The notes under the pieces: generated by a model
Told to the model about the DNA's origin: nothing
Database searches by the model: none
What the model saw: only the letters and a program-made list of their open reading frames with translations
Position numbers and translations under genes: made by a program
Part shown: positions 1-64,000 of the stretch, piece after piece
Layout of the letters: each line of letters opens with the position of its first letter
Position numbering within the stretch: the stretch's first letter is position 1
Assembly: GCA_963798085.1 (NCBI GenBank)
Contig: CAWCRS010000007.1
Coordinates: forward strand, 672,001 to 736,000
DNA length: 64,000 nt
From: an uncultured Gemmatimonadales bacterium
GTDB lineage: Bacteria; Gemmatimonadota; Gemmatimonadetes; Longimicrobiales; RSA9
Direction of reading: 5' to 3'

Positions 1-343
1 CGACCTGGGTCGATTCGAGGGCCGCAACCCGCACGACCGCGTACGCGTGCGCGGCCGTGTCGAGGCGCTGAGCGGCGACCTGCTGCACGACCCTTATCGC
101 TCGATATCCGATCATCTGCGCACCATCGACCGCTACACCACAGTTTCGGCGCAGGACAAGCACGCGCGCGCTGAACGGGCGAGCCTGAGTGACATCACCC
201 TCAGACCATTCGGCCAGTTCCTGAGAACGTACGTGCTGCAGCTCGGCTTTCTCGATGCGCTGCCGGGCTTCGCAGTGGCAGTCACCGCAGCGTTCTACGT
301 TTTTCTCAAGTACACGAAGCTGCGCGCGCTGCAGCGCGGCTGA
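1..343 (+). CDS. Glycosyltransferase family 2 (WaaE/KdtX-like), C-terminal part; 5' end outside window
   Basis: Frame reads ..NPHDRVRV..LLHDPYRSISDHLRTIDRYTT..F.R.Y.L.LGFLD..G..Y.F.KY, the typical C-terminus of short LPS-type GT2 enzymes. Confidence 0.75.
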   Translation, partial: DLGRFEGRNPHDRVRVRGRVEALSGDLLHDPYRSISDHLRTIDRYTTVSAQDKHARAERASLSDITLRPFGQFLRTYVLQLGFLDALPGFAVAVTAAFYVFLKYTKLRALQRG

Positions 344-362
344 ACTCCGGGCAGAAAGCAGC

Positions 363-396
363 GCGCCCCGCCGTCCTGCTGCGGACGGCGGGGCGC
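363..396. terminator. GC-rich hairpin between convergent genes
   Basis: gcgccccgccgtcc-tgctgc-ggacggcggggcgc is a perfect 14-bp stem between stops at 343 (+) and 421 (-). Confidence 0.7.
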
Positions 397-420
397 TCCT
401 GACAACTGGGCGGTGTGGCG

Positions 421-2922
421 TTACCGGATTGTGGCGTCGCTCCGGTAGTAGTCACCCAGCAGGTGCTCCGAGAAGTACTCCATCATCATGTGGTTGAAGT
501 AGGGCTGCATGTCGCCGTAGCCGTGGGGCTTGCCCGGCAACATCATGAAGTCGAAGCGCTTGTTGGCCTTGATGAGTTCGTTCATGAGCCGGATCGTGCC
601 GGCCGGGTGCACGTTGTTGTCCATGTCGCCGTGCGCTAACATCAGGTTGCCCTTCAGGTTGGCGGCCAGCTCGGCGTTGGTGGGCACGTGGATCTCGAAC
701 TTCACGTCCTGCTCCTGTTCCTGAGCCGAAGCGTCGGACTGGCCATCGTTGCCACTGCGGTCGACGACCGTTCCCTTCTTCTGCGTGGCCACGATCTTGA
801 GCCCGTGATACTGCTCGCTCCAGTTCTGGTTGTAGACATTGTTGTCATGATTGCCCGATGATGACACGCCCACCTTGAAGAAATCGTTGTAGGGCGGCAG
901 CATCATCGCGGCCGCGGTCATGAAGCCGCCGCCGGAGTGGCCGAAGATGCCGACCTTGTCGAGGTCGATCCAGGAAAAGCGCGCGGCCAGCTGCTCGATG
1001 CCCGCCTTCTTGTCCGCCAGACCGTAGTCGCGGAGGTTGAAGTAACCGTAGTTCTGGTAGGCGTTCGAGCGCAGCGGATTGCCGCCGCGATTGCCGATCT
1101 GGATCACGATGAAGCCGAGCGCCGCGAGACGCTGCTCCACGTTGTTGCCGCTGAACGTCGCGCTGACCTCTTCCGTCTGCGGGCCCGGATAGACGTGGGC
1201 AATGATCGGGTACTTCTTCGTGGAATCGAAGTCGAACGGCTTCCACATGTTGCCGTAAATGTCGGTAATGCCGTCCGCCGCCTTCACCACGAAGCGCTCC
1301 GGCGGCTTCCAGCCCAGCTCTTTCAGCTTGCTGACATCCATTTCAGCAAGCGGCATCACTGTGGCGCCCGTGGCATCGCGGATGACCGCCTGGTTGGGCA
1401 GGTCGGGGCGCGAGAAGTTGTCGACAATGTAGCGCTTGCTGGGCGACAGCTGCTCGTTGTGCTCGCCCTCACCCGCGTCCAGCAGGGCGAGGCCCGTGCC
1501 ATCGAGGCTCACACGGTAGAGATGGTGGTAATATGGATTCTCTCCCGGCTCACGGCCCACGCCGCGCACGTACAGCACGCCGCGTACGGAGTCGACGGCG
1601 AGGATGTTGTCCGCGCGCCATTCCCCTGAGGTGACGGGTCCCTTGAGCGTCCCGTCATTGCTGTAGAGGTAGTAGTGCCCCCAGCCACTTCGCTCCGACC
1701 ACCAGAGGAAATCACCGCCCGCCTTCACATAGCGCGCGTTCTGGCGCTCGAGGTTGGCGTTCTCCACGCTCTCGGTTATGAGCGTCTTGATCGTCTGCGA
1801 CGGCATCGCCACATCGATCATTTCCATGTTGCGTTGCAGCCGGTCGCGACGCGTCAGGCGCACATGATCCGAGCCGGTGCCGTTCCAGTGAACATCGAAG
1901 AGTCGCTGGTCCTTCCATTTCGCGACGTTGATCGGCGCGACCGCCTTCTCGCCCCGGTGATAGAAATACAGTTCCTGCTGCGGCACGTTCTCCTCGCCTG
2001 GCATGGCGTACTTGTAGGACACGAGGACGGGCCGCGGCTGCGCCAGCACATTGACGAGGTACAGCTCCTTCACCTTGCGCGTGTCCTCACGCGTCACGAC
2101 AAAGGCCTTCGAGTCAGGCGACCAGGTGACCTGCGCGCGCACACGCGGGTCGCGTGACCGCGACTGCTGCTGCTCGTCCTGCTGGTCTTCCTGCTGCTGC
2201 TGCTGCTGTTGCTGCTGCTGCAACTGGTTCGCCTGCGTCGTGTCGCGGGCGCCGAAGCTGTGATACTGCTCGCCATCCGTGCTCACCTGGATGGTATCGC
2301 CGCTCTTGACCTCGACGACGTACAGGTTGTGATCGCGGGCGAACGCAAAGGCGGTACTGTCCGGCGAGTAGTTGCGGAAGTTCACATTGCCACGTCCGCC
2401 ACCGCCGAAGCCACCGCCGCCCCGGCCGCCGCCGCGGCCGCCGAAGCCGGGAACGCTGTCACGCACCGCCCGCCCGATGTGCTTGAGAGTCTCGCCCGCC
2501 AGGCTCCATTCGTAGCGCAACGAGTCCACGTTGAAACGGATCGACTTGTGGTCGTCCGTAAACACGACGTTGGTGAACGGCAGGTTGAATGCGTCGTACG
2601 GCTTGTGGTGCAGCGTCGAGAGCTGCGTGGCGAGCTTGGCCTGATTGAAGAGCGGCTTCTTGGTCTTCGTGATGGGCACAACCAGATAGAACGTCGATCC
2701 GGTGTGATCCCGCCAGTTGTACCAGAGTGAATCGCTCTCGCCAATGAAGCGCGGCTGCACGTTGTTGCTGTAAATGATCTGCCGCACCTGTGCATCGTCG
2801 AACTTGTTGCTCAGCTCCCAGTTGGCGCGATTGACGTGCGCCTGCTGGGCACGAGCCTGCGCCACGCCAATGAGCAGCATCGCCGCGGCCGCGAACGTGG
2901 TTGTCCGCCTGGGAATGTGCAT
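421..2922 (-). CDS. Exported S9B dipeptidyl-peptidase IV-like serine peptidase
   Basis: Signal peptide (AQA), DPP-IV beta-propeller region, YPGPQ, nucleophile GHSGGG, HGDMDNNVH, GKPHGY; contains RGG and poly-Q inserts. Confidence 0.92.
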   Translation of the reverse strand: MHIPRRTTTFAAAAMLLIGVAQARAQQAHVNRANWELSNKFDDAQVRQIIYSNNVQPRFIGESDSLWYNWRDHTGSTFYLVVPITKTKKPLFNQAKLATQLSTLHHKPYDAFNLPFTNVVFTDDHKSIRFNVDSLRYEWSLAGETLKHIGRAVRDSVPGFGGRGGGRGGGGFGGGGRGNVNFRNYSPDSTAFAFARDHNLYVVEVKSGDTIQVSTDGEQYHSFGARDTTQANQLQQQQQQQQQQEDQQDEQQQSRSRDPRVRAQVTWSPDSKAFVVTREDTRKVKELYLVNVLAQPRPVLVSYKYAMPGEENVPQQELYFYHRGEKAVAPINVAKWKDQRLFDVHWNGTGSDHVRLTRRDRLQRNMEMIDVAMPSQTIKTLITESVENANLERQNARYVKAGGDFLWWSERSGWGHYYLYSNDGTLKGPVTSGEWRADNILAVDSVRGVLYVRGVGREPGENPYYHHLYRVSLDGTGLALLDAGEGEHNEQLSPSKRYIVDNFSRPDLPNQAVIRDATGATVMPLAEMDVSKLKELGWKPPERFVVKAADGITDIYGNMWKPFDFDSTKKYPIIAHVYPGPQTEEVSATFSGNNVEQRLAALGFIVIQIGNRGGNPLRSNAYQNYGYFNLRDYGLADKKAGIEQLAARFSWIDLDKVGIFGHSGGGFMTAAAMMLPPYNDFFKVGVSSSGNHDNNVYNQNWSEQYHGLKIVATQKKGTVVDRSGNDGQSDASAQEQEQDVKFEIHVPTNAELAANLKGNLMLAHGDMDNNVHPAGTIRLMNELIKANKRFDFMMLPGKPHGYGDMQPYFNHMMMEYFSEHLLGDYYRSDATIR
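2162..2222 (-). repeat. (CAG)n trinucleotide tract encoding poly-Q
   Basis: ctg repeats on + strand; protein QQQQQQQQQEDQQDEQQQ. Confidence 0.9.
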
Positions 2923-3217
2923 GGTCGGATTCTCCGTCGGTCAGTACGCTGTGACTCGCGACGCCGTAGTCCGCGCGGACGGCTGGATCGCAAGCGCGGC
3001 GGCCGGTGTCGTGGTGGGACGGTCAGCGTGAGGAAGATAGGGGGTTGTCGCCCGCTACGGGAGTATACAGGTCGGCATGCAACGGACCCGGGACGGATGG
3101 GCCGGCGAGGCGGGGCGGAACCCGCTGCTCGGGGATGGACCGGCGCGCCCACCCTCGGCATCCGCCAGAGACCTTGCAGATTGCCAGCCAAAACGGTGAG
3201 CGGCGTCGTCGTCCACA

Positions 3218-3254
3218 ATTCATAAATCATTCATGAGCAATAACTTATATGAAT
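3218..3254. promoter_or_regulatory. AT-rich imperfect palindrome in divergent promoter region (IHF-like or regulator site)
   Basis: attcataaatcattcatgagcaataacttatatgaat; attcata/tatgaat outer arms; contains CAA-N4-TTA. Confidence 0.45.
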
Positions 3255-3347
3255 CACACCCGGTGGTGCGATTCCTGCTCGAACGACGGGTGCCCCAGGC
3301 ACGAGTGCGTCCGGGGCCTGTCTGATTCCTGACCCGAGAGGTGAGGC

Positions 3348-3950
3348 ATGCGCCGACGCTGGCACATACCCGGGGCCGCGGCCGTTCTGGCCATCGCGCT
3401 GTTCTGCCTGAGTTGCGACCGAAGCTCTCCCACCGACACACCGCTGAATCCGCCCGCCAGTGGAGCCCTGCTGGGGCTGCCGCGTCTGGGCGGAGCGGAT
3501 CCGACGCCGCAGCTGCCACGCGGGATGCGGTTCATCGAGGAGGAGCGGTCCGGCGGTGGCCAGGATCTGGTAACGGGCCTCTTCGGTCTGCTGGGCGGTG
3601 AGCTGCACCTGAACGGCGAATCACTGCTGGTGCCGGAGGGCGCGGTGCTGCGGTTGACGCTGTTCACGATGGAGACACCGGACACGAAGGTCATCAATGT
3701 CAACCTGAGTGCGCTGACGGGCGATCTGCTGCGCAACGTGCTGTCGCTGCTGGGCCTGTTCCAGAAGCCGGTGACGGTGGAGTTGTCGTATGCGCACGCG
3801 ACGAACGTCACGGATCCGGGCAAGCTGGTGATCGTGCGACTGCTGGACGACGGCAAGGTCGAGGTCCTGCCGACGCGTGTGGACCGGCAGCGCAAGGTAG
3901 TGTCAGCGCAGCTCGATCACTTCTCGAAGTACGCAATGGCATCCAACTGA
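3348..3950 (+). CDS. Lipoprotein with ZU5-like domain ending in HFS-KYAMASN
   Basis: RBS gaggtgagg; signal peptide and lipobox-like CLSC; GGEL..L.VPEGAV, FQKPVTVELSY, VD..V.A.LDHFSKYA are ZU5-like features. Confidence 0.7.
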   Translation: MRRRWHIPGAAAVLAIALFCLSCDRSSPTDTPLNPPASGALLGLPRLGGADPTPQLPRGMRFIEEERSGGGQDLVTGLFGLLGGELHLNGESLLVPEGAVLRLTLFTMETPDTKVINVNLSALTGDLLRNVLSLLGLFQKPVTVELSYAHATNVTDPGKLVIVRLLDDGKVEVLPTRVDRQRKVVSAQLDHFSKYAMASN

Positions 3951-3953
3951 CGC

Positions 3954-5609
3954 ATGGAACGCCGGCTCGAGTTGCACAGCGCGCGCGACACCGAGGAGAC
4001 ACTGGAGTCGCTGGTCGAGCAGGGCCGGGCCGCCGAACGCGCGGGCGCATGGGATGAAGCGCTGCGCGCGTTCGACGGCGCGTTCCGCAAGCTGCGCCGC
4101 GAGCACGGAGCGGAGCGCGCGGCGGAGCTGCTGCGCTGGATCGGGACGGTGTTCCGCAATCGCGGCGAGCTGGAGAATGCGCACGAGTTGTACGAAGCGA
4201 GTCTGGCCGTTGCCGAAGCCGCAGCGCTGCCCTACCACATCGCCTCCGCGCTCAACTGTCTGGCCATCATCGCGCAGTTTCGCGCCAACGTGGATGATGC
4301 GGAGCAGCTCTACCTGCGCGCGAGTGAACTGGCGCAGCAGGCCGGTGACGACCGGCTGGCGGCCATGATCGATCAGAACGTAGGAACGCTGGCTAACACG
4401 AAAGGCAGCTACGACGCGGCGCTCGGTCACTATCGCTCGGCGCTCCGCCGTTTCCGCCGTCTGCAGGATGAAGTCGCCGCGGCGTGGGTGCTCAACAACA
4501 TGGGCATGGCGCACGTCGACCTGGGGCAGTGGAACAACGCGGTGCGCGCGTTCGACGAAGCCTTCGAGCTGGCGGATCGCCAGCGCGACACGCACCTGAT
4601 CGGCACCATCGAGCTGAACCGCGCCGAGCTGCATCTCAAGCGCGGTGTTGTGGGCGATGCGCGCGACTGCTGCGACCGCGCGTTCGAGGTGTTCAGCCGG
4701 GTGGGCTCGCAGAGCGGTCTGGGCGAGGCCTACAAGTTCTACGGTGTACTCTACCGCGAGATGGGCAAGCCGGGTCTGGCCACCACGCATCTGCGCAACG
4801 CCATCGAAACGGCAGTGGGCTGTGAGGACCGGCTGCTGGAAGCGGAAGCGCGAAGCGAGGCTGCGCTGCTGCATCTCGATAACGGCGAGAATCGCACCGC
4901 GCTCGAGTGCATGAACCGCGCGCACCGGCTGTTCACGGACCTGCGCGCGCGTGCCGAGCTGCTGGATGTGGATTCCCGTCTGGACCGGCTGGAGGAGACG
5001 TTCCTGAAGGTGGTGAAGGCCTGGGGCGAGTCGATCGAGTCCAAGGATCGGTACACCGCGGGTCACTGCGAGCGTGTGGCTGACTACGCCTGTCTGCTGG
5101 CGGAAGCACTGGGCTTCCAGGGTCGCGATCTTACGTGGATGCGCATGGGCGGGTTCCTGCACGATGTGGGCAAGATCGTGGTGCCGCCCGCGATCCTGAA
5201 CAAACCGGGAAAACTGAGTCCCGAGGAATTCGACGTGATGAAGACACACACCACGGCTGGTGACGAGCTGACTACGCCGCTCAACTTTCCGTGGGACATC
5301 CGGCCGATCGTGCGCAACCACCACGAACGCTGGGACGGCACAGGCTATCCCGACGGCCTCGAGGGAGAGGACATCCCGCTGGTGGCGCGCATTCTGTGCG
5401 TCGCGGATGTCTACGACGCGCTCACGACGGCGCGCAGCTACCGGCCGGCGCTGCCCGCGCTCGAGGCCCTGCGCATCATGGAGCGCGAGTCCGGCAGCAA
5501 TCTGGATCCGAAGATCTTTCCCATCTTCCGCCAGCTGATTCTGGAGCATGCCGCCCAGCGCGGCGGCATGGCACGGCTGCGCACCCCGGGCGCGTTCGCC
5601 GCCGCCTAG
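3954..5609 (+). CDS. TPR-repeat + HD-GYP phosphodiesterase (cyclic dinucleotide)
   Basis: Roughly 8 TPR-like helical repeats (ALNCLA, DQNVG, LNNMG), then KDRYTAGHCERV, LHDVGK, HHERWDGTGYPDGL, ADVYDAL, RSYR; no TM segment or signal peptide. Confidence 0.93.
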   Translation: MERRLELHSARDTEETLESLVEQGRAAERAGAWDEALRAFDGAFRKLRREHGAERAAELLRWIGTVFRNRGELENAHELYEASLAVAEAAALPYHIASALNCLAIIAQFRANVDDAEQLYLRASELAQQAGDDRLAAMIDQNVGTLANTKGSYDAALGHYRSALRRFRRLQDEVAAAWVLNNMGMAHVDLGQWNNAVRAFDEAFELADRQRDTHLIGTIELNRAELHLKRGVVGDARDCCDRAFEVFSRVGSQSGLGEAYKFYGVLYREMGKPGLATTHLRNAIETAVGCEDRLLEAEARSEAALLHLDNGENRTALECMNRAHRLFTDLRARAELLDVDSRLDRLEETFLKVVKAWGESIESKDRYTAGHCERVADYACLLAEALGFQGRDLTWMRMGGFLHDVGKIVVPPAILNKPGKLSPEEFDVMKTHTTAGDELTTPLNFPWDIRPIVRNHHERWDGTGYPDGLEGEDIPLVARILCVADVYDALTTARSYRPALPALEALRIMERESGSNLDPKIFPIFRQLILEHAAQRGGMARLRTPGAFAAA

Positions 5610-5639
5610 CCGATAACAGCCTGTCAGACGAGAGCCATC

Positions 5640-5903
5640 ATGGCGCCGTCCGACCGGATCCGACTCCTGTGGTTGCGCGGATCGCTGTTCGCCACCGCGC
5701 TCCTGTCTGCGCTCGTGCTGCAGGGTTGCGGCCGGCGCGGGCCGGCAGACTCGCCACTGTCGCCTCCGGTGGCGAGCGCCGATGCCGCGGCATCCCGTGA
5801 GTCAGGCGACACACCCGCGTCCGGTCGCTCGCAGGGATTCACCTTCGTCGAGGAATACCGCGCGCCGGGCTCCGCCTCGGTCAGCACGATGGCCTCCAAC
5901 TGA
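5640..5903 (+). CDS. Small lipoprotein, shortened paralog of 3348-3950, ending SVSTMASN
   Basis: Lipobox LQGC; 17/45 ungapped identities to the upstream lipoprotein from the lipobox Cys; identical C-terminal MASN. Confidence 0.75.
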   Translation: MAPSDRIRLLWLRGSLFATALLSALVLQGCGRRGPADSPLSPPVASADAAASRESGDTPASGRSQGFTFVEEYRAPGSASVSTMASN

Positions 5904-5909
5904 TCCGGG

Positions 5910-7553
5910 TCAACGGCTGGCGGTGCGCGGCTGGGCGTCGGCCAGCCACCAGCTTCCCACATTGATGAACGCGCCACGCACATCCATAACGGCCCCGCGC
6001 AGTCGCGCGCGTGCGGCGTAGAGATTCGGGACGTACCAGAGGAAGGTCCAGGGCTGCTCGTCCCGGATGATGCGCTGCACCCGGTGCCAGCGCGGGATCG
6101 CGTCGCGGCGATCCGTGAGCGTGGCCAGCGTGTCGAGCGTGGCATCCACGGTGGCGTTGTGAAACGAGGCGAGCTGGTATTCGCCGTTGATGGCGGCGGA
6201 ATGGAAGGTGTCGCGCAGGTTGATGCGGAAATCCGCGTCCCACGCCATGAGCACGGCGTCGAAGTCGCGGGCCGGGCTCGAGATCTGGCCGATGAGCGTG
6301 GTGAACTCGACGGGTCGCACGCTCATGCTGACACCCACGTTCGCAAGATCCGCCTGGATCATTTCCGCGACGTCACGGGTGAAGGCGTTGCTCGTGGGGA
6401 TCTTCAGCTCGATGCGGAAGGGCCGGCCGTCCGGCAGCCGCAGCTTGCCGGAGGCGTCGGGGCGCAGACCCGCTTCGGCGAAAAGAGCGCGCGCGGCCGC
6501 CGTGTCGTACGGCAGCGGGCGCACGGAATCGGGGAACGCCCAGTGGAACGGGCCGATCGGACCGGAGGCCAGCTCGCCGTGGCCGCCGCGCAGCACCTGC
6601 AGGATCTGCGGACGGTTGATCGACAGGGTGAGCGCACGCCGCACCCGCGCATCATCCAGAGGTCGGCGCTTTCCGTTCCAGCCGATGAAGTGGTACTGCG
6701 TCGCCGCTTTCACGATGGGCACGACGCCGGCCTCGCCCCGGAGTCGCGTCAGATCCTCCGCGCGCGGCGCGAGAATCAGGTCCGCGTTGCCGGTGAGCAG
6801 CTCGGTCACCTGCGCGGTGTTCTCGCTGATGACTCGCCACACCACGCGGTCCAGGTGCGGCCGGCCGCCCAGACCCGCCGGAAAGTCGGGATTGGCGTCG
6901 AACACCCAGCGATCGCCGGCGCGATACTCCGCGAAGCGGAACGGACCGTTGCCGATGGGCGCGTGATTGAATCCGGCCTGACGCATGCGCGCGGGCGGAA
7001 TCGAATCCAGCGCGTGCTTCGGCATGATGGGCAGGAACGCCCATGTCAGCAGCGGATCGATGAAGCGGTCGAGTGTGAAGCGGACGGTGAAGGAATCCAC
7101 CACGGATACGGACTTCCAGTGCATGAGATCATCGGCATTGGGAAAGCCGCTGGCCGGATCGCGCGCCCGGTCGAACGTGAATGCCACGTCCCATGCGGTC
7201 GTCTTCGGTCCATCGCTCCAGCGCACGTCGTCGCGCATGTGGAAGACCAGCGCGGTGTCGCCCTGCCAGTCCCAGCTGCGCGCCAGCGCGGGCTGAAAGC
7301 CGCCCTCCACATCCAGGGATACGAGTGGCAGGAAGAGCGCGTGCAGCAGGAGGTCCTGCGTGTAGGACTCGGACGCAATGAACGCATTCATGGGTCCGAC
7401 GTCGTTGGGGCCGGCGATCACCAGCGTACCACCATCCCGCGGCGCGGCATCAGCGGCGGACGCGACCGGCAGCGGCGCGTTGTCCCGGCACGCTGTGCCC
7501 AGCGCGGCGGTCAGTGCGAGGAGCAGCCGGCCGAGCGTAAGAGCCGGGTGCAT
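5910..7553 (-). CDS. ABC transporter peptide-binding lipoprotein (SBP family 5, OppA/DppA/AppA-like); alternative start 7601
   Basis: Lipobox GTAC; LARSW, F.MR.DV.WSDG..TA.DV.FT, PIGNGPFRF, VRRAL..I.R motifs; no permease or ATPase adjacent. Confidence 0.9.
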   Translation of the reverse strand: MHPALTLGRLLLALTAALGTACRDNAPLPVASAADAAPRDGGTLVIAGPNDVGPMNAFIASESYTQDLLLHALFLPLVSLDVEGGFQPALARSWDWQGDTALVFHMRDDVRWSDGPKTTAWDVAFTFDRARDPASGFPNADDLMHWKSVSVVDSFTVRFTLDRFIDPLLTWAFLPIMPKHALDSIPPARMRQAGFNHAPIGNGPFRFAEYRAGDRWVFDANPDFPAGLGGRPHLDRVVWRVISENTAQVTELLTGNADLILAPRAEDLTRLRGEAGVVPIVKAATQYHFIGWNGKRRPLDDARVRRALTLSINRPQILQVLRGGHGELASGPIGPFHWAFPDSVRPLPYDTAAARALFAEAGLRPDASGKLRLPDGRPFRIELKIPTSNAFTRDVAEMIQADLANVGVSMSVRPVEFTTLIGQISSPARDFDAVLMAWDADFRINLRDTFHSAAINGEYQLASFHNATVDATLDTLATLTDRRDAIPRWHRVQRIIRDEQPWTFLWYVPNLYAARARLRGAVMDVRGAFINVGSWWLADAQPRTASR

Positions 7554-7843
7554 GCGACCGGCGGAAGCTGCGTCCGCCGCACGAAATCGGAATCCGCCCA
7601 TGGTTTCGACCTTCGGATGCGCGACGAGAGCGGCTGCGCGGGGAGCAGCCGGCGTTCGGGGAGTGAGCCGTCTCTTCAGTCTCGGCAGTCCCGGCCGGCT
7701 GGCGCAGTGGAAGAAGCGCCCCGGGGAAGGGGCCGGAGCTCCGGGCACGCGGTTGCATTGCAGGCCTGGCCGGCAACACCGAAGTTGCGGTGACGTGCGA
7801 CTGCGGGACCTCCGGTCCCGATCCCTGCAACCGACTCCGGATC

Positions 7844-9391
7844 ATGAGGACCTGCGCGGGTCTCGGCGCCCTTCTGCTGGGCAGTGCAGTCGCGTGTGCC
7901 AGGCCGCAGCCGGTATCGCTGGTATCGGTGGAACGCGTCATTACGCACGACAACCGGGCGGCCGCGGGCCGCCTGCGCAATGACGAGTTAGAGATCCACC
8001 TCGAGCTGCGCGCCGGCGAATGGTACCCGGATTCGCCATCGGGGCCGGCTGGCGTCGTGCAGACCTTCGCGCTCGAAGGCGGGCCGCCGCTGATTCCCGG
8101 ACCGCTCATCCGCGTGCGCACCGGCACGACCATCCACGCGACCGTGCACAACCCGCTCCCCGATTCGACGCTCGTGGTGCACGGCCTGCACACCCGGCCC
8201 GGTTCTGGCACCGATTCCCTCGTGGTCCGTCCCGGCGAGACGCGGGACGTGCGGTTCCCCGCGGGCCAGCCGGGCACCCACTTCTACTGGGGCTCGACCT
8301 CGCACACGGACATGGAGTCCCGACTCGGCAGCGACAGCCAGCTGGCCGGCGCGTTCATCATCGACCCCGCAGACGGGCCGGCGCACGAAGACCGCGTGTT
8401 CGTCATCGGGCAACTGGTTCGATCCCCCGGATTCCGCAGGCCCGCCGCCCGTCGTCGAGCGCGATGTGATGGTGATCAACGGACGGTCGTGGCCATGGAC
8501 CGAGCGCTTCGACCTGCTGCAGGGCGATACCATCTACTGGCGCTGGCTGAACCCCACGCCCAACGCACACCCAATGCACCTGCACGGTTTCTTCTACGAC
8601 GTCACCAGCCGCGGCAGCTGGGCGGCAGACACGGTGTTAGAGAGGGGGCCGCGCCAGGTGGTCACGGAAACCATGCTGCCGGGTTCGACGTTCGCCATGC
8701 GCTGGGTCGCGGAAAGGCCGGGCAACTGGCTGTTCCACTGCCACTTTGCGTTCCACGTGTCGCATTTCCTCTCGTTCCGCAAGATTCCGGACCCCGAGGA
8801 TGCCGATCCGCCGGGCGTGTTGGAGCATTCGGCCAGCAGCATGCGCGGGTTGATCCTGGGCTTGCACGTGCGGGAGCGGAACGACCGTCCGGGCGAGGCT
8901 GTCAGGGGGACCGAAAGCGCGGCCGCGAGTGCGGCGGACACGGCGACGCCGCCGCGGCGGGTCCGCCTGCTGGTGGACGCGAAGAATCCGGGACCCCGCG
9001 AACAGTTCGGTTATGTCGTGCAGAACGGGGCGGAACCGGCGCGTGACTCCGTCCTCGCGCTTCACGCCGCCACGCGCCGGCACGTTCATCTACCATTCGC
9101 ACTCGAACGAAGACGCGCGTGTTCATCGCACTGGCGCGGCGGGCGCCACCGGCAGGGAAATGGGTGGGACGTACCGCCGCGGACTACCAGCTGGCGGAGT
9201 GGCGCGCGGTGGCGAAGGATGGCGCCGATCTGCCCGCCGCGCAGCAGGTGAGCGGGCCGGCCTGGATCGGCATGGGACCGGGCGAGACCGCCGACTTTGC
9301 GTTCACACCCACCATCGCCGGCGACCTGACGATGCAGGTCGTGACGCAGGTCGAGGGGTGGGTGCTCGATCTGCCGCTACACGTGCGGTAG
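7844..9391 (+). pseudogene. Multicopper oxidase, frameshifted with apparent internal deletions
   Basis: Pieces in several frames: PGPLIRV, VHGLH, HPMHLHG, WLFHCH..FH, FTPPRAGTFIYHSH, WRAVAKDGADLP; breaks near 8430-8465, 9055 and 9115. Confidence 0.75.
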
Positions 9392-9513
9392 TGCGAGAAA
9401 CGGTCACCAGCATTTACGCCGGTGCCGGTTGCTGCCACGGCTGATGATGGACTCTCAGCATTTCCCTTGAAACAGGATTGAAATCACCAAGGCGATGGGC
9501 GCGGGTCTGCTCA

Positions 9514-10607
9514 ATGCACCACCACTCGAACGGCGTACCCCATACCGAACGAGCAAGCAATCGGCGCTGGTCGGCTCTCGTGTCGTCAGTATTTCTCGTG
9601 TTGATCCTATCTGCCCGGTCATTGAGTGCTCAGAGCCAGCTCGTCTCGTTTGATCTCGTGAAGACCATCAGACTCATCGAAAGCGCAAGTGATCCTGTCG
9701 CGAAGATCGACTATCTCACAGTGGCTGCAGACGGTCGTCTGGTGATTACCGACAGAGTTTCAGGCAAGATCAGAATCTTCGCGCCTGATGGTTCGCCACT
9801 CACAGTGGCAGGGCGACCGGGGAAGGGTCCTGGGGAATTGAATGGTCCGGCGGAGCCTGCATGGGACCTGATGGCGCGCTCAATGTGGCGGATTGGGGGA
9901 ACGGTCGCATTTCTCGCTTCGTGAATGGATCCGCCTTCGAACGAACGATCCCCATGCCCGGAAGCCCGACGTGGGTGGCGCCGGTCGCCGGTGGATTCAT
10001 TGTCTCCATGAGGGGCCGACTGGATCGGCTGGCCATGGTGGATACGAGTGGAAGGATCGTAAGGGAGTTTGCAAGTTGGCCGAAGGAAGTACAGGACGTT
10101 CCTTATTGGGGCAGTATCACAGCGGCCGAGGTGGCAGTTGGCGCCGGGCGTGTTTTCGTCGCCAGTTCGCTCATTTATGCTGTTTCCGTATACAGTGAAT
10201 CCGGCGACTCCCTGGGGACCTTCGGGACACCGCCAAAGTCCTGGGCGGCAGCGAGCCGACCCGCCAGGGGCGCTTTTGTCGGGCCCAGCGGAATGGCGAG
10301 GGCTGCCGAGTGGCTGAAGACGTTCACCGTGATCAGTTCCCTCGCGGTCTACCGCGATTCACTTCTTGTGGTTGCCCATGCGCGCCCGGGGCCTGACGTC
10401 GTCAACTTCAATGCGCAAGTGCCCAATGGTGTCGATGTCTATGGAGTCGATGGTGCCGGGATAGCCTGGGACGCCTCTCTGAAAGGTCGTGTGCTTGCGG
10501 GCGGCCAGTACCTGTATGTTCTTGCGAGTGAGCCACCCGATGGGTGGGCCATTGCCGCATATAGGATCACTCTATCATCACCACCTCCAGGCCGGCGCTC
10601 GCAATAG
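9514..10607 (+). CDS. Exported 6-bladed (NHL-type) beta-propeller protein, one frameshift near 9860
   Basis: Signal peptide, GRPGKGPGEL NHL motif, continuation VADWGNGRISRF in ORF 9861-10607. Confidence 0.75.
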
Positions 10608-10657
10608 CTCGAGCCTCGACGCTGGAAGTAGGCCGCTGCCGCTCAGAATTGGAATAA

Positions 10658-11878
10658 TCACGAAGCCGACGGGTCGCCGACGCGGCCCATGAACAGGATC
10701 GTGCCCGACGAGCGCTCGCGGATCGCGAACAGGAACGGCCGGTCGAACACGAGCGAGGGCGGCAGCGACGTCACGCCAATGCCAACCGCGGTGGCGGCGG
10801 CCGCCTCCGTGCCCAGCTCGTGCACATCGATGAACGTCTTGTGCTCGACGCGCGAGATATAGAGGTCGTTTCGTGAAGTCGTAATGCGACCGAAGTCCGC
10901 CTGAAGCGGCAGGAACGCGACCGGCATCCCCATCGACTTCAGCGCATCATCCAGTCGCACGCCGAAATCGAAGCGGAACTTCGGCATGATCGTGATCAGC
11001 CGCCCCGGCTGCAGCTGCGCCATCCAGCTCTGCCAGCGCTGCGGTGTGAGCGAGACGATGAGATCGCTGAGCTTGCCGCCCGGCGGCGGCGCCACCACCA
11101 CCATGCTGAACGCACTGTCCGCATACAGCAGCTCGACCGCCTGGATCTCGCTGTTGTTGACGAATGGCCGCGTCGCATCCCCCGACATCGTCGCTACGCT
11201 GACCTGCGCACCGCTGAGTGTGGTGAACGGCGCGTTGCCCGTGGCGTCAGGATTGAACGGCGTGCTCCAGGGCGCCTTGAAGTAGACCGCGTTCACCAGG
11301 AACATCACCTCCGCCGGATCGATCTGCTGGACCAGATCCTTGATGCGTCCGCCGGTTGCGTCTTCCGCCCAGTGGCTGATCGTGCCCGGCGCCGAGGCGG
11401 AGCGGAAGTCGATCGATCGGACTTCCGCATCGAACCAGTTCTTCGCCGCGTCCAGGAACGGCTGCTCCACCGAAAACGTCTGCTCGTACCAGATCGAATT
11501 CGCCAGCCTGAACTCGACCTTCGAGTCACGGGCGCGCAGCTGCTGGATGAGCCCCTTGTACGCCGCGTTCACATCCGCTTCCGCCATGCCGCCGAAGCCC
11601 AGCACATCGCGCATTTGGGAGAGGGTCTCGCCCTGCGCGCCATTCGCCGTCATGCCCAGCGCCATTGACGCACTGAGCGGCGAGACCATGACGTTCGGTG
11701 CGCTGGCGCTGCCCGCTGTTGCGGAGAACAGACGGAGCCCAAACGAAGTGTTAGCGCTGGAGACGCGGAGTTCGTCGGCGGTGAAAGCTCGGGGCGGCTC
11801 CGTCGGCAGGACATCCGTGGCGGAGTGGCAGGCCGAGAGCGCTGCTGAGAACAGAAGAGTGGCGGCGAGCTTCTTCAT
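10658..11878 (-). CDS. Serpin-family lipoprotein (serine protease inhibitor)
   Basis: Lipobox LSAC; SPLS, NAVYFKAPW, hinge ELGTEAAAAT, FDRPFLF; RBS aggtagga. Confidence 0.95.
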   Translation of the reverse strand: MKKLAATLLFSAALSACHSATDVLPTEPPRAFTADELRVSSANTSFGLRLFSATAGSASAPNVMVSPLSASMALGMTANGAQGETLSQMRDVLGFGGMAEADVNAAYKGLIQQLRARDSKVEFRLANSIWYEQTFSVEQPFLDAAKNWFDAEVRSIDFRSASAPGTISHWAEDATGGRIKDLVQQIDPAEVMFLVNAVYFKAPWSTPFNPDATGNAPFTTLSGAQVSVATMSGDATRPFVNNSEIQAVELLYADSAFSMVVVAPPPGGKLSDLIVSLTPQRWQSWMAQLQPGRLITIMPKFRFDFGVRLDDALKSMGMPVAFLPLQADFGRITTSRNDLYISRVEHKTFIDVHELGTEAAAATAVGIGVTSLPPSLVFDRPFLFAIRERSSGTILFMGRVGDPSAS

Positions 11879-11918
11879 GGTCCTACCTCTGCAAGGTCGC
11901 ATCGTCTGCAAACGACAT

Positions 11919-12116
11919 CAGCTCACGCGGAGGCGCGGAGGCGCGGAGGCGCGGAGTCGGTCTGGCCGGGTCTTGCGCTGACCCCCGGGGCTGCACGCCA
12001 GAGCTGCGATTCTTCTTTCTGTTAACAGATTAACAGATTTCTGCTCTGAGTGGTGTTCGATTCCCCTCCGGATCGGTCGGGCGCCTCTCTGCGCCTCCGC
12101 GCCTCTGCGCGAGCTG
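11919..12116. repeat. 198-bp element with 30-bp terminal inverted repeats built from cgcggagg octamers (REP/MITE-like)
   Basis: 11919-11948 vs reverse complement of 12087-12116 match at 27/30; four tandem octamers at 11926-11956. Confidence 0.8.
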
Positions 12117-12192
12117 GATCTGTTCTCCGCGCCCTCTCCGTTTACCTCTGCAACTCAACGTTTGCCCTGCCTCCAGGCTGACAGCTGACGCC

Positions 12193-13501
12193 TCACACCA
12201 CGTTGGCCGGTCTCCGCGCACTCTCGACCTGGAACTCATCGGTCAGCCGCGCCGCAAGCTGTGTGCCCTCTCTCTCGCGCAGGAACATCATCAGCAGCAG
12301 ACCGACCACGAAGAAGAGGAGGATGCTGGACATGGCGAGGCGGTGACTGCCGGTGATGCGCAGGGTGGTGGTGTAGAAGAGCGGGCCGAGCAGGGACGAC
12401 ATCTTGCCGGAGAACGCGTACAGGCCGAACAGCTCCGCCTGTTTGTGCTCGGGGACCAGTTTGGCGAGCAGGCTGCGGCTGGCGGACTGGTTGGGACCCA
12501 TCATGATGCCGATCAGGGTGGCGGCCAGCCAGAAGCCGGCGACGGTCGTCGTCGCCACGCCAATGATGGTGGCAATGGCGAGGCCGACGAGGGTGATGAT
12601 CATGGTGCGCTTGCCGCCGATCCTGTCGTCGACGAAACCGAAACCGAACGCGCCAATGCCGGCGGCCACGTTCAGGCCGATCGCCATCACCAGCACCTTC
12701 TCGAGGGGCATGCCGAGCACGGCGCCGGCGTAGATCGCGGCCATGTCGATCACGGTGATGAGGCCGTCGTTGTAGATCATGTGCGCGATGATCAGCCTGG
12801 CGGCTTCGCGCAGCTCGTGCAGGTGGCGGATGGTGACGGCCAGGCGGTGGAAACCCTGGCGCACGTACATGCCGAGCGGCGCACTGCGGCGCTCGGCGCG
12901 CTCCTTCACGCCGAAGAAGATGGGCAGCGAGAACACGAAGTACCACGCGGCCACCAGCAGGATGGTGGAGCGCACGTTCAGGTAGTTCGTGTGCGGCACC
13001 CAGCTCTGCACCATGCCCAGGCCGAGCGCCAGGCAGAGCAGGCCGCCCACGTAGCCGAGGAAGTAGCCGTAGCCGGAGATGCGGCCGATGTTCGAGCTGT
13101 TCGAGAGCTCCGGCAGGAAGGCGTTGTAGAAGACGTTCGACGCCTCGAACCCGGTGTTAGCGAAGATGAAGAGCACGGCCGCCGGTCATGGCCTGGCCGG
13201 GGCCCATGAAGAAGAGGGCGACCGTGAACGATGATCGCCTGCACCGCCGAGAGCACGAGGAAGAACTTCTTGCGGCCGGAATAATCCGCGATGGCGCCCA
13301 GCACGGGCATGAGCAACGCGACAATGACCGCCGAGATGTTGAGGGCGGTGCCCCAGAGCACAGTGCCCGATGTTGCTGCCGGCGATCACGTCCGTGAAGA
13401 AGCGGTTGAAGATGAACGTCACGATCGAGCGTGTTGAACGCCGAGCTGCCGAAGTCGTAGAGAGCCCAGCCCAGCACATCGCGGCGCGTGAAGTCGCTCA
13501 T
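12193..13501 (-). CDS. MFS transporter, UMF1/Atg22-like; several frameshifts at 13180-13430
   Basis: WALYDF, PVLGAIAD, NVFYNAFLP, GRISGYG, YNDG, QSASRSL, ELFGLYA motifs spread over four ORFs. Confidence 0.85.
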
Positions 13502-13531
13502 GTTCCTCCGTGCACGGGGTCGCTCATGGCC

Positions 13532-16500
13532 TCAGCGCTGGCGCGCGCCGCCGTCATTGGCGTTCGCGCTTCCCGGCGGCAGCACCGGCTTCAGGCGATA
13601 GACGCTGCGCATCACGCAATCGTCAAACTCGGTGTTGGTGTGCTCGATGCGGTTCACGCCGTGCGCCAGATAGCGGAGCAGCGCGGACGTGTGCGCCAGC
13701 CCGGCGCCCGCGACCAGTTCGAGCCAGTCGCCGCGCGCGGTCTCGTCCGGCGCTTCCGTGGTCAGGTTGAAGTAGGAGATGCGCGGGCTGTTGGCCGCGC
13801 CACCCCGGCCGCCGCCTCGCCCGCCGGCGGCGGCAGCGCCGCCGCCCGGCCCCAGCGCTCGCCCGCGCAACGACTCGTACACGAGAATGCCGTTGCGAAA
13901 GTCCTCCCGGAAATTCTCGACATCCTGCCGGCCATACTTCTGGTAGCGCGCGTACAGGCGGCGGTTCACCGGCTCCATGGGCGACGAGGTGATGGCGCGC
14001 GCCACGGAATCGAGGATGGCGAACTGCGCGGTTCTGTACTCGGGGTAGCGCGGATCGTCGACCCAGCTGAAGCCGGGCACGAACCAGCCGCGGGGCGCCC
14101 ACCAGCTGCGCTGCGTGCCCGTACGCCCGCGCACCCAGGCGCTGTAGCCGGCGAACAGCTGCACCCATTCGTGCGAGGGATAGCCGTGCAGGTTCATGTT
14201 GATGTCGGGCAGCCACGTTTCCGCCAGTTCCGGCCTTGCCAGGGATTCGGGATAGATCGGGTCCTCCTGGCCGGCGCCGCTGGTCGCGTCCACACCCAGC
14301 GCGCCCAGGTAACCGGCGTGCAGCATGAAATCCGGATTCTCCAGCTGCATCTCGTACGCCAGCCGCGCACCATCCGGATTCGTGATCGGATGCAGCACCA
14401 CGTTCACCTTGCGCAGCATGTCGCGATACGTCGAATCCGTGACCAGCATCTCGCCCATGCGCAGGATGTGGCTGGTGCTGGACACTTCATTGGCGTGCTG
14501 GCGACCCGAGAGCAGCAGTGTCGGCTTCAGTGCGTTGAGCTTGGCCTGCGAGATGAAGTGTGCGTCCATGGGCGGCAGGAAATCCGCGGCGAACGTGTTC
14601 TGGCCCAGGAACGAGCGCGTGATGAAGTACACGTGCACACCCGGGAACGTCGCGAACCGGGCCATGATCGAGTCGCTCTCGACCGGCGGGATCGGCGTCT
14701 TCCATTGCACCAGCCGCTGCCCCTTGTACTGGAAGCCGCGCGCGTATAACACGGGGTTATGGGTGCTGGCGGGGTGCGCGCTGCGCGGCAGTGTCGCCAT
14801 ACGGTCATAGGCGACCGTCGTGTCCCGCAGGGTGATGTGGAACGCCAGCTCGCCGACGCGATCGAAGGACAGCGCGTCCTCCGCCACGCCCGCGCGGTGC
14901 ATATCGCCCAGCACGTCGACCATGCCGCTGAGCAGTTCGGCCGGGAGCATTCTGCCTGTCGATCTGCTCCTCGCTTGCCTTCAGCCGGTTCTCCTCGTAG
15001 TGGTCGGTGGAGTCCACCGCGGTGACATCGAAGAGCAGGCGCGCGACGCCATCCTGTCCGGCCTTCACCGCAATGCCGCGCAGCTTCGGCGTCTCGGTGG
15101 GAAGGTCGGACAACGCGTAGCGATCGCGCACCGGCTCCTTGCCGCGCTCGCGCCAGGTCAGCACCAGCTCGGGAACACCGCGGTCCTTGCCCGTGAACGT
15201 GATCTTCGCGTGACCCGGACCGGGCTTGCCCGGCTTGATGTACGGCAGGATGCGACCGGCGTAGTTCAGCGCGCCCACGTTGTAGCGGCCGCCGATCAGG
15301 TCGAAGAGCGTGAGCGTCTCGAAGTAGATGTCCTCGTGCAGCGCCTCGAGCGAGGAGATCACTTCCTCGTCGACGCCAATGCGGTAGTTGGGCTCGCTGA
15401 GCGAGAGGTCGACGCGCAGCGCGTCGAAGTAGGGCGCGTTCCCGGGCGAGGGCCGGCCTTCCTGCACGTCCATGACGTAATCGGCGATCTTCGGGTACGT
15501 CTCCTTCTGCAGGTGCTCCCAGAAGCGCTCGGGGTCCGTGGCAATGCGCTGGTCCAACACGGTGTTGCCATCGGCCGTCACGTTCACCCAGCCGGTGGTG
15601 ACGCGCACTGACTCGTACTCCGGGAAGCTGTCGAAGAAGGGGCGCACCGCGTACTTCGGGTCGAAGCTCCGGTCCAGCAGTGTCGGCGCCCGACGGATCG
15701 GTCACGTGAACCGTGTAGACCGGCTTGTCCACGAGCCTTGGCGTGAAGCGCACGAGTGAATCCGGGATGGCCAGCTCGCGCGCGAAGATGGCGTCGATCG
15801 GGTAGATCTCCTGCAGCCAGCGTGTGTCCGACTCGGCGACCGACCAGCGTACTTCCTTGGAGTCCTTGATGGAGTGGTAGGTGATGTCGATGTGGCCGAT
15901 GCGCTTGCCGCGCAGCTGCGGCAGGATCACGTCGTTCAGCCAGCTGTAGCCCTGCTTGTAGGCGGAGAGCACGACCACGTCCGCGTTGCTCACGCCCTTG
16001 GACTGCAGCTCGCGCTGGATGTCGTGCTGCAGCTGGGCGCGCTCCTCCGGCGATTCACTGACGCGCAGCTCGACGCGCACGCGCTGGCCGCCGCGCAGCT
16101 TCGGTAGTGCCTGCGTGCGGAAGACGTTCCAGAAATCGTCGACTTCCCATGGGATGTCGAAGGTCTGCGTGAAGATCTGTTTGTTGACGCCGAAACCGGT
16201 GGGGAAGGTGGTGACGCCCACGTGTGCGCGCGGGAAATGCTGGCGCGCCAGCGCGCCGGCCCAGCGATCGAGGCCGTCGGGCCGATCGCGCGTGGCGATC
16301 TCTATGCCGATCGAGTCGATGTCCTTGCCCTTCAGCCGTTCCAGCCACTGGCGCAGCTTCACGCCGGCCAGCGCGATCTGGCCGGGCGTCTCCTTCGCCT
16401 GGAAGAAGCGACGAACCCCGGTCTCTACATCATCTAACCCGTAGTTGCCCTTGCCGTAATCCCAGAGCCAGGGCATGCGTTGCGATACGTAGTTGCCGAT

Positions 16501-17940
16501 GGCGCGCTGGCCGGCGCCATCGCCGCCCGTGATGACAAGCGCGTTATGTCCATCCAGCCCGCCCTTCACGAACTCGATGGCGCCTTCACCGGGCGAGTCG
16601 CCGCCGGCGCGCAGCTGGCCGGCCTGGCGCAGCCGCTCGGCGCGGTAGTTGTGCGCGCCGTAGAGGATGGGAAAGCCGCGCGACTCGGGGTGATCGTCCT
16701 GGCCGGCCGCGCGCGCGAAGGGCAGGCGCATGCCCGCAGTCTCGAGGCCAATGCGCGCCGCGAGATCGACGGCGCCGTCCAGCGCATCGCCATCGAGCGA
16801 GAGGTACGCGTCCGTGCGATCGGGCACGAGATCCTGGTTGGTGTCGCGGAACAGCCCGCTCGTGCTGTAGAGATCGGAGAGTGTGAAGTCCGGCGACTCG
16901 CGCGTGCTGAACTCGTTGCCCGCGCGCGTCTGCCATGGCCTCGCCGGCAGCAGGTGCGCGGTCTCCGTGCGGCCGGGTGCGGTGAGACGAAGGTCGATGC
17001 GCTGCAGATCCGGGAACTGCAGCTCGCCGCGGCGGACCGTGCCCTGTGCAGCGGATTCAGGCGACGCACCTCGCCCGGCGCCGCCCGCGCGACCGCCGCC
17101 CGCGCGACCACCGTCGGCGCCGCGAGCCGCACCGCCGGCGCGGCCAGCGGTGCTGTCCGCACGCAGCGAATCGTCGCTCAATGCGGCCAGCGCACGCGAC
17201 ACGACGGTGCTGTCGGGAAGCGTGACGGAAGCGAGAACGCGACTCACGCCGCGGTTGGATGCGTCGACTGTAATGCGATCGATCGACACATCGGCAGTGC
17301 CGAGATTGCGGCCGTGCAGGAAGCGATTCAGCCGGCTGGCGACATCCTCGTACAATGCGCCGTTCAGGCTCCAGATCGAGGGGTAGCGGCCGGAAACGTA
17401 CCCGGCAATGGCGGCGACACCACTGGCATCGCCGCCCTCCAGCAGGACACCGCCCGCATGGAAGAAGTCGTTCGCATGGATCAGCGACAGCGCGCCCTCA
17501 CCGGCAGTCAGTGCAGCGGCGGCGGCGCCCGCGCGGCGGGCTAACGCATTGTTCGAGCCGATCACGATCACCGGCGCGTCGTAGCCGCTGACATGCGCCG
17601 TGTCGTAGCCGACCAGCCCCAGGTCGAAGGCGGAGGTCTCGTAACCGAGTCGCGCGGCGATGTTGGAGGCGGCGGCTACATCCGCGGCCGACGGCTGCGC
17701 GGGAAGGATGATGCGCGCATCGACATAATCGACCACGTCATCGTCGTTCCGGTCCTGCAGCAGGAAGCCGCGCGTCCAAATGTCGCGTACGTCCGCGGGC
17801 ACCTGCGCGCGTGGCGGCGGGCGCAGCGCGCGCGTCGCTCCCAGCGCGAGCGGTGGCAGCGCCGCGCAGAGCAGCAGGGCAGGGAGCCAGCCACGCAGAC
17901 GCGCGCCGGTCCGGGCCGGGCCATTTCGCCGGTTTCTCAT
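13532..17940 (-). CDS. Very large exported M14 zinc carboxypeptidase-family protein; frameshifts near 15680 and 14950
   Basis: Signal peptide; duplicated D.N.D.V.D / AARLG.ET N-terminal units; C-terminal GRQHANE, NPDG, NLHGYP zinc motifs. Confidence 0.85.
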
Positions 17941-18112
17941 GCAAGTCTCGCCGAACGGGCTCAAGAGTGTTCGTGGTATACTGCGCGCGCGCCGTGGCAG
18001 CGGCAATTGGCGGGGTCCCAACGCAGGCTTTCCCATTCTCGGCTGACCGCTGAACCGCGCACAATCTGGAGTGCGGCGCGTGCCGCGCAGACTGCCCTTC
18101 CGGACCACAGTG

Positions 18113-18126
18113 ATAACCGTGGTTAT
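18113..18126. promoter_or_regulatory. Palindromic operator upstream of AbrB-Doc TA operon
   Basis: ataacc-gt-ggttat overlapping TATAAC, about 40 bp before the antitoxin ATG. Confidence 0.6.
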
Positions 18127-18167
18127 AACGTGAGAATGCGTCGGTTGTCCACGGGAAAGGCGGGCGC

Positions 18168-18395
18168 ATGACGAAGCAGACGGTGATCCGCGCGATCGGC
18201 AACTCGGCGGGAGCCACGATACCGAAGGCAATGCTGGAGCGATACCATCTGGCCGAGGGTGATGCCGTGACGCTGGTGGAAACGCCCGATGGCATTCTGA
18301 TCACGCCCTATGATCCGGCGTTCGCGGAAGCGATGGCCATTTATGTGGAGGGAGCGAAGAGCTACCGCAACGCCATGCGCGAACTCTCCCGGTGA
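18168..18395 (+). CDS. AbrB/MazE-family antitoxin
   Basis: IGNSAGATIPK..L..L.EGD.V motif; 75 aa; 4-bp overlap with toxin. Confidence 0.9.
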   Translation: MTKQTVIRAIGNSAGATIPKAMLERYHLAEGDAVTLVETPDGILITPYDPAFAEAMAIYVEGAKSYRNAMRELSR

Positions 18396-18826
18396 TCCCG
18401 CGGCGTCGGGAGCCGCGCTGGGTGGATCGTGCCGTGGTTCTCGCCATCCATGCGGATCAGATCCGTCAGCACGGAGGTGCTCAGGGAACGCGTGACGAGG
18501 GGGCGCTCGACTCATCTCTTGCACGGCCGCAGAACCGCTGGCACCACGAGCCGGACGCTGACTTGTGCGACCTGGCTGCAGCGTATGGATTCGGCATCGT
18601 GCGGAGCCACCCGTTCACGGATGGCAACAAGCGCACGGGCTTTCAGATGACGTACGTGTTCCTGGGTCTCAACGGCTACCGCATCAAGTCGTCCGAGGAA
18701 GATGTGGTGCCCATCATCTTCCGCGTTGCGGAGGGCAGCACAGACGAGTCAGCGCTTGCGGACTGGCTCCGTGCAAAGGTGGTGCGACGCCGGCGTCGTC
18801 AGTGTTGTGGCGTAAGCGCGAAGTAG
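18392..18826 (+). CDS. doc: Doc (death-on-curing, Fic family) toxin
   Basis: HGG..G.RD.GAL.S.LARP and HPFTDGNKRTG. Confidence 0.92.
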   Translation: MIPRRREPRWVDRAVVLAIHADQIRQHGGAQGTRDEGALDSSLARPQNRWHHEPDADLCDLAAAYGFGIVRSHPFTDGNKRTGFQMTYVFLGLNGYRIKSSEEDVVPIIFRVAEGSTDESALADWLRAKVVRRRRRQCCGVSAK

Positions 18827-19476
18827 ACCTTGCCATGGCCCGGGCTGCGCTCGTGGCCGATCAGCACTGACGACTCCGGGAACGCGTCCGTCAGCAGCAG
18901 CCTCGCCTCACTCATTTCCGCGGGTACATCGAAGACCAGGCGGGTCTCGTACGACTCGCCCGGACGCAGCGGCGTGGTGAACGGCGTGGAGCCGCCCAGC
19001 AGATCGGGCGCGATGTACGAGGGCGCCCACGACCGTCCATCGAAACCCACCAGCCGTACCTGCCGTGAACCCGGTGTTAGTGGTGCGCTGCGCGGGCGAC
19101 GACTCGAGATCGTGTTCTCGTCGAAGCGCGTGCGCACGGTCACGATCCAGAACTGGCCGGTCGGCGTCACTCGCTCCTGATCGGTCCCCAGCGTCGTCGC
19201 GTTCTCGACGTTGGTTACGGAATACGCGAGATGACAGTCGAGTTCGCAGAAATATTTCTCCTCGCCCGGCTCCAGCAGTCGGTCACGGCTGAGCAGCGAG
19301 CTGGCGCCCATGGCACCTGTGTACATGGCTGTCAGCGTGACGGTGGGGATGAGGACGAGGCGCATGGGTCCGAAGCGGCGGGTGAGCAGCAGCCAGCCGA
19401 GGCTGATCAGGGCGAGGGCGAGCAGCGCGCCGGTTCCGATGAAGGCGAGCACCACGACGGGTGCGGCAGCGGGCAT
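18799..19476 (-). CDS. Membrane protein with DUF4352-like Ig-fold domain
   Basis: Two N-terminal TM helices; G.FWIVTVR, LRPGESYETRLVFDVP; RBS and sigma70 promoter upstream. Confidence 0.6.
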   Translation of the reverse strand: MPAAAPVVVLAFIGTGALLALALISLGWLLLTRRFGPMRLVLIPTVTLTAMYTGAMGASSLLSRDRLLEPGEEKYFCELDCHLAYSVTNVENATTLGTDQERVTPTGQFWIVTVRTRFDENTISSRRPRSAPLTPGSRQVRLVGFDGRSWAPSYIAPDLLGGSTPFTTPLRPGESYETRLVFDVPAEMSEARLLLTDAFPESSVLIGHERSPGHGKVYFALTPQH

Positions 19477-19543
19477 GAAGTACACGGTTCCTCTTCCTCC
19501 TGCGGGCGCGAGAGCGGGTCGCGCATCTGAGCGAGTGGAGGGA

Positions 19544-19585
19544 AGGATAGGGCGGGGGCGTGGCATTGTCAAGTACTTTGTAATG
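19544..19585 (-). promoter_or_regulatory. Sigma70 promoter with palindrome over the -35 box
   Basis: TTGACA-N17-TATCCT on minus strand; cattgtcaagtactttgtaatg is 16/22 self-complementary. Confidence 0.7.
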
Positions 19586-19782
19586 CAGAGAACCTGCACG
19601 GCTTGCCGGGCCGCTGAGGATCAGGATCAGTGTCGGACACTACTTCCTGCTGCGGCGCTTCCGGGGTGGTAGCTCGTCGCCCGGGACTGTTGGGCTGCCC
19701 TTCCCAACGCGTGCGAGGATATCCTTGTACTTCTTCGGGTCCGCCAATGCGATATCGCAATGAGGGACACACAATCCGCCGC

Positions 19783-20995
19783 CTACACGTCCTCCTCGAC
19801 CTCCACGCCACTCTCCTCAATGCGGCGGACGATCTCGCGCACGTGCTCGCGGCCGCGGGTCTCGACGTTCATGACGATCTCGACGTCGCCGACGCGGATG
19901 TCGGCGAAGGCGCGGCGGTGTGCGACCTCGAGCACGTTGGCGCCGCATTCGGCGACGGTGTCGGTGAGGCGTGCGAGCATGCCGGGGCGGTCGCGGACCT
20001 TGACGGCGAGGCGGGCGAGGCGGCCGTCGCGCACGAGGCCGCGATCGATGATGCGGCCGAGGATGTTCACGTCGATGTTGCCGCCGGAGAGGACCATGAC
20101 GGCGAGGTCGTTTTCGCTGAGCGGGATGCGGCCGGCGAGCAGCGCGGCGAGGGGAGCGGCGCCGGCGCCTTCGGCCATGATCTTCTGGCGCTCGAGCAGG
20201 GCGTAGACGGCGAGCGCGATCTCCTCCTCGGAGACCGTGACAATGTCGTCGACCAGGCGCTCGATCATGGGGAACGTGCGTTCGCCCACGCGCTTGGTGG
20301 CGATGCCGTCGGCAATGGTCTCGGAGGTCTCGATGTGGACGACGTGGCCGGCGCGGCGGGAGGCGAGCGCGGAGGCCGCGGCTTCCGCCTCCACCCCGAT
20401 CACGCGAACACGCGGGTTCGCATCCTTGAGCGCCGTGGCAATGCCGGAGATGAGGCCGCCACCGCCAATGGGCACGACGGCGACGGTCGCATCCGGCAAC
20501 CTGTTCGCTCAGCTCGAGGCCGATGGTGCCCTGGCCGGCGATGACACGCTCGTCATCAAAGGCGTGCACGATGGTAAGGTGGTGCTCGCGGGCGAGGCGC
20601 TGCACTTCGCCCATGGCGTCGGAGAGTGTGGCGCCGTGCAGGAAGATGCGCGCGCCGAAGCGTCGCGTGTTGGAGACCTTGACGAGCGGCGTCGCCTCGG
20701 GCATGACGACGGTTGCGGGGATGCGCAGGCGGGAGCAGTGCCATGCGACGGCCTGCGCGTGGTTGCCGGCGCTGGCGGTGACCACGCCGCGGCGGCGTTC
20801 TTCGTCGCTCAGGTCGAGCAGGCGGTTGAGTGCGCCGCGGTCCTTGAACGAGCCGGTGCGCTGCAGGCTCTCCAGCTTGAGGTGCAGCGGGCAGGGCAGC
20901 AGGTCGCGCAGCCCGAACGCGGGCGGGCAGGGTGTGGGCAGAACCCCGTCGGCAATGCGCTCGCGCGCGGCGCGGATGTCGGCAATCGTGCACAT
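19783..20995 (-). CDS. ilvA: Threonine ammonia-lyase with single ACT domain; frameshift near 20500
   Basis: LQRTGSFKDRGA, ASAGNHAQ, AGQGTIG, PIGGGGLI, EGAGA, SGGNID, DRPG.L ACT domain. Confidence 0.9.
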
Positions 20996-21059
20996 GCGGG
21001 CAAGGTAGCGAAACCAGGGCGCTGCCGCGCGGCGGGAGAGCGATCGTCACCCGTTGCCG

Positions 21060-21126
21060 CGTATCACCCCCCGAAACCGCCTTCTTCCCTGTAGGACTTC
21101 TTCCTGGGTGAGAACAGCCCATGCGC
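21060..21126 (+). repeat. 67-bp direct repeat, copy 1
   Basis: 57/67 identical to 29648-29714; contains TAGGA-N5-TCCTG. Confidence 0.85.
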
Positions 21127-21876
21127 CCCCGATTCGATTGCGTTCTGGCGGGAGCCGTTCAGCTAGGCGTGCGGTTCCTGCTGGCTGTAGCAGGAGGTTA
21201 CCCCCGTGATCGAATGGTTTGGCAGCGTTACGGCACCCGTGGAACTCCCGGGCCATCAGACCCACCACTGCGAGACTGGCGGGAGCTTGTGCGCCGCGCA
21301 GGCTCGGCGGTTGCGGTTGCAGTGGAGTTTCCCGAACTCAACGACGAGGCAGTCGCACAGATCGCCGGGGTCAGGGCTGCAGCGCTACGCGTGCCCATCC
21401 TCCTGGTCACGCGGTTCACGGAGGCGAATCCGGTTCGCCTGCCACATACCTCCGTGGAGGCGCTGGTCTGGATCAAGTCCGGACCGGAGGCGGTGCACAT
21501 GGCGCTTGCCGATCTGCTGAAGCGCTCGCCGATTCCGCAATTGACTGCGGCGGTGCAATCGTCCGGCGTGCTGTCGTCTGCGCTCAAGCGGAAGCTTCTT
21601 GTAGCGCTGGAAGCTGATCCCCCGTTTCGGACAGTGAAGCGGTGGGCGCGGGCAACAGGGTGCGGCCGCCGTGCCCTGGACAGGTCCTGGCGCAATCAGG
21701 TTGGCACTGCGCACAAGCCTGCAGAATTCCTGAAGGCAATCCTGGCGGTTCGCGGCGAAGACGGACGACCGGCTGGTGATGAGCATCGCCAGATGATCCG
21801 ATGGCTGTCGGGAACGCTCAGTTCATGCTCAGGTCAAGACTCGTCCAATCGAGCGCCGAGCGCGGGCAAATTCTGA
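21121..21876 (+). CDS. Putative regulator: receiver-like N-terminus plus AraC-like HTH, possibly truncated; start uncertain
   Basis: VPILLVTRF..VEALVW receiver-like strands; RTVKRWARATGCGRRALDRSW HTH. Confidence 0.5.
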   Translation: MRPRFDCVLAGAVQLGVRFLLAVAGGYPRDRMVWQRYGTRGTPGPSDPPLRDWRELVRRAGSAVAVAVEFPELNDEAVAQIAGVRAAALRVPILLVTRFTEANPVRLPHTSVEALVWIKSGPEAVHMALADLLKRSPIPQLTAAVQSSGVLSSALKRKLLVALEADPPFRTVKRWARATGCGRRALDRSWRNQVGTAHKPAEFLKAILAVRGEDGRPAGDEHRQMIRWLSGTLSSCSGQDSSNRAPSAGKF

Positions 21877-22360
21877 CGCTCCGTCCCGTTGCAGCTCTGC
21901 CGCAGTCGAGATTGCTGCGATGTTCCCACCTTGCGGGCAAAAGGTTCCCACCTCGGCTCTTGCCGCTTGTCTCATCGTGCGCACAATGGATGTGACGCAG
22001 CGACACCGCGTCGATTTCTCAGCAGATTCCGAGCGAACCCAAGCAGCCTGGAGTGTGGCAATGAAGGCGATGACAGCAGCACCTGCAGTCGTCCTCTTTG
22101 GATGCAGCGCTGCGTGGTTCGCTCATGATCCAACAGCAGCATGAGAATGCGCGTCTGGGTTCAAGACTGAAGTCCGCAACAAAGCAGGTGACGTTGCTGG
22201 CATTCTGGGCGGAACGGTCTCGAAGGTGTCCTGTAAGGTTTGGGTCTCGCAACATCGGGTCGGCTTCTGGCGGGTTATGATGATGACGCACGCGGTGAAG
22301 GCGTGGGCCACTGCTCCAACGTTCGCCGAGTCTCCACGACAACTCCATCAGGAGGGAGCA

Positions 22361-22813
22361 ATGCGTAGATTGATCCTGGTCACATGCGCGCTGGCAGCCC
22401 AGGTCTCGGAGCCCGGGCCGCCATTGGCGAGGAGTCGAACTGCGGTTGGTGCGTCGATGCGGAAGGTGTTGAGGAATGTTCATACAGTCTTTGGTGCTTC
22501 TGCCGTCCGTATCACTATTTCACCGATTTCGGCACGCAGAATGGGGGCTACCGCCACGGCTTACACTACTTTGACGAGTGTGGGAGATGTAATTCGCACA
22601 CGACGTGTGCACAGGCGTCCACAGAAACCGTCAACGGCCTGGACGCAGCGCTGAAAAGGCCTCAGCTTCTGAAGACATTCCTCGATGCGCATTCCACTTC
22701 TCTCGCTCAACTACTCGACACGAGAAGTCCGTGTAGTTGATTGCGAGGGCCACGAGATCATGAAGCGAACGCTCAGTGCCGAGCAGCTTTCACAACTCAT
22801 CGCGACGCCCTGA
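22361..22813 (+). CDS. Secreted Cys/His-rich small protein, reconstructed across two frameshifts (near 22400 and 22700)
   Basis: RBS ggaggga and MRRLILVTCALAA signal; next frame CGWC..C..WCFC..H..H..H..CGRC.SH..C; return frame SLNYSTREVRVVDCEGHEI..stop. Confidence 0.6.
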
Positions 22814-23197
22814 CATCACAGGCTCGGGCTGTCCAGTCAACGTCAGTGGCAACTGGACCATTGCACGGCCGCACTTAAGAACAGCTCGGTTCGAGTGGGT
22901 CAAGCGGGATGCGCAAGATTGTGAGAGTAATGTTGACCCGGCAATCGCGGACATTTATCTCTCGCGGAAGCGCATGCCCTCGCCGGCGGCGCAGGGGGTG
23001 TCCAGTTGAGCCGAGGAATCCGGCGTATCCATGTGCGTCCGCTGGTTCATACAGGCGTCCGCGCTGTGGATCCTGGGAGGATGTGTTGCGAAGGGAGTTC
23101 GACGGCTACGAGAGGCCCGTGTCTCAGGGTGATAGCCGGCATCACCATTAATTCGACGGACTGTTCCCGGCCGCCCCTTCGAAAGGTTTCTGCAAAA

Positions 23198-24234
23198 ATG
23201 CACAATCGAGCGTGGGCAACCCTGCTGTCAGCCGCCGCGGCTCTGTGCATGACGGCCGCGAGTGTCAACACCAACACTGCGCCATGGAAGCGGGGCACTG
23301 ATCATTGCCCGCCATGTTCCATCGTTGCGGATCGGCTTCTACGTCTCCGTGCCGGCCCCGGCAACTTTACTCCAGATTTTCGGTTCCTGTCTGTGATCCA
23401 CCAGCGCAACGGTCGTTTTGTGGTTGCTCCCCTGATGGCGAGCAACTCACTGGCAGTTTATGATTCCGATGGTGCATTCGCGGAGACCATCGCCCGGCTG
23501 TCCATGAGCCATGCGGGAGATGACGTCGTGGTGGGTGGAATCTGGCGAATGGCGATGGACTCGATCCTCGTGAGTGACCTGATGCATGACAGGCTTCTCG
23601 TACTCACGCCGATTCTTCAAGTTGCACGGACAGCGCGCTTTTTCGGCAATGTCATCGACGTGACCAATACACCAACAGGTTTCGTGCTTGCCGCGAAGCT
23701 TGCGCAACCGGGAATGATCCACACCTTCGGCTTCAATGGTCACTACATGCAGACCCTCGCGGGCACCAAAGCGACGGATACTCTCGCGAGGCTGCAGGTT
23801 GCGTACAATCCCGCGACGGGTGAGACGTACGCGTTGCAGAACAACCAATACGTGGTTCGACGGTGGAACAGATCAGGGTCGCCTGAGCAACCATGGGATC
23901 GGCGCGCGGCCTGGTTTCCTGAATACCCCACGACCTCCAGGGGCGGCGCGCATCCATTCGTAGCCGATATTTCTGGTGATGGTGATGGCAGACTCTGGGT
24001 GCTCGTTGTGGCTACCGGCGGCTTCCGAAATGCCGCCGGCGTGCCAGGTATGCCCAGCGCGGCTGACGGTTCCCACGACGTCCAGTCAATCATCGAGGTC
24101 CTCGATCCCCAGCACAAGATTGTGATGGGAAGCCTTCGCGTCAGTGGATATGTACGGGGAATGTGCGGGGAGCGCGAGGCGTTCAGCACGGAGTTGACGA
24201 AGCAGGGTGCGACGCAGATCGTCATCTGGCGATT
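23198..24234 (+). CDS. Exported beta-propeller protein with N-terminal CxxC; C-terminus interrupted by IS3 (native end at 25696-25717)
   Basis: Signal peptide, CPPCSI, AWFP, DGDGRLWVL, IIEVLDP; paralog of 25725-26933. Confidence 0.75.
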
Positions 24235-24482
24235 TGGACCTGTCCCGATTCCGTGGACGGTTGAGTGTTTGGGTTGCCTGCTGCCGGCGCATGGCAATCC
24301 GTTCTGCTGTTGTTGATATGATGGATCCGTTTGCTGCCTGGGGTCCGAGCGAAGGCGAGGAGACCGCGCACGGCGCGGCCGCCCGCGGAAGGTGCCTTGT
24401 CGCGAGCCTCCAGAATCGCGTGTACGGGCCGGGAGCGGCCGGAAGGTATCCCAGCACCCCCCGAATCGGCGGTGCGTGCGAC

Positions 24483-25330
24483 TCACGCGGCTGACCCATG
24501 CAGTCGCTCGAAGTTCATGGGTGAGCGTTGACCCAGCGCAGAATGGCGCCGGTGCGGATTGTACCAGCCTTCGATGAAATGGAACACCGCTGTTTCGGCT
24601 TCCGCCGGCGTGCGAAAGCGGTAGCGGTCGAGCAACTCGCACTCGAGCGTGGCAAAGAAGCTTTCGCACAGCGCGTTGTCGTAGCAGTCGCCCACGCTGC
24701 CCATCGAGGGACGCACGCCGGCCTCGCGACAACGCTGACCAAATGCCAGCGACGTGTACTGACTGCCCTGATCGGAGTGATGGATCACGGCGTGCGGACG
24801 CCGCTGCATGAGCGCCATGTTCATCGCCGCCACTACCAGTTCACTGCGCAGGTGTGTGGCCATGGCCCAGCCCACCACCCGTCGACTCCACACGTCCACC
24901 ACCACCGCCAGATACAGCATCCCGCTCCAGGTCGAAATGTACGTGATGTCGGCCACCCAGAGCTGATCCGGCCCCGTCGCCTTGAACTGACGGTCCACCA
25001 GATCCGGTGCCGGTCGGCTGTCCGCATCGCGCACGGTCGTGACTACCTTCGTCGACGGCTTACGCCTTCCAGCCCTTCTTCCCGCATCAGGCGGCCCACG
25101 CGCTTGGGGGACACCGCCTCACCGTCATCCTGCAACTCCGCGTGCACACGCGGGCGGCCGTACGTCCCGTCCGACCGCTCGTGGATCTCGCGTATGCGCT
25201 GTTTCAACTGCGCGTCGCGCTCGGCTCGCGCCGACGCCCGACGCTCGAACCATGCATAGTACCCGCTGGTGGAGACCTCCAGCACGCGGCACATGGTGGC
25301 AATCGGATACATGGCCTGGTGGGCTCTCAC
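24483..25330 (-). CDS. IS3 transposase OrfB (DDE), extra frameshift near 25040
   Basis: TYGRPRV, LWVADITY, HHSDQGSQY, DNALCESFF, YNPHRRHSALG. Confidence 0.9.
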
Positions 25331-25635
25331 GAATCGGTAGACCTCGACGGCACCGCATCGGTCTCCCGAGCGAACCAGGCCGCGGCTTTTGCCAGGATCT
25401 CCCGCTCGACGCGCAACTGCTTGTTCTCGCGCCGCAGCCGCTTCAGCTCCGCCAGCTCCTCGCTGGTCGGCCCTTCACGGCGGCCCGCATCCCGATCCGC
25501 CTGCTTCACCCAGTTGCGAAGTGACTGCTCCGACACCTTGAATTCCTTCGCCAGCTCTCCGATCGAGCGACCCGCCCGGGCCAGGTCGATAAGCCGACTA
25601 CGGAATTCCAAGGGATACGACCGTCGTTTCGACAT
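25327..25635 (-). CDS. IS3 transposase OrfA (HTH)
   Basis: YPLEFR..LRNWVKQ..EL.RLRREN.QLR.EREIL.KAAAWFA; AAAAG slippery motif near 25386-25390. Confidence 0.92.
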   Translation of the reverse strand: MSKRRSYPLEFRSRLIDLARAGRSIGELAKEFKVSEQSLRNWVKQADRDAGRREGPTSEELAELKRLRRENKQLRVEREILAKAAAWFARETDAVPSRSTDS

Positions 25636-25724
25636 TGTGGACTCCTTTCTCTACCCAAGAGAGTAAGTGTCCACGAAACCGGGTCAACTCCAATTCAGGC
25701 TCATCCCGCGATTTTGACGGTGGA

Positions 25725-26933
25725 ATGGTGAGTGTTCCAGGTCGGCGAATGCACCGCGGCTTAACTGCGGCGAGCGGCAGGGGCGCAACTCACGGAGCGC
25801 TGTTGCCGCTTGCGCGGGTAGTGGGTTGCGTCCCGCCCCTCTGGTCGGCTCATCTGCTGCTGCTGGTGCTGGTGATAAGCTGGACAGGCTGCCGCAGGAC
25901 AGAGCGTGCCGGCGAGCCAACTGATGTACCTGTGGCGGTGACCTCGGCAGAGAGCTGCGGCGGGTGCCGGATTGTGCTGGAGCGAACGGCGACACTTGCG
26001 GATACCAGTGAGTTCGCGCCTGCATGGAACGCGCGAGTGGTTCGAACAAGAGGCGGCTACGCGGTGGCGCCCCTCGACGTGGGGTATGCATTTGCCGAGT
26101 TTGCCGATACCGGCGGTTTCACGCGGAGCATCGGCGCACAGGGTGCGGGCCCGGGAGAGTTCGCATATGTTGCGAATCTCTATGCCGGTTCAGGCGACAG
26201 CATTCTGGCATACGATCCCGGCAACGGGCGTATCCAGGTGTACACCCCCGACCTTGTTCTCTTCCGGACGTTTCAGCTCTTGCAAACCCCGAATGATCTG
26301 GTGCCGCTCAGGAACGGCGGTTATGTGGTGTCGGACCGCGCCCCATATGATCGCCTGTTGCGGCTGCTGGATGCGGCTGGCCAGACTGTCGCTGCGCGCG
26401 GCCCATTGGTCGATCCGCGCCCGACTCACAACACGGGCGGGATGGAGCTTGCAGTTGCGCCCGGTGGGCACATCTTCGGGATTCTCCACAGCCAGTATAC
26501 GATCTTCGAATTTGACGAGTCGGCCATGAGGGTCCGCTCGCTTGTCAGATCGACGAAGTGGTTTCCAGAGCGTCGGAGTCTACTGCACCCGAACCGTCGG
26601 TCGGCAGTGATCAAGGATATGGCAGTGGATAGCTCGGGACTGTTATGGGTGCTGATCTCTTTGCCAAAACCGATCCCTGTGAGAGAGCTCGCCCAGCAAG
26701 GCGGCACGCGATTGACGCCGACGCAGATTCTCAAGGAGCAGACGCCTGTCCTTGAGGTTATTGAGCCGGCGGTTGCACCGCGCCTCCTTGCTCATGCCGA
26801 GTTCCCGGAAACGTATTTGAAGTCGTTCGTGGATGGCTCGGCGGTCGTATCACAATCGGTGGACAATGAGGGCGTGTCGTTGTTTACGGTCTGGCGGTTT
26901 CATCTTAATGTGTCCGCTGCCCGCGCACCTTGA
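25725..26933 (+). CDS. Beta-propeller lipoprotein with N-terminal CxxC (start 25725 or 25749)
   Basis: Hydrophobic stretch and WTGC; CGGCRI; GAGPGEF NHL motif; KWFP; DSSGLLWVL; VLEVIEP. Confidence 0.75.
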   Translation: MVSVPGRRMHRGLTAASGRGATHGALLPLARVVGCVPPLWSAHLLLLVLVISWTGCRRTERAGEPTDVPVAVTSAESCGGCRIVLERTATLADTSEFAPAWNARVVRTRGGYAVAPLDVGYAFAEFADTGGFTRSIGAQGAGPGEFAYVANLYAGSGDSILAYDPGNGRIQVYTPDLVLFRTFQLLQTPNDLVPLRNGGYVVSDRAPYDRLLRLLDAAGQTVAARGPLVDPRPTHNTGGMELAVAPGGHIFGILHSQYTIFEFDESAMRVRSLVRSTKWFPERRSLLHPNRRSAVIKDMAVDSSGLLWVLISLPKPIPVRELAQQGGTRLTPTQILKEQTPVLEVIEPAVAPRLLAHAEFPETYLKSFVDGSAVVSQSVDNEGVSLFTVWRFHLNVSAARAP

Positions 26934-27037
26934 CGGCTGGTTCCGCGGGCCGAAATGTCAACATCGCAGTGCAGTGGGCAGCGGATTGCGGGGAGGGCCC
27001 CCGGGTCAACGAAGGAAATGAAGCGGAAGCCGTCTTT

Positions 27038-28210
27038 ATGAGTCGCCCCATCCGGGCGGCCGATCCGGTTGTCACCTGCTTGCTGGCGACGATGCTGCTG
27101 CTGAGCATCGCCGCCTGCGGTGTTGCCCGTGGCGAGAGCGGCACAACCGATCAGAGCCAGGCCTGGCTGCTCGAGAGCCTTTCTCCGCCGCAACAGAGTG
27201 TTTGGCGTGACGACAACACCTGGGTCCTCACTCCTGTACGCACGTACGGCACCATGGAAGGGCCGCTGAGCTTCGCGTACATCGTCGCTCTTGCCGTGAG
27301 CGACCGTGGCGTTCTCGCAGTCGCGGATCAGCAGGCGTGCACGATCACGCTGATCCAGCGGCCGCAGGGCCGCTATCTGCGGCGCTTCGGTTCGTGCGGC
27401 GAGGGCCCGGGCGAGTTTCGCCAGATTCGCGCACTGCAATTCTCGGGGTATTCGCTGGTGGTGTACGATCAGGCGCGCCAGCAGATGCTGCTGCTCAATG
27501 CCGATGGGATCGAGCGCGCGCGCATTCATCTTGCCTTGCCCGGTGTCGACGCGGTGCGCTCTTTCGCCCGACTCGACGACTCGACCGTTCTTGTTGCAAC
27601 TGAGCGTGTGGTGGCTTACAGAGATGTATCGGGGAGTACTCGCAGGTTGCCACTGGTGGGTCTGCTGGCCTGGCCTTCGGGTCAGCTCAGGAGCTGGGTG
27701 GCCAGCGATCCGCCGATCGCAACCGTCGGCCCGCAGCGAACGCTGCGTCGCATGGAGTCGTGTCTCACCAGGATCGGCAATCAACCGGTCGCCGTGATCA
27801 AGAATGACTGGGTACTCGAAGGGGCAGGCCTGGGTGTGCGCAGTGGTGCTGAGGTATTCCACTTCCTTTCGACGATTCGCGGTCTGGAGCCGGAGCACCG
27901 GAGTGACGGATCCTGGGCGCCGAGCACCATGGTCACCGATGCCGTGTGGTGCGGCGCTTCCGGCGCAATCTTCAAGATCACCGAACCGCAGGCTCCGCAC
28001 ATCGGTGTGCCGCCGCGGCCGAAGCGCACGTTCCTGGAGTTCCGCGGATACGACGGGAGCATTCTGATGCGAAGAACGGTACGCGACAGCAGTTCCATGC
28101 TGCACACGGCGTTCGGCACGATGAGGGCCGACACATTGCTCGTAGCGAGCAACCTTGCCGGACCCTGGCCCATGGTGGGTGAGTTCGTGCTGCGCAGGAG
28201 CGGTCACTGA
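27038..28210 (+). CDS. 6-bladed beta-propeller lipoprotein
   Basis: Lipobox IAAC; GSCGEGPGEFRQI NHL motif; LVVYD. Confidence 0.75.
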   Translation: MSRPIRAADPVVTCLLATMLLLSIAACGVARGESGTTDQSQAWLLESLSPPQQSVWRDDNTWVLTPVRTYGTMEGPLSFAYIVALAVSDRGVLAVADQQACTITLIQRPQGRYLRRFGSCGEGPGEFRQIRALQFSGYSLVVYDQARQQMLLLNADGIERARIHLALPGVDAVRSFARLDDSTVLVATERVVAYRDVSGSTRRLPLVGLLAWPSGQLRSWVASDPPIATVGPQRTLRRMESCLTRIGNQPVAVIKNDWVLEGAGLGVRSGAEVFHFLSTIRGLEPEHRSDGSWAPSTMVTDAVWCGASGAIFKITEPQAPHIGVPPRPKRTFLEFRGYDGSILMRRTVRDSSSMLHTAFGTMRADTLLVASNLAGPWPMVGEFVLRRSGH

Positions 28211-28235
28211 CGCGCCAGCGACGGCTCGCGAGCCG

Positions 28236-28284
28236 GAGATCCCCGGTTGCGCCAACCCCGTATCACCCCGAAAATGGGGGTACG
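28236..28284 (+). repeat. Partial third copy of the cgtatcacccc-gaaa motif
   Basis: gagatccccggttgcgccaaccccgtatcaccccgaaaatgg resembles 29623-29668. Confidence 0.65.
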
Positions 28285-28477
28285 CGGAGGGCGGCCGCAC
28301 ACTAACCGTGCGTCGTTGGGAGGAAGCAAAACGTGGCCCAATCTCGTTTGAACCGATTGGACCGATTCCATAGACGCACGGTCGCGGTGCGGCCGCTCCG
28401 GACTTCGTGAAACGAAGGGATCATATTTCTACCTGCGCCTGCAGGAAACGCGAGCGGCGAATTTCGGGAGGGTTTCG

Positions 28478-29329
28478 ATGCGGTCAGCAAAATGGAATGC
28501 TGCCGGGTGGTTGTTGACGTTAGCGTTGCCCACTCTGGTGAGCGCACAAACGGCGCGGATTTTCGGGCGCGTTCGCGACAAGGAGTCGGGCAAACCGATC
28601 ACGGGCGCGGCTGTACTTGTTGGAGGCAGGGACTCTGTCAGCGTCACCGGGCCGACTGGCAGTTTCAGTGTTGTTCTGCCACCGGGGGTCCATCGCTTGC
28701 ACCTCACGGCACTCGGTTACCTGGAACGGACGGATTCCATTGTCATACAGCCCGCGGCCTCGATGGTAGATGTAGAAGTGATGCTCTCGAGGAAGCCAGT
28801 CGTTCTGCCACCTGTGGAGGTCACAGCGCGCTCAGAACGCTTGATCCGGGCCGGATTCTACGACCGTCGGGAAGGTGGTTTGGCTCCACCAACGCATTTC
28901 ATGACACGCGCAGACATTGAGCACCGGCAGCCCACGTTGCTCACAGATCTGTTTCAAGATGTTCCGCAGGTGAAGGTATTGTTCATCGAAGCGGGTCGCC
29001 GAACCCTGCGGTTCAATCGACACGTGTCAACGCAATCGATTGGGGAAAAATCTTCCAGGGGAGTTCTGCAACGTCCGGACGACGGAGCGGACTCCAGGGG
29101 CTGTGAACCCGATCTTTACATTGATGGTCAGTTGTATCGTGATTCCTCAATTCCGGCAAACCCCAGCGGGGATGTTAGGATCGATGCGATGCGACCGAGG
29201 ATGAACAAGGTTGACAACTACGATGCGATTCCTGTTAGCGAGGTTGAAGGTGTTGAAGTGTACGTTGGCGCAGCCACCCCGCTGCAGTACCACAACGCGT
29301 GCGGTGTGATTCTGATCTGGACACGCTGA
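28478..29329 (+). CDS. Carboxypeptidase-regulatory-like domain + TonB plug-like domain protein without beta-barrel
   Basis: Signal; G.V.D..G.PI.GA.V, ALGY, GFYDRR, DLFQDVP, C.P.LYIDG, EVEGVEVY, CGVILIWTR-stop. Confidence 0.8.
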   Translation: MRSAKWNAAGWLLTLALPTLVSAQTARIFGRVRDKESGKPITGAAVLVGGRDSVSVTGPTGSFSVVLPPGVHRLHLTALGYLERTDSIVIQPAASMVDVEVMLSRKPVVLPPVEVTARSERLIRAGFYDRREGGLAPPTHFMTRADIEHRQPTLLTDLFQDVPQVKVLFIEAGRRTLRFNRHVSTQSIGEKSSRGVLQRPDDGADSRGCEPDLYIDGQLYRDSSIPANPSGDVRIDAMRPRMNKVDNYDAIPVSEVEGVEVYVGAATPLQYHNACGVILIWTR

Positions 29330-29647
29330 AGTTGCAGGCTGCTCCTCGATGCCGAAGAAGAGCAATGTCAGATCGAGTGCGGTGCGGCCGGAGAGCCCTT
29401 CAAGCTGCCCTGCGTAGTAGCCCGTATCGATGAGGTGTTGCGATCTCGCGACCCCCATGATTGGCCGGGAGCTCGACCGGCTTCGTCGTCCAGACGGGAC
29501 CTCGAAATCGACCGGTGGCCCCCGGCTCGACAGTCACCGAATCGACGCGACCCCAGGTGACCGAGGCGGCGAAGGTCCCTCGGGCGGCGACGCAGGCGCT
29601 GACGCGGCGGTGGCCTGAAAATGAGATCGCCCCGGGCTGCGCCGCCC

Positions 29648-29714
29648 CGTATCACCCCCCGAAAACGGCCTTTTCCCTGTAGGACTTTTTCCTAGGTGAA
29701 ATCGTCCCATGCGC
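29648..29714 (+). repeat. 67-bp direct repeat, copy 2
   Basis: 57/67 identical to 21060-21126; contains perfect TAGGA-N5-TCCTA. Confidence 0.85.
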
Positions 29715-29901
29715 GCCCTCGCATATTGGTTGTGCAAAGAACGCCCCGCGTCGGGTGTGACGACGGTATCCGTAGGTCAAATGGGGAGACGGAGCCGTTG
29801 CCGCCAGGCCGGGGCGTTTGCGTTGCGACAACCGCCCGTCCATCATCCGCCATCAGAAATCAGGACCCCACGCCCGGCCATCCGCCCCAGAGGAGCCGAC
29901 C

Positions 29902-32900
29902 ATGCATCGCCTGATCCGCTACACCCCCACGCTCGCTCTGCTGTGCGCGAACGCCGCCGCCGCGTCCCAGGCCGCCACGACGCCGGCGCCGCAGGACCGC
30001 AACCCGCCCAGCATGAGCGCGGCGGTCGCGCCCGCGACACGCGGCTACTTCCGCTCGCCCGCGATGCGCGGCGATGTCGTCGTGTTCGTGGCGGAAGGCG
30101 ATCTGTGGCGCGTCTCCGCACAGGGCGGCGTGGCGCAGCGGCTGACCACGCACGCGGCACAGGAAGGCAGCCCGGCGCTCAGCCCGGACGGGCGCTGGCT
30201 GGCGTTCAGCGCGAGCTACGAGGGGCCGCGCGAGGTCTACGTCATGCCGGTGAACGGCGGGGCGCCGGTGCGCCAGACCTGGGACGGCGCGAACGCGACG
30301 GTCACGGGCTGGACTGCTGATGGCCGCGTGCTCTACGACACCGACAAGTACGCGACGCTGCCCAACGCGCAGCTCATCGCCATAACGCCGTGTTTGGGCG
30401 AGACCACGGCGGGCAAGGTCTGCTCGCCGAAGCGGGAGCCGCTGCCCCTGGCCACTGCCGAGGACGGCTCCTACTCGGGCGACGGGCGCAGCTTCTTCTT
30501 CACGCGCTTCGCCCGCCAGTCCTCGATGACCAAGCGCTACCTGGGCGGCACGGCGGAGAACATCTGGCGCTGGGATGACGGCGCCAGCGGCAAGTCGCTC
30601 ACCGAGGCGAAGCCACTGACCGCGGATTATCCGGGCACCAGCCGCACGCCGCTCTGGTGGAACGGCCGCATCTACTTCGCCAGCGACCGCGCCGCGCGCG
30701 GCAAGGGCCAGGCGATGGGCACCCACTCGCCCAACTGGGACGCGGGCGTGATGAACATCTGGTCGATGAACGAGCAGGGCGGCGATGTGCGCCAGCACAC
30801 CTTCCACACAGACTACGATGTGCAGGGCATGGCGCTGGACAACGGCCGCATCGTCTATCAGCAGGGGGCGGACCTCTGGGTGCTCGACCTGCGCGATGCG
30901 GCTCGCACCGCGACCGGCATGGATGGCGGCACGCGCAACCCGGCGAGCAGTGCCGCGACGCCGCGCAAGCTGGACATCACCCTGGCCAGCGACTTCGACC
31001 AGATGCGCGAGAACTGGGTGGAGCGGCCGCTGCAGTATCTCTCGTCGGCACACCTCTCGGCGAACGGCGATCGCATTGCGCTGGTCTCGCGCGGCAACGT
31101 ATTCGTCGCGCCGGTCGGCGAGGGCCGGTTCGTGAGCGCGACACACAAGCCGGGCGTGCGCTACCGCGAAGCGCGCTTCATGCCCGGCGGCAAGCAACTG
31201 CTCACACTGTCCGATGCGTCCGGCGAAGTCGAGCTGTGGACACTGCCCGCCGATGGCATGGGCACACCCGAACAGCTCACGCACGATGCCAGAATCCTGC
31301 GCTGGGACGGCCTGCCCTCGCCGGATGGCCGCTGGATCGTGCATCACGACAAGAACCAGGACCTCTGGCTGTACGACACGAAGGCGAAGAGCGACCGACG
31401 CATTGCGCACTCCGCGCGCGAGTCCGCGTGGATCAGCAGTGCGCCCGGCTTCTCGGACATCTCGTGGAGCCCGGACGGGAAGTGGCTCGCGTACAATGAT
31501 GTGGCGGAGAATTTCCTGGGCCGCATCGTGCTGTACGACACGGAGTCCGGCAAGGCGACACCGGTGACGACCGATCGCTACGATTCCTACTCGCCGGTGT
31601 GGAGTCCGGACGGCCAGTGGCTCTGGTTCCTGTCCGACCGCACGTTCCAGACGGAAGTGGGCAGTCCATGGGGCGCGCGCCAGCCCGATCCCTACTTCGA
31701 TCACCTGACACGGATTTACGGCCTCGCACTGAAGCAGAAGTTCCGCTCGCCGTTCGCGCCACGCACAGAGCTGGTGGCGGAGGCAAACGCGAACACGCCG
31801 GTTCCGGCGAAGGACTCGACGGCGAACGGGCGCGCGGCTGGTGCAGGCGGTGCGGCCGCTGCACGCAACAATGCGCCACGTCCGCCGGTCGACGTGAGCA
31901 TCGACCTGAACGGCATCGCACGGCGACTGGTCGAAGCGCCCGTGCCCGCCGGCGACTACCGCGGCCTGTCCACGGATGGCAAGCGTCTCTACTGGCTGGC
32001 ACAGGGCGACAACCGCCACACCAACCTGATGTCGCTCGCCATCAACAACGAGACCACGAACAAGCCGGCACCCGTCATCGAGGATGTGCAGGGCTACGAG
32101 CTGTCCGCCGATGGCAGGAAGCTGATGCTGCAGAAGTCCGGCGAGATCTACGTGATCGATGCCGGGCCCAAGGCGCCCCAGAACCTGAGCGACAGCCACG
32201 TGAACCTGAGCGCGTGGAAGTTCTCGGTGGATCCGACCGAGGAATGGGCGCACAACTTCGTCGATGCCTGGCGCCTCGAGCGCGACTACTTCTACGACCC
32301 CGGCATGAACGGCATCGACTGGCCTGCCATGCGCACGAAGTACCAGCCGCTGGCGGACCGCGTGACCGACCGCGAAGAGCTGAACGACGTGTTAGCGCAG
32401 ATGGTGGGAGAGCTGTCGGCACTGCACATCTTCGTGCGCGGCGGCGACGTGCGCAGCGCACCGCCCGAAGCCGCCATCACCAGCCTGGGCGCAACGTTCG
32501 AGCGCGACGACGCGGGCGGCGGCTGGCGCGTCGCCCACATCTACCGCTCCGATCCCGACATCCCCGATGAGCTGGCGCCACTGGCACAGGCCGGCGTGGA
32601 TGTGCACGAAGGCGACGTCATCACCGCGATCGATGGTGTGCCCACGCTCACCGTCCCCGATCCCGCCGTGCTGCTGCGCAACAAGGCGGGCCAGCAGGTG
32701 CGGCTCTCGCTCAGGGACCACGACGTGATCGTGACCCCGATCACCCAGGCCCGAGAACGCGACCTGCGCTACGACGAGTGGGAGTACACCCGGCGCCTGG
32801 CCATCGACTCGCTGTCGAACGGCAAGGTGGGCTACGTACACCTGCGCGCCATGGGCGGCGGCAACATCGCGGAATGGACGCGCGAGTACTACCCGGTGTT

Positions 32901-33439
32901 CAACCGCGATGGCCTCATCATCGACGTGCGCCACAACACGGGCGGCAACATCGACTCCTGGCTGCTGGGCAAGCTGCTGCGCCAGAACTGGTTCTGGTGG
33001 AAGCCGCGCGTGGGCGACGCCTACGGCAACATGCCCTGGGCCTTCCGCGGTCCTATCATTGTGTTAGTCGACGAGCACACCGCCAGCGACGGCGAGGCCT
33101 TCGCCGAAGGGTTCAAGCGTCTGGGCCTGGGCAAGGTGCTCGGGCATCCGCACCTGGGGCGGCGAGATCTGGCTGTCGTCGAGCAACTTCCTCGCCGACC
33201 GCGGCATCGCCACCGCCGCCGAACAGGGTGTTTATGCCGATGGGAAGTGGTTGATCGAAGGATGGGGCGTGGAGCCCGACGTGGTGGTCGAGAATCTGCC
33301 GGTCGCCACCTTCGATGGCCGCGACGCGCAACTCGAGGTGGCGGTGAAACTGCTGCTCGACGAAGCTGTAAAGAAACCGCTGGCCACACCGCCGCCGCCG
33401 CCGTACCCGCACAAGGCGATCACGCGGGGAAGTCGCTGA
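29902..33439 (+). CDS. Tricorn-like S41 protease (PD40 propellers, PDZ, S41 core); frameshift near 33145
   Basis: RBS gaggag; SPDG repeats, GELSALH, GYVHL..M, DVRHN.GGN, ASDGE; removing one G restores GIRTWGGEIWL..IEGWGVEPD. Confidence 0.92.
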
Positions 33440-33540
33440 AGGCAGTCATCATGGAAATGACGTACGTGATGCTGGACATCATTGGCGTGCCCACACCGCC
33501 GCTGTAGGGCCTCACGTCCGAGCGTGTCAGGAAGGGCCGG

Positions 33541-36372
33541 CTAGTCCGGTTGCAGCGCGCGTGCAGGGTCGATGCGCGCTGCACGCCGGGCGGGAACCCA
33601 GCTTGCCAGCAACCCCACGAGCCCGAGCAGTGCGGTCACTGCCACGAACGTGCGCCAGTCGTGCGGGCTCGTGTTGTAGAGCAGACTCCCCAGCAGGCGG
33701 GTCAGGCCGAACGAACTCAGCGCGCCCAGCACCAGACCCAGGGCGGACAGGCGGAAGCCCTGCCAGACCACCATGCGCCGCACCGAACGCTGTTCCGCGC
33801 CCAGCGCCATGCGCAGGCCGATCTCCCGCGTGCGCTGCGTCACCACGTAGCTGATCACGCCGTACAGTCCGATGGCGCCGAGGAACAGCGCGAGGCTCGC
33901 AGCAATGACCAGCGCCAGCATGGTGAAGGCGATGGGCACCATGGACTGCGCCACCATCGACTCGAGTGTGCTGATGGATGCGATGGGCAGGTTGGGATCG
34001 AGAGCCCAGACCTCGCGGCGCACGGCAGCAGCCATGGCCTCCGGATCGGGTGCGCGCAGCGCGAACGCCATCATCCTCGCGGCTGGCTGCGGGGCTGCCT
34101 GACCGGCATTGCCGTGTCCGGCGACGGGCGGCGCCGATAGCAACGGATAGTAGACAATCGGGTCCGGATCTTCGCGGAGATTGCGGATGCGCACGGAACC
34201 GACCACACCGACAACCGTGCGCCATTCCTGGCTGCCGTCCGCGGCACGCAGCCGCTTGCCGATCGCGTCCTGACCGGGCCAGAAACGCTGGGCGAGCGCT
34301 TCACTCACCACGACGGCGGAGCGCGTGGCTTCGCGGTCGGCGCTCTCGAACGCACTGCCGTGCAGCAGGGGTATGCGCATCGCCTCGAAATATCCGTCAG
34401 AAGCGTAACCGTACCACAGAATGGGCGGCAGCTCGCCCTGTGCCGGCGGATGATCTTCGATGAGAAAGCCCGTGCCGGTAGCGGAGTTCCCTAACGGTAT
34501 GTCAGTGACGGCGCCGGCGGCGCGCACGCCGGGAAGTGCACGCAGCCGCTCGAGCAGCCGCTCATGAAAACTGGCGGCTGCCGCCGCGTCCGGGTAGCCG
34601 GCAGCCGGCAGCGACAGACGGAATGTCAGGACATCGTGCGCGTCGAAGCCGGGGTTGATGGCGCGCAGCTGCGCGAAGGTGCGCAGCATGAGGCCCGAGC
34701 CCGTGAGCAGCACCAGCGCCAGCGCGGTCTGCAGCACGACCAGCAGCTGACGCGTGCGCTGGCGGTCGCGGCCGGCGGTCGTGCGCGTGCCACTGTTGGA
34801 CACGACCGCCAGGGCGCGCGGCGAGGTGAGCCGTATGGCGGGGATCAGAGCCAGCAGCAGTGCGACGATGACCACGAGCGCAACGGCGTACCCCATGACG
34901 ACGGGGTCAATGCGCACTTCGTCGAGCCGGGGGATGTTGCGCGGCGCCACACGCAGCAGGACGCGCAGTCCCACGGCGCCCAGCAGCAGACCGACCGCCC
35001 CCGCAGCCAGTGACAGCAATGAGCTTTCCAACAGGAAATGACGCGCCAGCCGACCGCGCCCGGCTCCCAGCGCGGCGCGCACCGCAATGTCACGCTGGCG
35101 TGCTTCCGCGCGCACGAGGAACAGGTTGGTGACGTTGGCACAGGCAATGACGAGCACGAAGGCGGCCGTGCCCAGCAGGATCCAGAGCGGACGACGCGCG
35201 TCGCCTGTGATGTCTTCCTTGAGCGGCACGGCGCTGGACGCGAAGCGGCCTGTCTTCAGGAACGCCTTGAACTGACCCTGCGGATCGGCAAACACATCAC
35301 CCAGCCGCCTGATAATGCCGTCCAGCTGGACACGCAGCTGATTCACGGAGATGCGCGGACGCAGGCGGGCGACCGCGTCGTAGGCGAACGAGCCTGGCGG
35401 CGCGTTAGGCATGTCGATCGCCAGTGGTGTGTACACCATGATGTCGGGAGTCACGAAAGCAAAATCCGGCGCCATGACACCCACCACCGTGCGCGCTACG
35501 CCATCCACACGCAGCGTCCTGCCCAGCACCGCACGATCCCCGCCGAAACGCCGCTGCCAGAGCGCGTGGCTCAGGATCACGGCGGGCGCTCCTCCGGGCG
35601 CATCCTCCTCCTCCGTGAAACCCCGGCCCAGCACCGGGGACACACCGAGCGTGGGGAAAAGCGTGCGCGACGCGGTGAGTGAAACCACACGCTCGGGCGA
35701 GGCATCGTCGCCCGTCAGGTTCACGTTGTCCTGGCGGTAGATGGCGCTCTCCTCGATGTCGCTCGCATCCTTGCGGTATTCGCGGTACATGCCCGGCGAG
35801 ATGTCGATGCGCGGGTAGTTGAGGCCGGGCGCGGTGTGCCGCAGAATGACGAGACGGTCGGCGTGCGGGTATGGCAGCGGCTTCAGCAGCACCGCGTTCA
35901 CCACACTGAAAACAATGGTGTTAGCGGCAACCGCGAGCGCCAGCGTCAGCACCGCGGCAACCGTGTACTGCGGGGCGCGGGCCAGACTGCGGATGGCGTG
36001 CTGCGCTTCCTTCCGGATCGTCGTCATGCTCCATGCCTCCCGGCGCCGTGCGCGGTCGCCGCCGCCGTGGTGCGGTGGATGGTAGAAGGGCCCGCTGCGA
36101 AGCAGGCGATCACGAAGCACGCGCAAGGCGATGCCGGGCACCTGCCGGCGATACCACGCGCCGGCCGCGTGCGGGCCGCGCGCGCGCGCCATCTCACCGT
36201 GCTCCTGCCGGAGATCGCCCAGCATGCACGCGCCCGCGTCGCCCAGCGGCTCGAGACAGAGCCTCAGCAGCTGCTCGGCAAGGGCCGGTGGCTGCGTCCG
36301 GGGCACGCGCTCGGCGCCGCTTCCGTCCGCACCGGAGGCGCCGGCGCGCGCAGGACTTTCCACGCCCTTCAT
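33541..36372 (-). CDS. ADOP-type duplicated MacB/FtsX ABC permease
   Basis: LLKPLPY, LVIACANV.NL.L.RA..R.R, GLYGVISY.V.QRTREIG.RMALGA, PARRAARIDP; ATGA overlap with PadR stop. Confidence 0.92.
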   Translation of the reverse strand: MKGVESPARAGASGADGSGAERVPRTQPPALAEQLLRLCLEPLGDAGACMLGDLRQEHGEMARARGPHAAGAWYRRQVPGIALRVLRDRLLRSGPFYHPPHHGGGDRARRREAWSMTTIRKEAQHAIRSLARAPQYTVAAVLTLALAVAANTIVFSVVNAVLLKPLPYPHADRLVILRHTAPGLNYPRIDISPGMYREYRKDASDIEESAIYRQDNVNLTGDDASPERVVSLTASRTLFPTLGVSPVLGRGFTEEEDAPGGAPAVILSHALWQRRFGGDRAVLGRTLRVDGVARTVVGVMAPDFAFVTPDIMVYTPLAIDMPNAPPGSFAYDAVARLRPRISVNQLRVQLDGIIRRLGDVFADPQGQFKAFLKTGRFASSAVPLKEDITGDARRPLWILLGTAAFVLVIACANVTNLFLVRAEARQRDIAVRAALGAGRGRLARHFLLESSLLSLAAGAVGLLLGAVGLRVLLRVAPRNIPRLDEVRIDPVVMGYAVALVVIVALLLALIPAIRLTSPRALAVVSNSGTRTTAGRDRQRTRQLLVVLQTALALVLLTGSGLMLRTFAQLRAINPGFDAHDVLTFRLSLPAAGYPDAAAAASFHERLLERLRALPGVRAAGAVTDIPLGNSATGTGFLIEDHPPAQGELPPILWYGYASDGYFEAMRIPLLHGSAFESADREATRSAVVVSEALAQRFWPGQDAIGKRLRAADGSQEWRTVVGVVGSVRIRNLREDPDPIVYYPLLSAPPVAGHGNAGQAAPQPAARMMAFALRAPDPEAMAAAVRREVWALDPNLPIASISTLESMVAQSMVPIAFTMLALVIAASLALFLGAIGLYGVISYVVTQRTREIGLRMALGAEQRSVRRMVVWQGFRLSALGLVLGALSSFGLTRLLGSLLYNTSPHDWRTFVAVTALLGLVGLLASWVPARRAARIDPARALQPD

Positions 36373-36707
36373 GCGCGCCCCCGACCCAGCTCGCGTTCCA
36401 GCCCGGACCACAGCTCGAGCAGCGCCGCGCGATGCGTGCGCAATGCCTCCAGGCCGCCGGGCGTCAACTCGAAGCGACGCCGGCGATGCCCGCCACGATC
36501 TTCCTCAGGATCCTCCAGACTCCAGCGCAGAAAGCCCTTCTGCTCGAGTCGGCCCAGCGTGGCGTAGAGCGCGCCACGCGAAACCGGGCGGTCCACGCTG
36601 TCCTCGAGGTAGCGCGCCACGTCCGGTCCGTACGCGCCATCCTTCAGCTGCAGGACGGCCAGCAGCAGCATCTGCTCGAATTCACCGAGCGGGTAGTCGC
36701 GGGGCAT
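36369..36707 (-). CDS. PadR-family transcriptional regulator
   Basis: LGEFEQ..LLAV, AYG, GALYATL.RLE.KG. Confidence 0.93.
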   Translation of the reverse strand: MPRDYPLGEFEQMLLLAVLQLKDGAYGPDVARYLEDSVDRPVSRGALYATLGRLEQKGFLRWSLEDPEEDRGGHRRRRFELTPGGLEALRTHRAALLELWSGLERELGRGRA

Positions 36708-36732
36708 GGGTCACGTGTGTGAAATGCAGTAT

Positions 36733-36782
36733 GTCTATTTTGTAGACTCACGCAGGATAATACAGCGGCGGACGGCGATCAA
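36733..36782 (-). promoter_or_regulatory. PadR promoter and operator
   Basis: TTGATC-N17-TATCCT on minus strand followed by palindrome GTCTA-N5-TAGAC (36733-36747). Confidence 0.65.
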
Positions 36783-36846
36783 TTGTGCGAACCCGCCAGC
36801 GGGGCGAGCGGCAGCGCCGGCGGGACAGGCCGCGCCGGGCCGCGGG

Positions 36847-37197
36847 TCAGTGGCCGGGACTCTGCACGATGGCGGCGACGGTGGCACCCATCCAGCTGAA
36901 CACGGACTTGAAGGTGCCCTGGACGTGGGTATCGGCACCGCGAGCGGGCACACCCTGTCCCTGCGCGATGACAACGATTTTGCCGGTGCCGTCGTCGACC
37001 TCGTATGCGCCGGTACCCAGAATGCCGGCGGCGCGCGTCACCTGACCGTGCACGCGGACGGTGTGCCCGTCGAAGCGCTGCGGCTCGTCCAGCAGCGTAC
37101 GAATGTGCACGGTGCTGGAACAGGCTGTTAGGGAAAGGGCGGCCAGCAGCAACAGGGCGCCGGCGAAGGGAGCCTGGCGAAGGCGGCGGGATCGCAT
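36847..37197 (-). CDS. Small OB-fold-like lipoprotein
   Basis: RBS aggaga; lipobox LTAC; P..FDG.TV.V.G.V, Y.VDDGTG.I.V. Confidence 0.7.
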   Translation of the reverse strand: MRSRRLRQAPFAGALLLLAALSLTACSSTVHIRTLLDEPQRFDGHTVRVHGQVTRAAGILGTGAYEVDDGTGKIVVIAQGQGVPARGADTHVQGTFKSVFSWMGATVAAIVQSPGH

Positions 37198-37289
37198 CAC
37201 GGACTCTCCTGAAAGTCGTCGCCTGCAGACAATGGCAAGCGACGTGCCGGAGGACAAGGACCGCGCAGGGAGCGCGGAGGTTGGTGGCA

Positions 37290-37703
37290 TCAGCGCGAAC
37301 GCTTGCGCAGGAACGCCTGAGGCTCAATGGCGACGGCCGGGAAGCGGCGTGTGATTTCACGGTCGAGCGTCACGAGCGGCACCGCCAGGTCGCGCGCCAC
37401 GGCGACGAACTCGCAGTCGTACGCGGTGCAGCCGGAATCCGCCGCGAGGCGCAGCACGTGCTGCCCGGAGGGTTGGAATTCGCGGTCCGCCATCAGGCTC
37501 TCCGCGGCGTTGGCCGCGGCAAACGCGGCGGACAGCGGGGACGTGCTCTCGCGGATGCGGCGGGCGAGGACATTGCGGAATTCGCTGCGCCAGAGCACAG
37601 GCACGCACCAGTCGGAATCGCGCTCGAGCACGCGTTCCGCGAGCGGCGTATGAGGGCCGGCAATGACCAGGTAGACCACCATGTTGGTGTCCACCACGAT
37701 CAT
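37290..37703 (-). CDS. vapC: VapC PIN-domain toxin
   Basis: MIVVDTN, SEFRNVL, TAYDCEFVA.A, LVTLD. Confidence 0.92.
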   Translation of the reverse strand: MIVVDTNMVVYLVIAGPHTPLAERVLERDSDWCVPVLWRSEFRNVLARRIRESTSPLSAAFAAANAAESLMADREFQPSGQHVLRLAADSGCTAYDCEFVAVARDLAVPLVTLDREITRRFPAVAIEPQAFLRKRSR

Positions 37704-37939
37704 GGCCTGCCTTCCGTGCGGGCGGCCTCCAGCCACGCGGCGGTGATGGGTGCACCCATCCGTTCGCGTACGGCGCGTACGACCGCCAGCTGTTCCCCGG
37801 CGTCGAGCCGCGCGCTCCCCAGAGCGCGCTCCAGGCGCGCGATGACTTCGCTGTTGATGCTCCGGTGGTTCATCGCCGCACTCTCCCTGAGTCGCTCGTA
37901 GAGCGGGTCGGGCAGGGCCTTGATCGTGAGCGTTGCCAT
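37700..37939 (-). CDS. Arc/FitA-like ribbon-helix-helix antitoxin
   Basis: MATLTIK.LPD.LY..L..A..NHRS.N.E; ATGA overlap with toxin. Confidence 0.9.
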   Translation of the reverse strand: MATLTIKALPDPLYERLRESAAMNHRSINSEVIARLERALGSARLDAGEQLAVVRAVRERMGAPITAAWLEAARTEGRP

Positions 37940-37949
37940 GGGCTCCTGT

Positions 37950-38003
37950 GGTTCCATTATGATTGCATTATGGAACCTAACCCCGGGAGGCACGGGCTGT
38001 CAA
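37950..38003 (-). promoter_or_regulatory. TA promoter and operator
   Basis: TTGACA (37998-38003) and TAGGTT; palindrome GGTTCCAT-N12-ATGGAACC at 37950-37977. Confidence 0.7.
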
Positions 38004-38223
38004 TCCTTGCGGTGTCATGGTGACTCCTGAGCGGTTTCCGGTGCGGTTGTACGCAGAATGGCGGGACGGGTGGGGCAGCTCCATGGGGATTCCGGACGCG
38101 GGGCGGGACACGCCAGCCATTCCCCTCGCCGGGAGCGGTGATTGCCTGACAGACGTGAAGGGGAATCCGTGCAACCGTGGCCTGATGCGACACGAGGGCG
38201 AGGCGAAGGAGGGACTGGCCGGC

Positions 38224-39864
38224 ATGTCGGAACGAAGAGATGAGCTCACGCAGCCGCCGGATCTGACGCAGAAGCGGGGAACGGGGCCGGCACGGACGCG
38301 GCGACCGGTCTACGAGGATCTGCTGCCGCCGTGCAATCATGCGTGCCCGGCGGGCGAGAACATCCAGGCGTGGTTGTCGCTGGCGCAGGCGAAGCGCTTC
38401 CGGGAGGCGTGGCAGACGCTGACGCGGGACAATCCGCTGCCGGCGATTCATGGAAGGGTGTGTTATCACCCGTGCGAGTCGTCGTGCAATCGGGAGTCGC
38501 TGGATGGCGCGGTTACGATCCATGCGGTGGAGCGGTTCCTGGGCGATCTTGCGTTGCGCGAGGGGTGGGACGCGGAGAGCGAGGGGGTGGCGACGGGCAA
38601 GCGTGTGCTGGTCGTGGGCGCAGGGCCGAGCGGGCTGTCGGCGGCATACCACCTGGCGCGCATGGGTCACACGGTCGAGGTCCGCGACGCCATGGACGAA
38701 GCCGGCGGGATGATGCGTTCGGGAATTCCCGCGTACCGGCTGCCGCGCGACGTGCTGGACAGTGAGATCGCGCGGGTGGCTCGCATGGGTGTAACGTTCA
38801 CGCTGGGTCATCGCGTCGAGGATCTGGTGCGCGAGTGGCGCGAGGGTGGTTTCGAGGCGGTGTTCGTGGCGGTGGGCGCGCATCTGTCGAAGCGCACGGC
38901 GATCCCGGCGCGCGATGCGGTTCACATGCTGGATGCGGTGAGCTTTCTGCGCGATGTAGCGGCGGGCGAAGCGCCGCGACTGGGTCGGCGCGTGGCGGTC
39001 TATGGCGGCGGCAACACGGCGATGGATGCGGCGCGGAGCGCCGTGCGGCTGGGGCACGAGCCGCTGATCATCTACCGGCGCGATCGCGAACACATGCCGG
39101 CGCATCCTGCGGAAGCGGATGAGGCGCTGGAAGAGGGCGTGCGCATACACTGGCTGCGCAGCATCCGTTCGCTGGAGCCGGGTCGCGTCACTGTAGAGCG
39201 CATGGAGCTGGATGAGAAAGGGCGACCGCGCGGCACGGGAGAAGTGGAGACCATCGAAGCAGACGATCTGATTCTGGCGCTGGGTCAGGACACGGACGCC
39301 GGTTTCCTGCGTGCGGTGCCGGGTGTGGAGGTGCAGGCGGACGGAACGGTGATCGTCGACGCGCAGATGATGACGGGCCGCGCCGGCCTTTTCGCGGGCG
39401 GGGACATGGTACCGGCCGAGCGCACCGTGACAGTGGCGGTGGGCCACGGCAAGAAGGCGGCGCGCAACATCAATGCGTACCTGCGCGGTGAAATTGTGGA
39501 AGCGAAGCGCGGCCGCCGCGTGCTCGCCACGCTCGACAAGCTGCACCTGTGGTTCTACACGGAGGCGGCGCATCGGCCGCAGGAGCGGGCGGCGCTCGAG
39601 CGGCGGCGTGACAGCTTCGAGGAGGTGGTGAAGGGGCTGACAGAAGACGAGGTGGTGTTCGAGGCGAAGCGCTGTTTCTCGTGCGGCAATTGTTTCGAAT
39701 GCGACGGCTGCTACGCCGCGTGTCCGGAAGATGCGGTCATCAAGCTGGGTGTGGGCCTGCGTTACCGCTACGACTACGACCGCTGTACGGGGTGCGCGGT
39801 GTGCTTCGAGCAGTGCCCCTGTCACGCAATCGAGATGTTACCCGAGCCGGGAGCGCCGGCATGA
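38224..39864 (+). CDS. GltD/PreT-like FAD/NAD(P) Fe-S oxidoreductase with C-terminal 2x[4Fe-4S] ferredoxin domain
   Basis: PPC..ACP, GRVC.HPCE..C.R, GAGPSG, GGGNTA.D, CFSCGNCFECDGC...CP, CTGCAVC...CP. Confidence 0.9.
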   Translation: MSERRDELTQPPDLTQKRGTGPARTRRPVYEDLLPPCNHACPAGENIQAWLSLAQAKRFREAWQTLTRDNPLPAIHGRVCYHPCESSCNRESLDGAVTIHAVERFLGDLALREGWDAESEGVATGKRVLVVGAGPSGLSAAYHLARMGHTVEVRDAMDEAGGMMRSGIPAYRLPRDVLDSEIARVARMGVTFTLGHRVEDLVREWREGGFEAVFVAVGAHLSKRTAIPARDAVHMLDAVSFLRDVAAGEAPRLGRRVAVYGGGNTAMDAARSAVRLGHEPLIIYRRDREHMPAHPAEADEALEEGVRIHWLRSIRSLEPGRVTVERMELDEKGRPRGTGEVETIEADDLILALGQDTDAGFLRAVPGVEVQADGTVIVDAQMMTGRAGLFAGGDMVPAERTVTVAVGHGKKAARNINAYLRGEIVEAKRGRRVLATLDKLHLWFYTEAAHRPQERAALERRRDSFEEVVKGLTEDEVVFEAKRCFSCGNCFECDGCYAACPEDAVIKLGVGLRYRYDYDRCTGCAVCFEQCPCHAIEMLPEPGAPA

Positions 39865-42800
39865 GCGCGACGCAGGTGCCGGAATCTGCCCGGCGTCATG
39901 AGCCGGCGCCGGCGGCGCCGGCCTCGCCGCGGCCGGCAGCGAAGCGCGCGACCGTGGACGGCAACGAAGCGTGCGCCGACGTGGCGTACCGTGTGAACGA
40001 GGTCTGCGCGATCTACCCGATCACGCCTTCCTCGCCCATGGCCGAGCTGGCGGACCAGTGGTCCAGCGAGGGGCGGAGCAATCTGTGGGGCGCGGTGCCG
40101 CAGGTGGTGGAGATGCAGAGCGAGGCGGGGGCGGCGGGTGCGCTGCACGGCGCTCTGCAGGCGGGCGCGCTGACCACGACCTTCACGGCGTCGCAGGGCC
40201 TGCTGCTGATGATTCCCAACATGTACCGCATCGCGGGCGAGCTGACGTCCTGCGTGTTCCACGTGGCGGCGCGCTCGCTGGCCACACACGCGCTGTCGAT
40301 CTTCGGCGACCATCAGGACGTGATGGCGGTGCGCGCCACGGGATTCGCGCAGCTCGCGGCGGCATCGGTGCAGGAGGCGCACGATCTGGCGGCCATCGCG
40401 CAGATGGCGACGCTGGAATCGCGGCTGCCGTTCGTGCACTTCTTCGATGGTTTCCGCACCTCGCACGAAATTCAGAAGATCACGCTGCTGTCGGATGACG
40501 ATCTGCGCGTACTGCTGTCCGATGACCAAGTGTTAGCGCATTGGCGGCGCGCGCTCAATCCGGACTCGCCCTTCATACGCGGCACGGCGCAGAATCCCGA
40601 TGTCTATTTCCAGGGCCGGGAGGCGGCGAATCCGCACTACCGTCGGGGCAGCGCCATTGTGGAGTCGGCCATGGAGCGCTTTGCGGCGCTGACGGGGCGC
40701 CGCTACCACCTGTTCGATTACTACGGCGCACCGGAGCCGGAGCGTGTGCTGGTGCTCATGGGCTCGGGCGCGGAGACGGCGCGCGAGACGGTGGAGTACC
40801 TGGCGGCGCGCGGTGAGCCGGTGGGTGTGGTGTGCGTGCACCTCTTCCGTCCATTCTCCGCCGAGCACCTGCTGGCTGCGATACCGCCCAGCACGCGCAG
40901 CCTGGCGGTGCTGGACCGCACCAAGGAGCCGGGCGCGCCGGCGGAGCCGCTGCACCTCGACGTAACACTGGCGTTCGCAGAAGCGGCGGCTGCGGGGCGC
41001 AACGGTGAGGAGCGTCGTCGCCCGATCCGCATCGTGGGTGGACGCTACGGACTGTCGTCGAAGGAATTCACGCCCGCCATGATCAAGGGCGTGCTGGACG
41101 AGCTGCGCGCCGGTGCGCCGCGCAATCACTTCACGGTGGGCATACACGACGACGTGAGCGGCACCAGCCTGCCCTGGGATGCCGATTTCACGACGGAATC
41201 GGACGACGTGTACCGCGCCGTCTTCTACGGCCTGGGCTCGGACGGCACGGTGGGCGCGAACAAGAACACGATCAAGATCCTGGGCGAGGATGCGGCAATA
41301 CAGCCGCAGGGCTACTTCGTCTACGATTCCAAGAAAGCCGGCTCGCAGACCGTGTCGCACGTGCGCTTTGCCCGCTCGCCCATCCGATCGGCGTACCTGA
41401 TCGGGGCGGCGCAGTTCGTGGCCTGCCATCAGTTCTCGTTCCTGGAGCGACGGGATGTGCTGTCGGCGGCGGCGCCGGGAGCGACCTTCCTTCTTAACAC
41501 CGTGTTCGGGCCGGACGAAGTGTGGGAACAGCTGCCGCGACCGGTGCAGGAGCAGATCCTGGCGCGGCGGCTGCGCTGCTTCGTGATCGATGCCAGCGGC
41601 GTGGCACAGGACACGGGCATGGGCGAACGCACGGGCACGATCCTGCAGACCTGCTTCTTCGCGCTGTCCGGTGTGCTGCCGCGCGAGCAGGCGCTGGAGC
41701 GCATCAAGGCCGCCATCCGGAAGACGTACGGCAGGAAGGGCGAGGAGGTGGTGCGCAGGAACTTCGCAGCGGTGGATGCGACGCTGGAGCGGCTGCACGA
41801 AGTGCGCGTGCCGCAGTCGGCAAGCAGCCGGCGCGCCCGCCTGCCGGTGGTGCCGGCGCAGGCGCCCGAGTTCGTGCGTCGCGTGACGGCTGCCATGCTG
41901 GAAGGCGTCGGCGACGCGCTGCCTGTCAGCGCGCTGCCCGTGGACGGCACCTATCCGAGCGGCACGGCCCGATGGGAGAAGCGCAACCTGGCCACGCACG
42001 TGCCCATTTGGGATCCGGCGGTGTGCATCCAGTGCGGCAACTGCGCGCTGGTCTGCCCGCACGGCGTGATCCGCGCGCGGCTCTATCCGCAGGCGAGGCT
42101 GGCGGAGGCGCCGGTCGACTTCCCCTCGGCGCCCATCGATGCGCGCGGCTTCCCGGACACGCGCTACACGCTGCAGGTCTATGCGGAAGACTGCACGGGC
42201 TGCGCTCTGTGCGTGGAAGCATGCCCGGCGAAGAACAAGCAGGCGGTGGGTCGCAAGGCCATCAACATGGAGCCGAAGCCGGACACCATGGATGCGGTGC
42301 GCGAGCACATCGCGTTCTTCGAGGCGCTGCCGCTTACACCGCGCGGCGCCGTGGATTTTTCGACGGTGCGCGGCACGCAGTTCCTGGAGCCGCTGTTCGA
42401 GTTCTCGGGCGCGTGCGCGGGTTGCGGCGAGACACCCTACATCAAGCTGATCTCGCAGCTTTTCGGCGATCGCATGCTGGTGGCGAATGCCACGGGCTGC
42501 TCGTCGATCTATGGCGGCAATCTGCCAACCACACCATGGACCGTGAACGCGGAGGGCCGCGGCCCGGCGTGGTCGAACTCACTGTTCGAGGATAACGCGG
42601 AGTTCGGGCTGGGCATGCGCCTGGCGGCGGACCGGCACATGGGCGAGGCGGTGCAACGGCTGCAGGCCATGCGCGCCGAGCTGGGCGATGCGCTGGTCGA
42701 GGGTCTCTGCGAAGCACCGCAGCGCACGGAGCTGGAGATCCGGCTGCAGCGCGAGCGGCTGGCGGAGCTGCGTGCCCGACTGGCCGGCCGCGAGTCGGAG

Positions 42801-43490
42801 CTGGAAGTGCGGCATCTGCTGGCGGTGGCCGACCACCTGGTGCGACGCAGTGTCTGGCTGGTGGGCGGTGATGGCTGGGCGTATGACATTGGCTCCGCCG
42901 GCGTAGACCACGTGCTGGCCAGCGGTCGCGATGTCAACGTGCTGGTGCTGGACACGGAGGTCTACTCGAATACGGGTGGCCAGGCATCGAAGTCCACGCC
43001 CATGGCGGCGGTCGCGAAGTTTGCCAATGGCGGGAAGCTCACGGACAAGAAGGACATCGCGCTGCAGGCCATCGCCTATGGCAACGTGTACGTGGCGCGC
43101 GTGGCAATGGGCGCCAATCCGCAGCATACGCTGCTGGCGCTGCGCGAGGCGGAAGCCTATCCCGGTCCATCGCTGGTGCTGGCCTACAGTCACTGCATCG
43201 CGCACGGCATCAACATGCAGCACGGGCTGGAGCAGCAGAGTCGCGCGGTGCACTGCGGCTACTGGCCGCTGCTGCGTTACAACCCGGAGCTGCGCGCGGT
43301 GGGCGAGAATCCGTTCACGCTGGACTCGGCGCGCGCGGGACTGCGCTTCCGCGAGTACGCGGACAACGAGCTGCGCTACCGCATGCTGGCGCGCACCAAC
43401 CCCACACACGCAGAGTCATTGCTGCGGCAGGCAGAGGAAGCGATCGCGCGCCGCTGGCATCTCTACGAACAGATGGCGGGGCTGCAATGA
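39861..43490 (+). CDS. nifJ: Pyruvate:ferredoxin (flavodoxin) oxidoreductase
   Basis: YPITPS, MQSEAGAAG, GLGSDGTVGANKN, two CxxCxxC motifs, FSGACAGCGE, GGDGWAYDIG. Confidence 0.97.
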   Translation: MSATQVPESARRHEPAPAAPASPRPAAKRATVDGNEACADVAYRVNEVCAIYPITPSSPMAELADQWSSEGRSNLWGAVPQVVEMQSEAGAAGALHGALQAGALTTTFTASQGLLLMIPNMYRIAGELTSCVFHVAARSLATHALSIFGDHQDVMAVRATGFAQLAAASVQEAHDLAAIAQMATLESRLPFVHFFDGFRTSHEIQKITLLSDDDLRVLLSDDQVLAHWRRALNPDSPFIRGTAQNPDVYFQGREAANPHYRRGSAIVESAMERFAALTGRRYHLFDYYGAPEPERVLVLMGSGAETARETVEYLAARGEPVGVVCVHLFRPFSAEHLLAAIPPSTRSLAVLDRTKEPGAPAEPLHLDVTLAFAEAAAAGRNGEERRRPIRIVGGRYGLSSKEFTPAMIKGVLDELRAGAPRNHFTVGIHDDVSGTSLPWDADFTTESDDVYRAVFYGLGSDGTVGANKNTIKILGEDAAIQPQGYFVYDSKKAGSQTVSHVRFARSPIRSAYLIGAAQFVACHQFSFLERRDVLSAAAPGATFLLNTVFGPDEVWEQLPRPVQEQILARRLRCFVIDASGVAQDTGMGERTGTILQTCFFALSGVLPREQALERIKAAIRKTYGRKGEEVVRRNFAAVDATLERLHEVRVPQSASSRRARLPVVPAQAPEFVRRVTAAMLEGVGDALPVSALPVDGTYPSGTARWEKRNLATHVPIWDPAVCIQCGNCALVCPHGVIRARLYPQARLAEAPVDFPSAPIDARGFPDTRYTLQVYAEDCTGCALCVEACPAKNKQAVGRKAINMEPKPDTMDAVREHIAFFEALPLTPRGAVDFSTVRGTQFLEPLFEFSGACAGCGETPYIKLISQLFGDRMLVANATGCSSIYGGNLPTTPWTVNAEGRGPAWSNSLFEDNAEFGLGMRLAADRHMGEAVQRLQAMRAELGDALVEGLCEAPQRTELEIRLQRERLAELRARLAGRESELEVRHLLAVADHLVRRSVWLVGGDGWAYDIGSAGVDHVLASGRDVNVLVLDTEVYSNTGGQASKSTPMAAVAKFANGGKLTDKKDIALQAIAYGNVYVARVAMGANPQHTLLALREAEAYPGPSLVLAYSHCIAHGINMQHGLEQQSRAVHCGYWPLLRYNPELRAVGENPFTLDSARAGLRFREYADNELRYRMLARTNPTHAESLLRQAEEAIARRWHLYEQMAGLQ

Positions 43491-44494
43491 CGGACCTGCG
43501 GACGCAATACCTCGGGCTCACGCTCGAGCATCCGGTGGTGGCATTGGCGTCACCGCTCTCGCACACGCTGGATGGCATTCGCCGCCTGGAGGATGGCGGT
43601 GCCTCGGCCATCGTGCTGTTCTCGCTGTTCGAAGAGCAGATCCGGCGGGAGAACGAAGCGTACGACTACCTGCTGAACGCGGGCGTGGAGAGTTTCGCCG
43701 AATCGCTCAGCTATTTCCCCAGCGCGAACGGCCACGAGGCCGGGCCGGACGCGTATCTCGAGCTGATTCGTCGGGCCAAGGAGAGCGTGGGCGTGCCGGT
43801 GATCGCCAGCCTGAACGGCGTGACGCCCGCGGGCTGGACGTCATGGGCGCACGACATGCAGGAAGCGGGCGCTGACGCCATCGAGCTGAACATCTTCCAC
43901 ATCGCTTCCAGCATGGACGTGAGCAGCCGCAATGTGGAGCAGCAATACGTGGACGTGGTGCGCGCGGTACGCGGGCATGTGCACATCCCGCTGGCGGTGA
44001 AGCTGGGGCCCTACTTCAGCGCATTCGGCGAAATGGCGAAGCGCCTGGTGATGATGGGCGCGGACGGACTGGTTCTGTTCAATCGCTTCTATCAGCCCGA
44101 TTTCGACCTGGAACGCATGGACGTGATCGCGGACGCGCGTCTCAGCTCGCCGCTGGAGATTCGCCTGCCGCTGTTGTGGCTGGCGGTGCTGCACGGTCGC
44201 GTGCGCGCTTCACTGGCGGCCACGACCGGCGTGTGGAGCGAGCGCGAAGTCGTGAAGTACCTGCTGGCGGGGGCGGACGTGGCCATGACCACGTCGTCGC
44301 TGCTGCGCAATGGTCCCGAGCACACACGCACGATGGTGGATGGACTGCGCGCATGGATGGAGGAGCGCGGATACGAGTCGGTGCTGCAGATGAAGGGCGC
44401 GATGAGCCAGCGCAACGTGGCGGATCCCGAAGCCTTCGAGCGGGCGCATTACATCCAGATTCTGCAGAGCTGGAGGAATCCCTGGGTCCCCTGA
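43487..44494 (+). CDS. Dihydroorotate dehydrogenase-like FMN protein (NifJ-associated)
   Basis: T.YLGL.L..P, SLFEEQI, PVIASLNG, ELN, VKL.P, FNRFYQPD. Confidence 0.88.
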   Translation: MTDLRTQYLGLTLEHPVVALASPLSHTLDGIRRLEDGGASAIVLFSLFEEQIRRENEAYDYLLNAGVESFAESLSYFPSANGHEAGPDAYLELIRRAKESVGVPVIASLNGVTPAGWTSWAHDMQEAGADAIELNIFHIASSMDVSSRNVEQQYVDVVRAVRGHVHIPLAVKLGPYFSAFGEMAKRLVMMGADGLVLFNRFYQPDFDLERMDVIADARLSSPLEIRLPLLWLAVLHGRVRASLAATTGVWSEREVVKYLLAGADVAMTTSSLLRNGPEHTRTMVDGLRAWMEERGYESVLQMKGAMSQRNVADPEAFERAHYIQILQSWRNPWVP

Positions 44495-44506
44495 AGGAGG
44501 GCCGGG

Positions 44507-44893
44507 ATGAAGACGCAACAGACATTCTGTGAAGCGTGCCAGCGGCGGGTGCGGCTGGTCGTGCCGCCGGCGAGTGCGTACAGCGGGCAGGCCGTGGTGG
44601 CGGATCAGGCCGAGGTCGTTTGCCTGGACTTCGGCGACGCGTGCCCCAGCTCCGGTTGTCCGGTCACCGGTCTGCCGCGACTGCTGATGGGCGTCCGTCT
44701 GGCGCAGAGCGGCTGGCGGCCCGAAGCATTGCAGCGCATTCGCGTCCCCTGTCGGAGCTGCGGTCTGGTGACGGAATTCGAGTTGCTGGACGCCGCGCAC
44801 GCGCGCTGCTGTGCATGCGGAGCGCGTCACCGTCTGGTGCACGTGCAGACGGGCAGCGCCGGCTATCTCGCGCTTACGGTGGCGCCCGACTGA
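44507..44893 (+). CDS. Cys-rich zinc-ribbon-like hypothetical protein
   Basis: RBS aaggagg; CEAC, C.D.G..C....CP, CRSC, CCAC. Confidence 0.65.
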   Translation: MKTQQTFCEACQRRVRLVVPPASAYSGQAVVADQAEVVCLDFGDACPSSGCPVTGLPRLLMGVRLAQSGWRPEALQRIRVPCRSCGLVTEFELLDAAHARCCACGARHRLVHVQTGSAGYLALTVAPD

Positions 44894-44965
44894 GTCAGCT
44901 GCGCTGCTGTATGGGGATCCGGGTGTGCATTCGGCGCGCGCAGGTCCCGCAACGTGCAGGCGATT

Positions 44966-45931
44966 TCAGTGCCCAGGCACCGCCGCGGAGTCCGCGGAGC
45001 GCAGGAAATCGCGCACCACCTTCACATTCTCGTCCCGCGCGTCCCACATCGTGATGTGCGCGGCGCCGGGCAATACGGTGACTCGCGCCCCGGGGACGAG
45101 CTGCGAAAAGCCCCGCACCAGCTCGGGCCCCACCTCATCGAATTCGCCAACCGTGAACAGCGTGGGCACGGCGATCTGCGGCAGGAACGACTTCACGTCA
45201 TACTGCTTGAGTGTGCCTGTAATGGTGAACTCGCTGGGTCCCTGCATGTAGTTGTAGATCGATTCATTGGCCGTGGAGAACAGGCTGTCGAGGTCGGCCT
45301 GCACCGGGTGACGGTACAGGTAGAGCGCATAGAACTGATTGATGGCGTTCTGGTAGTCGGGCGCATCGAAGCGATGCGCTGCCTCGGCGCGGCGCACGGC
45401 GCGCTGCGAGGAGTCCGGCAGTGTGGCAAGCAGCTGTGCCGCGCGCGTCTCGTAGGCAGGAATGTCGAATACCGCACTGCCGAAAGTCAGGGAAGCGACG
45501 TGCTCGGGATGGGCGCGATAGTACTCGAGGGCGAGGATCGTGCCCCACGAGTGGCCGAACACGTGCCAGCGCGCCACGCCCAGGTGGGAACGCAGCGAGT
45601 CCAGCTCATTAACGAAGTGTTCGATGGTGAACATCGTCGTGTCAGAAATCCGGTCTGATTTGCCGCCGCCCAGCTGATCGTAGCGAATGACGCTGCGGTC
45701 GTCGCCGAGGTCCTCGAATGCCTTGAGGTAATAGCTGGAGAAGCCGGGTCCGCCGTGCAGCAACACGACGGGAACCCCGGTACCGGTGCCGGTGACGCGG
45801 TACCAGATGCTGCCGCCGGGTACGGCGAGGCGGTTCTCACCGGTGGGCAGCGGCGTGGCCGGCGCGTGCGAAGCGGGCTCGGCGCAGGCGACGGCGAGCA
45901 GGGCCACGGGCAGCAGCGTGCAGGTGCGCAT
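44966..45931 (-). CDS. pip: Proline iminopeptidase (S33, tricorn F1-like), lipoprotein
   Basis: HGGPG, YDQLG.G.S, GHSWG, M.GPSEF..G.L, GEFDE, AAH. Confidence 0.88.
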   Translation of the reverse strand: MRTCTLLPVALLAVACAEPASHAPATPLPTGENRLAVPGGSIWYRVTGTGTGVPVVLLHGGPGFSSYYLKAFEDLGDDRSVIRYDQLGGGKSDRISDTTMFTIEHFVNELDSLRSHLGVARWHVFGHSWGTILALEYYRAHPEHVASLTFGSAVFDIPAYETRAAQLLATLPDSSQRAVRRAEAAHRFDAPDYQNAINQFYALYLYRHPVQADLDSLFSTANESIYNYMQGPSEFTITGTLKQYDVKSFLPQIAVPTLFTVGEFDEVGPELVRGFSQLVPGARVTVLPGAAHITMWDARDENVKVVRDFLRSADSAAVPGH

Positions 45932-46004
45932 ATGCGGCTTTCGGAGAGGGAGGCGCACAGTCTACGCGCAGCGGTGTGCGCCGGCAAGCCGCCTCGCCTG
46001 CGCT

Positions 46005-46290
46005 TCAACCAGACTGCAGCGTGCGCGCGGGATCGATGCGCGCGGCGCGCCGTGCGGGCAGGGCACTGGCGAGGCGTGCGAGCAGGCCCAGGCACAGGGC
46101 GACAGCCCCGCAGGTCAGCGGGTCGGTGCTGCCCACGCCGAACAGGAAGTTAGCCACGCTGCGGCGTCCGGCTGCTGCCGCGACCAGGCCCGCCGCGAAG
46201 CGCAGACAGGCGGCGGGCCCGAGCCTGCTGGCTCCGGCGATGGAGGTTTGCTCCATCGGCCTGCGCCGGAGCCAGCAGCAGTTCCATCGC
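46005..46290 (-). pseudogene. C-terminal remnant of an ADOP/FtsX permease
   Basis: FLFGV..DPLT..LASALPARRAARIDPARTLQ resembles the end of 33541-36372; the rest of the gene is absent. Confidence 0.7.
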
Positions 46291-46292
46291 GC

Positions 46293-49200
46293 TCAGCTTG
46301 CCACGTTGATCTGCGGCGCCAGGAGCTTGTACATGACCGGCGTCACCAGCCGTGCCAGCAGTGTGGAGGAGATCAGACCGCCGATGATCACCCACGCGAG
46401 CGGGGCGTAGAGTCCCGCGCCCTGCAGTGCCAGCGGCAGCAGGCCGCCAATAGCGGTCATGCTGGTGAGCACAATGGGCAGGAAACGCACTTCGCCGGCC
46501 TTGCGAATGGCGTGTTCCAGGTCGGCGCCCTGCGCGCGCAACTGGTTGGTCAGATCGACGAGCAGGATCGACGTCTTGATCTCGATGCCGATCAGCGCGA
46601 CGAAGCCGATGGTCGCCGTGAACGACAGCGTGTTACCGGTGAGGAAGAGCGCCAGAATGCCGCCCATGATGCCCAGTGGAATGACGGACGCGACGATGAG
46701 TGTGCCGCGGAATGTGCGGAACTCGAGCACCAGGATGGCAAGGATGGCGAAGGTCGCGACGAGAATGGCGCTGCCCACGCCGCCGAAGCTCTGCTGCCGG
46801 CTCTCGATCTCGCCCGCCGGCATGATGCGATAGCCGGTGGGCAGCTGGACCTGCTGCAGCGAAGCGAGCACCTGACGCGTGAGCCGGTCGGTGTTGTAAC
46901 CGGTGCGCACAAAGCTCGTGACCGTCACGGTACGCTCGCGGTTGTAGCGACCGATTTCCGGCAGTGCGGTTTCGAAGCGGACATCGGCGAGCTGACGCAG
47001 CGGGGTGAGCTGGCCGGCGGGCGATGCGACGTACACACGATCGAGGTCAGCGGGCGTCGGACGCGTGTAACCCGCCAGACGCACCACGACGGGGCGCTCG
47101 TCGCCTGAAGACTCGCGCAGAATGCCGGCGTTGAGTCCGGCCAGGCCCAGGCGCACGGTACGATCGATCTCGAGCGTGGGAATGCCGAGCAGCCCCGCCT
47201 TGTCCCGGTCGATCACCACACGCAGATCGGTGCGCTCCAGGCGCACGGGATTGTCGACATACTGCGTCCCGGGCGTCGCAGCCAACACGGCTTCCACCTG
47301 CGCCGCGAGCGTGCGCAGCGTGTCCAGGTCCGGGCCCTGCACGCGCAGCGCGATGGGCGCATCAATGAGCGGACCGTTTTCGAACTCGCGCAGCTCGAGC
47401 TTCGCTGCCGGATACTGCGCCAGCTCCGTGCGCATGCTGTCGAGCAGCGCGGGCGTCCGTTGCTGGTTGTACTCGTCGAGCACCACGAAGAGCTGCCCGA
47501 CGCGCGAATTCTCACGGCGGGGCACCACGTTGTAATACATCTGCGGATTGTCGCGGCCCACGGAGGTGAACACCGCACGCACTTCGGGCCGGCGCAGCAT
47601 GATGCCTTCGGCGAAACGCGCGGCGTGGTCCGTGGCTTCAATGCTGGCGCCCTCGGGCGCGGTGATGCGCACGTAGAACTGCGGCGTTTCCGCCTTGGGG
47701 AAGAGCGAAAAGCCCACTGCCGGAATCAGTGCGGCGCTGCCCGCCACGAAGATGCCGGCAGCCAGGAGCGCGAGCACCGGACGGCGCAGAGCGCGATCCA
47801 GCAGGGGCGCGTAGGTCGCGTGCACGACGCGATCGAAGGCGCGCAGAAAACGGTTACCCGTCCCCGCCTCGTGCCGCGGCAACACCAGGCTGGCGAGCCA
47901 GGGAATGATGGTGAGCGATACAAAGAGCGATGCAACGACCGTGTAGATGACGGCGATGGGGAGCGAGCGGATGTAGCGTCCGGGCCCGCCCGGCAGGAAG
48001 AGCAGCGGCACGAAGGCGAAGACGAGCGTCGCGGTGGCGCCCACGACGGCGACGGCGATCTGCTTCGTCGCTTCAATGGCGGCTTCCGTGCGGGTTCGCC
48101 CTTCGCGCAGGAAGCGCGTGATGTTCTCGACCACGACAATGGAGTCATCGACCAGCAGGCCCAGCGCGATCACCGCGCCCACGATGGAGAGCTGGTTGAT
48201 GGTGAAGCCGGTCCAGCGCAGCAGGGTGAGGCCAATGGCGAGGGACAGGGGAATGGAGACCATGACGATGCCGGCCGCGCGGATGCCGAGCGGCAGCAGC
48301 GTCAGCATTACCAGCAGAATGGCGATGAGCAGGTCCTCGCCCAGGCGGGACAGACGGTGGGTGACGTTGGTGGCCTGATCGAAGCCGCGCTCGAGGCGGA
48401 CGCCGGCGGGCAGTCCGCTTTCGAACTCGTCGAGCACACGCCACACGCTGTCGCGCACGCGGTTGATGACCTGGCCATCCTGCTGCGTAACGGTCACGAA
48501 CACAGCGCGCTGGCCGTTGTAGCGCGCGCGGTAGGTCGAGTCGGCGTAGCTCCAGCGGACGTCGGCGACGTCGCCTACGCGCAGCAGCTGGCCGCCGGAG
48601 GACCGTAACACCGTGTTACGGATCTGATCGAGCGACTCGTAGCTGCCGCTGGCGTGCACGTTGAAGCGGCGCAGCCCGGCTTCCACGGCGCCGCCGGGAA
48701 TGTCCGCACTCTCGCCGCCGATGGCCTGGAGCACGATGCCGGGCGGCAGGTTGAGCCGGCTGAGCCGGCCCAGGTCGAGCGCCACATCGACCCTCCGCTC
48801 GGGCGCGCCCCAGCGTTTGGCCGCGCGCACACCGGGCAGCGCGCCAATGCGATCCGTGAGCCGCTCGGCCAGCCGGTCCAGCTCGACGTACGGCGTGCCA
48901 GCGCTCACCAGCGCGAGCTGCGCGATGGAGACGTTGAGCGTACTGGCCCGGTCCACATAGAACTGCGCGAGATCGGCGGGCAGCTCGGGGCGCAGCGCAT
49001 TCACCTCGCGCAGTACTTCATCGTAGCGCTCGTCCGGATCCTCGCTGGCCTCGAACTGAATGAACGTGGTGGAGAGACCATCGACGATCTGACTCTGCAT
49101 GTGATCGATCTTGTCCAGCGCGTCCAGCCGCTCCTCCACCTTCTTCACGACCAGACGTTCCATGTCCGCGGCGGAGGCGCCGGGATAGGCGGCCACAATG

Positions 49201-49337
49201 GTGTACGCGGCAAAGTCGAGCGGCGGGTCTTCGCCCCGCGGAATGCTGAACCACGCGCTGACGCCGAGCACGACCAGCATCACGGAAATGATGACCGTGA
49301 ACTGGTAGTTGCGAACGGAAAACTCGAGCGGTTTCAC
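46293..49337 (-). CDS. RND efflux permease (AcrB/AcrD/AcrF family)
   Basis: YPGAS, GLLVDDSIVVVENI, R..PI..TS.T.I.GL.P, IIGGL.SST. Confidence 0.95.
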   Translation of the reverse strand: MKPLEFSVRNYQFTVIISVMLVVLGVSAWFSIPRGEDPPLDFAAYTIVAAYPGASAADMERLVVKKVEERLDALDKIDHMQSQIVDGLSTTFIQFEASEDPDERYDEVLREVNALRPELPADLAQFYVDRASTLNVSIAQLALVSAGTPYVELDRLAERLTDRIGALPGVRAAKRWGAPERRVDVALDLGRLSRLNLPPGIVLQAIGGESADIPGGAVEAGLRRFNVHASGSYESLDQIRNTVLRSSGGQLLRVGDVADVRWSYADSTYRARYNGQRAVFVTVTQQDGQVINRVRDSVWRVLDEFESGLPAGVRLERGFDQATNVTHRLSRLGEDLLIAILLVMLTLLPLGIRAAGIVMVSIPLSLAIGLTLLRWTGFTINQLSIVGAVIALGLLVDDSIVVVENITRFLREGRTRTEAAIEATKQIAVAVVGATATLVFAFVPLLFLPGGPGRYIRSLPIAVIYTVVASLFVSLTIIPWLASLVLPRHEAGTGNRFLRAFDRVVHATYAPLLDRALRRPVLALLAAGIFVAGSAALIPAVGFSLFPKAETPQFYVRITAPEGASIEATDHAARFAEGIMLRRPEVRAVFTSVGRDNPQMYYNVVPRRENSRVGQLFVVLDEYNQQRTPALLDSMRTELAQYPAAKLELREFENGPLIDAPIALRVQGPDLDTLRTLAAQVEAVLAATPGTQYVDNPVRLERTDLRVVIDRDKAGLLGIPTLEIDRTVRLGLAGLNAGILRESSGDERPVVVRLAGYTRPTPADLDRVYVASPAGQLTPLRQLADVRFETALPEIGRYNRERTVTVTSFVRTGYNTDRLTRQVLASLQQVQLPTGYRIMPAGEIESRQQSFGGVGSAILVATFAILAILVLEFRTFRGTLIVASVIPLGIMGGILALFLTGNTLSFTATIGFVALIGIEIKTSILLVDLTNQLRAQGADLEHAIRKAGEVRFLPIVLTSMTAIGGLLPLALQGAGLYAPLAWVIIGGLISSTLLARLVTPVMYKLLAPQINVAS

Positions 49338-50383
49338 CGGACCACCTTGACGGCCATGCCGTCGTCGAGGTAGGCGGCGCCATCCGTGAGTACGCGGGTG
49401 ACGTTCTCGAGACCGCTGGCAATGGCCACACGATCACCATCGAGGAAAGCGACAGTCACGCGCTTGCGCAGCGCGTGGCGGCCGTCGGCGGAAAGTGCGA
49501 ACACGGTTGCCGATGAGCCGTCCGCCTCGAGCACGGCCTCGACCGGCACAATGGCGGCGAGCCGGCGCTCGCGCGGCCGGATCTCGACCTGACCCACGAG
49601 ACCGGCGGTGAGCAACGCCGCACCGGGCAGCGTGACTTCGACGATGTACGTGCCGGTACCGGGCTCGGCCGCACCACCGATTTCCGTCACGGTGCCGCGC
49701 AACACGCGGTCAGGCAGGGCAGCGAAGCGCACAGTCGCGGAATCGCCGCGCTGCACGCGCAGCGCATCACGGTCGGCGAGGCCGGTACGCACGACTGCGC
49801 CACGCGCGCGGCTTCCCAGCACGAGGACCTGGGCGCCGGGCGCCACCAGCTCGCCGGGCTCCGCCTTGCGCCGCAGAATCACACCCTCCGCGGGCGCCAC
49901 GATCTCCGCGTAGCGACGATTGAAGCGCGCCGCCTCGAGGTCGGCGCGCGCCACCTGCGCCACGGTCTCCGCATCCTGCACCTGCACGCGCGTCACGACA
50001 CTGTCGACGAAGAGCCGCTGCGCGCGCGCCAGGTCGCGCTCCGCCTTCTCCGCCGCGCTCGCGGCGCGGGTCACGGCCGCGTCGATCTCGTGCACATCGA
50101 GCTGCGCCAGCGTCTGGCCCGCGCGCACGCTCTGGCCGGCATCCACCTCAATGCGCGCGATCACGCCGCCCACCTTGAAACCCAGCGCCACCTCCTCCTT
50201 GGGACCCAGCGTGCCCGTGGCAACAATGGGCAGCGCCAGTGGTTCGGTGGTCACGGGTACGGCACGCACCGTGGCGGGCTCATCCTTCGGCAGCTGCTGC
50301 GCGTTGCCGCGATGACAGGCGGACAACAGCGGCAGCAGCAGCAGCAGCCCGCGCGAGGCGTGGAACTTCAGACGCAATGACAT
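49334..50383 (-). CDS. RND periplasmic adaptor (MFP)
   Basis: Lipobox LSAC; G.I..I.V..GQ.V.AGQ.LA, I.AP..G.I. Confidence 0.93.
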   Translation of the reverse strand: MSLRLKFHASRGLLLLLPLLSACHRGNAQQLPKDEPATVRAVPVTTEPLALPIVATGTLGPKEEVALGFKVGGVIARIEVDAGQSVRAGQTLAQLDVHEIDAAVTRAASAAEKAERDLARAQRLFVDSVVTRVQVQDAETVAQVARADLEAARFNRRYAEIVAPAEGVILRRKAEPGELVAPGAQVLVLGSRARGAVVRTGLADRDALRVQRGDSATVRFAALPDRVLRGTVTEIGGAAEPGTGTYIVEVTLPGAALLTAGLVGQVEIRPRERRLAAIVPVEAVLEADGSSATVFALSADGRHALRKRVTVAFLDGDRVAIASGLENVTRVLTDGAAYLDDGMAVKVVR

Positions 50384-50444
50384 AGGATCCTCTCTTCTCC
50401 AATCGGCAGGGCATCATTCCAGGAAAGCGCGACCCGTGGCACGG

Positions 50445-51821
50445 TCATTCCAGCTCGCGCAAGGCGGCCGCGCGCTCGAAATCGACATAGCGAACGGCAT
50501 AGCGATAAAACGTGAGAGTGCGGTTCAACTGCGCGTTAGTCAGCGACGTGCGGGCGTCCACGAACTCGATCTGGCTGGCTTCGCCTTCAGCGTACTTGCG
50601 GCGCACCAGATCGAAGGTGCGCTGCGCCGCGCTCTCCCTCGCCTGTGCGGCGGCCATGGCGGAGCGGGCGACGACCGCGGCCTCGAACGCGGTGCGCACA
50701 TCCTGCGCAACGGCATCGGCCGCGTCCCGCCGGGCCAGCCGCGCGCGCTCCGCTTCCGCCTTCGCCTCCTGGCGCGCGGCCAGGTTGCGGCCGCCATCGA
50801 ACAGATTCCACGACACCACGACCGAGCCCACAATGAAGTCCTGCTTGCGGCCGAAGCTCAGGTCGCTTCCCTGAAAGCCGTAGTCGACCGCCACGGCCAG
50901 GCTGGGCAGCAGCGCGGCACTCGCCACGCCGACGCCGGCCTGCGCCGCGCGGACGCCGGCACCCGCCTGACGCAGTTCCTCGCGCTGCGCCAGCGCGTGC
51001 GTCACGGCACTGTCGGCACTCGCGGGAAGCTCGAAGCAGAAGGCCGATTCGGGAATGGAATCGACGGGCGTCTCCAGGGTGCGCCCCAACAGTCTGTCAA
51101 GCTGGCGCCCGGCCGCGTCCACGCGCTCCTGCGCCTCGGCCAGCTTCTGCTCGACATCGCTTTCTTCGGCGCGCGCGCGGAACACCACTTCGGGCGTGGC
51201 CTGACTGGCGGCCACCAGACGGCCCGCCACACGCGTGTTCTCGCGCACCAGCAACAGAGAGGACTGGTCAATGCCGACGACGCTGCGGGCCGCGGCCACG
51301 TCGAAGTACGCGGCCTGCACCTGCGCCGCCAGCGTGCGCGCGGCCGCAATGCGCTGGTAGCGCTGCGCGCTGCTGCGCTCGCGCGCCACCGTGTAGCTTT
51401 GGCGGATCACCTCGTTGAACACCGGCTGCGTGAGACGCAGCCGCGACTCGTGACGCATGGGCAGCGTGATGTCGAGATTCGTGGGGAAGCTGTTGCTGCC
51501 CGTCAGCTGATTGAGTGCGGCGTACGCCGGATTCACGAAATCGCCGAGGTTCAGCGTGCCGCTCTGCTCGCTGTAGCGCGCCTCCAGCGTCAGGCCCGGC
51601 AGGAACAGACCGCGGGCCTCGTGCTGCTGGGCCAGGGCGCGCTGCTCCAGCGAGCGCTGTTGTGCGAGGCCGAGGTTGGCGCGCAGCGCTTCCTGCACCA
51701 GTCCTGCGAGCGGATCGCCCTGCTGCGCCCGGGCCGGGGCCGTGCACGCGAGCAGGGCGGCCGTGAGCGCGGCGGTGCGGGTGTTTCTGCATTGTATTAA
51801 CCGTGTCACCTTGTGTAACAT
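50445..51821 (-). CDS. TolC-family outer membrane factor
   Basis: AL.AN..L, QP.FN, AYF, WNLFDGG, Y.EG.AS..E..DA. Confidence 0.92.
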   Translation of the reverse strand: MLHKVTRLIQCRNTRTAALTAALLACTAPARAQQGDPLAGLVQEALRANLGLAQQRSLEQRALAQQHEARGLFLPGLTLEARYSEQSGTLNLGDFVNPAYAALNQLTGSNSFPTNLDITLPMRHESRLRLTQPVFNEVIRQSYTVARERSSAQRYQRIAAARTLAAQVQAAYFDVAAARSVVGIDQSSLLLVRENTRVAGRLVAASQATPEVVFRARAEESDVEQKLAEAQERVDAAGRQLDRLLGRTLETPVDSIPESAFCFELPASADSAVTHALAQREELRQAGAGVRAAQAGVGVASAALLPSLAVAVDYGFQGSDLSFGRKQDFIVGSVVVSWNLFDGGRNLAARQEAKAEAERARLARRDAADAVAQDVRTAFEAAVVARSAMAAAQARESAAQRTFDLVRRKYAEGEASQIEFVDARTSLTNAQLNRTLTFYRYAVRYVDFERAAALRELE

Positions 51822-51845
51822 TGTTAGGTCTCCTCGCCAAAAAAA

Positions 51846-52469
51846 TCAGGTCGGGTCGCGCAGCAAGCCGCGCAGCAGGGTTTCGCAGAGATGGGCGGCC
51901 GTGCGACGGATGTCGCGCCACTCGATCCAGTCGTCTTCGGCCTTGACAATGTGCAGCGATACGAGGCCATGCGAGCTGGCCCAGAGCATCTGCGCGACTT
52001 CGTCGGGGTCCTTGAATTCGGGGCGGAAGCGGCCGCTGGCGATGGCCTCGGCGCACGCATCGCGCAGGAAGTTGTAGGCGCCCTCGCCCGGATTGGGGAC
52101 GGCCGGCGCGCGCGTGAGCAGGGGCCGGTTGGCCATGAACAGCAGCTGGTACTGCATGCGGTGCGTAAGCGCGAACTCGACGTACGCGGCGCCGATGCGT
52201 TCCAGCCGCTGCACGGGATCGGCCACCTTGTCGATGCGCAGCAGGGCGGCGCTGAGCGTGCGGAAATCGGCTGCGCACAGCTCGACGAGCAGGGCTTCCT
52301 TGTTCTGGAAGTGGTGGTAGATGGCGGTGGGTGTGTACTCAATGCGATCCGCAATGGCGCGCATGGTGGTGGCCTCGTAGCCCTTGCGGACGAACATGTC
52401 GCGGGCTGCGTCGAGGATTTTCTGACGGGTATCGGCGCGTTCGCGCTGTCTGCGTTCTCTGGTCCCCAT
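51846..52469 (-). CDS. TetR/AcrR-family regulator
   Basis: ILDAA..F..GY..TTMR.IA..IY.HF.NKE. Confidence 0.95.
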   Translation of the reverse strand: MGTRERRQRERADTRQKILDAARDMFVRKGYEATTMRAIADRIEYTPTAIYHHFQNKEALLVELCAADFRTLSAALLRIDKVADPVQRLERIGAAYVEFALTHRMQYQLLFMANRPLLTRAPAVPNPGEGAYNFLRDACAEAIASGRFRPEFKDPDEVAQMLWASSHGLVSLHIVKAEDDWIEWRDIRRTAAHLCETLLRGLLRDPT

Positions 52470-52493
52470 GGATTCTCCTGAACCTCGGTCGGC

Positions 52494-52522
52494 AACCTAA
52501 CGCCGTTAAGTCACCGGGTCAA
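52494..52522 (-). promoter_or_regulatory. TetR promoter with operator in the spacer
   Basis: TTGACC-N17-TAGGTT; TAAC-gcc-GTTA at 52498-52508; same core TAAC-att-GTTA at 51816-51826. Confidence 0.7.
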
Positions 52523-52694
52523 GCCTCTTCCCAACGGACAGGCCACCGGACGGGCCGGGCCGGCGGGCGGGGGGATGCCGCGCGGCGACGCCAGCGCCCC
52601 TGCGCCCAAAGATGTCGGGATGCTGTCCCGGTGCCCGGGCCGGGGGCTGCGCCGGCACCGGTGCTCGCTGGGAGCAGAAACAGCGGTCAGCGTG

Positions 52695-54311
52695 CTACTG
52701 CAGCACCAGGATGCGGAAGTCCTGGGTGGCCAGCACGCCGTCGTGGCTGAAGCAGTAGACGCTGGCCAACAGGGTGTTATTGGCGATGGTCTGCGAGTCC
52801 AGCAGCTTGCAGAAGGCGCCGCTGTTCGACTGCGGCTCGATCATCACGGTTTCGTTGCCGTTGGAGCCGGTGCGGCCGAGTCCGGCGAAGGTGACGTCGG
52901 TGCGGCCCACGGAGATGGGCGTGGCGGTGATGGCGCCGCCGCTGGAGCTGTAGGCGTCGATGATGGCGAAGGCGCCGCCTGCGGGGACGGTGGCGATGGC
53001 GAAGCGGCGGCCGGGCACACCCTTCTCCACGAGCACGGTCATGAAGGGCGCATCGTCGTCGACGAACACGCCGGCGGGGCCCGTGCAGCGGACCTGCAGC
53101 GCGCTGCCCGTGAGCAGGCTGGCGGGCGTGCAGCGCGCGGCGGTGGTGCCGGTGGCCATGACGAAGGTGGCCTCGGGAGTGCCGCCCTGGGGCCGGGCAT
53201 TGCCCGTGAAATTCACCGTATATGTGCCGTTAGCGGTGCGCGTGACGTTCACGGACTGGCTGGTGGCGTTCCAGGTCTGCGCCGGTGTGTAGGTGGTGGC
53301 GAGCGCAGGCTGGTCGGCCCAGGCGAAGGCGAAGCGGCCGGGCAGCGCACCGGAGCCGAGCACGAGGATCAGGAACGTCTGGTCCGTGGGCACGTCCTGC
53401 GCGTTGAAGCAATACACGAGGGCCGTGAGCCCGGCCACGCTCGAACTGACGCCGCCGGGCTTGCAGGTCACGGGATCGGTTCCGTGGGCGGTGATCTGGA
53501 TGATCTGGGATTCACCGAGGGGCGGCTGCAGGCCCGGGAAGAACACGCTGTAGCGGCCCACGTCCAGGCGCTGGATGGTGATGGCGGCGCCCGAGAAGTT
53601 GTAGGAGCTGCCCGCGCCGGCGGTATAGATCCCTAACAGTGGATTATCGGCGTAGGCGTAGGCGTAGCGGCCGGGCGCTGGTGGCGCGGTGACGGTGACG
53701 CCGGCCAGGCCGGTGCGGCCGTCCACCGTGGCCGTGATGGAGGTGGTGCCGGCCGCAATGCCGCGCACCAGGCCACTCGTCACGGAGGCGACGCCCGCAT
53801 TGAGGCTGGCCCAGGCGACGGTCTTGCCGCCGATGGTGTTGCCGGCCACGTCTCTGGCCGTGGCCGCGAGGCGCAGCGTATCGCCCACCGCCAGCGTGAT
53901 GTTCGGCGGCAGCACATCCACGTGGTCCACGGTGGCGGGTGTGGTCGAGACCTGGATCGTGGCGCTCGCGCTCTTGCCGCTGGCCGCATGCGTTGCGGTA
54001 ACGGTGGCAGTCCCCGGCGCCACGCCGAGCACGGACACTACGTTGCCGTTCGGGGTCAGGGTGACGAGGCCGGAGGGCGTCGCGGTCCACTGCACGTTGC
54101 GATCGGTATTGGCGTCGCCGCCCGTGACCTGGGCGGCAACGGGGGTGGTCTGGCCCACGGCGAGCTGGGTGTTCGCAGGCGTGACCGTCACGACGACGGT
54201 TTCGTCCGGCGGCGGGACGGTCACCTTGTCGGACTTGCAGGCAACCGGAAACGCGGTCGCGATCAGGAGTACAGCAACGGCGAAGCGTGAGCCGACCCTG
54301 GAGTTCGGCAT
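52695..54311 (-). CDS. Lipoprotein with two Big_2 Ig-like domains and three C-terminal repeats
   Basis: VAC lipobox; V.V.P..L.VG.T, W.S..VA.V.SGLV.G.A.GT..ITAT. Confidence 0.8.
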   Translation of the reverse strand: MPNSRVGSRFAVAVLLIATAFPVACKSDKVTVPPPDETVVVTVTPANTQLAVGQTTPVAAQVTGGDANTDRNVQWTATPSGLVTLTPNGNVVSVLGVAPGTATVTATHAASGKSASATIQVSTTPATVDHVDVLPPNITLAVGDTLRLAATARDVAGNTIGGKTVAWASLNAGVASVTSGLVRGIAAGTTSITATVDGRTGLAGVTVTAPPAPGRYAYAYADNPLLGIYTAGAGSSYNFSGAAITIQRLDVGRYSVFFPGLQPPLGESQIIQITAHGTDPVTCKPGGVSSSVAGLTALVYCFNAQDVPTDQTFLILVLGSGALPGRFAFAWADQPALATTYTPAQTWNATSQSVNVTRTANGTYTVNFTGNARPQGGTPEATFVMATGTTAARCTPASLLTGSALQVRCTGPAGVFVDDDAPFMTVLVEKGVPGRRFAIATVPAGGAFAIIDAYSSSGGAITATPISVGRTDVTFAGLGRTGSNGNETVMIEPQSNSGAFCKLLDSQTIANNTLLASVYCFSHDGVLATQDFRILVLQ

Positions 54312-54446
54312 CAATACCTCCGGGAGCGTCCATCGAAAAAAAAGGCAGCGTCAGCGCATTTGTCTGCGGATGAGTATCGACCGCTGTGGCTTCCGGCCAA
54401 TGTTCACCCGCGGTTGGCGAAGGGGCCCGGTGCCCCTGCGAGCGCT

Positions 54447-54836
54447 TCAGTGTTTCGGTGCTCTGATCACGTGGATCGAGCCGGCGCAGGTCTTTTCCAT
54501 TTCGCCGGCAAGACTGACGGACCAATCGCCTTCCGCGGCGCCACTCGTGCTCACGTCGAAGGTCCTGTTCTCCTGATTCACCTTGTCGACGCGGAGTCCA
54601 CTGTTCTGATCGGCTGTCACGCTCGCGACCCTGCCAATGTCCTCGGACAGGTTGAACTTCACGGTGGCGAGCGTGGAACCGATCGCGACGGTATCCGGAT
54701 CGAGGGTCGCCGTGCAGGCCGCGACATGGTCGGCCCGAACCATCCGCGGCTGTCGCGGCACGGCGGCCAGCGCCAGAGCGACCACGGGAACCACAACGGC
54801 AAAAGGTCTCAGATACTTCCCTGTATCCTGCTTCAT
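54447..54836 (-). CDS. Small exported hypothetical protein (one Cys pair)
   Basis: RBS aggag; hydrophobic N-terminus; beta-rich body. Confidence 0.6.
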   Translation of the reverse strand: MKQDTGKYLRPFAVVVPVVALALAAVPRQPRMVRADHVAACTATLDPDTVAIGSTLATVKFNLSEDIGRVASVTADQNSGLRVDKVNQENRTFDVSTSGAAEGDWSVSLAGEMEKTCAGSIHVIRAPKH

Positions 54837-55091
54837 GATTGCCACTCCTGCGAAGAGAATCCCTGCTCCTGCTCGCGAGGGGGCACCGGGCGAAGCCGCG
54901 GAGCGCAAGGCCTGTACCAGAGGCGCAATCACGCCACACTCCACGCGGGTTGGCTATCGCTGCGCGAGGGCCGCTCCGATACTGGAAGCGATGGTCAGGA
55001 GGGGGACCGGGAGCTTCCCGCTGCCGGGCAGTGTAGGAGTGCCGTTCCCGCCGTCCGCAGTACCCGCTGAAAGTCAGGTGTGGGGGGTTGC

Positions 55092-55961
55092 ATGCGCCGA
55101 AGCTGGCCCGCTGAGATCGGTCTGTGCGCAGTGCTGGGGAGTCTTGCGCCGGGTGCGGCCCGCGCGCAGGTGGCTCCGGTACGCATCCAATCGAACTGGC
55201 TGACGAATGGTGTCCAGCTGGCGCCGGGATTCCGCATGGAATCGCGGCGCGGTCCGATCATCGGGTCGGGCGATCTGTGGCGACTCGTGGGTCTGGCCGG
55301 CGCCACGCTGGCGATCATGCCGCTGGACCAGGCGATCACCGAGGAATTCCGCGATCCGCCGGCACAGCGCAGCGCGCTGCTGCACAACAGCGCGCGCACG
55401 TTCAACCTCATGGGCAGTCCGGGCGCCGCCGTTGCGGGCGTGACGCTGCTGGGCGCGGGTCTGTTGTCGCGCTCGCATGGTCTGACGGAAATCGGGTTGC
55501 ATGCCACGGTCGCCATCGCCATCAGTGGCGTCGCGACGGGCGCACTGAAGCTGGTGTCGGGTCGACAGCGGCCCTATCTCGACGAACACGATTCCGACCA
55601 GTTCGCACTGGGTGGTGGGCTGCGCTCGGGAATGTCGTCGTTTCCCTCGGGACACACCACGGCGGCTTTCGCCTTCGCATCCACGGTCACGTCCGAGCTG
55701 GCGCGCCTGAAGCCGGGTTCACAGTGGATCGCGGGACCGCTGCTCTACGGTGGCGCGGGCATGGTGGGCATGGCGCGCATCTACGACAGCCGCCACTGGG
55801 CGAGCGATGTGCTGCTGGGCGCCGGCATCGGCACCCTGGTCGGGCTCAAGGTGGAGAAGCTGATGCACGGCGCGACACGCTCCGGCAGCTCTGCGATGGG
55901 TCTGCACGTCACGCCGGTTGGCGGTGGTCTGCGCATGAGCGTTTCCCTGCCTGTGCACTGA
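55092..55961 (+). CDS. PAP2-family phosphatase
   Basis: K...GRQRP, SFPSGHT, ARIY...HWASDV. Confidence 0.92.
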   Translation: MRRSWPAEIGLCAVLGSLAPGAARAQVAPVRIQSNWLTNGVQLAPGFRMESRRGPIIGSGDLWRLVGLAGATLAIMPLDQAITEEFRDPPAQRSALLHNSARTFNLMGSPGAAVAGVTLLGAGLLSRSHGLTEIGLHATVAIAISGVATGALKLVSGRQRPYLDEHDSDQFALGGGLRSGMSSFPSGHTTAAFAFASTVTSELARLKPGSQWIAGPLLYGGAGMVGMARIYDSRHWASDVLLGAGIGTLVGLKVEKLMHGATRSGSSAMGLHVTPVGGGLRMSVSLPVH

Positions 55962-56129
55962 CGGCTTGACGCCAGGCAGCTCCACGATGCAGTCCAGCAC
56001 GCGACCGGTAACCGGGCGCAGCGCGCACACGGGCGAACTGTGGGCAGGCGAGGGTGGCGCTGAACCGAACGCGTCCTTATCGTGCCGCCTTCGGAATTCC
56101 ATCGCAAACAGGGCAGGGGGCAGGAGGCC

Positions 56130-57011
56130 ATGCGGTACACGGGCGCATTCATCCTGTCTGTTCCGTTTCTGCTCGGCTGCACCAATGTGCAGCACCATCC
56201 GACCGAGCCGGTGGGTGGCAGGGAGCCGGTGCGGGCCGCGGACGTGGTGGGTGGCTCGAACTACGAGTGCGCGCTGGTGGGCAACGGCTCGGCGCGCTGC
56301 ACGGGCGCGCTGAGTCCGGGCACGAGCTGGGGCGACATGGTGTTCATCAGCGGTGGCGCCGAGCACGCCTGCGGCGTGACCAGCGAAGGCCTGATCCGCT
56401 GCTGGGGCACGAACGTCTATAACAAGCTGTTTCCGCCGCCCGGCACCAATCGCAATTTCCGTGAAGTGGCGGCGGGCACGCAGCACACCTGCGGCCTGCA
56501 CGCGGACGGCTCCATTCTGTGCTGGGGCCTGAACGACAACGGTCAGACGGACGCGCCGGCCGGCACGGGCTACCACGGCATCAACGCTTCCCGGGGCGGG
56601 CACCACACCTGCGCGCTGACGGTGGACGATGCCATCATCTGCTGGGGTCTGAACAACCAGGGCCAGACGGCGGGGCTGCCGGGCACGGGCTACCGTTCGG
56701 TGATCGTCACGGAGACCGGAGGTTGTGGCCTCACGCCGGATCGGATCCGCTGCTGGGGCGAGCTCATTCCGGGGCTGCCCGCCGATGACGGTGTCACGTC
56801 GCTTTCCGCGGGCCGCGATTTCGTGTGCGCCGTGCGCGGCGGCAGTGTGACCTGCTGGGGCGCCAGCAACCACAACGGCGCGCTGAATCCGCCGGTGGAC
56901 ACGGACTTTGTGCGCGTCGGCGCCGGCTTCACGCACGTGTGCGGCCTGCAGGCCACGGGGCTGGTGAAGTGCTGGGGTTCCATCACAGGATTTCCCGAGC
57001 TGAGCTTCTAA
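56130..57011 (+). CDS. RCC1/BLIP-II repeat beta-propeller lipoprotein
   Basis: LLGC lipobox; repeated AG..HTC.L..DG.I.CWG.N..GQ. Confidence 0.9.
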   Translation: MRYTGAFILSVPFLLGCTNVQHHPTEPVGGREPVRAADVVGGSNYECALVGNGSARCTGALSPGTSWGDMVFISGGAEHACGVTSEGLIRCWGTNVYNKLFPPPGTNRNFREVAAGTQHTCGLHADGSILCWGLNDNGQTDAPAGTGYHGINASRGGHHTCALTVDDAIICWGLNNQGQTAGLPGTGYRSVIVTETGGCGLTPDRIRCWGELIPGLPADDGVTSLSAGRDFVCAVRGGSVTCWGASNHNGALNPPVDTDFVRVGAGFTHVCGLQATGLVKCWGSITGFPELSF

Positions 57012-57108
57012 CGGACGGTTATGCCGCGACAGGCGGGGAGCGCGTGGCTGCCGGCGGGCGGCGGCCACGCGCTTTGCGTTGACGCGGGAGTCAGGGAGAA
57101 GACGCGAC

Positions 57109-58113
57109 ATGGTGCCGGATCTGCTGGTGATCTCCGGGGAGGACGTGCGTACGCTGCTGCCCATGGATCGCTGCATCGGGCTGATGGCCGATGCGCTGAC
57201 CGCGCTGGCGCGGGGTGAGGCGGCTGTGCCGCTGCGCACGGCGATGTGGCTGCCGGAACGAACCGGCCTGCTGGGCATGATGCCGGCCTGGTACGGACCG
57301 GCGTCGGTCATGGGCATCAAGGTGGTGAGCGTAATGCCGCACAATCACGGCACCGCATACGATTCGCACCAGGGCGGCGTGCTGCTGTTCGAGACGGGCC
57401 ACGGCATCCCGCTGGCGCTGGTGGATGCCAGCGCCATCACGGCCATCCGCACGGCCGCGGTGAGCGGTGTGGCGACGCGGCTGCTGGCGCGGCCTGATGC
57501 GCACGATCTGGCGATTCTGGGCAGTGGTGTGCAGGCGACGACGCACCTCGAAGCCATGCTTCTCGCCCGTTCGATCCGGCGCGTCCGCGTCTGGAGTCGC
57601 GACCCGGAGCACGCGCAGCAATTCGGCCGGCGCGAAGGCGAGCGGCACGGCATTACCCTCGAGGTTGCCGCCGACGTGGAGTCCGCGGTGCGCGGCGCCG
57701 ACATCGTGTGCACGACCACGTCCGCCCGCGAGCCCGTACTGGCGGGCCGCTGGCTGACGCCGGGCGCGCACATCAATGCGGCCGGTTCGAGCGTGCGTTT
57801 CGCGCGCGAACTGGACGGCGAAGCGGTGGCGCGCAGCCGTCTGTTCGTGGATCGCAGTGAGTCCACACGCAACGAAGCGGGCGACTTTCTGCTGGCAAAG
57901 GCGGAAGGCATGGTCAGCGACGATCACATTGCCGGCGAGCTGGGCGACGTGCTGCGCGGCGTCCTCGGCGGGCGCCAGCAGGCTGAGGAGATCACGCTCT
58001 TCAAGTCACTGGGCCTGGGCGTGGAGGATGTGGTGGCGAGTCAGTACGTGTACGAGCAGGCGAAGGCGCAGGGCCGGGGACGCGCCGTGCCGCTCGGTGA
58101 GGCGCGGGCATGA
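57109..58113 (+). CDS. Ornithine cyclodeaminase / mu-crystallin family protein
   Basis: G.K.VSV, TAIRTAA.S, G.G.QA..H, G.HINA.G, E.GD, LFKS.G...ED. Confidence 0.92.
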   Translation: MVPDLLVISGEDVRTLLPMDRCIGLMADALTALARGEAAVPLRTAMWLPERTGLLGMMPAWYGPASVMGIKVVSVMPHNHGTAYDSHQGGVLLFETGHGIPLALVDASAITAIRTAAVSGVATRLLARPDAHDLAILGSGVQATTHLEAMLLARSIRRVRVWSRDPEHAQQFGRREGERHGITLEVAADVESAVRGADIVCTTTSAREPVLAGRWLTPGAHINAAGSSVRFARELDGEAVARSRLFVDRSESTRNEAGDFLLAKAEGMVSDDHIAGELGDVLRGVLGGRQQAEEITLFKSLGLGVEDVVASQYVYEQAKAQGRGRAVPLGEARA

Positions 58114-59069
58114 CGCTGGCGCCGCCGTCCCTGGCCGACATCGAGGCTGCGGCCCTGCGGGTGCGCGGTCACGCGCTGCGCACGCCGCTGCTGCGGCTGC
58201 AGGCGGAGGACGCGCCCGCCGAGATCTGGCTCAAGCTGGAGAACCTGCAGCCCATCGGCTCGTTCAAGATCCGGGGCGCCTCTAACGCGCTGTTACAGGC
58301 GCCCGCGGAGCGGCTGGCGCGCGGCGTGTACACGGCCAGCGCCGGGAACATGGCGCAGGGTGTGGGCTGGATGGCGCGGGCGCTGGGCGTTCCCTTCAGC
58401 GTGGTGGTGCCGGATCACGCGCCGGAGACCAAGCTGGCGGCCATCCGGCGGCTGGGCGGTCGCATCATCCCGCTGCCCTTCGCGGACTGGTGGCGCGTCA
58501 TCGAGGAGCACCAGCTTGCGGGGCAGGACGGTTTCTTCGTGCACCCGGTCAGTGATGCCGCCGTCATGGCGGGCAACGGCACCATCGGGCTGGAACTGCA
58601 CAATGCGCTGGCCGACATTGATGCCGTGGTGGTGCCCTACGGCGGCGGCGGTCTCAGCTGCGGTATCGCGGCCGCGCTGCGCGTGCTGTCGCCGCGAACA
58701 CGCGTGTACGCGGCGGAAGTGGACACGGCCGCGGCGCTGCGCGGAGCCCTGCACGCAGGTGGACCCTCGCCGGTCGCCTACACCCCGAGCTTCGTGGATG
58801 GCATTGGCAGCCGCAGTGTGCTGCCCGAGATGTGGCCGCTGGCGAAGGAGCTGCTGTCCGGCTCGGTGGTGGTTTCGCTGGAGCAGATCGCGGCTGCGAT
58901 TCGACTGCTGGCCGAGCGCCACCGCGTGATTGCGGAAGGCGCGGGCGCCGCGGCCGTGGCGGCAGTGCTCAGCGGTCAGGCGGGCAGCGGGCGCATCGTC
59001 TGCATTGTGTCCGGCGGCAACATCGACAGTGCGCGGCTGAGCGCCATACTCGCGGGCTCGATGCCGTGA
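58110..59069 (+). CDS. PLP-dependent serine/threonine dehydratase (no ACT domain)
   Basis: ENLQPIGSFKIRGA, ASAGN, GGGGL, EGAGA, SGGNID; ATGA overlap with OCD gene. Confidence 0.9.
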   Translation: MTLAPPSLADIEAAALRVRGHALRTPLLRLQAEDAPAEIWLKLENLQPIGSFKIRGASNALLQAPAERLARGVYTASAGNMAQGVGWMARALGVPFSVVVPDHAPETKLAAIRRLGGRIIPLPFADWWRVIEEHQLAGQDGFFVHPVSDAAVMAGNGTIGLELHNALADIDAVVVPYGGGGLSCGIAAALRVLSPRTRVYAAEVDTAAALRGALHAGGPSPVAYTPSFVDGIGSRSVLPEMWPLAKELLSGSVVVSLEQIAAAIRLLAERHRVIAEGAGAAAVAAVLSGQAGSGRIVCIVSGGNIDSARLSAILAGSMP

Positions 59070-59145
59070 GCAGGGGCGCAGTCCGGGGCCGCCGCACGCC
59101 CGCATTGCGCACGCACGGGCGGTCTCCCACGTTGCTGCACTGACC

Positions 59146-60897
59146 ATGAGTACTGAAGCTGCGGCTCCAACCATCCTGGTGGTCGAAGACGACCCGCTGA
59201 CTCGCCTGCTGGTGCGGGACGTTCTGCGAGGCATCACCGACAGCGAAGTCCTGGAGGCCGCGGACGGCTTTGCGGCGCGCGTGCTGCTCGAGGAGCGGGA
59301 CGTCGACCTCGTGGTGACGGACCTGCTGATGCCGGGACTCGATGGCCTGGGACTGATGCGCTGGGCGCAGGAGCACCGCCGTGGCCCGCGCTGGATCGTG
59401 CTCTCTGCCGTGGAGAGGTTCGACGCGGCCGTGGAAGCGCATCAGCTGGGCGTGCTGGATTTCCTCACCAAGCCGGTGCAGCCGGAATCCCTGCGGGTGG
59501 CCGCGCGCAATGCGCTGGAGCGCATCCGCCTGGAGCGGGCGCACGAGCGGCTGCTGGTGGAGCTGCAGGACGCGAACGAACAGCTCTCGCACAAGATCGG
59601 TCAGCTGGAGCGCAGCTCGGAGATCATCCGGCGTGATCTCGAGCGAGCGGAAGTCATTCAGCGCGCGCTGCTGCCGGCCGAGCCGCCGCTGCTGCCGGGC
59701 TACAGCGTGAACGCCGTGTACCGGCCCGGACGTCACGTGGGCGGCGATCTCTACAACGTGATGAAGATCGGGGAGCGACACGTCGCGCTCTGGGTGGCGG
59801 ACGCCACGGGTCACGGTGTCGCTTCCGCCATGCTTTCGGTGCTGTTCTCCCGCCGCCTCGCGCTCACGGGTGAGGATGGTCTGCCGCTGCCGCCGGCGCG
59901 CGCGCTCGAGGCTGTGAACAATGCGTTAACGCGGGATCACGTAGGACCGGGCCTGTTCCTGACCGCGGCGCTGGGGCTGCTCGACCTGGAGAGCCACGAG
60001 CTGCGCATTGCGGGCGCGGGTCATCCGCCGGTGGTGATACGACGCGGTGCGGGCGGCATGGAGCGCGTGCTGCGTACGGGACCGGCACTGGGTCTGGTGG
60101 CCGGTGCCAGCTATGCCGAAGTGTCGCTCACGCTCGATGCCGGCGACCGCGCGCTGTTCTTCACCGATGGCCTGCACGGCGCGACTGATGGCGATACGCT
60201 GAAGCGCGTGGAGCTTGCGTTCCGGGCATCGCCCACGGATGGGCACGCGCTGCTGATGGATCTGCTGACACGCACGTTCGCGGAGGACCCGGGCGCGGAG
60301 GACCGCGATGACATCACGCTGATCCTGCTGGATGCGCGATCCGGGCCCAGTCGTTTCGACAATGGAGACAGTCGCTCGCCGCGCGCCGCGGGCATGGCGC
60401 GCAAGGGTGCCTCCACGACGAACGGCCTATGGTACGGCGAGCTGGAGAAGCAGTGCTGGCTGGCGGTGCGCGGGCGAGGCACGTGGACGGAGTGTGACAC
60501 GTTCCATGAGACGATCACGAGCCTGCTGGGCGACGGTGTGCCGGTGGTGCTCGACCTCTCGAGCTGCGACTATCTGGACAGCACCTTCCTCGGCACCATC
60601 CACGAGCTGGTGAGTTACGCGCAGCAGCACGATGGCGCCCGCTTCGTGCTGCACGGCGTGCGCGAGCCGGTGCGCAATGCCTTCGGCGAGTTGAGCATGG
60701 AGCGCGTGCTGGCCGCGGCGGGCGAGGTGGACGGCACAGCGCCGGCGATGCAGCCGCTGGCGTCGCAGGCGCTGGATGCCGGCCGCAGCCGGGAGCGGCT
60801 GCGGCACGCCCATGAGGCACTCTCCTCTCTCAGTCCCGGCAACCGCGAACGCTTCGGCAACGTCACCGAGGCGCTGCGCTCCGATTCCGGCGGCTGA
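59146..60897 (+). CDS. Receiver - PP2C (SpoIIE/RsbU) - STAS fusion
   Basis: EDD, TD..MP..DG, TKP; GGDLY, DATGHG, FTDG, DDIT; LDLS.C.YLDSTFLG. Confidence 0.9.
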   Translation: MSTEAAAPTILVVEDDPLTRLLVRDVLRGITDSEVLEAADGFAARVLLEERDVDLVVTDLLMPGLDGLGLMRWAQEHRRGPRWIVLSAVERFDAAVEAHQLGVLDFLTKPVQPESLRVAARNALERIRLERAHERLLVELQDANEQLSHKIGQLERSSEIIRRDLERAEVIQRALLPAEPPLLPGYSVNAVYRPGRHVGGDLYNVMKIGERHVALWVADATGHGVASAMLSVLFSRRLALTGEDGLPLPPARALEAVNNALTRDHVGPGLFLTAALGLLDLESHELRIAGAGHPPVVIRRGAGGMERVLRTGPALGLVAGASYAEVSLTLDAGDRALFFTDGLHGATDGDTLKRVELAFRASPTDGHALLMDLLTRTFAEDPGAEDRDDITLILLDARSGPSRFDNGDSRSPRAAGMARKGASTTNGLWYGELEKQCWLAVRGRGTWTECDTFHETITSLLGDGVPVVLDLSSCDYLDSTFLGTIHELVSYAQQHDGARFVLHGVREPVRNAFGELSMERVLAAAGEVDGTAPAMQPLASQALDAGRSRERLRHAHEALSSLSPGNRERFGNVTEALRSDSGG

Positions 60898-61174
60898 ACC
60901 TGCCCCTGCCGTCCTGCGCCACTGCGGAGAATCTGTAACAGCGCGTCAGGAAGCAGCCCTCGCGCCGTCCGGCAAACGGCGGCGCATCGCGGACATGCTT
61001 TCGGCCTTTTGCCTGTCACAATCTTTGCTCGCCCCATTCCGACACTGATGTACAGGTGCCGGACGCCGCGGTACCGGGCGTGTGGAGTCAGCGGCGGATC
61101 AGAGTTCGGGCCAGCCGACACAAGCGGAGCGCAAGCCGCCGGGAGGCAGGGGGCCGAGGAGAGAGAAGGAACTC

Positions 61175-61579
61175 ATGTCTTCGTTGCAGAACAGGGGCCG
61201 CCGGCGGGCCATGGGCCTGGTGTTCGCCTGCAGTGCGCTGGCCGCGTGCGCCAGCGTGCCGACCAGCGGGAGCAGCGCGCTGCTCCCGGACAACGCAATC
61301 CGGCTGGTGGTGGAGAATGACAGCTGGATGGATATGGACATTTATCTGCTGAACGAATCCGGCGCGCGCTGGCGGGTGGGCGATGTGGTGGCCACGCGCG
61401 AGCGCTCGTTCCGCATTTCACCGACCATGCTGGGGGGTGGTGGCAGCTTCCGCCTGGTGGCGGATCCGGTGGGCAGCCAGCAGCTGAGCGTGTCCGACGT
61501 GCTGGTGGTGCCGCAGGGAACCGTAGCGCACTTCAAGATCGGCAACGCGGCGGCTAACACGTTCGCATACGTGCGCTGA
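61175..61579 (+). CDS. Small hypothetical lipoprotein
   Basis: RBS aagga; LAAC lipobox; V.N....D..IY....G.R.RVG.V. Confidence 0.7.
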   Translation: MSSLQNRGRRRAMGLVFACSALAACASVPTSGSSALLPDNAIRLVVENDSWMDMDIYLLNESGARWRVGDVVATRERSFRISPTMLGGGGSFRLVADPVGSQQLSVSDVLVVPQGTVAHFKIGNAAANTFAYVR

Positions 61580-61600
61580 AGCAGACGGACTGGAGAAGCG

Positions 61601-61633
61601 AAGCGGGGCGGGCCGGGAAGGCTCGCCCCGCTT
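61601..61633. terminator. Hairpin between convergent genes
   Basis: aagcggggcgggcc-gggaa-ggctcgccccgctt. Confidence 0.7.
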
Positions 61634-61640
61634 TCGTTGG

Positions 61641-63953
61641 TCAGTGAACGAAGGCGCGCTGTCCCACGCGCCGGCCCTGCGCGTCCACGACGATCGGGAT
61701 GATCTGCAGCGGACTCTCCACGATCTCGATGGGCGGGCGGCGTCCGAGCATGTCCTGCGCCGCATCCGCGCCCCCCACAGTGTAGCCCTCGGCGTTGTTC
61801 ATGTTGACGACGTAGCCCAGATCCTGAAGTGACCCGACTGTGATCGCACTGAGCGGATTGGACGACATGTCCAGCCAGCCGGTCATCAGCTCGTTGCGCA
61901 ACACCGATTCACGCCAGTGACCGTCGCGCGTGCCGGCGCCACCCATGTTCTCCACGGGCACCGGTGTGCCGCCGTACGCGGAACCGCCCGCGCCCTGAAA
62001 TTCGGCCACGGCCTCGGCGCCCTGGAAGTAGGGATCGGACGAACCGGCGCCTACGAGCAGACTGCCCCAGTACGTGCCGATGCCCAGGATGTGACCCATT
62101 CCGTGCGTGATGACATTGACCAGTTTGCCGTTCGCCTCGAGCATGGCGACATCCGCGGCATCGAGCCGCATGGCGCCCACCACCGGCAGGCCGCCCGCAG
62201 ATCGCAGATAGCACGGGCCCGCCGAGCCGAGCACGTTCCCCGGCCCATCGATGTTCACCACGTTGATGAGGATGAGGATATCGTCGACGTTCTGGTTCAC
62301 CGCCGCGTGCGTAATGCCGCACGCGTTGGCCGGGATGTCCACGTGCACGTCGGGCAGGTCGCCGGCAATCACGCCCGCCCAGCGGCCGGCCGCCGCGTAG
62401 AACGCGCTCTGCTGCGACGCTGTCAGGCTGCCCGAGAACTGCACCGCAATGTCGTAACTGCCATTGCCGGGCGTGCCGCTGCCACCGCCGGTACCGCCAC
62501 CTGTGCCACCACCCGTGCCGCCGGTACCGCCGCCCGTGCCGCCCGTGCCGCCGCTGCCGCCGGTACCGCCCGTGCTGGTGGCGGTGGCGGCGAAGTAGAC
62601 GCTGGGCGCGCCCGTGGTGCTTGCTGACAGCGTGTTAGACCCGGGCTGGCCCAGCGTCCAGCTGCTCAGCGATGCGATGCCGCTGCCGTCGCTGGTGGCG
62701 GGCGAGCCGGCGATGGCGCCGCCGCCGGCGGTGATCGCGAAGGTCACGGCAGCGCCGGGCACCGGGTTGCCCAGTGCGTCGATCAGACGAACGGCGGGCG
62801 GGAGTGTCACCGCGGAGCCGGCCGGCGCGGACTGGCCATCACCCTGCACCAGTGCGAGGCTGGCGGGCGCACCCGGCTTGCCGGTCGCCGTGAAGGTGAC
62901 TGTGAGGGCGCCCAGCGTGGCGCGCAGCGTGTTGACGCCGGCGTGCGGTCCGAGCACCCACTTCGCCAGTTTCGCCTGACCGACGGTATCGGTGCTGATC
63001 CCCGTGGCGACGGTCGAGCTTTGCGAGCCATCCACGGCACCTTCGCCGGCCACGACCTGGAACAGCACTTCCGCAGCGGATACGGCATTGCCCCACGCAT
63101 TGGCCACGCGCACGGCGGGCGATATCGCGACCGCCGTAGCCACAGTGGCGCTCTGGCTGTTGCCGCTCACGATAATGAGGGAATCAGGCGCGCCTGCCAT
63201 GGTCATGGCGTGGAACGTGACTTCGCCGGCGCCCGGAACAGAAACGAGGAGCGCCTGCGGCCCGCTGCGTGTGCCCAGTGTCCAGTCCACGACCGCGACA
63301 CCGCTCGTGCTCGTCCGTGCATTCGCATCCGCCACGCTGCCGCTGCCCGGAGCGGGCGTGAAATGAACGGCGACGTCGCCGGCGGCGTTGCCGTTGGCAT
63401 CGGTGACCTGCACGGCCAGCTGCGCCGCCACGCTGGCCACGCGCGCGGTCTGCCCGTCACCGGAGACGATGCTCACGCGGGCGGGCGCTCCCGCCGTGCC
63501 CTGCGCGGTCACTAACACGGGTGTCAGGCCCGGCGCTGCGGCCTGCAGCGCATTGCGACCAGCGCGCGCGCCCAGCGTCCAGGCACCGGGACTGGCCACG
63601 CCACGCGTGTCCGTGGACACACTGGCGCGCGCCACGCTGCCCTGGCCTTCGAGGATCGTGAAGTTCACGGTTACGCCCGCCATGGGCGAGCCGTGCTGAT
63701 CGAGCAGGCGAAACGCGGGCGCGTCCGCCAGTACACTGCCGGCGACGGCAGTCTGCGCATCACCGCTCGATACTTCGAGCGTGGTGGGCAGAGAGGGCTC
63801 GACAGCGTTCTCGCACGCGGCCAGCAGCAGAGCGGCAACAATGCCACTCAGCAGCCGGCTCGCGGCAGAGCTTCGGCGTTCAGCCAAACCGTGCGTTATC
63901 GGTCGCTGGCAGTTCGAGTTGTTCAAGCTGGTAGCGCGACAGCGTGCGATCAT
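61641..63953 (-). CDS. Lipoprotein with multiple Big_1-like Ig domains, Gly/Thr linker and leishmanolysin (M8)-like metallopeptidase domain
   Basis: LAAC; repeated SGD.Q.A..PA V.V.D..GN; DGPGNVLG.AGP, H(G)MGH.LG.G, GHWRE, NELMTG. Confidence 0.85.
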   Translation of the reverse strand: MIARCRATSLNNSNCQRPITHGLAERRSSAASRLLSGIVAALLLAACENAVEPSLPTTLEVSSGDAQTAVAGSVLADAPAFRLLDQHGSPMAGVTVNFTILEGQGSVARASVSTDTRGVASPGAWTLGARAGRNALQAAAPGLTPVLVTAQGTAGAPARVSIVSGDGQTARVASVAAQLAVQVTDANGNAAGDVAVHFTPAPGSGSVADANARTSTSGVAVVDWTLGTRSGPQALLVSVPGAGEVTFHAMTMAGAPDSLIIVSGNSQSATVATAVAISPAVRVANAWGNAVSAAEVLFQVVAGEGAVDGSQSSTVATGISTDTVGQAKLAKWVLGPHAGVNTLRATLGALTVTFTATGKPGAPASLALVQGDGQSAPAGSAVTLPPAVRLIDALGNPVPGAAVTFAITAGGGAIAGSPATSDGSGIASLSSWTLGQPGSNTLSASTTGAPSVYFAATATSTGGTGGSGGTGGTGGGTGGTGGGTGGGTGGGSGTPGNGSYDIAVQFSGSLTASQQSAFYAAAGRWAGVIAGDLPDVHVDIPANACGITHAAVNQNVDDILILINVVNIDGPGNVLGSAGPCYLRSAGGLPVVGAMRLDAADVAMLEANGKLVNVITHGMGHILGIGTYWGSLLVGAGSSDPYFQGAEAVAEFQGAGGSAYGGTPVPVENMGGAGTRDGHWRESVLRNELMTGWLDMSSNPLSAITVGSLQDLGYVVNMNNAEGYTVGGADAAQDMLGRRPPIEIVESPLQIIPIVVDAQGRRVGQRAFVH

Positions 63954-64000
63954 GATTCATCCTTCGTGACGCGGATCTTCCCGCGTGTCGCGCGCGAGAA

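Follow-up and report, generated by a model that had tools for sequence, protein, structure and literature searches.

A candidate peptide-signalling module in Gemmatimonadota: a ZU5/GAIN-type lipoprotein encoded beside a TPR-HD-GYP protein

Introduction

Cytoplasmic TPR receptors that respond to peptides are a theme of Firmicutes. The role proposed so far for GAIN-like domains of bacteria is the shedding of surface proteins, not signalling. The RRNPP systems (Rap-Phr, NprR-NprX, PlcR-PapR, AimR-AimP) are, as covered in the available sections of two articles, Firmicutes systems in which receptors of 250–500 residues are paired with propeptides of 10–100 residues that are matured by peptidases (PMC10075063, PMC9765709). 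MAIN proteins, in the available text of the preprint by Brogan and Rudner, consist of a signal, large enzyme or adhesion domains, the MAIN domain and an anchor at the C terminus, so that the ectodomain is released (bioRxiv 10.64898/2026.05.12.724683). Here we analyze a locus of an uncultured member of Gemmatimonadota that appears to join elements of both.

Results and Discussion

Organization of the locus

The window (the whole 64,000-nt stretch of DNA analyzed) contains three open reading frames on the plus strand that encode proteins of 200, 551 and 87 residues, LP1, a TPR-HD-GYP protein and LP2, separated by gaps of 3 nt and 30 nt. The relevant features are:

421..2922, minus strand: exported DPP IV-like S9 peptidase, divergent; its membership in the module is doubtful
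3336..3346, plus strand: Shine-Dalgarno-like sequence 5' of LP1, read from the sequence
3348..3950, plus strand: LP1, 200-residue lipoprotein with signal peptide, Cys23, linker and ZU5/GAIN domain
3918..3926, plus strand: H191-F192-S193, predicted autoproteolysis motif with the cut at F192/S193, from alignment, structural register and P1' counts
3924..3947, plus strand: SKYAMASN, predicted released 8-mer, corresponding to the last β-strand (194–199) of the model
3954..5609, plus strand: cytoplasmic TPR-HD-GYP protein, 551 residues, candidate receptor and phosphodiesterase
4002..4949, plus strand: TPR array of about eight helical hairpins
5034..5516, plus strand: HD-GYP domain with intact metal ligands
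5640..5903, plus strand: LP2, 87-residue lipoprotein (Cys30), a duplicate of LP1 with an internal deletion that removed the ZU5 core; candidate second peptide precursor or relic
5877..5900, plus strand: SVSTMASN, C-terminal 8-mer of LP2, without the family-conserved Tyr
5910..7553, minus strand: orphan solute-binding lipoprotein of family 5 (oligopeptide type), its gene convergent with that of LP2, candidate import component

The open frame of the solute-binding lipoprotein reaches 7748. A scan of the locus for promoters and terminators gave nothing above chance.

The ORF coordinates bear out the co-oriented, closely spaced arrangement reported in the first-pass annotation, and several of its other observations hold as well. 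Both flanking proteins have, by inspection, a hydrophobic N-terminal stretch and a lipobox cysteine (C23 in LP1, at 3414–3416 and followed by Asp; C30 in LP2), and both end in MASN encoded by different codons (ATG GCA TCC AAC TGA and ATG GCC TCC AAC TGA). The middle protein, described there as a soluble TPR array fused to an intact HD-GYP domain, lacks an N-terminal signal-like segment, matches TPR and HD_5/HD families, and retains the catalytic residues.

LP1 is predicted to release its last eight residues

The model of LP1 (pLDDT 83) has a low-confidence linker followed by a domain of about residues 71–200, which has the β-sandwich fold of ZU5, GAIN and MAIN domains. In structure comparisons it superimposes on the ankyrin ZU5 domain (Z 10.8, rmsd 2.2, 113 aligned) and on the GAIN domains of CELSR1 (Z 9.8) and CD97 (Z 9.6), in agreement with Foldseek. 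Eight of the listed chains (five GAIN, two NLRP1 FIIND and the ZO-1 ZU5) align up to residue 192 of the model, and one of the NLRP1 chains stops at 1212, the equivalent of residue 192. According to the available parts of the sources, NLRP1 is cut at F1212/S1213 (PMC9700037) and the HFS of bacterial MAIN domains between F and S (bioRxiv 10.64898/2026.05.12.724683). The H-hydrophobic-S/T motif of LP1 is located in the loop between strands 184–189 and 194–199. SKYAMASN is the predicted released fragment because H-F-S aligns with these known self-cleavage sites. A self-cleaving ZU5/GAIN domain, which the first-pass annotation did not propose, would supply a release mechanism and explain why the shared terminal motif starts at Ser; LP1 probably severs its C-terminal eight residues itself, at F192/S193.

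Conservation was assessed with more than one alignment. A broad alignment gave no usable pattern for the scan of genome contigs, so a narrower alignment was used, which preselects the motif. H191-F192-S193 is invariant in alignment A1. With a profile that omits the motif, the P1' residue is S in 92, T in 5, C in 1 and R in 1 of 99 homologues, and P2 is His in 93. The C-terminal tails are 7–8 residues long in 111 of 132 homologues, a count that includes metagenome loci from the motif-preselecting search (these are outside the P1' count) and leaves out 10 ZU5 hits without a readable motif. Two loci, L054 and L183, carry exact tandem duplications of 7 residues of the tail. Self-cleavage is not universal, since of 18 homologues from another class 5 are without the nucleophile and a further 3 without the His, and TPR genes still follow.

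The tail may serve the fold as well. Among ZU5 hits with long tails, Ser-x-aromatic follows the motif in each of the 16 in which the motif could be read; as the tail is also the last strand, its conservation is partly structural. The tails largely track the tree of the protein bodies in a quick analysis, and matching of tails to genomes within the family gave p = 0.066 by means and 0.0095 by best match, the latter being biased by copy number; peptide types specific to single genomes did not emerge from these comparisons. The fragments of MAIN domains stay bound after the cut in the assays covered by the available text, release having taken SDS or 95°C (bioRxiv 10.64898/2026.05.12.724683). The 8-mer itself offers no handle for force.

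A TPR array with an Asn ladder fused to an HD-GYP domain

The 551-residue protein is modeled with high confidence (pLDDT 92). Its TPR array has an Asn ladder and the peptide-binding fold of the LGN type; among 35 homologues, N101, N142 and R268 are invariant, and R61, N182 and N222 are at least 90% conserved. LGN/GPSM2 and kinesin light chain are the top structural and sequence matches and fill the lists; no RRNPP structure was recognized among the matches listed, an absence that carries no weight against homology.

The HD-GYP domain retains H371, H403, D404, K407, H432, H456-H457-E458, G464-Y465-P466, D485, R494 and R497, which comprise the HD, HHE and GYP motifs, the other metal ligands and the C-terminal substrate residues. 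Tyr367 occupies the position of E185 in PmGH, as expected of the binuclear type. The catalytic residues are invariant in the 35 homologues. The domain probably cleaves c-di-GMP to pGpG, and possibly acts on 3'3'-cGAMP too. The genome has 12 GGDEF matches that span most of the domain, in addition to two partial ones.

Peptide binding by the TPR array was explored by co-folding residues 12–352 with LP1 residues 171–200 and with three controls. The pair scored 0.55, compared to 0.02 for the best control. Of 157 solved complexes, 116 reached the mark, as did 2 of 215 mismatches; 18 of these complexes and both mismatches lay at 0.60 or under. The runs had at least 38% of contacts in common, and the pLDDT of the partner was at least 39. 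Co-folding, proposed as a check in the first-pass annotation, lends weak support to binding of the LP1 C-terminus by the TPR array. As to covariation, also proposed there, the presumed groove residues correlate with the tails beyond overall relatedness (partial r 0.30, compared to 0.06±0.13), a value reached by 5 of 200 random sets.

Linkage across Gemmatimonadota

The association of lipoprotein and TPR genes, initially seen at this locus, extends across the phylum. A ZU5 gene is located within 4 kb of 51 of 58 related TPR genes in Gemmatimonadota, and 48 of the 51 are upstream and on the same strand, although the genomes are related and the counts are not independent. ZU5 domains within long ORFs have a TPR match nearby in 1 of 41 cases. 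In other classes, a TPR gene is present at 17 of 18 loci. Exceptions occur: 6 of 20 further ZU5 loci have no TPR match within the examined stretch, and ZU5 gene arrays without a TPR gene (L043, L036 and L040) end at or near contig edges. The third ZU5 lipoprotein of this genome, on contig C1, has a tail identical to that of LP1 and no TPR neighbour. With the Ser-x-aromatic of internal ZU5 domains, this copy means that conservation of the tail away from TPR genes, considered at the outset as evidence against a signalling role, is partly observed. In a protein atlas, the related clusters are uncharacterized Gemmatimonadota proteins, one of the four listed having ZU5 in 50% of its members.

A family-5 binding protein adjoins 9 of 39 own-family TPR loci. 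All eight neighbouring binding proteins tested are closer to the protein of the window (51–70%) than to the one of the Opp/Dpp-type operon that is found elsewhere in the genome (40–44%). Outside the own family, the neighbouring binding proteins do not clearly belong to this clade, 2 of 6 being nearer to the window's protein. The S9 peptidase was considered and is doubtful as a core part; S9 matches were found at 2 of 39 own-family and 1 of 49 class loci, and its synteny is confined to the closest relatives, L025 and L030.

LP2 and other lipoproteins without a ZU5 core

LP1 and LP2 are paralogous (35% identity over 66 N-terminal residues), and by sequence LP2 is an old LP1 duplicate that has lost the ZU5 core. 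Their MASN ends match more than by chance, since MASN closes only 4 of the genome's 83,203 stop-terminated frames (LP1, LP2, the copy on C1 and one further frame), and are shared because of the common descent of the two paralogues. The proposed motif S-x-x-x-MASN stands in both ends as far as MASN is concerned. Its Ser in LP2 is perhaps homologous and perhaps coincidental, because the ungapped N-terminal alignment extends to T83. LP2 is without the Tyr that 97 of 99 tails carry, as do all six of the other ZU5-less genes, and the LP2 ribosome-binding site is weak. No RNA run with this organism appeared among the sequencing runs listed, and two DNA sequencing runs with small shares had zero cover over LP2, which is neutral either way.

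A conserved second flanking lipoprotein, as implied by the initial description, was rejected. Among 17 candidates of 47–153 residues, the homologue search found only LP2 itself, and neither of the two closest loci in synteny, L030 (a 21-nt gap) and L025 (an unrelated gene), has LP2. A scan of 39 own-family loci, incomplete in that it missed L204, which was found by eye, flagged no LP2-like gene.

Short lipoproteins of the precursor type do exist in other genomes, as tail-only forms. Six ZU5-less lipoproteins with a family-type tail were found next to relatives (L204, L211, L212, L007, L079 and L082); therefore, the tail can matter without the fold. L204 and L211 are 47% identical overall and have RYAMAA in common. 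The ribosome-binding site of L212 is strong, and the start of L211 is coupled. At L204, L211 and L212, two receptors and two types of tail occur at one locus. The genes at L079 and L082 derive by deletion from a full-length orthologue in genome G042; 20 codons differ between them synonymously and 12 non-synonymously, a synonymous excess. LP2 could be a working second precursor, from which ordinary proteolysis would yield a variant peptide or a competing one, a reading to which we give slightly less than even odds; otherwise it is a relic.

Proposed mechanism and alternatives

We propose that a self-released peptide is imported by an ABC transporter, binds the TPR array and controls the HD-GYP phosphodiesterase, with a probability of about 0.58. 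LP1, from its sequence, would be exported and lipid-anchored in the envelope, where its ZU5/MAIN domain, like the tested homologous folds, may cleave itself at F192/S193. The 8-mer would stay in place as the last strand and come free once the domain is unfolded or degraded. The neighbouring family-5 binding protein could hand it to an Opp/Dpp-type ABC transporter. Inside the cell, the 8-mer would bind the Asn-lined TPR groove and alter how the fused HD-GYP domain acts on c-di-GMP.

The tail may instead be a mere structural last strand, with LP1 and TPR-HD-GYP linked in another way, such as an envelope-sensing complex with a membrane partner, and with LP2 and the other short genes as deletion relics. 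The position of the tail as strand 194–199, the Ser-x-aromatic of internal ZU5 domains and the agreement of tails with the body tree (a quick tree) fit such a role, as do the orphan copy on C1, the TPR-less arrays at or near contig edges, the singleton LP2, and the derivation of L079 and L082 from a full-length gene. However, independent deletions have retained the signal, the lipobox and the exact terminal residues. The common RYAMAA of the otherwise divergent L204 and L211, the synonymous excess between L079 and L082, and the translation signals of L212 and L211 likewise count against this alternative, and tails duplicated in tandem are nothing that a fold requires. Moreover, the neighbour that recurs in the loci examined is the binding protein, and no membrane protein does so. 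We consider this alternative unlikely.

Less probable still is an export monitor, in which the TPR array binds the C-terminus of unexported precursor when Sec export or lipidation lags, with neither release nor import. It accounts for conserved C-termini, ZU5-less precursors and homologues without the catalytic motif; translational coupling would co-locate precursor and receptor, and the co-fold partner still scored with 22 residues upstream of the cut. It leaves unexplained, however, the nucleophile kept in 98 of 99 homologues and the linked clade of solute-binding proteins.

The least probable alternative, that the released peptide acts through TPR-only paralogues or another receptor, controlling for instance adjacent sigma-54 activators, with the HD-GYP fusion as a downstream adaptor or nucleotide receptor and not a peptide-controlled enzyme, draws on the many loci with a TPR-only gene directly 3' of the ZU5 gene and the several with a sigma-54 activator or GGDEF gene inserted 5' of the TPR-HD-GYP gene, but the TPR-HD-GYP gene directly follows the LP1-type gene here and in most close relatives, and its catalytic residues are invariant.

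The self-released peptide may be part of something broader. Tentatively, and with somewhat less confidence than we place in a working LP2, cargo-free GAIN-type lipoproteins could constitute a phylum-wide peptide language, keeping self-cut Stachel-like peptides in the periplasm and letting them go as diffusible signals, which a dedicated binding protein would bring in to TPR receptors. These receptors would wire the peptide to c-di-GMP turnover and possibly to sigma-54 regulators, and precursors, LP2 among them, would repeatedly have shed the autoprotease to become minimal Phr-like propeptides. If so, the module would show how a folded autoprotease can give rise to precursors of small peptides. 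Since the ZU5 profile has matches in 65 of 151 sampled genomes of the class, such regulation would be common among soil bacteria that are abundant and poorly studied.

Comparison with known systems

Literature searches, with most subscription journals outside their coverage, found no description of such a system, in keeping with the first-pass annotation, and none that combines ZU5 with HD-GYP; the supplementary tables of the MAIN preprint may list such proteins. The terms TPR, HD-GYP, lipoprotein, Gemmati and quorum are absent from the available text of that preprint (bioRxiv 10.64898/2026.05.12.724683), as are TPR and 'tetratrico' from that of an HD-GYP survey (bioRxiv 10.1101/2021.11.05.467447).

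The module resembles RRNPP systems, as far as the available parts of the reviews describe them, in having a candidate cytoplasmic TPR receptor beside a precursor that is predicted to be exported and to carry its peptide at the C-terminus, in a proposed import of the oligopeptide-permease type and, at two loci, in internal peptide duplications; some RRNPP precursors are also predicted to use signal peptidase II (PMC9765709, PMC10075063). It differs in its diderm host phylum, in a receptor of 551 residues with an HD-GYP output as opposed to 250–500 residues (PMC10075063), and in LP1, which at 200 residues is folded and predicted to be self-cleaving, unlike propeptides of 10–100 residues, a range that only LP2 (87 residues) fits. 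Of the RRNPP-like layout originally suggested, the lipoprotein-TPR linkage and the peptide-type binding protein nearby are retained, and the two-lipoprotein arrangement is not. The module would function like RRNPP systems with a peptide made by GAIN-type self-cleavage, and is not an established member.

With MAIN proteins, as presented in the available text, LP1 shares a bacterial GAIN-like fold, an HFS motif, predicted in LP1 to be cut between F and S, and, by prediction, secretion and envelope anchoring (bioRxiv 10.64898/2026.05.12.724683). Its polarity is inverted, with an N-terminal lipid anchor, no cargo, and a predicted released piece of 7–8 residues. The HD-GYP domain has the metal ligands, GYP and RxxR-type residues of V-cGAP3 (5z7c), PmGH (4mcw), PA4781 (4r8z) and DvhD (9rbz), and differs in that its sensor is a TPR array.

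The fold and cleavage register are also those of the GAIN domain of adhesion GPCRs, the FIIND of NLRP1/CARD8 and the ZU5 superfamily (PMC3482391), and, as with the Stachel, the proposed signal is the last strand, newly exposed by the cut. The Stachel is fused to a seven-helix receptor, whereas here a free peptide would cross the membrane to a soluble receptor. If our reading is correct, the locus represents an undescribed route of peptide signalling in a common phylum of soil bacteria with two membranes, in which c-di-GMP phosphodiesterases gain a peptide input and the TPR-peptide and GAIN-like themes are joined, and LP1 would provide a soluble bacterial counterpart of the tethered agonist of adhesion GPCRs.

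Gene organization

The candidate receptor, a 551-residue TPR-HD-GYP protein, lies between two lipoprotein genes, LP1 and LP2, in the following neighborhood of the window.

421–2922 (−), DPP IV-like S9 peptidase, divergent from LP1
3348–3950 (+), LP1, 200-residue lipoprotein ending SKYAMASN
3954–5609 (+), TPR-HD-GYP protein
5640–5903 (+), LP2, 87-residue lipoprotein ending SVSTMASN
5910–7553, family-5 solute-binding lipoprotein, convergent on LP2
7790–9391, multicopper-oxidase-like gene (Pfam), broken across frames
10658–11911 (−), serpin-like exported lipoprotein (translation by inspection), ∼5 kb from the module
12193–13501, MFS-transporter-like gene (by inspection), broken across frames

The three genes are co-oriented with gaps of 3 nt and 30 nt, as the first-pass annotation stated, and re-reading of the sequence confirmed lipoprotein-type N-termini and MASN ends for both flanking proteins. 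Of the genome's 83,203 frames closed by a stop, only four end in MASN; besides LP1 and LP2 these are a third lipoprotein, encoded on contig C1, and one further frame. Among titled relatives, 8 of 11 rows are from Longimicrobiales or other Gemmatimonadota, and the protein atlas clusters are for the most part Gemmatimonadota. Linkage of the S9 peptidase is confined to close relatives; it is reminiscent of the association of DPP9 with FIIND fragments. The two split frames suggest assembly indel errors or pseudogenes.

Fold and predicted self-cleavage of LP1

LP1 has only a weak ZU5 match in Pfam (E 0.18). Its AlphaFold model (pLDDT 83) matches ankyrin ZU5 (Z 10.8) and the GAIN domains of CELSR1 (Z 9.8) and CD97 (Z 9.6), with further matches to UNC5b and the NLRP1/CARD8 FIIND; judged by this model, LP1 is a ZU5/GAIN/MAIN-fold protein of inverted architecture. 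Residues H191-F192-S193, located between the last two strands, are invariant in 26 close homologues. Eight of the chains listed (five GAIN domains, two NLRP1 FIIND and the ZO-1 ZU5) align only as far as LP1 residue 192, the GAIN chains presumably ending at their own cleavage sites. The human NLRP1 chain stops at 1212, and PMC9700037 places the NLRP1 cut at F1212|S1213. Edman sequencing of bacterial MAIN domains (bioRxiv 10.64898/2026.05.12.724683) places the cut in HFS directly after the F, and the fragments remain associated. Since motif and register place the predicted LP1 cut at F192|S193, the peptide SKYAMASN proposed from the sequence starts exactly there.

To avoid circularity, the residue after the cut (P1') was counted using a motif-free search profile with motif-selected loci removed. 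It is Ser in 92 of 99 C-terminal domains, Thr in five, Cys in one and Arg in one, so that substitutions are nearly all to the other two nucleophiles; the P2 position is His in 93 of the 99. The predicted C-terminal piece is 7–8 residues long in 111 of 132 cases, a set that includes motif-selected loci. Asp or Glu follows the lipobox Cys in 87 of the 131 family proteins matched (164 examined); by the E. coli rule, if it applies in this phylum, Asp here would suggest inner-membrane retention. A Pro-rich insertion replaces the catalytic loop in six ZU5 lipoproteins (L169, L171, L172, L175, L176 and L051), which keep tail and TPR neighbor.

Linkage of ZU5 and TPR genes

Across 151 genomes of the class, a ZU5 gene lies within 4 kb of 51 of the 58 strong TPR matches (five of these rows are from the unpublished genomes G054, G160 and G026), upstream and on the same strand in 48. 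ZU5 domains in short frames have a strong TPR match nearby in 62 of 94 cases, against 1 of 41 for those in long frames; the search profile includes one sequence from the unpublished G019. Among the other 32 short frames, the loci of 20 were retrieved and 14 contain a weaker TPR homologue; elsewhere in the phylum, outside this class, 17 of 18 loci do so. The genes paired with ZU5 encode either TPR-HD-GYP or TPR-only proteins. At E≤1e-10 the profile hits 3,972 cluster representatives, among which will be other ZU5/MAIN proteins. The module is real and conserved, and is undescribed within the literature searched, where we found no account of a ZU5-lipoprotein/TPR-HD-GYP system.

Sigma-54 activators, a possible second output, lie between or beside TPR-only and TPR-HD-GYP genes (L222:3109–4170 and 1628–3238, L225:4049–5371, L045:6492–7880), accompanied once by a GAF-GGDEF gene. 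A lower-GC contig with adjoining multiheme cytochrome genes carries a tandem run of five ZU5 lipoproteins whose tails are of the family type (L043:1–4918); the array begins at the contig end and no TPR gene was seen in this stretch. It suggests that the family reaches beyond this phylum.

The candidate receptor

The 551-residue protein starts without a signal-like segment, and its model (pLDDT 92) comprises a TPR superhelix, a long connecting helix and an HD-GYP domain. Conserved Asn residues occur one per TPR repeat: N101, N142 and R268 are invariant in 35 homologues, and R61, N182 and N222 are kept in at least 90% of them. Among the structures listed, the nearest are LGN/GPSM2 peptide complexes and, for the HD-GYP domain, DvhD, PA4781 and PmGH; by sequence, V-cGAP3 is closest to the HD-GYP part. 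Tyr367 stands where PmGH has E185, a substitution that marks the binuclear type, usually stopping at pGpG (bioRxiv 10.1101/2021.11.05.467447). The genome has 14 GGDEF matches, 12 spanning most of the domain.

We favor, at a probability of roughly 0.58, a model in which the tail would be self-released, imported and bound by the TPR domain, and would control the HD-GYP domain. The genes, folds, motifs and linkage, the tail-bearing genes that lack ZU5 and the associated binding protein are observed, while self-cleavage, release, import, binding and regulation belong to the model. Co-folding, suggested earlier with the 8-mers and scrambled controls, was run on the TPR domain with the last 30 residues of LP1 and controls of another kind. 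It scored 0.55 against 0.02 for the best control (at least 38% of contacts common to runs, with a pLDDT of 39 or more for the partner). Of the solved complexes, 116 of 157 reach the mark, as do 2 of 215 mismatches, but the 0.55 level takes in just 18 of the 157 and both mismatches. Likeness to known structures may contribute, because similar TPR-peptide complexes are solved. The score weakly supports binding of this 30-residue end.

Is the tail only a structural strand?

The tail might be conserved merely as the last strand of the fold, which it is in the LP1 model. All 16 long-tailed ZU5 hits in which the motif is readable have Ser-x-aromatic after it, and tails largely track a quick tree of the protein bodies. 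The tail, or one of the family type, also occurs in these lipoproteins:

G000:C1:223544–224476 (L001:7545–8477), third ZU5 lipoprotein, identical 8-mer
L204, L211 and L212, ZU5-less, tail RYAM-A/G-A-N/S, at loci with two TPR-HD-GYP genes
L007, L079 and L082, other ZU5-less lipoproteins

The C1 copy is ∼37% identical to LP1 within the domain, and over the final 12 codons the two differ by three synonymous changes. Upstream of it is an ArsR-methyltransferase and adenosylhomocysteinase-like pair, and it has no TPR neighbor. An MASN tail on such a protein had been named as evidence against peptide signaling, and this copy partly bears that out; it is possibly a trans-acting precursor.

However, the six lipoproteins of 64–112 residues have no ZU5 core and keep a family-type tail, at loci holding TPR or ZU5 genes. 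The L212 short gene has a strong ribosome-binding site and that of L211 overlaps the upstream stop. L079 and L082 arose by deletion from a full-length gene present in genome G042, the lost stretch running up to the motif codons; between the two, 20 codon differences are synonymous and 12 non-synonymous. Two genomes show exact 7-residue tandem tail duplications (L054, L183); internal duplications are also described for RRNPP propeptides (PMC10075063). In another class, the nucleophile is lost in 5 of 18 homologues with tail and TPR neighbor retained, which argues for the tail and against obligatory self-cleavage. Presumed groove positions, picked by repeat periodicity rather than contacts, covary with tails after removal of overall similarity (partial r 0.30; 50 non-redundant pairs of 64); random position sets gave 0.06±0.13, with 5 of 200 as high. 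A genome-matching comparison within one family gave no clear signal either way.

Short lipoproteins with a different, Gly-rich tail adjoin TPR genes (L045:3644–3799; L048:2886–3161, with GLLVGGN present twice), and similar Arg-preceded, Gly-ended units extend the ZU5 lipoprotein tails of L020, L049, L104 and L231. They possibly represent a second peptide class.

LP2

LP2 is a paralogue of the first 76 residues of LP1 (35% identity over 66 residues), its closest relative among the proteins compared. Codons differ at 14 of 23 identical residues of the shared part, where 45% of nucleotides are identical, and third-position GC (0.82) resembles that of neighboring genes. LP2 is thus an old duplicate, coding in appearance, with MASN-stop retained. 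On a matrix of 25 family tails, five of the 83,203 frame ends, LP2's included, score as high as LP2's. Among 17 candidates of 47–153 residues LP2 matched only itself, it is missing at the two closest syntenic loci, and its tail lacks the Tyr kept by all six other ZU5-less genes. Its short form may stem from a recent deletion in a long-lived full-length paralogue. A function for LP2 is close to an even bet, tilting slightly against.

Import

The family-5 binding protein has no permease neighbor. Such a gene occurs within 9 of the 39 TPR loci of the same family, in several arrangements, and all eight binding proteins tested there are nearer the window's protein than that of the genome's Opp/Dpp operon. 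Class-wide, 5 of 49 ZU5-plus-TPR loci have one, with less clear affinity. At C7:27–33.6 kb the genome carries a complete Opp/Dpp operon encoding two oligopeptide-type ATPases. As family-5 substrate specificity is broad, peptide transport is an inference.

Comparison with known systems

The RRNPP-like layout proposed in the first-pass annotation holds in part. Since the module falls outside two size criteria given in PMC10075063, and homology would be conjectural, we do not file it as an RRNPP member; it would work in the way that PMC9765709 and PMC10075063 describe for RRNPP systems.

Follow-up and report, generated by a model that had tools for sequence, protein, structure and literature searches.

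We analysed a window of 64,000 nucleotides from a contig of an uncultured Gemmatimonadales bacterium (CAWCRS010000007.1). Near its start is a group of genes that includes a small lipoprotein, designated P0001. The features are as follows.

3348..3950, + strand: lipoprotein P0001, 200 aa, with a signal peptide, a Pro/Gly linker and a ZU5/GAIN-fold domain at approximately residues 58-200 (sequence, profiles and model)
3348..3416, + strand: lipoprotein-type signal peptide up to Cys23 (read from the sequence)
3918..3926, + strand: H191-F192-S193, with the predicted cut between F192 and S193 (conservation, model and the MAIN precedent, discussed below)
3924..3947, + strand: octapeptide SKYAMASN, the last β-strand in the model and a candidate signal (model, tail counts and tail sharing)
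3954..5609, + strand: P0002, 551 aa, TPR and HD-GYP, candidate receptor (profiles, model and conservation)
5640..5903, + strand: P0003, 87 aa, a diverged paralogue of P0001 (comparison with P0001)
5910..7748, - strand: family-5 (Opp/Dpp-type) peptide ABC substrate-binding protein, start codon uncertain, candidate part of an importer (profiles)

The N-terminus of P0001, as read from the sequence, consists of a basic N-region and a hydrophobic stretch, followed by Cys23. The C-terminus is V184-V-S-A-Q-L-D-H191-F192-S193-K-Y-A-M-A-S-N200-stop, with codons for His at 3918-3920, Phe at 3921-3923 and Ser at 3924-3926, and the stop at 3948-3950. An earlier sequence-only reading had described a 200-residue lipoprotein ending in DHF-SKYAMASN, and the open reading frame at 3348-3950 (+) and its translation confirm this. 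P0001 has no NCBIfam model. One DNA sequencing run left P0001 almost uncovered and P0003 wholly uncovered.

The same reading pointed to an HF|S self-cleavage motif eight residues from the end of the protein. By itself, this motif is weak evidence, hardly over chance in one genome: HF[ST] occurs 7-8 residues before the stop in 6 of the genome's 19,120 stop-to-stop frames of at least 150 aa, compared to 2.4 expected. It is the conservation, not the motif alone, that makes the feature real. An alignment of 27 proteins, which came from a word-seeded search and is therefore biased to the tail, shows no variation at H191, F192, S193 or Y195, and in all 27 the stop is exactly eight residues past HF. 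The motif claim thus stands. Cys23 is almost invariant in the same alignment, and a lipobox-like Cys was found by pattern in 158 of the 179 short-tail ORFs (defined below) that have a 5' end.

A model of residues 58-200 of P0001, based on a 150-row alignment, has a mean pLDDT of 92. HFS sits in the turn between model strands E127-132 and E137-142, and the octapeptide forms the last β-strand, as had been proposed. Foldseek gave ankyrin ZU5 as the best match (E 7e-5), followed by the GAIN domains of BAI2, CELSR1, BAI3 and CD97 (E 4e-3 to 1e-2) and also UNC5b. The VIA wide structure search gave Z 11.2 for ankyrin ZU5 (rmsd 2.7, 116 aligned), 9.7 for the GAIN domains of CELSR1 and CD97, 8.9 for UNC5b, 6.7 for CARD8 and 4.6 for Nup98. 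P0001 alone matches Pfam ZU5 only at E 0.18; 79 of 150 family members match at E<=0.1, and there is a profile match to ankyrin-2 ZU5 with E 2e-4. Both the suggestion of a ZU5-like region and the proposed check by structure prediction and Foldseek have therefore come out in favour: by profiles and model, P0001 has the ZU5/GAIN-B β-sandwich fold, with an HX(S/T) site (H191-F192-S193) in the turn before the last strand.

Cleavage at such a site is described for the MAIN domain (Brogan & Rudner, bioRxiv 10.64898/2026.05.12.724683). The main text of this preprint reports that HF|S is cut between F and S, as determined by Edman degradation, that S-to-A mutants lose cleavage, and that the products stay stably associated, the products of GAIN likewise remaining tightly associated. 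Our family profile aligns over 105 columns, including HFS, with a protein from Vallitalea (Bacillota) (hhalign 97.8%). This protein consists of Ig-like cargo, an HFS domain and SLH anchors, which is the MAIN architecture, and HFSKYA is also found in it. We infer that cleavage of P0001 is likely, because this homologue aligns and MAIN cleavage is published; by homology to MAIN, P0001 and the other HF|S members probably self-cleave. We found nothing in PMC11760013 about what the His does. The sequence-only reading compared the octapeptide to the Stachel strand of adhesion GPCRs. The position of the strand agrees with that analogy, but there is no 7TM receptor, and the MAIN domain is the nearer published relative.

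Of 401 genomes sampled across the phylum, 145 have relatives of P0001 by profile, as do 58 of 73 genomes of the family. The named hosts of relatives are mostly Longimicrobiales/Gemmatimonadota (8 of 10 loci), and the Atlas clusters of relatives are commonest in Gemmatimonadota. The copy in L009, a locus labelled Gammaproteobacteria, looks the same as that in L053 and groups with Longimicrobiales loci, and is probably a binning error. For the sample, 135 non-own best matches were merged to 129, of which the first 120 were used; 78 further matches were left out. To these were added nine loci from genomes and 20 from metagenomes, retrieved by an HFS-containing pattern, as well as the window itself and the locus L001.

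The sample gave 196 domain ORFs, of which one spurious frame was removed, leaving 186 with tails of at most 25 residues (short-tail ORFs) and nine with long cargo. The short tails are 7 residues long in 129 of 186 and 8 residues long in 37 (together 166/186), and HF or HL is retained in 174 of 186, in searches that were seeded on profiles or patterns that contain the tail. The tail consensus is S-x-Y-A-[VILM]-A-[WY], or an 8-mer with a final N or D. No other strand of the domain is as conserved as the tail, on either face (mean entropy 1.27 vs 2.04-2.82 bits), and because it is also a core strand, the conservation of the tail is partly structural.

Several loci depart from the simple form. Four have a duplicated tail in which the C-terminal copy keeps the consensus: L070 (SRYVIAF-SDYVIAW), L102 (SGYVLRSK-SRYAVAY), L141 (SEYVLL-STYAVAY) and L178 (SDYVLL-STYAVVY). 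The receptor adjoining L070 groups with the class that fits the second copy. L171, L165, L177, L175 and L118 each have two to six lipoprotein genes with differing tails around a double-TPR gene, usually with a TPR-HD-GYP gene as well. The long-cargo copies (L095, L123, L127, L135, L147, L149, L158, L166 and L174) are of secreted type, with 100-900 residues past the domain (Ig-like, RCC1, β-lactamase family); they are like MAIN proteins, except that the cargo is C-terminal of the cut. When we looked for longer or fused forms, 8000 scored candidates yielded a single match, an SLH protein, and none with a fused TPR, which is weak evidence.

P0002 starts 3 nt downstream of the P0001 gene. Its TPR region (3999-4991) has about eight repeats of approximately 40 aa, with conserved N101, N142, N182, N222, R61 and E225, and is followed by an HD-GYP domain at about 5034-5516, in which the HDVGK and HHERWDGTGYP motifs are intact. 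Among relatives, the HD motif is intact in 82 of 85 and the GYP motif in 83 of 85. Having both the HD and the HHExxDGxGYP motif, P0002 is a predicted c-di-GMP phosphodiesterase. It has no signal peptide and no membrane segment, and no membrane- or signal-like segment was found in any of 164 TPR ORFs.

The link between the lipoprotein and TPR genes extends across the family. Of 142 short-tail loci, 125 have a TPR-family gene no more than 2.5 kb away (92 of the 100 with full flanks), and of the nine long-cargo loci none does, compared to a background of 1.4% of this genome lying within 2.5 kb of a TPR-family gene. The TPR profile was built up from P0002 using these loci themselves, which gives the family an advantage, but a search with P0002 by itself already recovers the neighbours. 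A TPR gene is also present at 37 of 40 further family-level loci, which were hand-picked from multi-copy genomes and counted by eye. The 149 full TPR modules comprise 87 fused to HD-GYP, 57 that are lone or cut by a contig end, and five double. For 129 of them the closest lipoprotein gene precedes the module on its own strand, and for 12 it is divergent. In the stretch examined, 17 of the 142 short-tail loci have no TPR-family gene, several of these ending at contig ends. One TPR-less cluster (L061:3-4915) encodes five short-tail lipoproteins in tandem, next to multiheme cytochrome and porin genes on the opposite strand, and the 10 kb examined there contain no TPR gene. A 1611-aa frame at L126:7353-12185 contains TPR, HD-GYP, GGDEF, AAA and a second TPR region, with two lipoprotein genes upstream.

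The asparagines in the TPR region of P0002 form a ladder of one per repeat, conserved in the 149 modules at 93% (N101), 97% (N142), 100% (N182) and 83% (N222). Recognition of peptide backbones by Asn is known for Rap and other TPR proteins, as described in PMC3601957, and the P0002 ladder matches this. The TPR model (pLDDT 98) has LGN/Pins, not RRNPP proteins, as its nearest structures by E-value. The best TM-scores among the best 50 matches are 0.76 for APPBP2 with its degron, 0.74 for APC/C, and 0.68 and 0.64 for peptide-bound phage Rap, the Rap structures ranking 34 and 44 by E-value. No RRNPP protein is among the best 60 of 199 TPR profile matches. P0002 is the likely receiver of the octapeptide, and we consider it reasonably likely that the octapeptide binds to its TPR region.

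P0002 is cytoplasmic, and therefore the peptide would need to be imported. The family-5 gene at 5910..7748 is convergent with the cassette. We found family-5 peptide-binding proteins at 30 of the 142 loci, or 20.9 per Mb, where kin loci are not independent; the background is 3 in 6.2 Mb in this genome and 19 in 20.3 Mb in five others (0.5-0.9 per Mb), so that peptide-transporter binding proteins are approximately 20-fold enriched near family loci. Their layouts vary: upstream with permeases, downstream, or convergent (the window, L043 and L048). At the other 112, the stretch examined contains none. P0003, between P0002 and the convergent gene, retains the lipoprotein signal, the linker, the first strand and the last four residues MASN of P0001 (it ends STMASN), and has lost the ZU5 core and HFS by an in-frame loss of approximately 113 residues. 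No second mini-protein of this type was found in the loci examined. P0003 may be a remnant, a decoy, or another way of delivering a C-terminal peptide.

Sigma-54 regulators form one neighbour cluster that spans 15 loci, often adjoining lone TPRs. A sigma-54-like site was found before 35 of 172 lipoprotein genes, compared to 1.6 in shuffled sequence and 19 of 3000 random windows. Upstream of the P0001 gene itself there is no such site, the best match having three mismatches, and no sigma-70-like site was found there. Between the divergent genes for the S9 peptidase and P0001 lies an AT-rich stretch (3217-3258) with an imperfect inverted repeat (TTCATA ... TATGAA), a possible regulator site. The S9 peptidase (421-2922) was considered as a component and rejected, because it did not turn up among the 45 largest clusters of neighbours, of which 44 were scanned or inspected. 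Further downstream, a multicopper-oxidase-like gene at 7790-9391 (+) is spread over three overlapping ORFs (7790-9046, 8466-9251 and 9119-9391) and looks frameshifted, by assembly error or decay, and a gene at 10658-11911 (-) appears by eye to encode a serpin-like lipoprotein with a reactive-loop-like GTEAAAATAVG.

The tails follow genome and receptor more than they follow the carrier. When the bodies are less than 25% identical, identical tails were found in 2 of 48 within-genome pairs and none of 6025 between-genome pairs. The corresponding figures are 3/22 vs 8/2900 at 25-35% body identity, and 9/33 vs 136/2321 at 35-45%. This genome has one other copy, L001 (L001:8545-9474, equivalent to C1:223544-224473), whose body is 26% identical to P0001 and which also ends in SKYAMASN. 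The two genes have three synonymous differences over 12 codons, which makes recent gene conversion unlikely. In a tail-free IQ-TREE phylogeny, L001 nests in a starred ten-row clade (98/94), seven rows of which have 7-mer aromatic tails and come from other families; two relatives from the window's family in this clade have 8-mers ending in N. L001 has no TPR gene nearby, and may supply the same receptor from a different promoter. Its gene is downstream of genes for S-adenosylhomocysteine hydrolase and an ArsR-methyltransferase.

Two further loci are informative. L183, from the carrier clade of L001, has an 8-mer tail adjoining an 8-mer-type receptor, and L243 has a 7-mer tail inside an 8-mer receptor clade, its receptor carrying M138K and W62S. 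Mutual information between peptide and TPR columns gave peaks with z up to 5.3. Covariation of position 2 with D338, the last residue with R138, and length with W62 was not significant, with 2-5 independent pairs; as proof of pairing the peaks thus failed, and they are retained as leads only. L001, L183, L243 and the duplicated tails are natural experiments, not statistics. The idea in the sequence-only reading that the peptide itself is the product has nevertheless gained genomic support, from tail length and TPR linkage, from tail sharing within genomes, and from the position of L001 in the tree.

On balance, we favour the proposal that P0001 is a self-processing propeptide, whose imported tail switches the adjacent TPR/c-di-GMP phosphodiesterase. 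P0001 would be exported and lipidated, and would then cut itself at HF|S. The SKYAMASN strand would be let go when the domain unfolds or is turned over; we suggest this mode of release because there is no attached cargo for a force to pull, and no trigger for release is evident at the locus. The freed peptide would be imported by a family-5 peptide ABC transporter, and would bind in the TPR groove of P0002, switching the predicted hydrolysis of c-di-GMP. The lone TPR paralogues located beside sigma-54 response regulators would act on the response regulator in a Rap-like manner. The interpretation given in the sequence-only reading is therefore right as to the fold and the position of the strand, and is incomplete in that it named no receiver. 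A wider proposal is that this is a phylum-wide cell-to-cell pheromone of diderm soil bacteria, in which a GAIN/ZU5 domain itself makes a diffusible 7-8-mer 'Stachel' without a processing protease, for uptake by an ABC transporter and recognition by dedicated TPR receptors that control c-di-GMP and sigma-54 regulators. This we regard as tentative, and doubtful on present evidence.

Not all of the family has the catalytic His, and the subfamily without it is large. The His is absent in 8 of 186 short-tail ORFs (GF|S, SF|S, GF|T), in 42 of 104 proteins of another set, counted by eye, and at eight more loci besides. His-less loci, including SF|T, are L080, L082, L097, L116, L121, L124, L131 and L148, with L219, L224, L226, L234, L237, L239, L245 and L251 in addition; at each of them the TPR stands alone and belongs to a separate type, in which R61 and N222 are replaced, and its neighbour is often a sigma-54 response regulator. 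Because His-less copies keep the 7-8-residue tail and, where the context is known, their own TPR gene, His-driven cleavage is not needed for the pairing. Either these copies are cut without His, or other proteases cut them, or cleavage is non-essential.

One alternative, which the His-less subfamily favours, is sensing that is independent of cleavage. Here the TPR protein would bind the free C-terminus of unexported precursor, or of fragments produced by ordinary proteases, so that the pair keeps watch on export or on the turnover of the lipoprotein, with HF|S merely accelerating the process. P0003, which keeps the signal and MASN without HFS, is consistent with this, as is the top TM-score of the TPR (among the best 50), which is to degron-bound APPBP2. 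However, the great majority of short-tail ORFs keep HF or HL, tails end at a set distance past the cut site, and the enriched peptide-transporter binding proteins would be superfluous for a purely cytoplasmic precursor. We therefore think this explanation unlikely. We rate much the same, or slightly lower, the explanation that the tail serves only as the structural final strand of an envelope ZU5/MAIN lipoprotein acting on its own, and that TPR-HD-GYP is a co-regulated neighbour with another ligand. It would account for the tail being a core strand in the model, for HFSKYA in an ordinary MAIN-architecture protein, for the non-significant phylogeny-aware covariation tests and for TPR-less clusters such as L061. 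It does not account for the TPR linkage, which is kept in same-strand (129/149) and divergent (12/149) layouts and through duplications but is absent in long-cargo copies (0/9), nor for the fixed stop position or the tails shared by distant paralogues in the same genome.

A more remote alternative is that the working product is the anchored N-terminal fragment, in which loss of the strand exposes a groove where other envelope proteins are captured by strand exchange, the peptide being a disposable cap. Because the anchor is on the N-terminal side, the large fragment would indeed stay at the membrane, and a ZU5-peptide complex (2kxs) is among the structural matches. We consider this very unlikely, as it leaves the cytoplasmic TPR partner, the transporter enrichment and the genome-matched tails unexplained. 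The self-processing propeptide remains the reading that we prefer.

The significance of the cassette lies in two lines of work that it brings together, in an abundant and little-studied soil phylum. Peptide signalling through cytoplasmic TPR proteins is described in PMC10075063 for Bacillota, and the main text of the MAIN preprint (bioRxiv 10.64898/2026.05.12.724683) leaves open the function of the C-terminal 'tethered peptide' of microbial GAIN domains. The cassette supplies a candidate ligand, receptor, importer and enzymatic read-out, so that one octapeptide and one protein can test the Stachel principle in bacteria. If the pheromone reading is true, it would be a bacterial example of the last GAIN strand as an agonist. 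Among the matches listed by full-text searches of the open-licence literature, we found no description of a self-cleaving lipoprotein paired with a TPR gene, and the cassette would represent a form of peptide signalling not described before in bacteria.

P0001 resembles MAIN proteins, as far as the preprint's main text describes them, in its GAIN-like fold, the HF|S turn before the last strand, predicted secretion and anchoring to the envelope, and profile homology. MAIN proteins have a mean mass of 158 kDa, with cargo at the N-terminus and an anchor at the C-terminus, and are proposed to shed cargo; according to the authors, no signalling by the C-terminal fragment is known (bioRxiv 10.64898/2026.05.12.724683). 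In P0001, by contrast, the anchor is N-terminal, there is no cargo, a free C-terminal 7-8-mer is predicted, and a TPR gene is linked. The stop eight residues past the site does not allow the MAIN layout of signal peptide, cargo, MAIN and C-terminal surface anchor, and P0001 was therefore not filed as a MAIN protein; it is a MAIN/ZU5-type domain in an inverted MAIN architecture. The words 'lipoprotein', 'ZU5', 'Gemmatimonad' and 'quorum' are absent from the main text of that preprint, and the approximately 15,000 MAIN proteins in its supplement may include members of the P0001 family.

Compared with GAIN/Stachel proteins and the ZU5 autopeptidases described in PMC3482391 (PIDD, Nup98, the FIIND of NLRP1/CARD8 and bacterial polymorphic-toxin ZU5), P0001 has the same fold and HX(S/T) site, and a last strand that possibly becomes a ligand. 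It differs in having no 7TM or effector domain past the strand, and in that the peptide would not be tethered and would need to pass the inner membrane.

In genetic organization there is a parallel with RRNPP systems (Rap-Phr, NprR, PlcR, PrgX, Rgg/ComR, AimR), in which the gene for a secreted precursor adjoins that for a cytoplasmic TPR receptor; here the genes for the predicted counterparts are 3 nt apart, and 125 of 142 loci have them within 2.5 kb. Other features of those systems, as described in PMC10075063 and PMC3601957, are a C-terminal mature peptide of 4-10 residues and recognition of its backbone by Asn, both predicted here, and extra or duplicated peptide copies, which are found here too. 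RRNPP receptors have 250-500 aa; P0002 has 551 aa and the lone paralogues approximately 300-370 aa, with the TPRs and the Asn ladder present. However, P0001 is a folded lipoprotein of 200 aa with predicted self-processing, whereas RRNPP propeptides are 10-100 aa and cut by host proteases (PMC10075063), and the hosts are mostly Gemmatimonadota, not Bacillota. For these reasons of propeptide size and host, we rejected filing the cassette as an RRNPP member. The output also differs, being a C-terminal HD-GYP domain behind an N-terminal TPR region, where RRNPP proteins have an HTH or a three-helix bundle. The logic that we propose is thus like that of Rap-Phr, built from different parts.
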